Part shown: positions 1 to 64,000 of the stretch, in pieces
Layout: every line of letters begins with the position of its first letter
How positions within the stretch are numbered: position 1 is the first letter of the stretch
DNA from: Octopus bimaculoides
Lineage: Eukaryota
Reading direction: 5' to 3'
DNA length: 64,000 nt
NCBI RefSeq assembly: GCF_001194135.2
Contig: NC_068995.1
Span: 43,964,243 to 44,028,242 of the forward strand
The notes under the pieces: generated by a model
Seen by the model: only the letters and a program-made list of their open reading frames with translations
Told to the model about the DNA's origin: nothing
Databases searched by the model: none
Program-made: the position numbers and the translations under genes

Positions 1-11
1 AAGAGAGAAAT

Positions 12-170
12 CGAACTTGTTTCACTTTCTATCGACCAAATCCATTCACAAGTCTTTGATTCGCCTGAGACTATAGTAGAAAACACTTATCCAAGATGCC
101 ACGCAGGGGAACTGAATCTGCACCCGTGTAGTTGAAAAGCAAACTTCTTACCACACAGCCACGTCTGCGA
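12..170 (-). mobile_element. tRNA-derived SINE family A (CORE-type), head and core only
   Basis: Minus strand GTGGCTGTGTGGTAAGAAG...TTCAGTTCCCCTGCGTGGCATCTTGGATAAGTG.TTCTACTATAG matches the copies at 2711-2875, 14543, 16071 and 26443. CCTTGGGCAAGT-like core motif. Confidence 0.85.
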
Positions 171-552
171 CTATATGTCTATATTTATCTACTGCTTTTT
201 CATGCCGACCGAAAGCTTTATGATTTTGACATATGTTTGTGCTTGGGTTTTTCTTTGAGTTTCTCTTTCTCTCTCTCTCCCTCTCTCCCGACGTATGTAC
301 AATCGAGAGGTTCAAAATACTTCTCAGAGCCCAGAGATATGAGTTGTTTATGCATACTACAGCTGGCATTTCACATCACGTGATTTGAAAATCTGAATGA
401 ATGTGAATAACTAGATATCAACTGCAATAACCATTCTCCCCAGACACATACACACAGAGATGAACCCACCCCCAGGCACACACACACATATATGTATGTA
501 TGTATATACATATATATATATATATTCCGCAGCAGAGTTTTTCCAGCTACAG

Positions 553-1220
553 CGGTGCGGGTTCAGTCTCACTGCGTAGCACCTTGAGCAAGTACCTTCC
601 ACTATAGACTAAATCCTTTTGAGTGGATTTGGTAGACAGAAACGGAAAAAGATTGTCATATATATATATATANNNNNNNNNNNNNNNNNNNNNNNNNNNN
701 NNNNNNNNNNNNNNNNNNNNNNNNNNNNNNNNNNNNNNNNNNNNNNNNNNNNNNNNNNNNNNNNNNNNNNNNNNNNNNNNNNNNNNNNNNNNNNNNNNNN
801 NNNNNNNNNNNNNNNNNNNNNNNNNNNNNNNNNNNNNNNNNNNNNNNNNNNNNNNNNNNNNNNNNNNNNNNNNNNNNNNNNNNNNNNNNNNNNNNNNNNN
901 NNNNNNNNNNNNNNNNNNNNNNNNNNNNNNNNNNNNNNNNNNNNNNNNNNNNNNNNNNNNNNNNNNNNNNNNNNNNNNNNNNNNNNNNNNNNNNNNNNNN
1001 NNNNNNNNNNNNNNNNNNNNNNNNNNNNNNNNNNNNNNNNNNNNNNNNNNNNNNNNNNNNNNNNNNNNNNNNNNNNNNNNNNNNNNNNNNNNNNNNNNNN
1101 NNNNNNNNNNNNAAGTATAAGGCTTGAGACAAATGTATTGGTGTCGATTTGTTCGACTAAAACCCTTCAAGGCGGTGCCCCAGTATGGCCGCTGTCTAAT
1201 GACTGAAACAAGGAAAAAGA
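553..1220 (+). mobile_element. SINE family A head/core + (TA)n + assembly gap + family B 3' tail; probably one composite SINE
   Basis: 553-660 matches the family A core. 1140-1220 (GTCGATTTGTTCGACTAAAA...GGCGGTGCCCCAGTATGGCCGC...ATGACTGAAACAAG) matches the tail of the 2426-2875 copy in the same orientation. Confidence 0.7.
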
Positions 1221-2425
1221 ATGAAATTATAAAGAAATGAAAGAGTCTGCTGCAGCGCATCACATTTCGCCCACACATAAACCCCACAATCTTTGGGGTT
1301 TTTTTGCTTTTCAACATTCAACGCACGTTTCTATATTTAGTAGGCTGTTACGTTTATTTCGATTTTTATTTTGGTACTCTTCGGTTTCATAAATTTTTCA
1401 TGGAATCTCATCACTCATCCCTGTTTCTATCGTTTCTTCTGTTTCTTTGTTTTTTTTTTGTTTTTTTTCGCTCTTTCCTTTTCTGATGTTTTGCATGCAA
1501 GTTTTAATCGTGTTTCGTTTTTCTGCCATATCTTCTTTTGTTATATGATTCTAGTGTTAATTCCTTATTGTGTAAATGTTCATACTTGTTTCGTATTTCC
1601 ACATTATATGCTGTTTGTATTCTGTCAATTTTAACAAGTTTAAATTTAATTGTCCTCGTCTTTTATCCATTTTCATTTTCTTAAATTTGATTTGTAACTT
1701 AATTATCAACGGACTTATTGTCTCAATTGATATCTGCTTCTCAGTCTGTTTTCGCAATACTGCGCAGGCTTTTCTATTTCTTATTTTCCAAGCCCATTAT
1801 TCAGAAATTTAATATTCATTATCCTTTATTTATTCACTATCCTTTATCTATTTATTTATTTATGTATTTATTTATTATTGCTTTCTTTCATTCGTATTTT
1901 CAATATTCTCATCTGACAAGTTGTATTATTTGTTCGAATATACATGGTTTTCCCTCTTTCTCTTTGTCCTATTCTTTCTAACATTCTTCATTATTCGTTC
2001 AATTTAATCTCTTTTGCTTTTCTGCTCCCAACTACTTAATTCGTACAAAGAGCAATCATTTCTCTTCACATGCAAATAGCAATACGGCTCTAGGTATCTC
2101 ACCTACAATTTCTAGGGAATCTTTAAATCCCTAAAAAGTAACCAAAATTAATTCACCTGAATCCAAATATTCAGCGTTCTTTGAGATGTTGTGGCAATGT
2201 CCTTAGTGCAAAATTAAGTCATTGATTTCAGCCTTTTTAAATCTTCGCAAATCTGAAGATGTAAATATCCAAGTTAACCCTTTGTGTAAAATAACAGAAC
2301 GATGAATTTACGGTTTGATCAATGTATAAATCTACCTTGTTGCATCATGAACAGTATATATAACGGTTATTTTAGACATTCGTAATTCATAATCAAATAA
2401 CAAATTAATTTCCAACTGTATATAT

Positions 2426-2656
2426 CTTTTACTTTTTTACTCTTTTACTTGTTTCAGTCATTTGACTGCGGCCTTCCTGGAGTACCACCTTGAGTCGAGC
2501 AAATCGACGCCCAGGACTTATTCTTTGGAAGCCTAGTAGTTATTCTATCGTTTTATTTTGCCGAACCGCTAAGTTACGGGGACGTAAACACACCAGCATC
2601 GGTTGTCAAGCGATGTTGAGGGAACAAACACAGACGCACAAACATATACACACACA

Positions 2657-2712
<56 letters not shown>

Positions 2713-2875
2713 CGACTAGTTTCTTTCAGTTTTCGTCTACCAAATTCACTCACAAGACTTTGGTCGGCCCGAGGCTATAGTAGAAGACACTTGCTCAAGG
2801 TGCCACGCAGTGGGACTGAACACGGAACCATGTGGTTGGTAAGCAAGCTACTTACCACACAGCCACTCCTGCGCC
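2426..2875 (-). mobile_element. Full-length composite SINE: tRNA-like head, CORE-like core, internal (TA)n/(TG)n, 3' tail ending in GTAAAA-type repeats
   Basis: Minus strand starts GGCGCAGGAGTGGCTGTGTGG and has B-box-like GTTCAGTCC, core CCTTGAGCAAGTGTCTTCTACTATAGCC, microsatellite ~2640-2710, and tail ...GACTGAAACAAGTAAAAGAGTAAAAAAGTAAAAG. Same architecture at 50696-51063. Confidence 0.9.
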
Positions 2876-3656
2876 TACACATATTTAATATATAGCACTG
2901 AAAAACTAAAGGAGTTCTTACCTTAGCCTCCTATTGCTGGTTAACAGTCGAATGTCTCCATTTATATCTAAAACTTTACCGGTATCCTCGATGAATTTTC
3001 CTAAAACAGCTTCAAACAAATGCAACGGATTTTCGAATGTAATTTTATTTCCGTTATATCTCTTGCCACCAATCCCCTCCTTTTTCATGTTATTCCCATT
3101 ATTAAGCTTTAAAATTTCCGCCTCTCTACAAATATCCAGCGATTGCCGCTTTTGTTTCTTTTATCGATTATTCCTCTTGCCTCATCCCACTAACAACTGT
3201 TTCCTTCAATCATTCTTTTTAACTAAAATAACTGAGTTTTGCATCTTTGAAGAACTATTCTCACTGTGAAACGTATTAGCATCGTATAAGATATCACTCT
3301 TAATACAATATACGCGCATTACTCAAATTAAATGCAACATGGTTGTATTGTGAACTTTCCTCTGCAGTAGATCCTCACACAATGTGACGATCTGCTAAAG
3401 GGCGAAACTTCGAAGTCTGACTCAAATTCCATTTCGTGTGCATAAAATGCCCTAACAATAATTCCTTTGTTTATTTCTGTAACTCGAAGTGTTATTAAGA
3501 CTTTTATGAACAAACTCTAAGAGTTAAGAAAAAATAAATAGCTACGCTCTACATTCCACATATAACGACTCCTTTCTGTTAATTCTGCACTTCCTATTCA
3601 TATGATTAGCTATATCTATATACCTATGTATGTATGTATGTATGTATATCTATATA

Positions 3657-3703
<47 letters not shown>

Positions 3704-3705
<2 letters not shown>

Positions 3706-3995
3706 GGAGGCACAATGGCGGTTGGAGGATCGCAGTTTCGATTCCCAGACCGGGCGTTGTGTGTGTTTATTGAGTGAAAACATCTAAAGCTCCACGAGGC
3801 TCCGGCAGGAGGTGGTGGCGACCCCTGTTGTACTCTTTCGCCCCAACTTTCTCTCACTCTTTCTTCCTGTTTCTTGAGTAACGCTGCGATGTACTGTACT
3901 GGCGTCCTGTCCAGCTGGGGGGAACACATACGCCATAGAAACCGGGAAACCGGGCCCATGAGCCTGGCTAGGCTTTGAAAGGGCGAAAAGAAAGA
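3704..3995 (+). mobile_element. SINE family C variant: C head/core with an alternative 3' tail
   Basis: Matches the 36789 copy up to TTCCTGTTTCT (~3873), with a deletion in the A-box region, then diverges into ...CTGCGATG...CTGGCGTCCTGTCCAGCTGGGGGG...GAAACCGGG...GGGCG and an AAAAGAAAGA tail. Confidence 0.85.
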
Positions 3996-6083
3996 TATAT
4001 ATTGTACAAGGGTTTTAGATAGATAGATAGAGAGAGAGCGAGGGAGAGAAAGAAAGACAGACGGACAGAGAGGTATCTTTTCCATCTTATATACTTTTAT
4101 ATTTCACAGTTTTATACATTTTTCCTACCAATTTTCATTTATTTTTTTGCATTTTTGTATTTTAGTCTTTTTATTTTAATTGTCTTATTTGTTATGTTAT
4201 TTACTTTTACCTATTTTCTAATGTTATTTATATGCCTCTATCTAAGTCCCTTCATCTGTACTTTTGTTTTCGTGCAAATAAACGCATTGACACAAACCTT
4301 GAAATACACATATGAAGCAAGATGCCCTTTTGTTTCTACATTCGTATTTGCAACTGTAACCTGTTCGAACATTAAATAAATGTTCAAATGTGAACCTTAA
4401 CTCTCCATTTAAAATTAAGAATTCGTTTTCTTAATTTTAAGAATGTTTTGAAAGATTACCACAAAAACAAAAAACCTTTCAAGATAATTCCAAGAAAATT
4501 AAAATCTTTGAATAGAATTTTTGTGGCTTTTAAAAATTATTGAAAAATTTTAAAGAAGTTTTAAAAAGTACAGTTTTAAAATTAGAATTAAAAATAGCTT
4601 TCCATAAAATGTTCGATAATTTTTTTTTTTTTAAGATTATCTTTTGATAAAACTATCACGCTAAAACACCTTGCAGAGGTTGACAAACTCCATTCTGACA
4701 TAAACTATTTTTAAAAAATCCACATCTAATCCATAATTAGTAATGATAGCAGCTCAGATTGACAATAATCCACCTCGTCAATATTTACTTCTAAAATAAA
4801 TTTCCTATAGCGAGAAACTGATATTCTAATCCGTTTTAACCAAACACGAAAACAATTCCTAAGATACTCGAAAAACAACGAGAATCTTAGCAGTTGTGTA
4901 TTTCTTCATCCTCAATAGATTCCAGCAGATTTGAGCGTGAATATGTTAATCGCTGTTGTATTTTGTCATCCAAAAATATCTCATCCCTTTCCAAAATGTG
5001 CATTCAAAACACATGCGATTTTTCGGTGTAGAACTTTGAGATGCGGTGGTGTTTTGACTTCTGAATCAATGAATCTAACAAGAGTATTGGGAGCACATAA
5101 TCAAAGTTCACTGATATCAATGAAACACGTTTGTTATGGATACTAACCCACTAAGGGTGATGATCTCCTTCTAAGCGTGTATCGTACTTTCATGTGCTGA
5201 AGAGCAAGGGAAAGTGTGATTCGATCTCTGACGAATATTTGGCATTAAGTCTAGAGAGGTACTGCTGATTGTTATTAATGTTTAAGTTCTAGAACCATTC
5301 ATTCACGTTCGAATCAGCCACAATGTATTGTCAATGAATAAATACGTTATTGGTTGGATTCTTGCTGTTTTTCGTGCATCTCATGAATTATTTTCTGTTT
5401 GGCTGACGTCACCACGTTCCATCGAGTAGGTTGTTTGCTGAATTCTATTGTAAATATTATTGTTTATATAGTCAGAGGTCAGACGCGGTAGATTTGATTG
5501 AGGACACACACAATAAGACTGAAACACCGAAGTGTCTAAAGTCCCCTTACACTGGTGAATCGCGTATGTAATGAAACAAATATCTTTTAAAGGTAGTAGA
5601 CGATGTTCTCCGATGAGGAAATACAACTGCAATCGAAATATTCACGAGCGCGTCTGCTAGAACGTGTTGATAATAAAGAGAAACGTTATTGTAAAAAAAC
5701 ATAAAATACATATCTAAGATATATTATAAATCTCTATCAAAGATGTATTACTAACGAACTACTATAACGATTTGCACATGCGTTGCAATTCATTAAAATT
5801 ATGATTGATCTGTATATAACTAGATAAAAAAATCTTTGATATGACAGTAAGAAAAAATTTTCTGTTGCTCATTACACAAGCCACCATTGCCGATTTCATG
5901 TTTTTTTATTTACTTGCTTCGCTTGTACTTTTATATATATATATATATACATCGGAAATCTGCAATTGCTCCTTGCTCCATAACTAGCGTCTCGGTTATG
6001 ACCTTGGAAACCAAGTAATCCGTTGCAGCACTTACCTAGCATACCTAATCGTTTAGATCTACTGTGAACTAACCCCGCATACT

Positions 6084-6138
<55 letters not shown>

Positions 6139-6574
6139 CTTATTCATTTATTCATTTATGTCCAGACTGGTCATGTTGGTCTGGGATCCTGATACGTCCA
6201 CTAGGACTTACTCCACTAAGTTCGTTCGATAGCTGCAGAGCTCTTTCTATTGTATTTGTGGTATATGTATAATTCTTTTTTCTTCTGTTTTATATAGCCG
6301 TAAGCCTTCGTCTGTTATATATGCATAATTCTTTGTCTGTTGTATTTATATGATATCTTGTTTGTTTCTCTCTTAGTATACATTCGCTAACTTTTTCCCA
6401 GTAGCTTTATAACAACACTGGTGCCTCCAAAATCGAGTGGTCTCAATTGTAATGGTGCGAAACCTCTATGATATTTTGGGTCATTGACTGACGGGGAGAT
6501 CTCTGTGCGAATATTCTGTGACAGACAGTGATAGATAGACAGAGACAGACAGACAGATAGACAGACAGACAGAC

Positions 6575-6635
<61 letters not shown>

Positions 6636-7414
6636 CGGAGAAAAGACAGACAGTCAGGCAGACAGCTATTTCCTAGTAGAAATTCTCCTGACAGAGAATG
6701 AAATAATACAATTTTTTCGCTTGGATAAACAGCTTACACATAGTCAGTAATTAAGTGCTATATACATAGTTAAGGGAGAGAATGAAGAAAAAAAATATTC
6801 GTATAAAAATGAGTGAGAGTTGGAGAAGGATGTAATACACGTAGGTATTATTACTTATATTTCTACTGTTATATCACTTTGTTCTTTCTTCTCCCTTCTA
6901 GCTATTTATAGAACTCCTGATTACTGACTATATATAATAGCCTTATCCAAGTGTAAGTTTTTTGTCATTTGATTCTGTCTGGATAATTTCTAATGTGAGA
7001 TTTCTTATGTGTTTTCCTATCTGTAAAATGTAACCCTTAAATACGTGTAATGGTGCATAAATGATACCAAAACTTATTCCCAGTCTTATGATTTAATACT
7101 GCAAATACTAATTTCCAGTATTTCTTCAATCTTGCACATGATTATAAACCAAATTTTATTTCTCCACCCTGAAGATGTCAGCCGAATCTATCCAATATTT
7201 ATTCGCTTCTATTGCTGGTTACCTATTCTGGTAATCTACATTTGCCAACATTATGAAGTAACTTCGAGTCCCGGACACAGCTGTCGGACTTGTAACACCA
7301 TACTTCTCGCTTTAATTTTCTACGTTTTTTGCATTCTGTGTAAATTTGCTCTGTTAATATGTAAAGATCTATACTTGAACGTTCATTGTCTGAAAATTTT
7401 CATCCGTACGTGGT

Positions 7415-7545
7415 CATACGTCCCGACTGGTTCCTGCGCCGGTAGCACGTTAAAAGCACCCACTACACTCTCGGAGTGATTGGCGTTAGGAATGGCATCC
7501 AGCTGTAGAAACATTGCCAGATCAGATTGGATCCTAGTGCGGTGT
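7415..7545 (+). mobile_element. SINE/LINE 3'-tail fragment
   Basis: AAAAGCACCCACTACACTCTCGGAGTGATTGGCGTTAGGAATGGCATCCAGCTGTAGAAAC resembles a retroposon tail I recognise from octopus DNA. Single copy in this window. Confidence 0.5.
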
Positions 7546-9425
7546 CCATAATATAGTATTACATTCATATATCATATGTATATATGTATATATATGTATC
7601 ATAATACAATATCCAAGATCATTTAGAAAGTACTCGTGTTATATATCTATAAATAAATATACAAGCTCCTGTCTCTCTACCTGTCACTCCCAGTTTCCCT
7701 ATCCATTCTGTGTATGTGTCTCCCCCCCCCCACTCTCTCTCTCTCTCTTTCTGACACGTAGACCTATTTTAATCAATTAAATGGCGTTATTTAAAGAGCT
7801 GTAGATAATTATGTTATATTATCCTAGAGTTTCATATTAATGTACGAAAATTAAGTTAGAGCGTCGGTATTGCAAATAAAACCAACAATAAATAGGAATC
7901 CACATTAAAACTGCAGATAAAATGGCTTTAGCTTGTTAATGTTCACAAAAACTGAACACTCTAGAAAACTTACTCATTATTTCTAGTATGTACAGATGAT
8001 CACAACTCTGTATAGACACCTGTGAATATTCCGTGTTTAAACCTTGAACGGTGGGGAAAGATCACATGAATATGTATGCCAAACGGGCCAAAGACGAAAA
8101 GTATCTTTTTTTCATAAGTACAAAGGCTGTAATAATAGCTAGTCTATTGCAGAATAAAATTTGCTATTTCATTATCGGAAAGTGCCGTGAATTATTCACT
8201 TTTCTTTGATGATGGCTGTATTCGAATCACATTTCTGTAACATCAATTGACGATGCCTGCCATTGAAGGGTTAAATATGTAACTTTTAGACAAATGGTGT
8301 ACGAGGATAAACTAGAAAATATTTGCTAAAGGAGTTCTTGTCTCCATCATGCAGTTTCGTATGATAGAAGCTTGTGAGGGTAACGAAAATTGAAATATGT
8401 TTCTATTTTATTAAAACAATATTATCTATACATCGAAAACGTGTAGGAGGCTAGTAACGGAGATACCACCCGAAGGTATTCTTTTAGAAATACGAAAAAG
8501 CAGTACTTATGAATAACAACAACTTTTAGATGAATGATGATGATAACAATTACATTTCCGTCTTCCTCGTAGAAGACAGCTGTAGACTTTGGTAGATGAA
8601 TCTTATCAATCTATGTTCAGGTGACAGAAAGATATTTACGATAAGCAAATTATAGCAAACATAAATACATGTAAGTGTAGACAGCACGACACCAGAAAAT
8701 GGTCATAGAATTGACTGAGAGAAAAGTTCTCTATGTAACTAAGACAATTTCACAGAACTTTACTGTGAAAATAGAAATAGACAAATTCACACGACGCGCA
8801 AGTTATAATTCATCTCGTTGTAGGCGCACAGAGATAGATAAAATAAAGTTGTAAGCAATTGAATTTCGTGCATTGATTTCTTTCTAAGGAAACTACACGA
8901 CGAAGTAGTGGTATTGTTGGGGAAGAGGGACGTGTTATATATTCAAGCAGTAGCATCGTATGGGAAGTACCAATCAACTACCTAGCTACCGCCACTTGCG
9001 AAGTAAATGCAATCTGAAGATATCAGCATATCAAAGGGACATTATAATAAGGAGAGATATTGAAATCAATACGGTAATTGTATTAGAGCGATAACAATAT
9101 ATATATATATATATATAAGCTGATGAATTACATTAATATATTCACTATAAATTTCTTGTAACGAATGACCCTACTCCAAACTTTATATATTGCTTTCATC
9201 TCACTGTAGGACACCAAACACACACACACACACTTATATTCCTGCCTATGTATGTGTGTGTGTGCACAAGTGTGTACGAATATATGTATTATGTTTGTAT
9301 ACATGTATGTATATATATATGTATATATGTATGTATGTATATATATATATATATGTGTGTGTGTGTGGGTGGGTGTGTGTGTGTGTGAGTGTAACAAGTA
9401 TACATGTATTTATGTATATATATGC

Positions 9426-9473
<48 letters not shown>

Positions 9474-9703
9474 ATGAATGTTGTATGTATGTATATATAT
9501 GAATATCTATATAAATGATTGATATACGCATATATCTAAATGCGCGTACAATTATATATAAATATATGTATATATATATACATATNNNNNNNNNNNNNNN
9601 NNNNNNNNNNNNNNNNNNNNNNNNNNNNNNNNNNNNNNNNNNNNNNNNNNNNNNNNNNNNNNNNNNNNNNNNNNNNNNNNNNNNNNNNNNNNNNNNNNNN
9701 NNN

Positions 9704-9772
<69 letters not shown>

Positions 9773-11282
9773 CAGTAATATGTGATATAAGTGACAAGTA
9801 TACAAACAGGAACAATAACAAGCATGGATCTGTGAACAGCCAAGTATATGAAGAAACTATGACCAATATTACAGAGTTAGAAAATAACTAATCATCAATG
9901 ACTGGAAACATTGATTTTGGCGTGAAATTTAATGTTGATTCCGTTAACAGTTTCGTGTTCATAAATCTTTATCAAAAATGAGTTCTCATCGGTGAATTGG
10001 AAGTCGGGGCTACATATATATCTTTCCACGTGTGAAACTCATTCCTACAATTCATAGGAGAATGACGCCCTTTACTGTGGTTTGCCTCCGTTGTCCGGGG
10101 TTTTATAGCTTGTGCGTGTGTCGCTGGATGATGCAGCTTTGTAAACGACATTACTGTACAACAAATAACTTAACTTCCTTCTTGACTTCTGCACCGCCTA
10201 CATGTTCTTCATATACAAAACCACTAACTACAAGCAACTAAGCTGCCTTTCAACGGGATCTTGACATTTTAGGATCGCGGTTTCCCAAATACAGAAAACT
10301 GCCCTCCTAGCGACATATCATAATGTATTTAAGATACGTGAACGACACCCTTCTGCTTCTTCCTCTTCTTGGTTCATTCCCAGTTTTCCTTCTCTAATCA
10401 CTTTCTTTCCTTCCTCGCTTCTCCGTTCAACTGCTTCTCGCCCCTAACACCTTCCTCTCGTTACCATCAAATCTCTCACTTTTTCAGACTAGACTATATT
10501 GGGGTTGTTCTACAAACTAGGACCTAACCCCACCCTATTATAGATTACTGTCACAATATAAGGTATATATGCCCAAGGTGGAACTTGATATTATGCGTGA
10601 TGAGAAAATTAATATAATTAATATAATACTTTACTCCCTTCGAATTTAATTGGACTCTGTAATAGACATTTTAAATTTATGCCGGAAATCAAAGACATTT
10701 ATTATAACTGAGTCGCAGAACCCTGATTTAATTGGCTTACTCGGTGTCAGAATCAATATCGTATCTATATTGTTCAATTCAGCCGTAAAGGATTCTATAT
10801 ATATATATATATATTTTACTTTATGCATATACGCAAATATATGTATATGCGTGTACGTATGTGTATGTAAATAGATACATATATATATATAGACATATAT
10901 ATATATATACATATAAACATATATATATAGAGAGAGAGACATATATANNNNNNNNNNNNNNNNNNNNNNNNNNNNNNNNNNNNNNNNNNNNNNNNNNNNN
11001 NNNNNNNNNNNNNNNNNNNNNNNNNNNNNNNNNNNNNNNNNNNNNNNNNNNNNNNNNNNNNNNNNNNNNNNNNNNNNNNNNNNNNNNNNNNNNNNNNNNN
11101 NNNNNNNNNNNNNNNNNNNNNNNNNNNNNNNNNNNNNNNNNNNNNNNNNNNNNNNNNNNNNNNNNNNNNNNNNNNNNNNNNNNNNNNNNNNNNNNNNNNN
11201 NNNNNNNNNNNNNNNNNNNNNNNNNNNNNNNNNNNNNNNNNNNNNNNNNNNNNNNTATACATATATACATATATATATATAT

Positions 11283-11343
<61 letters not shown>

Positions 11344-11345
<2 letters not shown>

Positions 11346-11830
11346 CAGGGTGGGGCAAAAGTAGTGCCCCAACTTTATGTCTCCCAATTATATGTGTCTA
11401 TTACTTCTGTAGTTTTTGGATGCACGCTGTTATTATTTCTATGTCATTGATTATGTGTATGTCATTGATCATTTGACGTGTCGAATTTTTGTGAGAGAAC
11501 GCTGGTAGACGCCAGAGATTCCAGATTTTTCGATCGACCCCTTTTCTCTGACGAAGCGACCTTCCACGTTTCCGGTCACATCAACTGCCCAAACTGCTTC
11601 TACTAGTCAGAAGATGATCCTGAAATAGCTTGTGAAAAGCACAATTCACTTTCTCTTGTCATTTGGGCGGCAATATCGTCTTCAGGAATTTGTGCATTCC
11701 CATATTCAACAAGAGACGATGAATGGTGATCGTTACCTGGTGTTGTGTATGAACATCATCTGGCCGTATTTTTGATACCGTCATTCCAAAATGTTTGTGC
11801 AAGATGGAGTCCGCCTCATTGTGGTACAGC
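11344..11830 (+). mobile_element. Degenerate Tc1/mariner-superfamily transposon (rosa/DD41D-like transposase remnant)
   Basis: TA+CAGGGTG terminus at 11344. Translation LFSDEATFHVSGHINCPNCFY*SEDDP...VIWAAISSSG, then frameshift ETMNGDRYL...QDG-PPH: first and second catalytic Asp motifs, with stops and frameshifts. Confidence 0.8.
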
Positions 11831-12259
11831 ACCTACGAAATCGTTATGCTGAGTAGAATTCCATACAGAATTACTTCGTCCATTCAATATGCATTTATGA
11901 ATCGCTTCAAATGTTAATCTCTGTTTACAAAGGAGGACCCCCACGTGCTACTAAGTCCGTGCTTAACAGGTGAACCCGGAAAGCATACACCATTTGTGAC
12001 TTTTCATTGACTTCATGCCGATTTTGTTTGTTTTCTACTATTTCACTTAGTGTTCTGTTTCTTGCATTGTATTTCTGGCTTGTTAGGTGATGGAAGATGT
12101 AATCAATACTATGGAATACTCTGCAGCCTATAAACAGTCAAAAGACGGTGACAACATCAGCATAGCAGATGCTTCTGGTTCGCTAATATATTTACTTTTA
12201 CTTGTTTCAAACAGGATCTGTGATCATGCTGGAGCAATTAATTAAACTTGTTCATCCAG

Positions 12260-12365
12260 TGCCAAGGTGTGCCAAGGTTTGCCAAGGTTTACCAAGGTTT
12301 GTAAAATATGTATCAAGGTATACCCAGTCTTATCAAGGTTGCCAAATGTTTACCAATGTTTTCCA
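12260..12365. repeat. Degenerate 10-bp minisatellite (GCCAAGGTTT)n
   Basis: GCCAAGGTGT GCCAAGGTTT GCCAAGGTTT ACCAAGGTTT ... ATCAAGGTT GCCAAATGTT TACCAATGTT. Confidence 0.8.
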
Positions 12366-12399
12366 AACGATCACCCATCTGAATATTATTGAGGTTCGA

Positions 12400-13200
12400 T
12401 ATTACTTAACTTTGGTAATCGGAAGTGTACCGCTGCTTTCAGAGTGATATGGTTTTATGCATGAATTTATAATCTATTTAAAGAATTTCGTTCCGCCTTG
12501 AACTTGCTTTTTTATGGAATCTAAATTTGCTAACTCGGAGTAAATCAGAAAACAAGGGTCCCGTGGTAACACCAATGTAGTGACAATTGTTCCTCAAGCT
12601 CTTTCTTTGCATTGAGCCAATAATTACTACCGTATTATTTTGTCGTGTCGCACTTCCGTTCCAGTTTTAGGATATGGATTATCTCCCTTGTATACTTGAT
12701 CACCCAAATGTGATTTCTCTTTTCTTAAATATAGTTTTCCTTTTTAATACTTGTGATAATGTGAGATCACAACGATACTTATACTTTGCTATTCATTGAC
12801 AATGTTTCTATTTTGAACTTTATTCCAACATGACAGCCTGAAGAACTGTGTGGCTCACTTGAAAGAAAATTTCTAGTAGAGGCCAATGTTAGTTCCAGTC
12901 AATCATATCTTTAGAACTGTTTTCCAGTACACTGTCAGTAATTCTATATTATCCAATATGTTGGCGGCGGTCGTTTTGCTCACGCTCAATGTAAGATACT
13001 TGTTGAACTTCAGATATTTCTGGTGAAAACTTACAGCAGCTTTCCTTGTATTTCTTTTCAATGACCAGTCTTTCAACTCAATGTTTTGTACCTGTCTCCA
13101 AATATCATCCAAAACCACATATGAAAGAGATTTAGTATTTATATTTTCTTCCAGCCAAAGTTTGGATACGAGATGAAATATATTTAGTGACAATGGCCAT
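12400..13200 (-). mobile_element. Degenerate Penelope-like element (RT C-terminal linker + GIY-YIG endonuclease remnant)
   Basis: Minus-strand fragments KRNTRK...FNKYLTLSVSKTTAA (cf. WFNPPYS.NVKTNI), KIF...SGC, NNCHYIGVTTGP (YIG motif) and IKPYHSES (cf. KPY...KRCNLC) occur in the expected order, with frameshifts. Confidence 0.5.
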
Positions 13201-13490
13201 ACGCATGAACTGTGATCTACTCGTATTTTCAGTGATATTACTGTCTAGATCTACATCGCTGTTGCTATTGATGTTGTTCTTATTGTAGTAGGTATCGATA
13301 TTTCGGGTTTTGTTTATGGCAATATCGTTAACCCATGTTGATTTGGGCGATTTATAAGATTCGGTTTTATTTGATAATCTGTTTAACTCGAAGATATTTT
13401 AAGTTGTGGCCTGGTTCGGTACGTTTTACGTTTATGTCAGAACACTATAGAAGCCAAGTTCAAACCCAAAGCACTGAAATAGTACATGCA

Positions 13491-13529
<39 letters not shown>

Positions 13530-13594
13530 TATATATACACATACATACATATAAACAAATATATATATACATGTATATATATGTATGTATATCT

Positions 13595-13661
<67 letters not shown>

Positions 13662-13664
<3 letters not shown>

Positions 13665-14075
13665 GAGGAAGTGCTCAAAAGTAAACGGAAACATTCTCTG
13701 TTGGACAAGCCCGTTCTAGTTCAGGATTCTGCCACTAGAAGTCACTTGATGCAACCCTTAGGCACCAGTCTGCCAACCAGTGTTGTCAGCTGGGGTGGTA
13801 TTGCCGCGTAGTGCGTCTTTGTTTTGCAGTACTTCTCCCCTATTTGTCGAATTTTGCGATGGCTGAAAGGAAGGAACAATTCTGTTTTCCGTTTGGGAAA
13901 ACGGCGGCCGAAACAGTTGTCATGTTTCAAACAGCTTACAAGGACGCTGTGCCGTTAGAAAAACACAAGTTTACAAGTTGTTTCCACGCTTTAGGAATGG
14001 TCACTTGTTACTTGTAAACGAACCTCGTTCGTGGCGACCGTCGACATCCCGAACGAATAAAAACATCACGAAAAT
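13662..14075 (+). mobile_element. Mariner (irritans-like) 5' end with HTH-domain transposase remnant
   Basis: TA+CGAGG terminus. From ATG 13859: MAERKEQFCFPFGKTAAETVVMFQTAYKDA, then frameshifted TQVY..F.RFRNG and EPRS.RPSTSRTN, typical of the mariner N-terminal HTH. Confidence 0.85.
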
Positions 14076-14454
14076 ATAAATTTGTATTTATGTACTATTT
14101 TACGTGTATTCCACTGATGAAAACAAAGCATTTCTTATGCAAAACCGGAAATCCAGTATCTGGAATTATCCAATAATTTTTTGCCAGTTTATTTTGTCTT
14201 TTTGTCTTCTCTCCTCGTGCTGTATGAATATTTGATGTGGTTTTAGAGTCAAGTTTTGGCTGCTATATCTAGCATGGTGGTATCTTTTAGATACCCTTAA
14301 TTATAATTTTAATAATATATTACCTCTGAGGTTTTTATTCCCATGCTAGCCACCTGATATGGTCAGTATTTTAAATAACGACCTTATCCTTATTGATATA
14401 AATATATATATGATATATATGTATATATGTATATATGTATGTATGTATGTACGT

Positions 14455-14509
<55 letters not shown>

Positions 14510-14542
14510 TATGCAAACATATGCACACATATGCACACATAT

Positions 14543-14710
14543 GCAGGCGTCGATATGTGGTAAGAAGCTTCTTTCACAACCACATAGCTCCAGGTTCAGT
14601 CCCACTGCCTGGCACCTTGGTCGGATGTCTTCTACTATAGCCTTGCGCCAACCAAACCCTTGTGAGCTGATTTGGTAGACAGAAACTGAAAGAAAGGTGT
14701 CGTATATATA
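14543..14710 (+). mobile_element. SINE family A head/core, running into a gap
   Basis: GGTAAGAAGC...GGTTCAGTCCCACTGCCTGGCACCTTGG...TCTTCTACTATAGCC...GATTTGGTAGACAGAAACTGAAAGAA then (TA)n. Confidence 0.9.
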
Positions 14711-16070
14711 TNNNNNNNNNNNNNNNNNNNNNNNNNNNNNNNNNNNNNNNNNNNNNNNNNNNNNNNNNNNNNNNNNNNNNNNNNNNNNNNNNNNNNNNNN
14801 NNNNNNNNNNNNNNNNNNNNNNNNNNNNNNNNNNNNNNNNNNNNNNNNNNNNNNNNNNNNNNNNNNNNNNNNNNNNNNNNNNNNNNNNNNNNNNNNNNNN
14901 NNNNNNNNNNNNNNNNNNNNNNNNNNNNNNNNNNNNNNNNNNNNNNNNNNNNNNNNNNNNNNNNNNNNNNNNNNNNNNNNNNNNNNNNNNNNNNNNNNNN
15001 NNNNNNNNNNNNNNNNNNNNNNNNNNNNNNNNNNNNNNNNNNNNNNNNNNNNNNNNNNNNNNNNNNNNNNNNNNNNNNNNNNNNNNNNNNNNNNNNNNNN
15101 NNNNNNNNNNNNNNNNNNNNNNNNNNNNNNNNNNNNNNNNNNNNNNNNNNNNNNNNNNNNNNNNNNNNNNNNNNNNNNNNNNNNNNNNNNNNNNNNNNNN
15201 NNNNNNNNNNNNNNNNNNNNNNNNNNNNNNNNNNNNNNNNNNNNNNNNNNNNNNNNNNNNNNNNNNNNNNNNNNNNNNTATATATGTCTTCATTACATTT
15301 AAAGTTATGTACACCGGAGGTTTCGTCAAGATTGCTTTCATTCTGAAACTATATCTGAACTTATGAACTTCGTTACTGTACAACATGTGACGATTGCGCC
15401 TAAGGCGTTGATCGCCATCTTTATCTCTCTATGTCATAATATATGGAATGTTCAGGTACTTATGCAGAAATATTCTCACCGGCATTTTGTTGCTCAACAT
15501 TTCCGATATTAAGTTATGGTGGCATTATAAGAGCGGTAGTTACGTACGTCCAAATATCCAACAGAGAACTGCATTCTCTTTCTTTCTTTCTCTCTCTCTC
15601 TCTCTCCCTTTCTCTCCCTCTTTTTCTTCTTATCCCCCCTATATATATATGTGTGTGTGTGTTTGTGTGTGTATGTGTGTGTTTATTTCTGTGTGTTTGT
15701 GTATGAGTGCGTACAGCATACGTGCACACCTGTGTGTGTATGTATGCATCTATGTATGTCTGTATGTATGCGTATTTGTATGTATTTGTGTACGTATGTA
15801 TGCATGTATGTATGCATGTATGTATGCCTGTATTCATAATTTAAACAAAATTGAGCTAAGAGGAATAACTCAGAGTGGCTAGTGGCATGTATAGGAACAA
15901 CATAGACGAGTACAGGTGTATCAAATACCATAGAACATAAAAATCTTGATTTCTAAAATTATCTCTGCCTCTAAATGATGTTATAATTTTTAAAAAAAGA
16001 CAATTAAGATCAGCTCCACTTGTGTAGGGGAGATAATCGCAAGGATCAAAATTTCTCCAGAGTTAACAGT

Positions 16071-16225
16071 CGCAGGATTGGCTGTGTAATAAGAAGTGTT
16101 ATTCCCAACTACATGGTTCCCGGTTCAGTCCCACTGCGTCTTCCACAGTCTTCCACTATAGGCTAGGGCCGACCATAGCCTAGTGAGTAGATTTGATAGA
16201 CGGAAACTGAATGAAGCTCGTCGCT
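16071..16225 (+). mobile_element. SINE family A head/core
   Basis: Matches family A; small deletion at the start of the core. Confidence 0.85.
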
Positions 16226-16253
16226 TATATATATATATATATATATATATCGG

Positions 16254-16347
16254 AGAAGACACTCGACCAAGGTGCCACGCAGTGGGACTGAACCCGGAAC
16301 CATGTGGTTGGTAGGCAAGCTACTTACCACACAGCCACTCCTGTGCC
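16254..16347 (-). mobile_element. SINE family A head (3'-truncated), inverted relative to the 16071 copy
   Basis: Minus strand GGCACAGGAGTGGCTGTGTGGTAAGTAGCTTGCC...GGTTCAGTCCCACTGCGTGGCACCTTGG. Confidence 0.9.
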
Positions 16348-17099
16348 TATATACAACATTCTTAGTGGACTTCATAATTTTTTTCTTCTGTTTATTTTTT
16401 AGTATTCTAGTAGAATTTTCTTGTGTTCGTTGGAGAGATATTTTTCATTTCTCTCCACAACTTTAGTACCTATCCTAGCGGTGTTTCTGTTTTTGTGATC
16501 GCAAACTCAGGCAAGACAGTTGCTAAACATCTTTATTGGACACGTTGCTTCAATGATACAAGCTGAATCTCGGATGACAGTGATACAGATTACAGGCCCA
16601 CGGCTGCACGTATTTACATAGTTCAGAAAGCAAAGGGTAGGTGATAGGACAGGAGCCATAAGTTGTTGTGAGCGATGTATTTGTTGTTCTGATGAACTTT
16701 ATACTACTTCATCATACCACCAGTGAAATAAAAATTGCTTTCATTGCAAGTTTCAAAATAAATATGAATTACAACCTAAATACTCCCCGTCTTTTAATTA
16801 AAATTTTCCCATTCGTTTTCCTATATTTAGGTACCAGAAACGACTCTTTCCACACTGCTTCAATAATCCATTAAGTAAGAGCTGAATTCTCAATTAATAC
16901 GAACTTTACAATATCACTAGTTCGTTGGCTGTGCCTTTTCTGGTTATATGAACCCCAACGTCTTAAGGTTGGTGTTGATTTTGATCGTTGGTACAAACGT
17001 AAAGTTAGAGTCCGGTTTGTGTAACAGCAGGTTGCTCATAATTTTGGCATTAATGAATTCTTATTCTCTTACCTTTAACAGTAAATTAAAAATCGCTCC

Positions 17100-17870
17100 G
17101 TAACTGATTTCCACTGTTGAGCTTTTCTTTGTTCGAGGTCATTTTGTATGAACTGTATTCTTAAATTTTACTAACATTTTGGCAGGAATATTCCACCAGT
17201 GTTCTTTCATAGTATGAATGATTATGCTCTCCACGTCATGTCTCAAGCAGCCGTTACTGGTGTCGGTCTTAATTTCACAAATGTTATATCGGTTGTCTCA
17301 CATCAATCATTTACCGGCATCCTTATCACCCGGGGTATAGAATTGTAATTACAGCCAATTATCATTCGGTAGCGACAGATACTTTGATGCAGTTTCAACA
17401 CCATACATTTGAAAATGAAAGCTAATATACGTGACTGTCGATCTAAGATGTAGGTTTTCTTACAAAGTAGCTAAGCATTACATTCTGATGATATTCATAC
17501 ATACTTTCATTTGTTTAACTGTTGCAGTGGAACTGTTTAGTTTCTCTGGATGTATGTCCTTTGTTGTGGATCTCAGAATATTTTTTGATAAGATCCTTTC
17601 CAACTCCCATATCATTTATTTCGATTATGAACATTTGATCCATGAATGCACTTCTACTGCCATTGATCAATAAATGTTGTCAAAGTGATATGATGCAACG
17701 TTCAAAGACTGTTTGAATAGATCTTGCTTTCCTCTTAGGTAGATGTAAAACCATATCAGAGTCAATGAGGACATGGTCTTGGTTAATGTTTTGGGATTTT
17801 AACATCAACGGTCCAGATTTCATAGATGTCCAATCAAGTCGCCCAGATGTTGGCATGTCTATAGATACAC
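17100..17870 (-). mobile_element. Possible very old CR1-type LINE 3' remnant
   Basis: Interrupted minus-strand frames give LINGSRS...FIIEINDM, LQFYTPGDKD and HWWNIPAKMLVKFKN, weakly echoing CR1 RT and C-terminal motifs in the right order. Confidence 0.3.
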
Positions 17871-18727
17871 CAAAATAAACACTGGTTTATTGTGTGTGAA
17901 AAGTTATAGTAACCGGTATCATAGATTTTACTCCTAGTTTTATATTCCCTAGTAGCATATTCCTTGTTACAAATTCTATCTTATTAGTTCTTTTCATTCA
18001 TCCTACGTAACTCTAGCATCCCTTATCTTATACCAACATCAAGCAACTGATACGATTCTTGCTAAACTGGTTGTACTTTTCCCAGTTTTATAATCACAAT
18101 AGAATATTTATCCAAGGCAGACTCCGTTCCAATATCAGGTAAAGCTCACTTTCATACAACCCTTATTTTTTATCTATATTTTGTTCCTCAACGAAAATAA
18201 CTAGGAATTAATTACCCGTGCGACTGGATGAACTTTCGTCGCGGCCAAGGCAATAATACTTGGAAATACGCACCCCACCAACACAGCTATTAAGTTTTCT
18301 TATTCAAATACATTCTACTGCAACGTGTATCATGGACCTTAAATTCAGTGTGGTCGTTGTCGTTGCACCGCTCGACGTGTCACACGCGAATGTTACAATG
18401 AAATACTTCCATACTCGTAATTTTTAAGCACGTTTGGCCACATGTGAGATGCAGGATAAGTCGTGCCACTTAAGAATCTCCGTTCACTTGCGCAGCTTCT
18501 TTCTTTAATGCCACCGTTCTTTAAGAACCAAACAGTTATCAAAAGATTCACAGTTCAAAGAAAAATTGATCAACATCGAAATCTATGGATAACCATAAGC
18601 ATATATGGGCTTTTGTGTATGTATATGTATGAAAGTGTGTATGCATCTATGTATATAAAAATGTGTGTGTGTGTGTGTATGTCTGTGTGTGTGTGTCTGT
18701 GTGCATGTGTGTATATAAATATATATG

Positions 18728-18763
<36 letters not shown>

Positions 18764-18987
18764 NNNNNNNNNNNNNNNNNNNNNNNNNNNNNNNNNNNNN
18801 NNNNNNNNNNNNNNNNNNNNNNNNNNNNNNNNNNNNNNNNNNNNNNNNNNNNNNNNNNNNNNNNNNNNNNNNNNNNNNNNNNNNNNNNNNNNNNNNNNNN
18901 NNNNNNNNNNNNNNNNNNNNNNNNNNNNNNNNNNNNNNNNNNNNNNNNNNNNNNNNNNNNNNNNNNNNNNNNNNNNNNNNNNNNNNN

Positions 18988-19041
<54 letters not shown>

Positions 19042-19421
19042 GACATCAGTGTGTGTGTACCTGGGTGTTTGTATGTGCGTATAGGCTTGTATGCATATTT
19101 TTATATTCGTACGCGTCTATGTATGCACGTGCATGTATGCCGTAGACGATGTTGTGAAGAACATATTTAACTCCTCAGAAGAGAGACATGTTAACATGTG
19201 TAGATATATGTTAACATTGATAAGTTACTACCCCATTCTCTTCTCATTGGTCTTTATCATATATTCATAGAAACACAGGTTGAAGACTGTCGTTATCAAA
19301 TTGGTAACGAACAAGCTATTAATACACCAAAGTATCAAAATATATTAGATGAATCAAAAGTATACAGAGTAGAGTACACACCACAATCATACGCAAACAT
19401 GCACACACATGTATAAACACT

Positions 19422-19463
<42 letters not shown>

Positions 19464-19685
19464 TGTGTGTGTGTTTGCGTGTGGGGGTTGTTAATGTTTC
19501 TTTTTATGCTCATTTATAACAAAAACATTAATACATTACTCTCTCGAGTTCCTCTATACTTTTGCATAGTACAAATTTATTATTCTTAAAGAAGACTATA
19601 GCTTAAATGGCTGAAACATCGAATAATACTTTTGTTTAAGAATTCCAGTCTTTTCAGCATGCTGAACGTCATTTCATCATGTTGA

Positions 19686-19880
19686 ACCGCTAATATCTAC
19701 ACATTTTCTTCTCTCTCCGTTTCCGTTCTCTCTCCATTTTTTACCTCTAATCCTTTCTGTCGAAGAGCGTAGGCTCGAAAAGTCAATGGTTTTTCCATTC
19801 TTCCCGAGCATTAAACTAATACACCTGCTTGTTGTTTCCTCACCTGTCTTCGTCTTTTGGTTTCTGTAAGCTTGAACAAT
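19686..19880 (+). mobile_element. Penelope-like terminal-repeat fragment (family P1) carrying a hammerhead-like motif
   Basis: CCTTT CTGTCGA A GAGC GTAG GCTC GAAA A GTC AATGG. Motif and flanks are homologous to 51418-51600 (minus). Confidence 0.6.
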
Positions 19881-19899
19881 AGATATATATTATTTTTAA

Positions 19900-20600
19900 T
19901 CTGCAAGGGCTGCAAAGTAATTGAAGTGCAGACCCTTATTATAAAACGAGATTTGTAGTGTGATCATCTACAGAGAAACGTGTTCAAATCCTTTCCAACA
20001 CTTGCAACGTCTAACGATAATCTTCCCGAAAGAAATAAGAAACCTTATTATTCAGTTCTTGCAAGTTTCAAAGAACAGTTTTAAAGAATATTTTCCTCAT
20101 CCACTACCAATAATTATTTCATTAAGGATTTGTTTCATGTAAATGTAAAATGCTAAACTTAAAACAAATATATTTATCTATAATAATCAGTTCTGTGTTA
20201 TAGACTTTTCAATTCGTTCGATTTAGCTTTATTTGGAAAATGAATCCGCAATTTTGACATACAAAGCATTGAAATGTTTAATACTGTTCCAAGCTACATA
20301 CTCATATGAGCAGGATTTCTCCCAGCTATTTTACATAAGATGCAAATAGAGAAACATGATGAACGCGAGATCTGGTGTCTACTTAAAACTGACAACCATT
20401 GCACCTGGAATCTAGAACGAATTAGCAACAGTGGCGTCAACAATCTCATTAAACGAGAAAAATTTTTTCATTAACGTTGCCATTTATATAATTGCGTATT
20501 TAATCACATATAACTTCAATTTGGAAATGAACATGGTAAAAGAGTTTGTTGTTGGTTAATAAAATCAACTCGTTCAGAAAACAGACCCTTAAAAATTTTG
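19900..20600 (+). mobile_element. hAT (Charlie/Buster-like) transposase C-terminal remnant
   Basis: SFKEYFP, then KALKCLILFQATYSYEQDFSQLFYIRCK*RN...LKLTTIAPGI (20262-20450), matching the hAT dimerisation domain pattern KAL..L.PF.TTYLCEQGFS...IK.K.RNRL. Contains stops. Confidence 0.8.
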
Positions 20601-23600
20601 AAGGCACAGCGAAACATTTCGCTTAAATACATGGGTTCTTTCGTAGTGAACAAATTGGTAACCACTGACATATGTATGTGTNNNNNNNNNNNNNNNNNNN
20701 NNNNNNNNNNNNNNNNNNNNNNNNNNNNNNNNNNNNNNNNNNNNNNNNNNNNNNNNNNNNNNNNNNNNNNNNNNNNNNNNNNNNNNNNNNNNNNNNNNNN
20801 NNNNNNNNNNNNNNNNNNNNNNNNNNNNNNNNNNNNNNNNNNNNNNNNNNNNNNNNNNNNNNNNNNNNNNNNNNNNNNNNNNNNNNNNNNNNNNNNNNNN
20901 NNNNNNNNNNNNNNNNNNNNNNNNNNNNNNNNNNATGTTTCCGTGGTTTGTTTGCTAGCAGCAAACTTGCCAATGTTAAGCTAACGTAACTTCAATTACG
21001 TTTACAATTGCCCAGATATGTAATCTTTCTCTTGTTTTTTGTTTCTTTTCGCTTTTACTTCATCTTTCTCTTTTCTCTTTTCTTTTTTTTTTTGTTCTTT
21101 CTTTTTCCATATTTCGTTCAGAGTTTGAATACAATTTCGGGTAACTCAGAAAATGATCTCGAGAATAATTACTTTTAATAACTGAGTCTACAAAGAATTT
21201 TTATAGCTCGGTCGAGAAAATAGTAAATAAGATGAGAAGAGAAAAATGAATTTTCTTGGGGAATGAAGATATTGTACAAGAAATTCACATGAATAACGTT
21301 GGACTATCAAAAGGAAAACACAGCAAATACATAAAGATATACTACACAAAGTCATATAAACACACATATGTACTGTCTTGTGTGTATGTATATATGTGTG
21401 TATGCATGTATGTATGTGTGTATGTATATATGTATGTATAATGTGTTTCTAAACATTTATTTTCTACTAAATTCACTCAGAATACATTTTACGACCAGGA
21501 GTCACCTGCCCAAGGTATCGCATAGTGAGATTGAAACCGAAATAAAATGCTAGCAAAGTGAGCTCCTTAACCACACCGCCATCCTTGCAGCTACAGATTC
21601 TAAACCACATGTAAACATTTATACACGCACAGAAATGGTAGAACTAACTACAAATACAAGTGCAGGCTCTAGAAGTGCCTGCGGTGGCAGCAACAACAAC
21701 AACAATAACAGGAGCCGAAGCAAAAACAACAAAAGATCAACGTCGTTAACACCAGCCTGAGCAACGTAAAGATAACGACAAGATCAGCAAGAGAAACAAG
21801 AACAACAGCAACAACAGTAGTAAGGAGTGACACACAGTTTCCCTTCCTCCATTTTATGCTATTGTTTAAAACAGAGAAGGTGGATGTGACTATTATAACC
21901 TCTTCTGGCCATTGTGACGCATATATAAGACTGTATACGTCGGGAGGGAACGAAGAAAGCAACTACTACGACAACTACTGTAATAACAGCAATAAAAACA
22001 ATAGTGACAACTCATGGGATGCACATAGAACAGCAAGAACACACCAGAACAATAACGTCTCTATTTATTAATAACATATTCTGGCAGATCCGAATGTGAA
22101 TAGCTGCTTGTTTTTAATTTTCACAATGGAGAACACCTGCTCTCTTTTGGTTGGCTATGTTCTTAACAAGCGCGCTTACTCGACACACACCCCATAAATT
22201 ATTATGTTTGGCAGGCAACAGGCTGCACCAGCAAATAATTTCTTTGTTGATTCCTGTAAACAATAACTTGTGTTCTTGTTAGATTCATTGGTCAGGAGCG
22301 GTAGCTTTGACTGAGGAGAAACATAATAGACTCGAAACACTATGGTGTATCGAAAGTCCCTTGCTCCTATAAATCACGTGCGTTATGTAGATACATTGTC
22401 TAAGCAAAGGAGGTATTCTGCAGTGGCATAAAACAACAGCGATCATCTATCTACGATCGATATTTCAGAACGTATTAAGAACGAATAGATATGTTCTTTT
22501 AACCAGATCATTAATTAGCTGTATATAGAAATTGCTGTAATAAAGGTGAAACAAGATATTCTTTACATTATATTTTCTTGTTTTATATAATTGTATCTAA
22601 TGTTATTTCACCCTTACATTTTACCCATTCTCAGATTCTATATAGAGAAAACTGAAGTATAAACATCAAAAAATATATCTAGTGTAATTAAAAGTCCAAT
22701 TAATAATAGGTCGTTAAACTCCAATATATTATTATATCGCAGCAAATCCAGGTGAAAAATTATCTTTTAAAGCAAAGGATTTAGTATAAAAAGTAGAGAA
22801 CCGCGAATCTATCATATACTTCATAGCTTAATTCTTTTCAATAGTTGTTTCATTAGCAATAAACATAATTATTTCAGTTATTATGTAAGATACATAATTG
22901 ATTAATTTAAATTAAATAAATTCAAAACCGATACTTGTTTGGAGTATCATGCATATCAAATTCTACGTCGTTAAACTATTAATTTGCATATTTAAGCTTT
23001 TAAGTGTGACAGTCACCAATACGTGATTGCCTGAAGTTTGTAGAGAAACGGGTGTCGTCAATAAACGGTTCTAACCGTCACAATATTTTTTTAAAATCTT
23101 ATGTTAACTTCAATGTATTACCTTTTACAGCAAATGTAACACTTGAAGGATTAAAACAATCACAGCATGCATAATAAAAAGAACAACAATTTTTGACACT
23201 CACTATCAGCCTCTCAGTAGTGGTTTCTGGTGTCCGGAGCTGGTTAGACCCAGACCCTTCGGAGTCATTCGTCTCTTCTTTCTTCTCTTTCGTGCCATAT
23301 CCACTAACTCAAGCCCCCACATTAATCATAATACCAACTCCTTGCTAAAAACGTTATCCCACTGAAATTTTCTCCGAAGGCGTGTTTATACCTATAACAA
23401 TTGACAAGCATTTATTCAACAGAAACGCTAATGTTATTGGTCCCGCCGGTCTTCGGGTGTCTGCTAATGCCATGAGCACTAGCCTTTCTTACAAATGAAA
23501 TATTAAAAGGAAAAAAAAGGAAAATTTGCTTCTTTGGTTCATCATTTCCACTGTTCATTGTTACTTATATGTGATACTGAGAACTGAATGGCTATAAAAA

Positions 23601-24811
23601 GCAAGATATCACAAGTTATTGGTTATATAATATCAGGTAAAACTTATACGTCTGCTGTTCGTTGTGTCCTTCTATTCTTATTATTGTTGTCCATCTTTCA
23701 AAGAAATATAAAAGCGTTACATGACCTTTATTCAACAAAGGATTTATTCAATCTCTATGACATAACTATTACCTTTAACACAGCTTTAGGCGATGTTTTA
23801 CAAGCAATGGCCTCTAGAACGGCAGTAAACTTCTCCAGAGTAATAAACTTTTACCAATTCAGTCGTCTGTTCCATGATAGTGTACTGGAGAAGATCGTCA
23901 AATCAATAACGAAAGAAATATTGTTTGTGAGGTTCGTTTCACATAAAACTCCAACCATAAACAACCGACAAGTGTTGGTGGCCAAGATGGAATGGTAATA
24001 CGCTCTTTAATTATATCTTCAATAACAGAAGCCACGAAATCTATATATCAAAATATATTTACTATTGTAATTGCTCGCAAGTAAACATATTCTATTCTTA
24101 AGTCCTTCATATATTTTGTGGAACCACGTCGAATATATGACTACATAACTGTAGCCTGATTTGAAATCATAAGAATGAGATATCAATTTTTTTTGTATTT
24201 TGCAGTAAATCATGTAAAGAATTGGTAAATGTTTTGAAACAAAGAAACTGAACAGCTATTTAATATTTTTTTTTTCATTTTGTATTTTGTGAATTATAGC
24301 TTCAATGGTTACAGGTCTCCAATGGAACAATCATTTGGTTTATTGAAATCATCTGTACAATTTGAGCGTAACAAATACTACAGAGTATTCTTGTTTTAAA
24401 ATACAGGTTTGTTGGTTTTTGTCGGTTTACACCTGCAAAAGACTGACATTTTCATATACACAGATATATATATATATANNNNNNNNNNTATGTATGTGTA
24501 TGTGTCTACATATGTTATGTATGCGCGCGCGTATGTGTGTGTGTGTGTGCGTGTGTGTGTGTGTGTGCTTATACACGTACGATGTACGGACTTCGCTACG
24601 ATATCCGTCTTCGAAATTCCATTCACAGTTTATCGGACAAACCGATACTACAATAGAACATGCTTGCCCAAGATGAAAATCGCAGTTAAACCGAAATCAG
24701 AACCATGTGGTAAGGAAGTGAAATTCTAACTCATAGAATCATTGCTTTTCCCAAATACGATATGAAAATATTAACACATGGAAACTCCAACCCCCTTGAT
24801 GTAATAATACA

Positions 24812-24945
24812 TGAAGGCGCATAAAGCCGCATGACCTGGATGTTAGGTTGTTGCACGTACAATCGCTAGGTCGTGGATTCGATTCCCAGACCCTGCAGCG
24901 TGTTGTGTACTTGAGCAAAACACTTTATTTCACGTTGCTCTAGTG
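24812..24945 (+). mobile_element. SINE family D-like head/core
   Basis: GAAGGCGCAT...GATTCGATTCCCAGACC...TGTTGTGTACTTGAGCAAAACACTTTATTTCACGTTGCTC matches the 51068 copy. Confidence 0.75.
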
Positions 24946-25023
24946 CAGTGAGGGGACCCGTATCACAATGAACAGAGCCAACGTTTGATCCACGAGTCGT
25001 TAAAGGTTCGAAAATTCCCCCAA

Positions 25024-25069
25024 GACACCTGATGAAGGGTGGAGTGTATATCAGCCGAAACGTTGAGTT
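25024..25069 (+). ncRNA. Minimal type I hammerhead-ribozyme-like motif (family P2), degenerate
   Basis: GACAC CTGATGA A GGGTG [GAGTGTATAT] CAGCC GAAA C GTT GAGTT: core boxes intact, one mismatch each in stems I and II, AACGTT palindrome at stem III. Confidence 0.6.
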
Positions 25070-25374
25070 AACAACAAACAAGATGAGGACAAATATCCGT
25101 CAATTGTAAATAATGTATATAATTCCTCATTTCTTAAATATAGAACTAGATTGATTTAGGATTTGTAGTCCGACCTCGTAGAACGCTCACCAGCAACAAC
25201 TACCCAAACGACCAGACCCATGGGTTGGAGGGTTGTCGCCTGAATGTTGCAGAGGCATTATACACCAGGAATAGTATGGAATCACCAGCATATGATGGAT
25301 GCAGCAACGTGATGTTATAGCATATGCCCCCCGTACTACTCCCACTACTACTACCTCGCATACATGATATATAG

Positions 25375-25591
25375 GGCGGCGAGCTGGCAGAATCGTTAGC
25401 ACGCCTGGCGAAATGCTTAGCGGTATTTCGACTGCCGCTACGTTCTGAGTTCAAATTACGCCTCGGTCGACTTCGGGGTCGATTAAATAAGCACCAGTTA
25501 CGCACTGGGGTCGATGTAATCGACCTAATCCCTTTGTCTGTCCTTGTTTGTCCACTCTGTGTTTAGCCCTCTGTGAGTAATAAAGAAATAG
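25375..25591 (+). mobile_element. SINE family E
   Basis: GGCGGCGAGCTGGCAGAATCGTTAGCACGCC...GAAATGCTTAGCGG...GTTCTGAGTTCAAAT...GGGGTCGAT; homologous to the copies at 29295, 41992, 58850 and 59160. Confidence 0.9.
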
Positions 25592-25998
25592 ATGTACTTT
25601 TCGACATAAAATTCCAAATTATATAAGTACGAAACCGTATCTTTCGACACTAAACTGACATACAATTATTTATTTCTAACACCATTCAGGGTGGTACAGA
25701 ATTAGTTAACAAATCCATTATAAATTACCTATTTCAGCCGTTAAATTTTGTGATTATACTCTAGTTTCCCTTAGCCGTTATTAAATTATAGCTTTCCTCA
25801 TACATTTCTGCTGAAATCAATTCACTAAACGATATTTTAATATAATCTAACACAAGTGTTCAGCTGTGTTATGTTTTCATTTAACTTCTACGTTAATCTT
25901 TTTTTTTTATTTTCTAAAACCTGAAGTATCGATTAGTTTCTACACCTCCTTATTTTTCACTGGTTTTCTAAAATTTGAATTTGTTCAAATTTAGCACA

Positions 25999-26042
<44 letters not shown>

Positions 26043-26442
26043 GTATAAATATAGTTCTCTCTTTTTAACTTATATATATTCACAACAATTCTTTCTTAAA
26101 TTTCGAACATCAATTTTCTTATTAGGTTTTATCCCAGCTTTCACACATTTAAAAACACGTCCACAAGCAGGCACCTACGATCACAGATATATTTAAATAC
26201 ATGCATGCACACATACATACATATATACATATATACATACAGGCATACATACATACATACATACATATATACATACATACAAACATACGTTCTTTCAAGC
26301 ATGCGTACATATATATATATAAACACGTGCATATATGCATATACACATACACACACACTACATATGTACATAAAGATAATGATGCAAATAAACAAATAAA
26401 ACCGCTTGGTTTAGATATATAAGAATACACATACGCATGCAC

Positions 26443-26570
26443 GCGTAGGCGTGGCTGTGTGGTAAGAATCGTGCTTCCCAAACACATGGTTCCAGGTTCG
26501 ATCCAACGGCATAACACTGTGGACAAGTGTCTTCTACTATAACCTCGGGTCGACCAAATCCTTGTAAGTA
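26443..26570 (+). mobile_element. SINE family A, ending at the start of the hammerhead repeat
   Basis: GTGGCTGTGTGGTAAG...GGTTCGATCC...GGACAAGTGTCTTCTACTATAACCTCGGGTCGACCAAATCCTTG. Confidence 0.85.
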
Positions 26571-26600
26571 GTTCGGGATCTGGAATTTTTGCCCCAGTAA

Positions 26601-26658
26601 CTCATACTAAAGAAGGTTGCGGTCCATCGGGCCAGAACCGGAAACCATGATATATGAG
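26601..26658 (+). ncRNA. Type I hammerhead ribozyme, copy 1 (G5-to-A core substitution, probably inactive)
   Basis: CTCATA CTAAAGA A GGTT GC GGTCC ATC GGGCC AG AACC G GAAA CC AT GA TA TATGAG; stem I CTCATA/TATGAG; GAAA intact. Confidence 0.7.
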
Positions 26659-27064
26659 CCTCTGAATTGCATAACCTTTATAGGTATTCTTTTTAATTCT
26701 TTATCCGTTTTCTCACTTACTGTTATTTTGGTGCCTTCCGGCGGTTGAATTGACACTTTAGCACTCATTTCTAAATACGTTGATGCTTACAGCATCCTAA
26801 TGCTTCGTGCTAATGTTATATGTTATATAATGCTATATAATGCTATTAAACCTGTGAAGCGCTTATGTTACTACTGATAATATTATCAGTTAAAAATGTT
26901 TACCATAAGTGGTATTAACAGTAGTAACACCTTATTTCGAATGTAAACATTTCGAATGTTTTGCTCATAAATATTTGCACGATGCGGACTGGTTTTTGGT
27001 GCAAAGCAAACCAGAACGCTGATGGATTTATAGTGTGGCAGATCTGGAATTTTTACCCCAGTAA

Positions 27065-27122
27065 CTCATACTGAAGAAGGTTGCGGCCCATCGGGCCAGA
27101 ACCGGAGACCATGGTATATGAG
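27065..27122 (+). ncRNA. Type I hammerhead ribozyme, copy 2 (GAAA changed to GAGA, probably impaired)
   Basis: CTCATA CTGAAGA A GGTT GC GGCCC ATC GGGCC AG AACC G GAGA CC AT GG TA TATGAG; all three stems pair; stem III is the palindrome ACCATGGT; GUA triplet ends at 27116. Confidence 0.75.
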
Positions 27123-27410
27123 CCTCTGAATTGCATAATTTTCATAGGTATGCTTTTTAATTCTTTATCCGTTTTCTCGCTTACTGTTATTTTCTATTAT
27201 TTTGGTGCCTTCCGGTCGTTGAGCTAAGCGGCTTCACTTTACGTACTTTAGCTTTGTTACTATTGCAACAGTTCGGACACTTATTGATCAGATCTTGTAT
27301 ATATGTATATATATACGCCCACATATACGTATGTCTGTGAGCGTGTGTACATAATTTTTTGACCAGTTATATGCAATAACTATTCACATATATTTCTCCT
27401 CAGTATAGAT

Positions 27411-27443
<33 letters not shown>

Positions 27444-27446
27444 AAC

Positions 27447-27512
<66 letters not shown>

Positions 27513-29294
27513 TTTATCATTTTGCTTCGTTTTAACTTCATGTTTTACGCGTGTAATTGTTGTTTTCTTTTTGTCTTTTCAAACGGTAATATTTTCTTGA
27601 AATCAACAATTATTGAAAATTATTAATTATGAAAATTTACAAACGAAGCTTTGCACATTTACACTATGTTGAACTATGTGCAAAATTTATTGATCTGCTT
27701 CTACCTAACTAAAATGATAACCAAGAGAATAATATGATGTTATAAATATATTTGAATTGTGCCAGAATGAGGATATTAATCAACTGATGAAAATTGTAGC
27801 TTCAACCGTGCATCCTATATATAATGAGGCTCCGTAACGTCTAAACGTATACAGGGCAACTCCAAAATAGATTCAACATAGCATAGAACTACTACGGCGG
27901 AAATCATAGCAAAGATACAGTGTGTTATAAAGATGTTAGATTATACAGAAATATGATTATAGATAGGTTCAAAATGATTCCAAAATTGAAGAGATTCGTT
28001 TCAAAGACATCAACAAAAGTTTTATTAAGAAATTCAGTTATTGTGTAGTTTAAAGATGCCAGACAATGATCTTTAGAGAGTTTTTGAATTTGGTTACCAC
28101 ATAACAATTACTTCCAAATATTTTGTCGTAAAAGACAAGGAATATTATTTGGATGTGGTCAATCTACTAATCTACTGCAAGCATAACTGACTTTCATGAG
28201 GATGTTTTCCTCAAAACGAATTATTTTTTATTGTTTGTACTCGGTACCGTTCGTACCTTACCAATTCTATTCCTCATATTTTCTCTTGTTATTCTGTTAC
28301 ATTTTTCATTCTCGTTATTATTCAATCTTACTTTCTTCTTTCTATCTCCGAAATCATTTTTTGTTGTTTTTTTTTGTTTTTTTGTTTTTTTTGTTACTTA
28401 CTGACTCTGTATGACGAGGCGGCACCCGTGACCTCTACAGACCTTTCAAGATAGATAAGTTTCATGCTGTTAATATTCAGTTTTAACCGTCAGGTTTAGA
28501 TTCCAGAGGGGCGAAATTTGTGAGAAAGAAGGAATTGCCGGACGATGTGTACCAGGCCGGTGCGTTCGACACAGGACCGGTATGAGCGAGAGACACAGAA
28601 GCCATTGACTCAATATTTTTACTTTTTCTATTTATTTCCATGAATTATAATTTTTTATCCTTCCTTATTGTGTTAAATGGTGTTCTACCCTCATTTCTGG
28701 TTCCTCGTGTTCATATCGCCTCTGATTTCCCGTTAATATCCACATACCACTTGTCTCCATTCATCGCTTTTATCCTTATTTATACGATACTTGGGTCCTC
28801 GTCAGAAGTAAATTCTCTTCACAGAATTCCAACCAATCTCACATTTTGCTCTTTACTACAGAGTTGATATAATTAACCAGGGGATATTAATCGTATTGTA
28901 TTATAGGAAATCCATTTCAAAGAAAGACAGGACACTTTAACGGAACTTGAAATCAAACACATTCACTATATTTATCTCTTCTGATTGAAACAAAGAATGA
29001 TTTCTTCCCTACAGCATAAAAATATTTAGACTTTTGGAACCAAAGTGAAGAATGTTTATGTCCAAAAGTATGCAAATAAGTTCAATGGTTTTAACCACAA
29101 ATAGAAATTTTAATGTAAATTGAATTCGCCCTCTAGCTTGGCTCTAAGATAATTTGACGTGCGTGCAATAGAAAATTTGATTCACCCTCTGGCTTGTTTC
29201 TAAGATAATAGTCAGTTGAACAGCAATGATACTGAAAGACAAGAGCTAATGTTGTTCAAATTGATTCAGCATTTTATCGATTTCAAATTTTGGT

Positions 29295-29480
29295 ACAAAG
29301 CCAGCAAGTCTGGGAGAGGGGTTGGTCGATGAAATGGACCCCAATGCTCAACTGGAACTTATTTTATCGACCCCGAAATCATGAAAGATAAAGTCAACCT
29401 CAGCGAAATTTTAACTCAGAAGGTGAAGACGGACGAAATGCTGCCCGGCAAGTTAACGATTCTGCCAGCTCGTCACCTTG
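29295..29480 (-). mobile_element. SINE family E
   Basis: Minus strand GGTGACGAGCTGGCAGAATCGTTAAC...TTCTGAGTTAAAATTTCGCTGAGGTTGACTTT...GGGGTC. Confidence 0.85.
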
Positions 29481-30059
29481 ATCCAATTGTTTATAGTTTA
29501 CAGAGCAGTATGGTTATTATTAGGACAGTAAAGTAGCCCAACCAACACTCTACTGTGTCAATTTTTTGCTACTGCATGAGTGAGAGACAAAATCTGAAGA
29601 ACGAATAAATGTAATTGATATTGACCAGTTTAAACTGACTTCTTGAAAGAATATTTTCTCCGAAAGAGTAAGGACGGAATATTTTTAAGACAACAAAATA
29701 GAATGTTAATTTCCGTGAGAAAAGAACAATTGAAATAGCTGGGGACTATTTTATTCTATTGGGAAACAGGTTAAAATTAAATTAGTTCAAAAGCAACACA
29801 ATTAAAGAAATAAATACTACATAACCAAAACTATTATTTTGTTCTGTTTAACGCCAAATCGAAAACACCATTCCAAGTTATTTACCATATGCATCCATAA
29901 TTACATTTATTTATTTATTTATTTATTTTTGCTTTCGTTTTTGTAAATCCATTTGATCGAAGTCAAAGGTTTAGACACTTTGTTATTTATAAATTGGAGC
30001 TTAAAATTCAATTGAGCCATAAACTTAGCGTAGTGGCAATAGACAAAATAACCATCCGG

Positions 30060-30140
30060 CAAAGTCACCCGCATGCGGGTTCGAAATCTATTTGAGTGTA
30101 TCTGTTGTTTTGTTAAGAAAGAGAGAAACAGAAGGAAAGG

Positions 30141-30197
<57 letters not shown>

Positions 30198-30380
30198 CCC
30201 ACTAACCACCAGCACATACTCTATCAAGAAACAATAAGAAATACACAAAGAACCTACACTATCGTAAATAATTTAAACCAATCAGAATCGACGGTCACAG
30301 CGAGCTATTGACGAAAGAATGAAACGCATATTTAACATAACCAGGAACTTCTTCCGTCAGATACCAATCGGACGTAAACG
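30060..30380. promoter_or_regulatory. Possible promoter-like motif cluster
   Basis: CCAATCAG (30278), CCAATCGG (30364), ETS-like CTTCCG (30351) and palindrome CCCGCATGCGGG (30068-30079) in locally CpG-richer DNA. Motifs only; no linked transcript. Confidence 0.2.
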
Positions 30381-30842
30381 TGATGTTGCTCTCTTAACAC
30401 AGGATCTCTTTATCCGTGGGTGTCAACTGCATTAAAAAAGAATTTGGTCCAAAGGTGTTTCGGAATATACAAAGACAAACGTTTGTACACGGAACACAAA
30501 TATCGAACATATAAATAATAACCGTTAATAGGTTGAAAAAATTACCCATAAATATGTTTGTATATGGGCTTGCATGTAGGGAGACTATGTACGAAAACTC
30601 TGTGTATGTGTGTGTGTGTGGGTACATGTGTTGGGAGATTAAGTGTAAGTGTTAAGTGTACGTGTGTGTGTATACGATAATCGCTCGTTTTCTTCCGAAT
30701 TCAATAACTAATTGTTTCAATCTTGTCTGTGTGTTTTTATCGATAATATACATAAAAAGAGTATCTCTCTTTATTTACACGATTTCTGGTTACTCGGAGA
30801 CTCGTGGAAGCAATCTACCGGATAAGCCGATAACTCATTCTG

Positions 30843-30893
<51 letters not shown>

Positions 30894-30973
30894 TATATAT
30901 AGATATAGGGCAGGGAATCGTCAATTAGTAATAAAATTAACAATTACCTGTATATTTATGATTNNNNNNNNNN

Positions 30974-31013
<40 letters not shown>

Positions 31014-31187
31014 CATATCTATATATGTGCATATCTATATATGTGTATGTATGTATGTATGTATGTATGTATGATGTTTTAGCTGTTGAATAGAAAATAT
31101 GATTTACACTCCATATATGGTTCTAATTGCAGTAATCGATGAATTTTGGCTTTCTTTCGGTTGTTGCTATTGTCTTCTGTTGTTGTA

Positions 31188-31245
<58 letters not shown>

Positions 31246-32262
31246 CGACGACGACCACCACCACCACCACNNNNNNNNNNNNNNNNNNNNNNNNNNNNNN
31301 NNNNNNNNNNNNNNNNNNNNNNNNNNNNNNNNNNNNNNNNNNNNNNNNNNNNNNNNNNNNNNNNNNNNNNNNNNNNNNNNNNNNNNNNNNNNNNNNNNNN
31401 NNNNNNNNNNNNNNNNNNNNNNNNNNNNNNNNNNNNNNNNNNNNNNNNNNNNNNNNNNNNNNNNNNNNNNNNNNNNNNNNNNNNNNNNNNNNNNNNNNNN
31501 NNNNNNNNNNNNNNNNNNNNNNNNNNNNNNNNNNNNNNNNNNNNNNNNNNNNNNNNNNNNNNNNNNNNNGTAATGCGATGATGATGGTGCTGGTGGTGGT
31601 GGTGGTGGTAGCGGCGGCAGCTATGATGATGATCATCATCGTCATCATCGTCATCATCATCATCATCATCATCATCATCGTCTTGAAGATGGTTGTAATT
31701 ATTGGTGATGGATGTAGTGATCTCATTGATGGAATTTGTGACAATAATGAGGAGCAAAATTTTTGTTCTTGCAGTTGTTGATAAGGTTTATTATATTCGA
31801 TTTAAATATTGATCATATAGCCATTGATGATGCTGGTTCTGCTCTCCTAGTTGTTGTTGTTATTGCTATCGTCGTTTCTACCAATAGCACCCAGGGTACC
31901 CTCTTCTTGCCTTACACCAATACCACTGCTTCCATCCTCGACAATCTCGGCGTCTTATTATATGAAACTCTTTTTTGAATTACGTTGGTTTCCGTTCAGA
32001 ATCATACCGTAGTCTTTCTACTCCGCATTTAAAAAATCTCGCTCACTATCTCTTTATCTCTATCACTCTCTTTCTCCCTCTTTCCCCTCTCTCCCTCTCT
32101 TTCCCCCTCTCTCTTCCTATACCGCTCTCTACCTATCTATCACTCACTGTTACTCTCTCTTTCTCTCTCGCGCTCTCTCTCTCTCTCACATACGCATGCA
32201 TACATGCAAATAAATATATACATATACAAACATATATATATATACATTCACATGCAAATATA

Positions 32263-32315
<53 letters not shown>

Positions 32316-32831
32316 NNNNNNNNNNNNNNNNNNNNNNNNNNNNNNNNNNNNNNNNNNNNNNNNNNNNNNNNNNNNNNNNNNNNNNNNNNNNNNNNNNNNN
32401 NNNNNNNNNNNNNNNNNNNNNNNNNNNNNNNNNNNNNNNNNNNNNNNNNNNNNNNNNNNNNNNNNNNNNNNNNNNNNNNNNNNNNNNNNNNNNNNNNNNN
32501 NNNNNNNNNNNNNNNNNNNNNNNNNNNNNNNNNNNNNNNNNNNNNNNNNNNNNNNNNNNNNNNNNNNNNNNNNNNNNNNNNNNNNNNNNNNNNNNNNNNN
32601 NNNNNNNNNNNNNNNNNNNNNNNNNNNNNNNNNNNNNNNNNNNNNNNNNNNNNNNNNNNNNNNNNNNNNNNNNNNNNNNNNNNNNNNNNNNNNNNNNNNN
32701 NNNNNNNNNNNNNNNNNNNNNNNNNNNNNNNNNNNNNNNNNNNNNNNNNNNNNNNNNNNNNNNNNNNNNNNNNNNNNNNNNNNNNNNNNNNNNNNNNNNN
32801 NNNNNNNNNNNNNNNNNNNNNNNNNNNNNNN

Positions 32832-32897
<66 letters not shown>

Positions 32898-34049
32898 TGC
32901 ATGTCTCTGGTAATGTATTTATATTAATGAATTACAAATTATGCCTTATTATAAAGAAACAATGGAAATATCCGTGAGCACTTGAAGCATAAAAGACTGT
33001 GTTGAGAGGATTTATAATTTTCAGTGTTTTAAAAATACAAAATGTAAAAATAAAAAGGTAATATATGAGAGAATGCAATTTCGATGNNNNNNNNNNAGCA
33101 AACATTAGAATACAACGTAGCCACCTTCATCAACACCGTCACATGTTTCTTCACCACCAGCGTTTACCACTACAAATATCTCTGTTAGCACTAAGTAAAC
33201 GATAAGCTCTGCTGTCACATTATTTATGTTCATAATCATCGTCATTTCATTCCTATTTTTATTATATATACGCATCGTTTCTTTGACGCTTTTCCAACTG
33301 CATAGAAAATGTTTCACTGAAAAGGTCTTATCGTAGCGAAACATATTAAGGTTAACGACCAGATCTACTCTAATATGATGAACATCGAAAATACATTCTC
33401 CATATTTTTGGCACATGGTTTCCATGAGTTCATTTCCACCCTCTACTGTTGAGTTAATGTAATTCATATTCTGTTGATCTAAATTTATTGAAATAGAAGC
33501 ATATATTTCTGCTTAAATATACTACCGTTATTTCAATTAATTTCGAAAATAATGAAGAAAGAATTTAGTAAAGAACTCGACCGTTATTAAGCTGGTTTTT
33601 GAAACACAGATTGACATAAAATTTTGATCAAATATTTTATTTTGGATCAGTTTAAAATAGGAAGTTTATATTATGAAACCAGGAGGCACTCAGTCGGATT
33701 TGGTATCCAATGCAGATTCTTTCTATGCATTCCAATATGCATCGTCAATGTTTTCAGAAAATTATGATTATCTAATTTTATTGGAATTAGTTCCTTGCTG
33801 TTTTCATTTCATTTGTTTTCATAGACGCTCTTCTATGGTATTATCTATATTTTCTAAAATTTTAGATTCACCGATTGCTTCTTATTTCTTCATTTAAAAT
33901 ACAAATAATAGAATTATTTTATATATGAAGGTAATCTCTTAACTCACTATATTGCATATTTAAGATCATAGCGTATGCGTATTTACATTACAGGAATCTT
34001 ATTGGGGCGCTTTTGTCTGACATATTTCAAAATCGAAATTTATATTTCG

Positions 34050-34400
34050 TTACCATCATCGCTTACTGCCATAGGCTTAGGGCCTCCATGATGTGAGAGA
34101 CATAACGCAACAATTTCTGCCACTATTGTCGATGTTCTCTTATGAATGATGTTCTCTTAACACCTCTACAGCAAATATTCATGCGATTCAGGACTTCCTG
34201 TCCGGCTCCAAATGTTTTTGGCTCCATTCTCCTTCTTCCAGTATCCACATCATTGCAGTTAGCACATGCTGATTGGCTGAGAGGTACAAAATGTGATCTG
34301 TAATTCGAAACAGACGTAACGACGTGGATTTCTTTCTCAGAAAGATTTCTTCATTCGTAATTCCATCTCGCCAAATAAATTTCCGGTTCATTTAATCTGT
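34050..34400 (-). mobile_element. RTE-clade LINE 3' remnant
   Basis: Minus ORF fragment FIWRDGITNEEIF resembles the RTE ORF2 C-terminal I.W.D.ITNEE motif. Confidence 0.5.
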
Positions 34401-35082
34401 CATCTGGTTTATCAAACATTCACAAGTATACGCACACACACACATACACACACATGCACACATGTATATAATAAGAGTATGTATATTCATACATACTTAT
34501 ATTTATATACATTTATATACAATACGTGTGTGTGCGTGTATGTATGTTATAGTTTAGGTCTTTCATGATCCTACTGGATCATAAGGTCGGACTTTATCTT
34601 GGTGTCTATGCCGTACATATGACTAAGATACAGTACTCCCCACTGGATAGTACTCACAGGCTGCTGTAACTCATTTTCAGTTGAAAGGAAAGGAATAACA
34701 GAAAATGAAGTGTTTTATTCATTTCTCATTTGTGGAAATCGAAATCGCGATCATCCCATGCGCCTTTACACAACACAAACGCAAGCGGGCGGGCGCACGG
34801 GCGCATGTAATCGTGCACACACAGACACAGGTACAAAAACAGATAGATACATTTCTTTTATTAGCCACACAGGGCTCAACGAAGATGGGACAAATACAAT
34901 GTAGAGCTTTTCTTTTTGGGAGGGGGAAGGNNNNNNNNNNNNNNNNNNNNNNNNNNNNNNNNNNNNNNNNNNNNNNNNNNNNNNNNNNNNNNNNNNNNNN
35001 NNNNNNNNNNNNNNNNNNNNNNNNNNNNNNNNNNNNNNNNNNNNNNNNNNNNNNNNNNNNNNNNNNNNNNNNNNNNNNNNNG

Positions 35083-35148
35083 ACAGACAGCTGGACAGAC
35101 AGCTGGACAGACAGCTGGACAGACAGCTGGACAGACAGCTGGACAGAC
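35083..35148. repeat. 12-bp tandem repeat (CTGGACAGACAG)n grading into (GATA)n
   Basis: About five direct units visible after the gap. Confidence 0.9.
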
Positions 35149-35168
35149 AGGCAGAGAGATAGGCAGAC

Positions 35169-35225
<57 letters not shown>

Positions 35226-36089
35226 TGGCAATAACGACCTACAATTCTATTATTACTACTACTATGTCTACGATTCTGACCATGTCTTTCCTAATCCCTG
35301 GCATCACGACCAATTTTATGAACATCGATAATAACCCGATTCCAAGGACCTTCTGTACAAGATAAATTTTCAAACAAGCAAATATCATTTCAGTTACGTT
35401 GATCACATCAGGAAAAATTAATCATTTTTCAGTCAAACAAACATATGACCGATAGAGTACGTAACTTCGTAAAATGTACCACTCTACTTTCTTTGCTATT
35501 AATCTGAAGCTAAATCTGTTTTCATGTTAATCCTTATAATCTTATATACTCAAAGGCATCTTCCTAATCCTAACTCTTTGAACTCGGCAGTGTGGTTAAA
35601 TATCTTTTGTACAACGAACTCAAAATTTTAATACCAGAATCGATTATGGTTCCAGAATGAGTCAGAAAATCATTTAGACATAGTTTAACCCATTAATAGA
35701 TAAGATTAGCAATCCACCGGTATTATTAGCTCTGTGCTTTTGACAAAGATTTCTCTGCTTTGAGAAGTTTCTAAGATACTAAATATTGCAGCTATTGCCA
35801 TTCTATGTTTGTATACGAATTATTAAGGTGTTTCTAGTGCGTATATTAAATTCTAAAGTGTCTACCTTTCGCACAAATTATCAAATGTCGTGTTCACCGA
35901 TTTTTATAATGAAAAAAGAATTTTCGGTTTAGCTCGGGTTATTCGTCACCGAAAAAAACTAGATCAGGGGGTAACACTGGCGTTCTGAGCGAAACCCTTT
36001 GTTTTTAACACTTTGTAAATATGTGTGTGTGTGTATTTGTGTGCGTGTGTGTGTGTGTGTGTGTGTGAGTGTTTGTATGTATGTATATG

Positions 36090-36235
36090 TACGAGGTCTG
36101 ATCAATAAGTATCCAGACTGTCGCCTTAGTAACTAAGCTAAAGCACGCAGAGTAAACCCGTTTCGTAAAGATTGACCTTGAACTCCGCTGTGCATCCCGT
36201 TTAATAGTCCCACCACGCCACAACATTAAACAAAA
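36090..36235 (+). mobile_element. Mariner-type 5' terminal fragment
   Basis: TA+CGAGGTCTGATCAATAAGTATCC, a mariner-like TIR start. No coding remnant or partner TIR found. Confidence 0.55.
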
Positions 36236-36468
36236 TCTTTCCCTGTCGTAAAGAATGCTAAGAGATCTTTTTCCCTGTTCTGATAAAAAAAAAAAAAAAC
36301 TTTTTAAACTCAGTGACTTTAAATTACCCCAAAACAGGTCTGAAACTTAGAGCAGCAGAAAAAANNNNNNNNNNAAAAAAGTTAGAGTTTGTTGGCCAGT
36401 GTTTATCTTAAGATGTTATTTTTAGGTTACACACACATACACATGTGCGCGTGCGCGTGCGCGCGCGC

Positions 36469-36507
<39 letters not shown>

Positions 36508-36788
36508 TGTGTCTGAGTGTGTGCGCGTGTGTGTAGAGAGAGAGAGAAGGGGAGGAGAGAACAGGCGCACTGATAGATAGGTAGATTGATATGGATATAC
36601 ATATTCACATATATATAGAGAGAGATATACATATCCACATATATCAAGTATATATGTACTAACATAAATGTAGATGCTTGTTTAATAAAAACAGTCTGAC
36701 AAAGGTATTCTCTTTAATTCGAAGACATATCCCGGGACATAGTGGTTTTGTGTTTTGTTGGGTTTTTACTATGCGTAAGTTTGTTTGT

Positions 36789-37171
36789 GTGGAGGCGCAA
36801 TGGCCCAGTGGTTAGGGCAGCGGACTCGCGCTCATAGGATCGTGGTTTCGATTCCCAGACCGGGCGTTGTGAGTGTTTATTGAGAGAAGACACCTAAAGC
36901 TCCACGAGGCTCCGGCAGGGGATGGTGGCCAATCCTGCTGTACTTCCACCACAACTTTCTCTCACTCTTACTTCCTGTTTCTGTTGTGCCTGTAATTCAA
37001 AGGGTCAGCCTTGTCACACTGTGTTACGCTGAATATCCCGAGAACTACGTTAATGGTACAGGTGTCTGTGGAGTGCTCAGCTACTTGCACGTTAATTTCA
37101 CGAGCAGGCTGTTCCGTTGATCGGATCAACTGGAACCCTCGACGTCGTAAGCGACGGAGTGCCAACAACAA
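36789..37171 (+). mobile_element. Full-length SINE family C with 12-bp target-site duplication
   Basis: A-box TGGCCCAGTGG, B-box GTTTCGATTCC, tail GTGCCAACAACA. TSD AAGTTTGTTTGT at 36777-36788 and 37172-37183. Confidence 0.95.
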
Positions 37172-38038
37172 AAGTTTGTTTGTAGGAGAGCAAGTGTATA
37201 TATGTGTGTGTACATACCTGCTTAATGAAATTTTAAAGAATGCTTACAAATGTGCGCACATATGCGTATGTTTGGTCCGTAAATGTATGATCGTTTTAAA
37301 TAGCAGTGAATCCATATTAGATAAAGTACCGTGCAACAAGATTTACGCCTGCAGAACATCGCGTAACTTTTATTATTATGCTATTGTCGAAACAGTATTT
37401 CACAACTTTACAAATAATGTTTAAAACAAATACTAGTATAAGCTTTTATCTTTACACATTCGTAATTGTTTAGCATTAAGCTCATCCTAGCAAATCGTAC
37501 CAAATGCTCTTACTAAACTCTACTTGTAAGAACAAACATTCATTTGATTTGGAAGAATTTTCTAAAGAGAAGTTTGTTCTTAAATTTGTTAGAGCTACGA
37601 AAAGAAATGACACTTTTAAATCAAATGACATTTTCATGGAAATATTCTAGTCTCCAAAGAATATTCCATGATAAAGATATTCCATTAAAGTTAGTGCCAT
37701 GGATCTTTACAACAAAATATATTACAAGAATTAAATGTGCGTTTTTACAGAACTACTTGCTCTTAATTCAGTTTTCTTTCAGTAGCTTCACAATTAAAGA
37801 AGTCGGTGTAGAATGTTTAGAGACTAAAATATTGACCGAAAAGTGTAAAACAATTCCCGGGGATATTTCTTTGAGTTGCTGGATAACTGTTAATGCCTTT
37901 ACCAATTCTAACAGATCAAAAATGAATAACACAAAGAGAAAATGTTAATAGATGTAGACAACATGGCACTTTGGTTTAATCTGAAAAAGTATTAATATAT
38001 ACCTACATTTGTGTGAGTGTGTGTATATATGTGTGTGT

Positions 38039-38072
<34 letters not shown>

Positions 38073-38312
38073 CTGTGAGTGAGTGCGTATGTGTGTGCGT
38101 GCGCGCGCACAGGAATGGTTGAGCGGCTATAGTAGAAGGCACTTACCCACCACTTACCACGAGGTGACATCTTGGGAAAATGTCTTCTACAATAACCGCG
38201 GGTAGACCAAAGCATTCTGAANNNNNNNNNNNNNNNNNNNNNNNNNNNNNNNNNNNNNNNNNNNNNNNNNNNNNNNNNNNNNNNNNNNNNNNNNNNNNNN
38301 NNNNNNNNNNNN

Positions 38313-38375
<63 letters not shown>

Positions 38376-38902
38376 CCTGTGTATGACTATGTGTGTGTCT
38401 GCGTCTTAGTGCTTGTGCTTGTACTCCGCCATCGAACATAGCGGTTCAGCAAAAGACCGATCACATACGAATTTGCTCGTTTGTGTGTATGTCTGTCTGT
38501 ATGTATGTATGTATCTACGAATGCATACATTAATTGGTCTAAAATCATTGATACTAATGCACTGTGTCGTTGCTTAGTGATGTAAAGAGTACAAGAATCA
38601 CGTTATTTCGATATGTAATATAAAGCAGAGACATTTGTATCGTCTGAAAGAAATATCATTCACTTAAAATCTAGACACCTTCTCTATTCTCTATTCTCAG
38701 CATTTAAGAGCTATATATTTCTAGTGAACATGTGAAAGTTGTGTATATACAAACACCGTTTAAAATTTGTCTCTAAAAAAATCAATAACTTCATACAGCG
38801 CCAAGCCATTCAATATATTCGAGCTGTTCGTATTAAATCAACATAGACGTAATCACAATCTGCTCTTGCGGATTCTCAGAATCTATCAAGCCATATATAT
38901 AA

Positions 38903-38962
<60 letters not shown>

Positions 38963-39279
38963 GTGTGTCTGTTTGTGTGTGTGTGTTTGTGTGTATTTGT
39001 TGAACAAATGCAAAACTTGACCTATTACTACAATATCTACAAACTCCATCTATTAATTCAACATGTTTGGACTTGTACAATTACACAAAAATATACAGAT
39101 TTGGCCTTTTTAACTTGGCATGTAAAGACTTCATCCAATCAACGTATACATACTTTAGTCTATCCAATCAACATATAGATAATTTAGCCTATCGAATTAA
39201 CAGACATATAGTGTCCGGACGACAAGTCCTTAAATTATGTGGATTAGTTCGATCTCCCTGGGAATGAGAAAATGTAAAA

Positions 39280-39655
39280 AGCTGCAGTTTAATGTCCATC
39301 AGAAAACATTCAATCCATAGCTTTCCTCGATTTCCAATGTTGAATAGATTCTTTAATAGCATGTTTTGATCAACCTTGTCGAGTGTCTTGCTGAAGTCAA
39401 GATGCATGGAACCTGCACTGGAGCCATCACCCAGAGCCTTTAAGGTGCCATCAAAGAGACGCGGGAGCTGTGTTAGGCAAAGCCTGCCATTGCGAAAGCT
39501 ATGCTAGCTGGGAATAGGCAGGCTGTGACTCTCCAGAATGTGAGTTACTCGAGATCTAATACTCACTCAAATAATTTAATGAGAGGAGTGTTAAGTGAAA
39601 TTAGTTGGCAATTCTCCACAATTTGTTGCCTTTTTTGTGAATCCAAGAGAATTTT
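39280..39655 (-). mobile_element. CR1/L2-type LINE reverse-transcriptase fragment
   Basis: IHKKGNK..ENCQLISL...IKLFE*V, then S*HSFRNGRLCLTQL...MHLDFSKTLDKVDQNMLLKNL.NIGNRGKL.WIECFL: N-terminal RT motifs with stops. Confidence 0.85.
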
Positions 39656-39953
39656 CTAAGATAGATAGATAGATAGATAGATAGATACATACATACATAC
39701 ATACATACATACATAGGTAAAGTAGGTAGGTAGACAGACACACAGGCAGACAGGCAGACATGCAGACATGCAGACAGGCAGATAGATATCTTTTTATTAT
39801 AGCCACACAGGGCTAAATACAGAAAATGGACAAATTACAAAGTAGAGCTNNNNNNNNNNNNNNNNNNNNNNNNNNNNNNNNNNNNNNNNNNNAACGTGGG
39901 GGGGGCGATCAATAGGGATTGTGTATCACAGATAGGTAAGTAGGTAGGTGTAG

Positions 39954-40032
<79 letters not shown>

Positions 40033-41129
40033 GTCTGTATATAAATACGGTTTTCGTCATAACTGAAACGCACCAATATTTTAAAGAAACAGAAGTGACC
40101 AGAAAAGTAGTTGCGTACAGTTTCAAATTTGAATATCGCTGCACATCCTACTGCAATCAAATGTTCATTGGTGACGTTTACCTGTCTATTGAAATCACAA
40201 TAAATAATGCAAGGAAGATTCGAATAAATCGATCTATCCTCCATTCACGATTGAGATTAATGGTCAGATATTAAGACAAACTAAATAACCGGCACACAAC
40301 ACAAGGTTATTTGTAATGCGTATGCCGCCAGGAAATTATAATTACACATTCATTTTGACAATTAACTTTTAATCATTTGAAAGGTTTATCCAGTAATAAT
40401 AATGATAATAATGAAGACGACAAGGAGGAGGTGGAGGAGGAGGAGGAAGAGGTGGTAGAGGAGGAGGAGGAGGATAATGTTAATGATGATTTTTTTTTCA
40501 CTTCTAAATAATGATAATAATAACAATACTAATAATTATAGTACGTCATCAGAATCATTACCATGAAAGTAATTAGTTGTGTGTGGTTTGTGCTTTCTTC
40601 TATTTTCTAGTGCCTTGCATTGGAACAAAAATAGATTTCCAAAGAAGTAATCCAGTGCTACATATATATANNNNNNNNNNNNNNNNNNNNNNNNNNNNNN
40701 NNNNNNNNNNNNNNNNNNNNNNNNNNNNNNNNNNNNNNNNNNNNNNNNNNNNNNNNNNNNNNNNNNNNNNNNNNNNNNNNNNNNNNNNNNNNNNNNNNNN
40801 NNNNNNNNNNNNNNNNNNNNNNNNNNNNNNNNNNNNNNNNNNNNNNNNNNNNNNNNNNNNNNNNNNNNNNNNNNNNNNNNNNNNNNNNNNNNNNNNNNNN
40901 NNNNNNNNNNNNNNNNNNNNNNNNNNNNNNNNNNNNNNNNNNNNNNNNNNNNNNNNNNNNNNNNNNNNNNNNNNNNNNNNNNNNNNNNNNNNNNNNNNNN
41001 NTAAGAGAAATCATTTACAAAGAAAAGCGAAAAATAGTTGTCTAATGCTGATTGGTTGATGGAATGTTTTAGAATGTATTTTGTTGATGTATTGTTTCTC
41101 TTCTATCTCTTTCTTTCTCTCCCTCTCCC

Positions 41130-41176
<47 letters not shown>

Positions 41177-41363
41177 CTTATTTGATTTATGTCGGTTTCT
41201 TTAAATTTCCACATTAAATTTTAGTATGGTGATCATGTTTTAAGATAAAGAGGTGCATTGAAGAAAAATAAAGGTGGTTAGAACAGAAATATTTCATTTT
41301 GTTCTTAATAGAGCGACAGTTCTTTAAAGAATATGGCAACACAGAAATAGTCAGAATCATTAC

Positions 41364-41408
<45 letters not shown>

Positions 41409-41409
41409 T

Positions 41410-41451
<42 letters not shown>

Positions 41452-41991
41452 GTGATTGTCATCGTCATAGTTGTCATTCTCATCATCGTCGTCGTCGTCA
41501 CCATCGTCACCGCCGCCATCACCATCAGCAACAGCAGCACCACCACCATTACCACCACTGCCACCTCCATCTCCAGTAATATCGTCACCACTAACACCAC
41601 TACCACTACCGTCATAATCATGAGCAGGTGATATATAATATTGTTGAACGATTCAGAAATAGGCATACGATGTGTGAAACAAACAGGCGGGATTGTCATT
41701 GTTGGAACACTTTTGATGAATAGTTGTTAGCCCAACTTGGCTCAACCTTGGATTAAATAAAATCTTACGCTTAGCTGATTCAGAGTCACTTCTCAACACC
41801 TCCCTCAACACAAATTCTTTAATATTATTGTGATATAGAAGCCGTTGAATGTGTATAATTACAGCATACACAATGATAGTGAACAGAACAAATCGGATAG
41901 AAATCCCGTTTAAAAGACCTTTCAATCATGCTACTACATAAGGATCAATTTAATGGCTGCTTTCTGTCAATATTAGAAATAATTATTGTAA

Positions 41992-42750
41992 GGCAGCGAG
42001 CTGGCAGAATCGCTAATGCACGCCAGGCAAAAGCGCAGCTGCAATCCGTCCGTCTTCACGTTCTTAGTTCAAATTCCATTGAAGTTGACTTTGCCTCATC
42101 CTTTCAGAGTCGATAAAAAAAATACTAGTTGAGCACTGGTGTCGATGTAATCGGCTTACGCCCTACTCCATAATTGCTGGCTTTGTGCCAAAATTTGAGA
42201 GCAGCATTAGAAATGGCTTTTTATTGTTTATAAAAACCGACAATTGGTTGGCAGAATCAGTAAGGCGTTGGACAAAGTACCTTGCGGTATTATTTCACCT
42301 CTTTATGCCCAGGTCGACTTTACCGTTTGTCCTTTCAGAGCACGGGTATTGATGTAAACAGCTTACGCCCGAAACTGCTGGCTTCTTTCAGCTCCTTATG
42401 CCACTGAGATCGACTTCGCCTTACATCTCTCTGAAATGGATAAAATAAAATAGCAGCCAAGTCCTGGGTCCGATGGTATCCTCTATCCCCTCCCCTCAAA
42501 ATTGCTGTCTTACATCTAAATTAGAAACTGTTATTTATCGGACCGATGGACCATGGATTAGCAGAATTGTTAGAAATTCGGTCAACATTTATAGCGGTAT
42601 TATTCCTGCAATTTATATTCTGAGTTCAAACATCGCCGCAGCCGACTTTGCCTTACATCATACGATGTTGATAAAACAAAGTAGCAAACAAGCAATGGAA
42701 TTCATGGTATCGACTAAACTCTCCCAACAAAAATTCTAATTCTTGTCTAT
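41992..42750 (+). mobile_element. Head-to-tail array of about four degenerate SINE family E copies
   Basis: Recurrent GCAGAAT..TTAG / GTCGACTTTGCC / GATGTAA motifs in units at ~41992, 42249, 42385 and 42560. Confidence 0.75.
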
Positions 42751-43306
42751 GGAGGAAATCATCAAGTTATGTTTATGCATGTTCTAGGTTATGTTTATGC
42801 ATTTTCTAGGTTCAAACCCTACCAGATTCCATTCAACCAAATGACCCCAATTTAATATCCTTATTCAATACCCCATTCAGCCCTCCACTCACTCACATTA
42901 AATAGGAACTAAGTTTACTTCAAGTTATTCCCTAGTATTTTGAATAATGAATCGTACTTTAGGTAAAGTAGTCGCTGATATACAATCGATAAGATGGTAT
43001 GGGTGGAGCCTATTTCATCTTTGATTATAGATCAGTTTGATCATAGGCGTCTGGTTAAAATGTTCGTTACGTAAGTGGTTTCGTATTTAGTCATAACACC
43101 TTGGACAGGTACCGTCCGTCAAGGCTCTAAACCAACGAAATCCTTGGAGTAAAACTGTGTAAATAAAACGGTGTGGAGGCCCCCAACTGATGAGCAGGGT
43201 AAGATAGTTCCTGTTACTAGGTCCCTGAGTTACTCTGTCGCCTGACTTTAAGGCCAATACAACTTCATCGTCCTTAGATGAATTTGATGCGGACCGCAGT
43301 GTCATC

Positions 43307-43485
43307 AGGCGGTGAACTGACAAATTCTTTAGAGTGTTCGATATGCTACTTCTTGGTATTCGTTCCTATTCTCCATACTCTGACTTCAAATGCCGCAGAG
43401 GCCAATTTTGCCCTTTATCCTATCGAGGTCGATAGGATAAGTAGCAAACTGTGGCGATGGATCATCGGTAAAACTGACAGCCTTT
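43307..43485 (+). mobile_element. SINE family E, degenerate
   Basis: AGGCGGTGAACTGACAAATTC...CTCTGACTTCAAATGCCGCAGAGGCCAATTTTGCC...GAGGTCGATA. Confidence 0.7.
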
Positions 43486-43785
43486 CTCTTGGATAGGCAT
43501 CGGTGGCTTGCATGCATGTGGCATTCTTCCTCGGGAAATATTGCCAAGCCTTCCGCACACATCTCAGACGTGTGGTTTATATTGAGCAACGGTGGCCCAG
43601 CTCTGTTGCAATTATTCATACCAGTTCTCTTTCTTAGAATAACTCTCTCCTTTCCTCCCACCAACGTGACCCTCAAAACGGTAATAGGTGCTACCTTTCA
43701 TTATCTGATTAAAACCACAAACCAACAGCCACAGTCAAACTGTAATTATCTCCTTTCTCTTATAAACTTTAATTTCCTTATTTAT

Positions 43786-43867
<82 letters not shown>

Positions 43868-44774
43868 TCTGTACATGTATATCATAACCAATGGAGAGGC
43901 TTTAACGTTGTTAAGAATTTAAATATTAGTAGTACCACAGAAAATCGCTAACATCTATAAATTATTAATTGTAGTGAATGCGAAATGACAACAGCGATGT
44001 GGGATAAATTGAACAAACAAAAGAACGAGAATATTGATTGGATGAAGTTAGAAACCATTTGTAAGAAATACGGCGAAGAAAGATGGCTACATAAATTGGA
44101 CACACTCTCATAAGAGATCTGTACCATAAATGAGATGGATTGCAAATATTAGATAAAATTCTCAGATTTCCCAAGATTAGTTAACGGATAACGCTACAAG
44201 CCGAAACTGTTGTAATCAGTTGAAATATCTTTGATAAATTAAGTTCTTTCATATTCATTACTAAATCAATCATAACTCCCCCAACACGCCATCATTAAAA
44301 ATTAAGCTAAATATGGGATATTTATATATATACCATAATAAGAATATCTGCCAATATTGTTAACCTTGGAGCTTCCATTAGCGTTATTGTTATTCTTGAA
44401 CTGATATGATGTTTATTCCAACATCATTAAAGAGAAACAAAATTTAGAAGTATTTACACATGTCGGCAACAGAAATATGCCAGTATAAATATGTATGCTA
44501 TGGACGTGTGTGTGCTTGTGTGTATACAGAAATGTATATACATATNNNNNNNNNNNNNNNNNNNNNNNNNNNNNNNNNNNNNNNNNNNNNNNNNNNNNNN
44601 NNNNNNNNNNNNNNNNNNNNNNNNNNNNNNNNNNNNNNNNNNNNNNNNNNNNNNNNNNNNNNNNNNNNNNNNNNNNNNNNNNNNNNNNNNNNNNNNNNNN
44701 NNNNNNNNNNNNNNNNNNNNNNNNNNNNNNNNNNNNNNNNNNNNNNNNNNNNNNNNNNNNNNNNNNNNNNNNNN

Positions 44775-44811
<37 letters not shown>

Positions 44812-45209
44812 TACACAGATAATCTTTGTATGGGTGTACTCGAGATCGATTCCTTCAGTCTGATGTTTCTCACAAACACAGTAGTCATAGCTGCAAGTAA
44901 TATTTAGTTAGCTGCTATGCACAGTGGTTGAATGTCTCATTAATCTATGCCTTCCAAAATTCATGAGTGTTTATTACCACATAGGAATATGCAAGCACAC
45001 ACACACGCGCGGACAGGAACACAGATATCCATATCTGGATTTCAGCTGCATGAAAACTCTGTACAATACTTCTCTCTGTTGGATTATTGTGTGATTACTG
45101 TTAACCGAGTCTTCTGAATCTTATACTATAAATTTATATATATGTACACAAATGTATTCGTATATATGCGATATATTAAAATACGAATATGAGCACAGTT
45201 TCACACAAA

Positions 45210-45302
<93 letters not shown>

Positions 45303-46358
45303 AATGATATCAAACCAAATAATGATATTTTGAAATCATGTAATACGCACCCTTCAGTTTCGCGTAATGTATAATAGAAAATGCATGCATTAAATAAACC
45401 TTCTTCAGTTACAGCATTCTAGAAATATGAAGGAATTGACGGCAAATTTTCACTTACACGAATGGTTAAATGATTTTAAAATATCACTATATCACTATGT
45501 AGTAAGTAAGGAACATTCAAGTATATTCCATATATTGTCAGCTGCTTCGTAATCCGTTTCCAGCTTCACCATCGATGCTAAAACGTGAGTCTTATACTTA
45601 AGTATACATGTTTATATTTGTGCAGCATTTTAATGGAAATAATGGAATTTTAATGGAGATAAGACTCCAGAATATAGTACAACCGTTTTTCGCTCGTATA
45701 TGAGCTAAAGATTAATAAAATTTGGTATAAGATAAAAATTTCAGATATTAGTCTTAAACATTCAGACAAGCAAATTCATATTTCACATGTATGACATGAG
45801 ATATTATTCGATTTAAATAACAACATATTTATACTAAGACATAGATGATAAAAATATAGAAATATAAGAATATAAACATAAAAACTATAAGGAGTACCAT
45901 GAAAGTAAGAAATACAGTTAGAATAGATTAAAGGAGGCGATTGAAAGGATCAGTCCAAAACTACGGCCGTTTCAGAAAAGTTTGAAGGGGCTGTAGGAAA
46001 TAATCCAAATTCAACTCCCTGTATAAAGTCATTTCCTTCCTCATGGTTCCTTTCTCGTGNNNNNNNNNNNNNNNNNNNNNNNNNNNNNNNNNNNNNNNNN
46101 NNNNNNNNNNNNNNNNNNNNNNNNNNNNNNNNNNNNNNNNNNNNNNNNNNNNNNNNNNNNNNNNNNNNNNNNNNNNNNNNNNNNNNNNNNNNNNNNNNNN
46201 NNNNNNNNNNNNNNNNNNNNNNNNNNNNNNNNNNNNNNNNNNNNNNNNNNNNNNNNNNNNNNNNNNNNNNNNNNNNNNNNNNNNNNNNNNNNNNNAATAT
46301 ATAGATAAATAGATAGCTATAAGTGTAGATATATATTGTGTTATTAGTATTGTTGTTG

Positions 46359-46359
<1 letters not shown>

Positions 46360-46432
<73 letters not shown>

Positions 46433-46700
46433 GTATGAGAGAGCAGTGCATGCCATCAAAGTGACACTGGGTTAAAATATACGAAGCCCAGTATACCCAT
46501 CATGACTACCCGTCTGATGAGAGTACACCTGGTACATGCATCACAACCATATGTGCGCGACATGTTGATCTCGTATCAAGATAATCAGCACATGACCTTG
46601 CAGGTGGTGCCCTGTTAGAATTCTTTCCAAGTCGAATAGCCCATCTCACTCAAAAGGCCCCTGAATAAGGGTTGCTTAAGGATGTTGAACGAAAGACGTA
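46360..46700 (-). mobile_element. Probable 3' end of a Dong/R4-type LINE with (AAT)n tail
   Basis: Minus strand ends ...GATGGCATGCACTGCTCTCTCATAC(AAT)n. R4/Dong elements are known to end in and target TAA repeats. No coding remnant seen. Confidence 0.45.
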
Positions 46701-46832
46701 TCCAAATCTGTGGTTTGAGCAGAATATTTGCTGTAGCCCTTCTTTTATACCAAGACAAAACGTGTAATCGACTAGCCCCCTCTCCCAAAATTTCAAGGCT
46801 TTGTGCCCTCCGCGGAAAGGATTATTATTATT

Positions 46833-46863
<31 letters not shown>

Positions 46864-47995
46864 CTATTACGCCTTCTCTTCTGGCTAAGAGATAAGGAAG
46901 AACTATAATGCAGACAGCCAGGAATTAATAATCATTCCTTAGTTGATTTATAGTCTCTTAGTTTAACATTGCCATGACAAGTGAAATACTACATTCTTCA
47001 TTCTTTCCCGATGCCACCTGGGAACGATTCTGAAGATGAATGGCAAACAATGTAAAATGACGTTTGAGTGTACACTCATCAAAAATCCAAATAAAGTTTC
47101 GTAGATCAAATGAATTTATTGAATAACAGCAGGTGATTGGAACTAGTTTAGGAATATTATCGAATAAACATTACAAGAGAAGACATGAAATAGAAATAGA
47201 AATAAAAAGAAGAGAAGTTTTATAGAAAATCGTTTCTATACTAATGAAGAAACAATTCTTAAGTGAAGCAGATCAAAAGCCAACGTCTACCGGAATTATA
47301 TGTTGTAAAGCAATTGAAAACTCGAGGATATTACGATTAGCAGTAACACAACGTTCAGGAAATCCTGAAAGGAGTAAGATACAAAGAAATACAGTGTGTG
47401 GTGAATTAATTCCCACCGAGTTTGCAAATAGTAGGAAGAATGTATGAAAATATGTCGATTCTTCAACTGGTTAAAAAATGTTATGTGCAGTAGATGCAAT
47501 ATGTAAATAACGGAAATAAAACATTGAATTGATAGAAATAAATGAATAATTAATTCAGAAAATGTACTTGAAATACGTTTAGAGAAGTGAATGAGGAAGT
47601 AAGAAGGGGTGCTTAACAAAGAGCTTATATTGAAGATGATATATTTAAAGAAAACAAACCTCTTTTAGAAAGAATCTCTAGAAATTGTACCAAAAGTGCA
47701 ATAATACAAAGCGCTATACGTCAAAGAATTTTCAGGAAATAGATGCATAGATTTTAATTTTAGATGAGGGGTAAGACTTCCGGTTGAAGACAATAGTGAG
47801 AAAGAAAATCTTTGTTAATGTGTAAATTTATTTCCAATTAAATTGAAGATTTTATTGAAAATTTATAGAAATACATTAGCTATAATTCCTGTTCTTCATT
47901 ACTGCCTAAAGAAGACGAAATGATGAGGAGAAGCCTCTACGTAGTGACTTAACCTGCTTGAAATAGCAGTCAAATATCCTTTGAATCTCAGCCGC

Positions 47996-48072
<77 letters not shown>

Positions 48073-48639
48073 ATAATAGTCATATTGTATAATCATTGTA
48101 TTATGTTAGACAGGGTAATTGAGGACAAACTACAGGCTGCAGCACGGAAGATCCCCTTCCCATATCTTATGGCCTTTCGTATGGTGCTTGTGAAGTTGGC
48201 CAGGCCGTAATGGTACCTTCATATAAAGTTTTATAGAAATGCTTTATTGCTTTTTTTTCAAGTTATGTATAAATTTATAAAACGAGTAAAATATCAAAAT
48301 GGTTCTCGAAACATAGAACATTAGATTAGAGATTATCTTCGGTGAACTAATATAAACTTGATGGATAATCTGAACAATAAACACATCTGAAAATACCAAA
48401 ATAGAACCATCGCTTGCAAACAGTTAATACCTTATTTACACAATGCTCTCACCAATTATTTTAGGTGCCTTTGTAATCGCGAGCAGATATAGAAACTCAC
48501 TCGCCCTTGGTTTCTGCAACAAACTTTCTATATGCTTTCAGTGCGAATGTTTTGTTTTTTTTTTATACAGTATCGAGTTTACAATCCTGTACAGAATATT
48601 AATGGTATCGTTATATAAGCTTATATATATATCACTTGG

Positions 48640-48810
48640 ATCTGCCACGTTGTCAGGTGCCGAGTTGGCTCCGCTGGCCTCAATATTTGCCCCATTCCAC
48701 TCGTACTCTCGCCATTCTCCCCCACGTCGTTCCAAATATCCTTCTTAAATCATCTTCCCACGTGATTGGAGGTCTTCCGAGTGGTTTCTTCTCAACTTGG
48801 AATAATTTTG
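48640..48810 (-). mobile_element. RTE-type LINE 3'-terminal ORF remnant
   Basis: EKKPLGRPPITWEDDLRRIFGTTWGRMARVRVEW fits the GRP..RW.DD....G..W.R.A..R..W end of RTE ORF2. Confidence 0.75.
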
Positions 48811-48842
48811 TGACGACTATATTTCTACCTATATAGATAGAT

Positions 48843-48920
<78 letters not shown>

Positions 48921-48929
48921 TAGATAGAC

Positions 48930-48990
<61 letters not shown>

Positions 48991-50695
48991 TATAGATAGA
49001 TAGATAGAAATTATTCCAAGTTGAGAAAGAAATTACAGTAGAAAATATTGGAATATAACATGACAAAATGTCTGATTTGATGGATGAAGGTGTTTTGTTA
49101 TAGAATACAAATTAACTTTGCATTCCAGGTTGAAACAGGTTTTCTGTACTAAGAATATTAAAACCAATATTTTTTCTTTATACTTATAATACCCCCCGCT
49201 GTAGCTTTTGCGACTGGGTATGGTAAAGTATTAAATTTTCCTTACATGAATTAACATAATGATAAATGCCTGAGAATTACCTACAAATATGAAGAATGAC
49301 AGGAAAAATGTTAACGAGGAAATGTGAATGAAAATGAATGTTAGCACATCATATTTAGAAAGTTGAAAAGAGGTTATTATAAAGGGAAGACTAACTGCGT
49401 ATTAGTATAATACCAATTATATCACCATCTTCTGTTCTTTTTCACTCATCTCTGTATTTAGAGGTCTTTACTAGATACTGAATGTCTGAGAAACATCAAA
49501 TTTAATCTCTAGATCTCTATTTAAAACATGAAAACAATGGCTCTTTTTTCACTTATGCAATACAAATCGATTATGGATTAGGTACACAGGTGAAATAGAG
49601 CTTTTTATACCATCAAATAATCATTGCATTAAATAAAGTGTTTGGTACATAACATGTGGTTCTATTTAGTTAGTTATGGTCTATGATCATGCTGACTTAA
49701 ACCAACCTGTTTGACGAGCTACTGAAACAACCTCCATGTTTGACTTGTGAGATGTAGCAGCTAACTCTTCCCAAATCACATATTGATGCCTTAATAGACC
49801 AGATAAAAGATGAACCGTTCTCTTTTTTATACGCAGAGACATTGTGTAGTTATTTATTTAGATTTATCGAGTGAATCCATACAATCTTAGCGAAAACTTG
49901 TCCTACTACAAACGTATTAAACACGGCATACCTACTTAGCATACGAATAAATGATCAATTGAAACGCTGATTTGCCAATTTGTAAAACTTTTGTTAAAGG
50001 GTGATATCGTAGTGTTTACTGTAAAGTGAAGGGAATACAAAAGCGTTTACAAAACTTTGAATAAATAACTTGTACTAGTGAAACTGAGAGTTATTAAAAT
50101 GTCAAAAAACTGAGATTTCGAATTTATTCGTCAGAGATAAATGAATGCATGTAAAACAAATCTCAGGCATATCACACCTCAAAATATCAACAATATTACA
50201 TTGGGAAAATAATATTATGTATTTTCCATTCAGCAGGCTTAGTAAATAATGATTGTGTGATTTCAAGAAATTTCTCGTTTGAAAAAATAAATAATTGGTG
50301 GATAGGGAACATTGTAATAAAACATGTTATCAAACATAAGTATATATTCAACATCGAGGGAATACGCGAGATTTAACTACACAAAATATATTTTAAGATT
50401 TTAAAACACCAGAGATGAAATAGAAAGTAGCATTAAAAGAACGTCACAAGATTGACGTTCTTTATGGTAATAGAATAAATTAAAAGTGAAGCCATAAAGA
50501 AAAAAAACTTGTTAGTTGTCATTGAAGTGAGAGAAAATACAAGATAAGCCGGTGTCTCTGGAAAATAACAAAAAACCATTTCATTTAAAGCTTCGAATTG
50601 ACACACACAGAGGCCGACGTAGGCTTTCGCAGAATATATGATGGAACGGTAATGATTACAACATACTAAGCTTGTGTGGAGTATAATATATATAT

Positions 50696-50926
50696 TCTTT
50701 TATACTTATATTCTTTTATACTTATATTCTTTTATACTTATATTCTTTTACTTGTTTCAGTTATTTGACTGCAGCCACGCTGGAGCACCGTCTTTAGTCG
50801 AACAAATCGACTTATTCGTTGTAAGCCTAGTACTTATTCTATCACTCGCTTTTGCCGAACCGCTATGTTACGGGACCTAAACATACCAACATCAGTTGTC
50901 AAGCGATGGCGGGGGGACAGACACTG

Positions 50927-50977
<51 letters not shown>

Positions 50978-51063
50978 CATATATACGAAGGCTTCTTTCA
51001 GTTTCCATCTACCTAATCCACTCACAAGGCTTTTGTAGGCCCGAGACTATAGTAGAAGACACT
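50696..51063 (-). mobile_element. Composite SINE (family A core + (TG)/(TA)n + family B tail), 5'-truncated
   Basis: Same layout as 2426-2875; the tail is expanded as a ~16-bp unit TATAAGTATAAAAGAA. Confidence 0.9.
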
Positions 51064-51067
51064 AGCC

Positions 51068-51407
51068 TGTGAAGGCGCATGGCTCAGTGGTTAGAGCATC
51101 GAGCTTATGATCTCGCGGTTGTGAGTTCGATTCCCGGACCGGATTGTGTGTTGTGTTCTTGAGCAAGACACTTTATTTCACATTGCTCCAGTTCACTCAG
51201 CTGTAGAAATGTGTTGCGACGTCACAGGTGCCAAGCTGTATCGTCCTTTCACCTTTCCATTGGATAACACTGGTAGCGTGGAGAGGGGAGGCCGGTATGC
51301 ATGGGCGACTGCTGGTCATCCATAAACAACCCTTCCCGGACTTGTGCCTCGGAGGGTAACTTTGTAGGTACAATTCTATGGTCATTCGTGACCGAAGGGG
51401 GTCTCAG
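51068..51407 (+). mobile_element. Full-length SINE family D
   Basis: A-box TGGCTCAGTGG, B-box GTTCGATTCC, CORE-like TTCTTGAGCAAGACACTT, end GACCGAAGGGGGTCTC; second copy at 57382-57605. Confidence 0.9.
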
Positions 51408-51417
51408 CATAAACTCA

Positions 51418-51600
51418 ACTATATATATAGTTGAAATTTATAGAAAGGCAAAAGACGAAGAAACAACAATCAAGTGTACTAGTTTGACGCTCAGGAAAAT
51501 GAAAAAGTCTTTTACGTTTCGAGCCTACGCTCTTGAACAGAAAGGAATAAAAGAAAATAAACAGAGAGAGAATGAAAAAAGACTTGTAGATTTCAGCGGC
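51418..51600 (-). mobile_element. Penelope-like terminal-repeat fragment (family P1) with hammerhead-like motif at 51509-51545
   Basis: Minus strand CCTTT CTGTTCA A GAGC GTAG GCTC GAAA C GTA AAAG; flanks homologous to 19686-19880. Confidence 0.6.
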
Positions 51601-51802
51601 CCAGCATTGCAGAATTAATATAAACAGCACTTTGCAATGTTTTACCAAAAAGGAGAGTTACAAATGTCGCCAAATGTGACTAGGCTGTTAGGAGACACCT
51701 ACATTGCTAGAAATAAGAGCTAAACCGCACTAAGGCTGTAGTCAACGCACAATAATGTGCGTTAGCTACAGTAGTAGAAGGGTTTAGGTCTTATTTCTAT
51801 CA

Positions 51803-51838
<36 letters not shown>

Positions 51839-52938
51839 ATTATGTGTGTCTATGTGTGTATGTCCGTGTGTGTGTGCTTATTTATTGATAGACTCTTCCA
51901 TGGCTTTATATTACACCTGAAAGAAATAGTGCTCCAACGCTGCTACGATAAAACATTTCCACACCAACGGCATGGTGTGATATACAGATATACAGACACA
52001 AATAACTGAATGCCAACAACATATTTTTTATTACATTGAACGCAGAGGAATATTAACTTCACAAGAGCAGCAATCGAAGCTGTTTGTGATTGCTCCGTGG
52101 AATACAAATTTGTGTTCTAAACTATTTTCATCTGTAAGAGAAATAAATACAGTAAAAACAAAACCCAGATGAATTTCTTTATTGTAGGAAATAAAATAAT
52201 AAAATGTGTGTTTGCATGGTTATGTCACGATTGAAACGTCACAAGCACGCGCAAACACTCTCGCTCAGACACACAAGCATACACACACAAACATACATAC
52301 ACACAGACATACACAAACAGACAAACACACACACATGCATGTGTCCTTGTATTTGCTGATGTGTGTGTGTCTGCTTATGCTTGTGTATGTGTACTTTTAG
52401 AAAAGTAATGAAATAAGAGTACTACAAGCATATTTTATATGTGAGTAATGTTTGTACAGAAACTAACACAGAAACGAACAGACACACACACACACGCATT
52501 CACACACACACACATTCACACACACACACATTCACACACACACACAACACATGCATTCACACACACGCATATACAGAGACCTGCACTTATATCTATATAT
52601 ATGTGTGTGTTTGTGTGTGTGTGTGAGAGAGAGAGAGAGAGCGTGCGTGCGGGTGTATCAATATCTATACTGATCGATATACTCAATCAGTGTGAATTCA
52701 ATATTTCAATACTACACTTGTATATTTGTGTGTGCGTGTATGTGTTCATATATATATGTATATATATATATATNNNNNNNNNNNNNNNNNNNNNNNNNNN
52801 NNNNNNNNNNNNNNNNNNNNNNNNNNNNNNNNNNNNNNNNNNNNNNNNNNNNNNNNNNNNNNNNNNNNNNNNNNNNNNNNNNNNNNNNNNNNNNNNNNNN
52901 NNNNNNNNNNNNNNNNNNNNNNNNNNNNNNNNNNNNNN

Positions 52939-52969
<31 letters not shown>

Positions 52970-53007
52970 GAATGTATAGGCATTATGTATTCATTATATG
53001 TGTTGTT

Positions 53008-53042
<35 letters not shown>

Positions 53043-53776
53043 AAGAATTTATGTGTATATAAATGTATATATGTATGAGTTAATATGGGTATGTATGTAT
53101 GTATGTATGTATGTGTGTGTGTGCATCTATCTATCTATATACGTATGTATGTATGTATGTGTGTGTGTGCATCTATCTATCTATATACGTATGTATGCCC
53201 CTATGTAGTCTGAGGTGAATCAAGTGGTATGAAGCTTTACTGCCAAAGTGCATCTATTAAAATCAAAATACATGTATTATATATTATATATATATATATA
53301 TGTGTGCGTGTGTGCGCGTATGTATGCGTGTGTGCCTGTAGAGAGTGAGTATTTGCAGGTACTATATATTTATATAATCCATCATATACATATAATTTTG
53401 ACTGTAATAATTTATCTACGGCAATAACAATACTTCAGACGTCGCGATTCTCCTCAAGGTCTCTGACAAAAATAAAATCTGTATCGTGAATATGTAATTT
53501 TTGGAGTGGAAAAAATGCCAAAAATATGAAATAAAAGCAATAACACGAAAATGCTTTAGTTGTGCACCAAAGACATCCTACTTTGGCACTCACTTAAAAA
53601 GCAGCGGATTCGAAAATTCGTGGCCTCTATACAACAGTTTTCTGAGATATTTCGTTTCATGTCCTCTGACGTAAATTGGTTATTTGCCAATACACCCACA
53701 CATACACGCACACACACAGACACACACACACACACATACATACACACCACTCACACATGCACACACACGCTTTTAG

Positions 53777-53808
<32 letters not shown>

Positions 53809-53829
53809 GTGTGTATGTATGTGTGTATA

Positions 53830-54040
53830 AATCAGGCTCCTTCACTTGCACTTCTACCAATATCATCTATTGCATCTCTCCAACCCTACACATTCCTACC
53901 CCACCTTTCCCATCCTTCCCATCCCATCCCTTACACCCTCTCCCACACACCCCACCTCTACCCCTTTCTTAGCTCTCCTGTGTGACCCTTCTGTCCGGCA
54001 TTCACCATGATAGATCGCTAACCACTACACACATTTTTTT
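53830..54040 (+). mobile_element. Penelope-like GIY-YIG fragment
   Basis: SGSFTCTSTNIIYCIS matches the PLE endonuclease start motif FTCTS.NVIYCI.C. Downstream CGCTAACCACTACAC resembles the P1 repeat start at 19686. Confidence 0.55.
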
Positions 54041-54229
54041 TTACTCTTCCGCTTATAAATTGTATTTGTAATGTGTGAATTAGCAGGTTAAATTCTTTTT
54101 CTGTAAACTCCATCTCATCCAGATTGTCACTTAGGCATTAACTGACACAATCAAGTGCACCAGTAATTTATTGGAATAAATGTGAATTCTTAATCTGGGT
54201 ATAGAAGCTGGAGTTCTTGAAGCCGTTGT

Positions 54230-54705
54230 CCGTAGTTATTCTCTTACTTTTTGGATTTTGATGAGATATTCATACCAGTATGGCAGCTGACCTATATGAT
54301 TATTACATATTTTTTCTTGTCTGTCCCAAACAACAATATCAGGTCTGTTATATTTACACTTCATAGGTATGATGGAAACCTTCCACCAATATTCCGTGTG
54401 TTGGTGTTTATGTATGCATTCAATAACTATAGTATTCTCTGTGATTGTTCCAGAACTCTCTTTCCTTCGCATTGTTTTAGCACATAGGGTGGCAGTTCTT
54501 TTCATGGCAGCTTCTAATTACAAGTGTGTTGTCGTCCGCAGAAATGTGACATAATCTACAGTTTTGGTTCCATCATCGGCTTCACTGTCTGTTTTGTTTA
54601 TTAGGAATTTTGTAGCAAATTCCTGTTCTTGAACTACAAATACATAACTTTCGAAGTGTGATATAATGTAGCGCTCACAAGCCCAAGAGATGCTGCGCTT
54701 CATGT
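54230..54705 (-). mobile_element. Dong/R4-clade LINE fragment: zinc-knuckle region and restriction-like endonuclease (RLE)
   Basis: HFESYVFVVQEQEFATKFLINK and WKVSIIPMKCKYNRPDIVVWDRQEKIC (RLE PD motif), with frameshifts. Confidence 0.8.
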
Positions 54706-54721
54706 CAATATTACTGCTTTC

Positions 54722-54836
54722 TTGAATTCCGCCGAGGTCGACTTTGCCTTTCATCTTTTCGTGTACTGGGTCGATTTAATCGACTGGCCTCCTCCCTAAA
54801 AATTTCAGGCCTTGTGCCTAGAGTAGGAAAGAATAT
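54722..54836 (+). mobile_element. SINE family E 3' half
   Basis: AATTCCGCCGAGGTCGACTTTGCCTTTCATC...CTGGGTCGATTTAATCGACT...AAATTTCAGGCCTTGTGCC. Confidence 0.85.
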
Positions 54837-54889
54837 TACTGCTTTCTTCAAGTCTTCGGGTAACACTCATTTGATAGTCTTTTTCTGTT

Positions 54890-55100
54890 CTTAGGGTTTT
54901 GTAAGCTGAGCATCAGGAGTCTGGCTTCGATAAAACGGGAGATGTGTTTCATCGTCCTCGTCAAACCAGTCTTGATTCTTCCTCTGGGCAAATCCGATCG
55001 TCGCCTCGGCGGCGGCAGTCATGTCTTCACGAAGGCTGGTCCAAAGATCCTCAATTTTGCTTTTCACTGTCAGCGCTTAAGAACCAATGCTGGTCTCTTT
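54890..55100 (-). mobile_element. RTE-clade LINE ORF2 fragment (EN-RT linker)
   Basis: IEDLWTSLREDMTAAAEATIGFAQRKNQDWFDEDD carries the RTE-typical G...RK.QDWFDEND motif. Confidence 0.75.
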
Positions 55101-55984
55101 ACAATTAATGCACATTATCGAGCTCTTACACTTTTATCTGTCGAATGTATTATTTTGAGAGAGGAAAGAATGATATCTGTAGATTCAAAAGGCAGTTATA
55201 ATATAAAGAAAATTACGAAATTTTCATAAAATATTGTTAAACATCGAAATAACGAGGGAAAAAAATGAAAAATGACACCCTAAAGCACACAATTATGCAA
55301 TTGGATATGTTTTTTACAAAATAATTGATTTAATTCTTTTTGGAAAAGAGAGATTACGGAAGAAGCTACACAAAAATAAATGACCCTAAAAAAATAAAGA
55401 TTAGATTTACATCTAAAAACTGAGAATTTTCATATATTAGGATAAATTTTTAAATCGTTTGTAATCATTGCGCTAATTAACGAGGAGCACTAGCTGGCCT
55501 TGTCCCAAAGTTAGAAACCAAAGCATAAGGTAGATAAATGGTCTCTAATTTAGGAACAAAGCAATTTTGAAGGGACAAGCAGGATTATAACAGCGACTCT
55601 AGTACTAGACTTTATTATATGGACCATTGTAGTACGAAAGCTAAAGCTGATATCGGCAGTGTTTGAAGTCAGAACACAAAACGGCCGGAAGAAATACTAC
55701 AAGGCATTTCCCTCTAACATTCTATCTGCGAGCAGCATTCTATCACACGACTAAAGAATAATTTATTGCATTATATAATAGACCTATCTGTTTATCACTT
55801 GTGTGGGTCTGTCACAGATAACAGCCCGAAGCACATTTTGATCCCCACCTAAAATTTCATTTTCTTCTTATTTGTTTCTACATTCGTTTAAAGTGTTTCA
55901 AATGTGTCTGTTTGTCTCTGCTAGATATTTAGTCTGTCTGGTTCCTGGCATATCAGAGCAAGTTAGATAGAAAGATAGATAGAT

Positions 55985-56048
<64 letters not shown>

Positions 56049-56069
56049 TTACATATATATATATATATT

Positions 56070-56109
<40 letters not shown>

Positions 56110-57381
56110 GCTGCATATATATATGTGTGTACACTCATGAACGGGTGTATATCTGTCTGTCTGTCTGTCTGTCTGTTGGTCTGTCTGTCTATCTGTATGT
56201 GTGTGTGTGTATGTGCGTCTAACATAGCGCGATGTACAATGTTTACAAGAAATAACTCTCTGAATCAAATAATATCGAACTAAAAGATACGTTTTCCAGT
56301 CTAAAATAATATTGATCATTATAAAAATCGATTTCGCAGAGAAAATGGAAATATTCTTAGTAACTATTCTGAACAATGTATCTCACGCGTATTGGAGGCG
56401 GGGGCGCGTATTGTAGAGAATGAATGATTTTTATGGGGCGGGGGAGAACATTTTATATCCTGAAGGTATTATACTAAAAATTTATAGAGCGATCAGTCGA
56501 GCATTTCTTGTCGAGGGGGAGACATTGCATTTTATCTTTTCAGCTCAATAAAAGAAGAATCGATCAATTACAAAGTTTTATTTAATCGATTAAGCATTCT
56601 TCAAAACATTTCTGACTTGGTAACCATGCTAGAAATTATTATTATCAAAGAACAGGATCCAATTATTGTGTTAGGTATGGAATAATTATTTCTTTCTCGG
56701 AAAAAAAATGACGTGGCTAAAACAAACAGGAAAGGTATGCAAATGAATGATTCGCCCTCCATTACTGATGTATGTTTTAGCAATTTCAATAAGAAAAAAT
56801 TACAAATTTTGCTCTAGCAGAATGTGAACCCTGATATCATTAGTAACTTGTAAATCGAAGGTTATGTTCTTATTAATTAATCAATAACAATACCAAGCTC
56901 TGTACATTGACTAAGTCTATGCAAAACTTGAAATCCTCACAAATGATCAAATATTTTTTAATTGTCGCAGATAGAATCAAAGGATGGAAGAGAAACCAAG
57001 ATCTTTGAAAGATAAAGCTACATTCTGTGAAACATCAAAGAAAGATATTAACTTTCTTAAACTATCTCATACTCTTCTGATATATTAATAAAGCTCTCTC
57101 AATTCAGTTTCTTTGTCCTTCTTTTTCAGAATTGCAACATGTATATGTGGAGATAGGTGTCTAAGGTCAATTAAATTAGATGAGAAATGGAGAAATATAG
57201 GTATTTATTATGTGTGTGTGTGTGTGAAGAGAGAGAGAGTGAGGAGAGAAGAAAGACAGAGAGAGAGGAAGAGCTTGATTTGTGATAAAGATGCGTGCAT
57301 ATACATATAAATATATATAATTGTATATTATAATAAATAAATATATCATAAATATATATACGTATTTATATAATATACATC

Positions 57382-57605
57382 GGAGACCCGCTTCGGTCAC
57401 GAATGACCATGGGATTGCTCCTAGAAGGTTACCGTTCCAGCCACAAGTCCGGGCAAGGTTGTTTATGGAAGACCAGCAGTCGCCCAAGCTTACCAGCCTC
57501 CCCTCTCCACGCCACTGATGTTATCCAAGGGAAAGGCTAAAGCCGATACAGCTTGGCACCAGTGACGTCGCAACTCATTTCTACAGCTGAGTGAACTGGA
57601 GCAAC
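57382..57605 (-). mobile_element. SINE family D, 5'-truncated
   Basis: Reverse-complement match to 51183-51407. Confidence 0.9.
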
Positions 57606-57789
57606 AGACATATACATAAATATTAATTTATATATGTATATACATACATATATATCATATATGTTCACAAAGGTAGGTTGTTGCAACAGGCTGCAACTTT
57701 TTTGACTGCCTCCTCATGCCAGAAGGAAACATTTCTGTCGTAACAAGGAACACGGTTTTTATACAATTTTACTTATGTCTAATGTGTCC

Positions 57790-57857
57790 TTATTCCCCCC
57801 CAAGAGTTTCATTTTTACCCCAGTTGGGGAAATTTACCCCTGTTCGCCGACCCCTGT
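57790..57857 (+). mobile_element. Probable hAT/Charlie 3' terminus
   Basis: TTTTACCCCAGTTGGGGAAATTTACCCCCTGTTCGCCGACCCCTG resembles Charlie-type right ends. Confidence 0.45.
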
Positions 57858-58849
57858 TATGAATACATAATCGTCACTGTCCTGAGAACTATCTATACCG
57901 ACCATAGCCGCAAACCCCGACTTCATTCTTTAACAAACAGGCATACTAAACCAAATGTTGTAACGAATAAGAATCTCCGATTGTGTCATTATTAGTTACA
58001 AGATGAATGGGACATTTAAAAAACATTACAGCTGGAAATGCCAATATTGATACTAAAAACGCAACTCATCTAAGACTTTCTTATTCATTTCATCTATATG
58101 TAAAGGAAATAAATATATTAAAATTTTCATGTTTCTTTAGTTTACATCTAATTCTTAAAGTATTTACTTTTTTTTGTGTGTGTGTGTGTTAAATAAGTTT
58201 GAAATATCCTGTGACAGCCAAAATGGTATTCTTCAAATTTCTAAAGACTTTTCTTTCGTTATTCTATATGAAGATATCGTCTTAACATCTCTATCTTGTC
58301 TTTTTTATTCTCCCTCTTCACTCCTCCTGACACCCTTCTCCCTCTTCACTCCCTCTGACACTCACTTTCTCCCTTTCTCTCTCTCCTCGTCTTTCGCTCT
58401 TCCTCTCTCCTCCTATGGCCTCTCTCCACCTTCCCTGGTTGTAATAATGCCGTCATATCACCGAATGACTGATTACCTAAGTGTTATCAATGAATCCTCA
58501 GGAAATCTCTGAAATGTATTGATTAATTTGTCATACCATGAAGTATCTCGGTGATATATCTTACACAACCATACTCTAACTTATCGCGTAACTCACTGCT
58601 GTATTGGGTCCTCTCTTTCTATCTTCTGCCACTGCGACAATACTTTCAATAGTTTACCTACCATTTCAACTCACCACTCCTATGCCATCCCACATAATGA
58701 AAAAAGAGTGAGGTACACCACTCCCCTTTTCGAATCGAACCGCTCCACGACACAAGGCACATAACCTCTTCAAGGCACCGCCGTTCAAAAATGTGCAAAT
58801 AATTATAAAAATAGTGGCAATGATAATATAATGATAATAATGATTTTAA

Positions 58850-59080
58850 ATGTTGATACAGGGCCAGCAATTTCGGGGAAGAGGTAAGTCGATGACAGCG
58901 ACCCCAGTACTCCGGCAGCTATTCTATCAACCTGAAAAGGATGAAAAACAAAGTCGAATCGGTGCCTACCGGACTCAAAACACGAAAACGGATGAAATAT
59001 CGCTAAAGATTTCTTCCGGTGTGCTAACAATTCTGCCAGCTCACCGCCTACTTAATAATGATAATTATTATTATTATCAA

Positions 59081-59141
<61 letters not shown>

Positions 59142-59371
59142 ATCATCATCATTATTATTATTTCAAATTGCTGCCACAAGTGCAGCTTGGGGGAGGGGAT
59201 TAAGTCAATTACATCTACCCCAGTGCGTAACTGGTACTAATTTAATCGACCCCGAAACGATGAAAGGCAAAGTCAACCTCGGCGGAATTTGTACTCAGAT
59301 TGTAAGGAGGGACAAAATGCCGTTAAGCATTTCGCTGTGCATGTGCTGACGACTCTGCCAGCTCGCCGCCT
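58850..59371 (-). mobile_element. Two tandem SINE family E copies (58850-59052, 59160-59371) separated by (TAT)n
   Basis: Both begin GGCGG(C/T)GAGCTGGCAGA on the minus strand just after ATTATTAA-type sequence. Confidence 0.9.
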
Positions 59372-59383
59372 TAATAATAATGA

Positions 59384-59488
59384 GAAGAAGAAGAAGAAGA
59401 AGAAGAAGAAGAAGAAGAAGAAGAAGAAGAAGAAGAAGAAGAAGAAGAAGAAGAAGAAGAAGAAGAAGAAGAAGAAGAAGAAGAAGAA
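59384..59488. repeat. (GAA)35 trinucleotide tract
   Basis: Uninterrupted GAA units. Confidence 0.95.
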
Positions 59489-60275
59489 CTAAAACTGTAC
59501 GCTACAAATGACAAACAGCTGGAAACATTACTACAGACAGTATATGATTATACCAAAGAAATAAACATGAAATTTGGCTTAGAGAAATGTGCCAAAGCAA
59601 CCTTGAAAAGAGGAAATCTAGTTAAGTGTAGCAACATCACACTAGATAAAGCAATGAAATAAGAGAATTGGAACAAAGCCAGACATATAAATACTTAGGA
59701 ATCAATGAACTAGATACAGCATACATAAATGAAAGAGAAGAATGAATACTATAGACGAGTTAGATTAATACTGAAAACAGAGCTCAATGCGAAAAGCAAG
59801 ATAATAGGTATCAACACTCTAACTGTCTCTGTTATAAGTTACAGTTATAATATCCTTAATTGGATATTAAATGAACTACTCAAAATAGACAGGAAAACAA
59901 GAAAAATAGTGACAGGATTTAGGATGCACCACCCAAAATCTGACATAGAAAGGTTATATACAAAACGTATAGAAGGTGGTAGAGGCCTTATACAGCTAGA
60001 AAACTATTACAAATTAACCACCATAGGACTACAAAAATACCTACTTCAGAAGCAAGGTAAACTAATACAAATAGCTACAAAACATGAACAAAACAAAAAA
60101 TCTGCTTTCAGTTTTTAAGGAAGCTGACAAATGCAAAAAAGAAGTCATGCTACCTAACAACTATGAAGAAAAAGAAGAAACAACAAAAGCTGTAAAGCAA
60201 CTGAAATCCAAACTAAATTGGAACAGCAACGGCTCATGATAAAACGATGAGAAGAAAATCCCCTTCATGGCAAAT
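59489..60275 (+). mobile_element. Dong/R4-clade LINE fragment 1 (RT C-terminal half and thumb), degraded
   Basis: LKLYATNDKQLETLLQTV...MKFGLEKCAK...TYKYLGI...YYRRVRLILKTELNAKSKI...DRKTRK...HHPKSDIERLY.KR.EGGRGLIQLE, ending at ..PLHGK. Confidence 0.9.
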
Positions 60276-61352
60276 TGGAGGACGGACCTGACAGCATACG
60301 GAAGAAGTTTAGAGACAGTCGAAATTAGGAGGGGCATCTTCCAAGGGGTCTGCCTGTCCACAGTGATCTTTGTACTGTGCTTGATACCACTAACACTGAT
60401 TCTGAGGAAAGCAAAAGCTGGGTCTGTATTAAAAAACCGCCAACAAAAAGTCAACCATTTGTTATTCATGGATGACCTCAAACTTTATGGTAAAGATGAA
60501 GCCCAAGTCAGTTCTCTCGTTGATATGGTGTATACTTTCAGTGCTGATATCAGAACGGAATTTGGACTGAGAAAGTGTGGTGTGTTAGTCTTGAAGAGAG
60601 GCAAAATCAAATGTATGGACGGGCTAACGATACCGTCGGGGGAGGTTATGAAGCAAATAGAAGAGACGGGTTATAAGAACTTGGGGATTTTTGAAATGGA
60701 TAAATTAATGGAGAAAGAAATGGCAGAAAAATTTAAGGTGTAGTACTTGCGCAGACTGAGGCTAATCCTAAAGTCGTAACTACATGGACGGAATAAGATC
60801 GAAACTATCAACACCTGAGCGGTTTCACTGCTTAGATATGGAGCAGAGGTACTCACATGGACAGTTGACGAACTAAACAGGTTAGACAGAAAGACAAGGA
60901 AGTTGCTAACTAGATATGGGTCACTCCACCCAAAAAGTGACACAGACAGACTGTATGTACCAAGAAAAAGATTGTGTAGAGGACTTATTGGATACGAACA
61001 CAGCATCAGAGCAGCAGAAAACAACATAGCATGGTATGTAAAAAAATTCCACAGAACCGCTATTACTAGAAGGTCAGGCTTGTGTAGGATGAAAGTTTGC
61101 GAAGATAAAGCACTATACAAGAAATTGAAAGCGAATGAAACTGAAAATAGGTGAGTAAAGAAAAGAATGCATGGTCAATTTCAAAGGGATGTTGAAGATA
61201 AGACAGACAGAGAAAAAAGATAGCTGTGGATGGCTAAAAGTGGTTTAAAACCGGAAACGGAGGCTCTAATCTGTGCTGCCCAAGATTAAGCACTAAGAAC
61301 AAACTACGTAAAATACAGAATAGACAACACAGGAGAAAGTAATAAGTGCAGA
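60267..61352 (+). mobile_element. Dong/R4-clade LINE fragment 2 (RT core and thumb to start of zinc knuckle), degraded
   Basis: IRRGIFQGVCLSTVIF...VNHLLFMDDLKLYGK...EFGLRKCG...HPKSDTDRLYVPRK...MHGQF...KPETEALICAAQD*ALRTNY...KCR. In-frame stops; a distinct subfamily from fragment 1. Confidence 0.92.
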
Positions 61353-61354
61353 AA

Positions 61355-61475
61355 CTCAAACATTAGTACATTCAATCATCAACCTCTCAAACATTAATAT
61401 ATTTAATCATCAATCACTCAAACATTAGTCTATTCAATCGTCAATCACTCAAACATTAGTCTATTCAATCAGAAA
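61355..61475. repeat. 31-bp minisatellite, about four units
   Basis: Unit CTCAAACATTAGTCTATTCAATC(A/G)TCAATCA. Confidence 0.85.
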
Positions 61476-63522
61476 CATTAAATTTCAACCACTTATACTG
61501 TCATGTTAGTTTGTTACAAACATTGAATAAAGAATATTTGCTTTTAAGAATTGCAAAATCTTCTAAGTCGATGCTTTACAATAATAACAACCCTAACAGA
61601 AAGCTATCCAATTACAACAGCCCTTACTGAAACCTTTCGAGCTGTTTCTTGTTTCTTTGTAGTTTGTGAGTCCTATATATCTGGATGCGTATTTATCTTT
61701 GAGCGTATCAATCATATCCAGCCACTTATTCATCCTCCTTGATATTAGCACACGTTTAGCATCAATAGATGAAGAAAGTGGTTGATATATGATGAGACAT
61801 CTCCTTGAGAAAAATTCCGAATCTTTGTTTGAATTACTTCTCGTAAACGTTAAACAGTCCATTCTGATGAGAAAAGATACTTGACTTAATAGTTCCCGTT
61901 ACCAGCTGAAGAAAACTGGCATAGTTTAAACCTTCCAGTCGTTTAAGGTTATTCTTTCAAATAGTTGACGAGAACAGTCGACCACACAAAACATAAGTGC
62001 ACGAAACCTTTGGGTATTTGTTTTAAACATTTATTTGCAATACATACATCTATGTATGAATTTCTGTGTTTGTGCGTTTGCATGTGTTGAATGCGGAGGT
62101 TTCTTTTAAGAAAGATTAAAACTGATTTGTCAAGAAAATTGCATTGTTGATTCTATCGATTTAACCCAATATTACCCCCTTTTCCTGTGGGAAATTTAGC
62201 TTCGATAGGGAATAATATTCATTTATCATTTTCGATTGGGCTGAAAAGCAGAAACGATATAAAAAAATACATAATCAAAAACAATTAAAACTTAGTTATA
62301 TAATGCATTTAAAATTCTACTTTCATTTAACCTTAAGCGTCGTTTTGTTAGCTTTTCAATGGATTATGATAGGACAATAACCAAAAAGTTTCATTGTGAA
62401 GTTACTTTCTTCCATTCAGAAAAACTAAAAATAATTAAGAGCTTCCATTCTGAGAGATAAACTTAAATGTTTTCAGGTTAATTTTTTAAGACAGATGCTT
62501 TGTTATATTCAAACAAAACATAAATGCTTGACTCGGTTTTCAAAATACATCTGCAATCAAGTCTAGAAAGAAAACAGACAATGAGGATTTTCGGCGTTTA
62601 ACTAAAGAGCTGAAAATTAATGCAGGCATGAAATATGAATTAATAATTCAAAACTGAAGTGTTTCCGTGTATGTACGCATGTGGAAATGTGTGTCCGTTT
62701 TGTAAAGAGGGTTTCTTTTATTTAGTTTCTATTTATTAGTTTAACAATTTGAATCCGTGCTCTCTATAGAACTTAATTAAGTGTCGAAATTCATTCATTT
62801 TAAAATATGGGAAACCTCTTAGAATAAACGTGAGTCAAGAAGAGGGTCCCATTTTTCCATTTATAATCTATTGAATACAAATGAAGTGTGCCATGTTCTT
62901 CAAAATCAATTCAAGGAACTATGAAATGAATCCTTTGTGGTTGATCACCATGCTGGCAGCAACAGCTACATTTCCCATAAATAACAGTCAAAATTCCCCT
63001 AACAACCGAACAGAACCCATACGAGCCAATTCCTTGACGTATTAAGCTGTCGTTGATGCCAAAGGTGGAACAACTCCGTGTTAGATGATAAAACTTTCAT
63101 TTAATAAGTAGTTACCACTAGTTCGCCCAACCCCTATATGTTTATATAAATTTCAGCTGGGGTCAAGTTCAAAGAAACTATGGCCAACCGCTAAGATAAA
63201 GAACTCAAAAATAAATCTATAAATAAGAAGTTAGTCCATAATCGTTAGTCCAACAAAATATATTTTGTTTCACCAGTAACTCTTTGGGAAATAAAGAACA
63301 ATATTGAAGGACATTAAAGACAAGGGGTACTTTTCTCTGATGTTCACACATCAAAGTTTGAATCGATCTGTTAGGTTATAGAGGTGGAGATATATATATT
63401 GAGTATAGAGGTGGAGATATATATGTATGTATGTTTGTATGTACTACGTATGTATATGTGTGTGTATGTGTGTACCCACACTTTGTTACATCCGGTGTGT
63501 CACGCNNNNNNNNNNNNNNNNN

Positions 63523-63565
<43 letters not shown>

Positions 63566-63644
63566 AGTATAGAGGTGGAGATATATATGTATGTATGTTT
63601 GTATGTACTACGTATGTATATGTGTGTGTATGTGTGTACCCACA

Positions 63645-63805
63645 CTTTGTTACATCCGGTGTGTCACGCTGAATCTCTTTGAGAGTTACGTTAAGGGTAC
63701 ACATGTCTGTGGAGTGCTCAGCCACTTGCACGTTAATTTCACGAGCAGCTTGATCCGTTGGTTGTATCAACTGGAACACTAGTCGTCCTAACCGACGGAG
63801 TGCCA
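63645..63805 (+). mobile_element. SINE family C 3' half
   Basis: GTCACGCTGAAT...GTGGAGTGCTCAGCCACTTGCACGTTAATTTCACGAGCAG...ACCGACGGAGTGCCA matches 37015-37163. Confidence 0.9.
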
Positions 63806-64000
63806 GGCCTTATATACTGCGTGTAATACTGCGAAATTCTGTTCGTGTACTCTTACATATATATCTAGCACGTTCACCATCACAGTCCAGTTATAATTGT
63901 CTCCTAAATTAATATTTTTAATTTAATAACTTGTTATATTTCATATATTTTATTTGTCATTTGAAACTGAGAATCTTTACGACTTTCTTGATAATTTCAT

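What the first reader, a model, noticed from the sequence alone, without database searches (positions are those of the whole stretch)
26577..27222. Retrozyme-like element: two hammerhead-ribozyme direct repeats that would excise a 464-nt RNA
Seen: two ~93%-identical repeats, offset 464 bp, each folding as a type I hammerhead. Stem I is CTCATA/TATGAG, extended by CAG/CTG past an internal loop; the CUGAAGA core follows; stem II is GGTT/AACC plus GGCCC/GGGCC; then GAAA, a palindromic ACCATGGT stem III and a GUA site. The 10.1/11.1 position is an atypical A.G pair. Predicted cuts after 26652 and 27116 would release a 464-nt non-coding monomer. Established: Penelope-like elements and retrozymes carry hammerheads with short palindromic stem III that act as dimers, and retrozyme monomers circularise. 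Inference: this is a cephalopod retrozyme or non-autonomous PLE family; I am not aware of a description of it. Both copies here look mutated, so active members, if any, would be elsewhere in the genome.
Basis: partly seen in the sequence, partly recalled or inferred. Interest (0 to 1): 0.88.

Follow-up and report, generated by a model that had tools for sequence, protein, structure and literature searches.

The report
Decayed hammerhead-bearing retrozyme-like insertion
A 693-bp non-coding mobile-element insertion carries two mutated copies of a self-cleaving hammerhead RNA motif 464 bp apart; it looks like a dead copy of a kind of element (animal retrozyme / Penelope-like derivative) that is already known, mussels included.

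Summary
The repeat is real. Segments 26577-26748 and 27041-27222 are direct repeats offset by 464 bp, 93% identical over 153 ungapped bases. Each carries a type I hammerhead-shaped motif. Copy 1 has G5>A and a broken helix III. Copy 2 has A14>G. Taking the canonical base at each differing site gives a complete core, which cofolds as a double hammerhead through the 8-nt palindrome ACCAUGGU. A motif this good is expected about 0.001 to 0.05 times per window by chance. No Rfam hammerhead model detects either copy. New here: the element is bounded by a 7-bp duplication, AGTTCGG, which occurs nowhere else in the window. It interrupts a tRNA-derived SINE copy. So it is a 693-bp insertion (26577-27269, 1.49 units) rather than a local duplication. 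It has 37% GC, no ORF above 53 aa and no Penelope ORF nearby. The two copies differ equally inside and outside the motif, which indicates neutral decay. Best reading: a dead copy of a non-LTR retrozyme or non-autonomous Penelope-like derivative. I could not test genomic copy number, cleavage or circular RNA, and could not verify the source organism. It is a new member of a known kind, of modest interest.

The parts
26437..26576 (+). 5' part of a tRNA-derived SINE copy, the target of the insertion
   Evidence: 70-80% identical to other copies in the window at 48-169(-), 2748-2874(-), 14545-14666(+) and 16071-16190(+).
26570..26576 (.). Left copy of the putative target-site duplication AGTTCGG
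   Evidence: It abuts the first base of the repeat. AGTTCGG occurs only here and at 27270 in the whole window, on both strands. The empirical chance is about 0.007.
26577..26748 (+). Repeat X1 (172 nt), carrying hammerhead-like copy 1
26595..26664 (+). Hammerhead-like motif, copy 1. Helix I is 26601-26606/26653-26658, with a CAG/CUG extension. The core CUAAAGA is 26607-26613 (G5>A at 26609). Helix II is 26614-26640. GAAA is 26641-26644. Helix III is 26644-26651 (16.2 G>A at 26650). A17 is 26652.
   Evidence: The sequence itself. The MFE fold reproduces helices I and II. The motif fails my descriptor.
26749..27040 (+). Internal non-coding segment Y (292 nt, 33% GC), with a 64-nt imperfect hairpin at 26866-26929
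   Evidence: No ORF above 37 aa.
27041..27222 (+). Repeat X2 (182 nt, with a 10-nt insertion relative to X1), carrying hammerhead-like copy 2
27059..27128 (+). Hammerhead-like motif, copy 2. Helix I is 27065-27070/27117-27122. The core CUGAAGA is 27071-27077. Helix II is 27078-27104. GAGA is 27105-27108 (A14>G at 27107). The palindromic helix III ACCAUGGU is 27108-27115. A17 is 27116.
   Evidence: It is the only descriptor hit in the window, with one core mismatch.
27223..27269 (+). Right-end segment of 47 nt. It is either a diverged and rearranged start of a second Y, or a terminal tail.
   Evidence: Only ACTTTAGC-type similarity to 26749-26760. It is not significantly similar to the rest of the unit.
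27270..27276 (.). Right copy of the putative target-site duplication AGTTCGG
27277..27316 (+). Probable remainder of the interrupted SINE, ending in its GTATATATGTATAT(AT)n tail
   Evidence: The reconstructed empty site aligns collinearly with SINE copies. The 24 nt just after the duplication are not significantly similar to the SINE, so this part is tentative.

Best explanation
This is a decayed insertion of a small, non-coding, hammerhead-bearing retroelement: an animal non-LTR retrozyme, or equivalently a non-autonomous derivative of a Penelope-like element. A source element with a 464-nt unit was copied for about 1.5 unit lengths and inserted into a SINE copy, duplicating 7 bp of target. 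Whether the template was a circular RNA or a multimeric transcript is inferred, not shown. Before it decayed, a transcript spanning both repeats could have paired the two palindromic helix III segments into a double hammerhead. [quoted passage not shown] Since insertion the two repeats have drifted apart neutrally. Each motif now carries a substitution at an essential core position, so this locus is no longer expected to cleave. Shown: the repeat, the motif geometry, the substitutions, the duplication and SINE interruption, and the absence of coding capacity. Inferred: ribozyme activity of the ancestor, the circular RNA intermediate, and mobilisation by a Penelope-like reverse transcriptase.
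For: The repeat and its 464 offset are confirmed. The motif geometry matches the published description of canonical metazoan type I hammerheads: helix I of 6 bp, helix II of 4 bp closed by a loop, and a short helix III with a palindromic loop that works as a dimer (PMC4209133). The motif is rare by chance, at 0.055 (loose) and 0.001 (strict) hits per 120 kb, and is unique in the window. At all four sites where the two copies differ within the motif, one copy carries the state compatible with a hammerhead. The site-wise repaired motif cofolds into the double hammerhead with an 8-bp intermolecular helix III, at -55.8 versus 2 x -21.4 kcal/mol. The AGTTCGG duplication is unique in the window (P about 0.007), and the SINE is collinear across the reconstructed empty site. 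GC is 37-38% and there is no ORF above 53 aa. The 464-bp unit lies within published ranges: 150-450 bp in PMC7229834 and 51-972 bp in bioRxiv 10.64898/2026.07.22.740005. A non-Watson-Crick pair at the base of helix II has a precedent in axolotl HHR_Amex2, which has U.U there (PMC7229834).
Against: No Rfam hammerhead model gives even a weak match. Neither extant copy has an intact core. The A.G pair at 10.1/11.1 departs from the highly conserved G10.1-C11.1 pair (PMC4209133). There is no second copy of the 464-nt unit in the 64-kb window, and none was found in the searchable collections, so family status is unproven. The array has only 1.49 units, and TRF does not call it a tandem repeat. The 24 nt after the right-hand duplication are not significantly SINE-like. 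The monomer is only moderately structured (z = -1.98).
Confidence: 0.7

Rival explanations
1. It is an internally deleted autonomous Penelope-like element. The two X repeats would be its pseudo-LTRs with their hammerheads, and the 292-nt Y would be what remains after loss of the RT/GIY-YIG ORF.
For: Penelope-like elements carry hammerheads in direct flanking repeats that arise from partial tandem insertion. They often have a 30-40-bp tail at one end (PMC8557442, PMC4209133). Here there is a 47-nt unmatched segment at the right end.
Against: There is no RT or endonuclease remnant in or near the element. The motif has a real helix III and a 4-bp proximal helix II, closer to the canonical retrozyme type than to the minimal Penelope type, which has a 7-8 bp helix II and no helix III (PMC4209133). 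The distinction is partly semantic if retrozymes derive from Penelope pLTRs.
Confidence: 0.12
2. It is an ordinary local tandem duplication of single-copy sequence that contains a hammerhead-like motif by chance. On this reading there was never a ribozyme or a mobile element.
For: There are only 1.49 units. No other copy is in the window. No Rfam hit was found. Both cores are defective. Genome-wide, a loose one-mismatch descriptor would produce on the order of a thousand chance hits, extrapolating.
Against: The strict-feature chance rate is about 0.001 per window, and that is before counting the 5-bp GC distal stem of helix II. The unique 7-bp flanking duplication and the interrupted SINE indicate insertion of the whole 693 bp, which slippage would not produce. 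The differences between the copies resolve to a complete core.
Confidence: 0.13
3. It is a composite SINE with a hammerhead tail, comparable to the Schistosoma Sm-alpha elements. On this reading the tRNA-like head at 26437-26576 and X1 form one element.
For: The SINE head lies directly upstream of X1. The SINE tail contains ACTGAAAGAAG, which resembles ACUGAAGAAG in the motif.
Against: The SINE tail's similarity to X is not significant (p 0.04-0.19 across copies). Four other SINE copies in the window continue into the normal tail, not into X. Copy 2 has no tRNA-like head upstream. ARAGORN finds no tRNA-like gene.
Confidence: 0.03

Closest known systems
Metazoan non-LTR retrozymes (Cervera & de la Pena 2020, PMC7229834), for example the 350-390-bp Mytilus galloprovincialis repeats and the 330/350-bp axolotl repeats
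   Same: Type I hammerhead in each unit of a head-to-tail repeat of a few hundred bp. Low GC, no ORF, and no LTR, PBS or PPT. A target-site duplication longer than 4 bp. A short palindromic helix III implying dimeric action, as in amphibians. A non-Watson-Crick pair at the base of helix II, as in HHR_Amex2.
   Different: Only 1.49 units here, against dimers up to large multimers. The unit is slightly longer, at 464 bp. Both ribozyme cores are mutated. Helix II is extended by a distal 5-bp stem. Copy number, expression and circular RNA are unknown. The sequence family could not be compared with the published ones.
Minimal hammerheads in the pseudo-LTRs of Penelope-like elements (Cervera & de la Pena 2014, PMC4209133; Lunse et al. 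2017, cited in PMC6765202)
   Same: Hammerheads in direct flanking repeats produced by partial tandem insertion. A long helix II overall. An extra nucleotide after A9. Palindromic 15.2-16.2 positions. Expected dimeric action with low intrinsic activity.
   Different: No RT/GIY-YIG ORF between the repeats. Helix I is 6 bp rather than 4-5. A defined helix III is present. There is an extra G before G12, so 10.1/11.1 reads as A.G instead of the conserved G-C.
Schistosoma Sm-alpha / Sj-alpha SINE-like elements with hammerheads (Ferbeyre 1998 and Laha 2000, cited in PMC6765202)
   Same: A short non-coding repeat with a type I hammerhead in an invertebrate genome, here lying next to a tRNA-derived SINE.
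   Different: Here the SINE is the insertion target, not part of the element.

Membership tests
Hammerhead ribozyme, type I | Three-helix junction with open helix I, closed helices II and III, and the core strands in the right order | tested here: met
   Descriptor hit for copy 2. The MFE fold of copy 1 gives helices I and II. Helix III forms only between two motifs.
Hammerhead ribozyme, type I | Complete conserved core (C3 U4 G5 A6 N7 G8 A9, G12 A13 A14, A15.1-U16.1, H17) in an extant copy | tested here: not met
   Copy 1 has G5>A (26609) and copy 2 has A14>G (27107). Only the site-wise combination of the two copies is complete.
Hammerhead ribozyme, type I | G10.1-C11.1 pair at the base of helix II | tested here: not met
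   Both copies have A.G at 10.1/11.1, which can also be read as one extra nucleotide on each strand. U.U at this position occurs in axolotl HHR_Amex2 (PMC7229834).
Hammerhead ribozyme, type I | Match to a curated covariance model (Rfam Hammerhead_1, _3, _II, HH9, HH10) | tested here: not met
   No match at the gathering score or at E<=10.
Hammerhead ribozyme, type I | Covariation supporting the helices across family members | not testable with these tools
   Only two copies are available. The single helix difference (26623, C>U) keeps the pair as G.U. No other copies could be retrieved.
Hammerhead ribozyme, type I | Site-specific self-cleavage | not testable with these tools
   Needs in vitro transcription of monomeric, dimeric and repaired constructs.
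Animal non-LTR retrozyme | At least two consecutive tandem units, each with a complete type I hammerhead (operational criterion of bioRxiv 10.64898/2026.07.22.740005) | tested here: not met
   Two motifs lie 464 bp apart, but both are incomplete. The array is 1.49 units and TRF does not call it.
Animal non-LTR retrozyme | Short non-coding unit of a few hundred bp with low GC and no LTR, PBS or PPT | tested here: met
   464-bp unit with 36.9% GC. The longest ORF is 53 aa.
Animal non-LTR retrozyme | Signs of transposition, including a target-site duplication longer than 4 bp | tested here: met
   A 7-bp AGTTCGG duplication flanks 26577-27269 and is unique in the window. The SINE is collinear across the reconstructed empty site.
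Animal non-LTR retrozyme | Multi-copy family in the genome | not testable with these tools
   No second copy in the window. The source genome is not in any searchable collection.
Animal non-LTR retrozyme | Expression as linear and circular RNA of unit length | not testable with these tools
   No transcriptome access.
Autonomous Penelope-like element | ORF encoding RT plus GIY-YIG endonuclease between the hammerhead-bearing repeats | tested here: not met
   Only 292 nt lie between the repeats and there is no ORF. The only RVT_1 fragment in the window is 33 kb away, at 60243-60740.

The most novel reading that the evidence does not exclude
The locus could be a fossil of a still-active, undescribed retrozyme family in the source genome, thought to be a cephalopod. 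Its master copies would carry a hammerhead with a purine-purine A.G pair in place of G10.1-C11.1 and a two-tier helix II. They would cleave as dimers and accumulate as roughly 464-nt circular RNAs in animal tissues.
Probability: 0.25. Interest if true: 0.5.

Novelty: new member of a known kind. Interest (0 to 1): 0.3.

Why it matters
If a genome-wide search confirms it, this would extend hammerhead-bearing retrozymes to another molluscan lineage. It would also add a natural core variant, A.G at 10.1/11.1, to the catalogue of dimeric hammerheads. The insertion boundaries are a small but concrete data point on how these elements integrate: a 7-bp duplication and a 1.49-unit length. Both fit reverse transcription of a template longer than one unit. 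This particular locus is inactive and tells nothing about function in the host.

Tried and rejected
(1) Rfam at the gathering score on the whole window, and at E<=10 on 801 nt and on 86 nt, gave no hammerhead hit.
(2) I looked for other copies in several ways. blastn of the unit against the window found nothing. Exact-product look-ups of ORFs inside and beside the element found nothing. Protein searches with both translatable frames of the repeat found no candidate. A metagenome scan for CTGAAGA-N20-35-GGAAACCATGGTA gave 22 hits. All lacked helices I and II, and the number is about what I expected by chance, by my own rough estimate.
(3) SINE-tail origin of the motif is not significant.
(4) Identifying the organism failed. 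A literature search for the SINE sequence found nothing. The best relatives of an RT fragment were at most 70% identical. I fetched the ENA contig behind one of the closest relatives, and it held neither the SINE nor the unit.
(5) The tail after X2 shows no significant similarity to the unit.
(6) The bacterial promoter/terminator scan is not relevant to a eukaryotic locus.
(7) Lunse et al. 2017 (PMC5785218) is not held in the library.

Full report
**Observation**

The window holds two direct repeats, 26577-26729 and 27041-27193. They are 93% identical without gaps at a start-to-start distance of 464 bp. With gaps the homology runs to 26748 and 27222, 88% over 182 columns, with a 10-nt insertion in the second copy. 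Weak similarity (ACTTTAGC) continues for about a dozen bases more. No other copy of any part of the unit exists in the 64-kb window on either strand.

**The motif**

Read on the + strand, copy 2 (27059-27128) has the following parts:
- CAG, a 3-nt internal loop, then CUCAUA (5' strand of helix I).
- CUGAAGA (core).
- A, then GGUU-GC-GGCCC-AUC-GGGCC-AG-AACC, then G (helix II, in two tiers).
- GAGA.
- CCAUGGU, which completes the palindrome ACCAUGGU (helix III).
- A17, then UAUGAG (3' strand of helix I), a 3-nt loop, and CUG.

- Copy 1 has G5>A (26609) and a C.A mismatch in helix III (16.2 G>A at 26650).
- Copy 2 has A14>G (27107), giving GAGA.
- The fourth difference (26623) turns a G-C pair in helix II into G.U.

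All of this can be read directly. Both copies share the A.G pair at 10.1/11.1. Copy 1's minimum-free-energy fold reproduces helices I and II.

**Is it more than chance?**

A hammerhead descriptor was run on both strands. It required helix I of at least 5 bp, helix II of at least 4 bp, helix III of at least 3 bp including 15.1-16.1, H17, and at most one core mismatch. It finds only copy 2. A relaxed minimal-hammerhead descriptor gives the same single hit. I then scanned 318 Mb of first-order Markov sequence with the window's composition:
- The loose descriptor hits 0.055 times per 120 kb.
- The observed quality (helix I of at least 6 bp plus an 8-nt helix III) hits 0.001 times per 120 kb.
- Neither figure counts the extra 5-bp GC stem of helix II.

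The motif is therefore very unlikely to be random within one window. A loose one-mismatch hit alone would not be remarkable across a whole genome. Against this, no Rfam hammerhead model produces any match. That holds at the gathering score and at E<=10 on 801 nt or 86 nt. The core substitutions, the 27-nt helix II and the A.G pair may explain the failure, but I could not test that.

**Dimer**

At each of the four differing sites I took the state compatible with a hammerhead. This is an assumption, since no outgroup is available. Two such motifs cofold into exactly the double hammerhead. Both keep helices I and II, and the two ACCAUGGU segments form an 8-bp intermolecular helix III. The energy is -55.8 kcal/mol against 2 x -21.4 for the separate monomers. 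A monomeric helix III would need a 2-nt loop, which cannot form. This matches the published account of metazoan type I hammerheads with short palindromic helix III that act as dimers (PMC4209133, PMC7229834, PMC6765202).

**Decay**

The copies differ at 10 of 153 ungapped positions, and 9 of the 10 are transitions. Four of the differences fall in the 58 motif positions and 6 in the 95 outside. There is no sign of constraint since the two repeats became separate. Both cores are hit at essential positions, so the locus is not expected to cleave now.

**Boundaries**

- *The target.* Immediately upstream, 26437-26576 is a tRNA-derived SINE copy that has several relatives in the window.
- *The duplication.* The 7-mer AGTTCGG abuts the first base of the repeat (26570-26576) and recurs at 27270-27276. 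These are its only two occurrences in the window on either strand. The empirical chance of such a recurrence is about 0.007.
- *The empty site.* Removing 26577-27276 gives a sequence that aligns collinearly with other SINE copies. The match includes the characteristic GTATATATGTATAT(AT)n tail at the expected distance.
- *The weak spot.* The 24 nt between the duplication and that tail are not significantly SINE-like, so I hold this at moderate confidence.

The simplest reading is that a 693-bp element (26577-27269, 1.49 units) inserted into a SINE and made a 7-bp target-site duplication. That argues against a plain local duplication. It fits elements that integrate as more-than-unit copies (PMC4209133, PMC8557442, PMC7229834). 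The last 47 nt (27223-27269) are either a rearranged start of the next unit or a terminal tail.

**What it is not**

- There is no ORF above 53 aa in the element. There is no RT or endonuclease ORF within 8 kb. The only RVT_1 fragment is at 60243-60740. It is therefore not an autonomous Penelope-like element.
- The idea that the motif derives from the SINE tail, or that SINE plus X form one Sm-alpha-like element, is not supported.

**Comparison with known systems**

The element matches the published description of animal non-LTR retrozymes in these respects:
- a type I hammerhead in each unit;
- a unit of a few hundred bp;
- GC below 45% (36.9% here);
- no coding capacity;
- a target-site duplication longer than 4 bp (PMC7229834).

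Mussel retrozymes are 350-390 bp (PMC7229834). A 2026 preprint reports family consensus lengths of 51-972 bp and argues that these elements derive from Penelope pLTRs (bioRxiv 10.64898/2026.07.22.740005). A U.U mismatch at the base of helix II exists in the axolotl HHR_Amex2 (PMC7229834), so the A.G pair does not disqualify the motif.

By the preprint's operational criterion the locus fails, because that criterion needs two consecutive units with complete motifs. TRF does not call the array either. Family-level features could not be tested. These are copy number, covariation, cleavage and circular RNA.

For cephalopods, the open literature I could search mentions 235 Rfam Hammerhead_1 hits in the giant squid (PMC6962438) and Penelope-like elements in cephalopods (PMC8557442). 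It contains no described cephalopod retrozyme family. That the window comes from a cephalopod rests on my recollection of the SINE and was not verified.

**Verdict**

What is present is a dead copy of a known kind of element. Confidence in the retrozyme / Penelope-derivative reading is 0.7. Novelty: new member of a known kind. Interest: 0.3.

Noticed in passing
window 48-169(-), 2748-2874(-), 14545-14666(+), 16071-16190(+), 16248-16342(-), 38178-38211(+), 51020-51063(-): Multiple diverged copies (70-88% identical) of one tRNA-derived SINE. The consensus reads ...GGCTGTGTGGTAAGAAGC...GGTTCAGTCCCACTGCG...CCTTGTGAGTGGATTTGGTAGACGGAAACTGAAAGAAG...GTCGTATATAT(AT)n. Two copies at 16071-16190 and 16248-16342 face each other tail to tail across a TA microsatellite.
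   Followed up: partly
window 59384-61151 (+): A string of stop-interrupted ORFs from a degenerate retrotransposon. One of them (60243-60740) matches Pfam RVT_1 (E 8.6e-08). The closest database relatives are at most 70% identical and mostly come from ENA assemblies. I did not determine whether it is a LINE or a Penelope-like RT.
   Followed up: partly
window 26866-26929: A 64-nt imperfect palindrome inside the element's internal segment forms the longest hairpin of the predicted 464-nt RNA. Nearby is a 13-nt direct duplication, ATTTCGAATGT(A/T)(A/T), at about 26935-26962.
   Followed up: no
window, 20 gaps, e.g. 673-1112, 14712-15278, 32316-32831: The window has 4,028 N in 20 assembly gaps, and most of those whose edges were seen are bordered by microsatellites such as (TA)n, (CA)n, (ACAT)n and (GATA)n. 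Overall G+C is 33% of all 64,000 positions and about 35% of the called bases. This looks like a short-read draft assembly of a repeat-rich animal genome.
   Followed up: no
window 39192-39503 (-): An ORF fragment containing MHLDFSKTLDKVDQNMLLKNL, which resembles the N-terminal motifs of a non-LTR reverse transcriptase. It has no Pfam hit at E<=0.01.
   Followed up: partly
window 27405-27512: A compound microsatellite, (GA)n-(GACA)n-(GATA)24, lies about 130 bp downstream of the insertion. (ACAT)n and (CA)n tracts lie upstream at 25999-26360. The SINE and its insertion therefore sit in a microsatellite-dense stretch.
   Followed up: no
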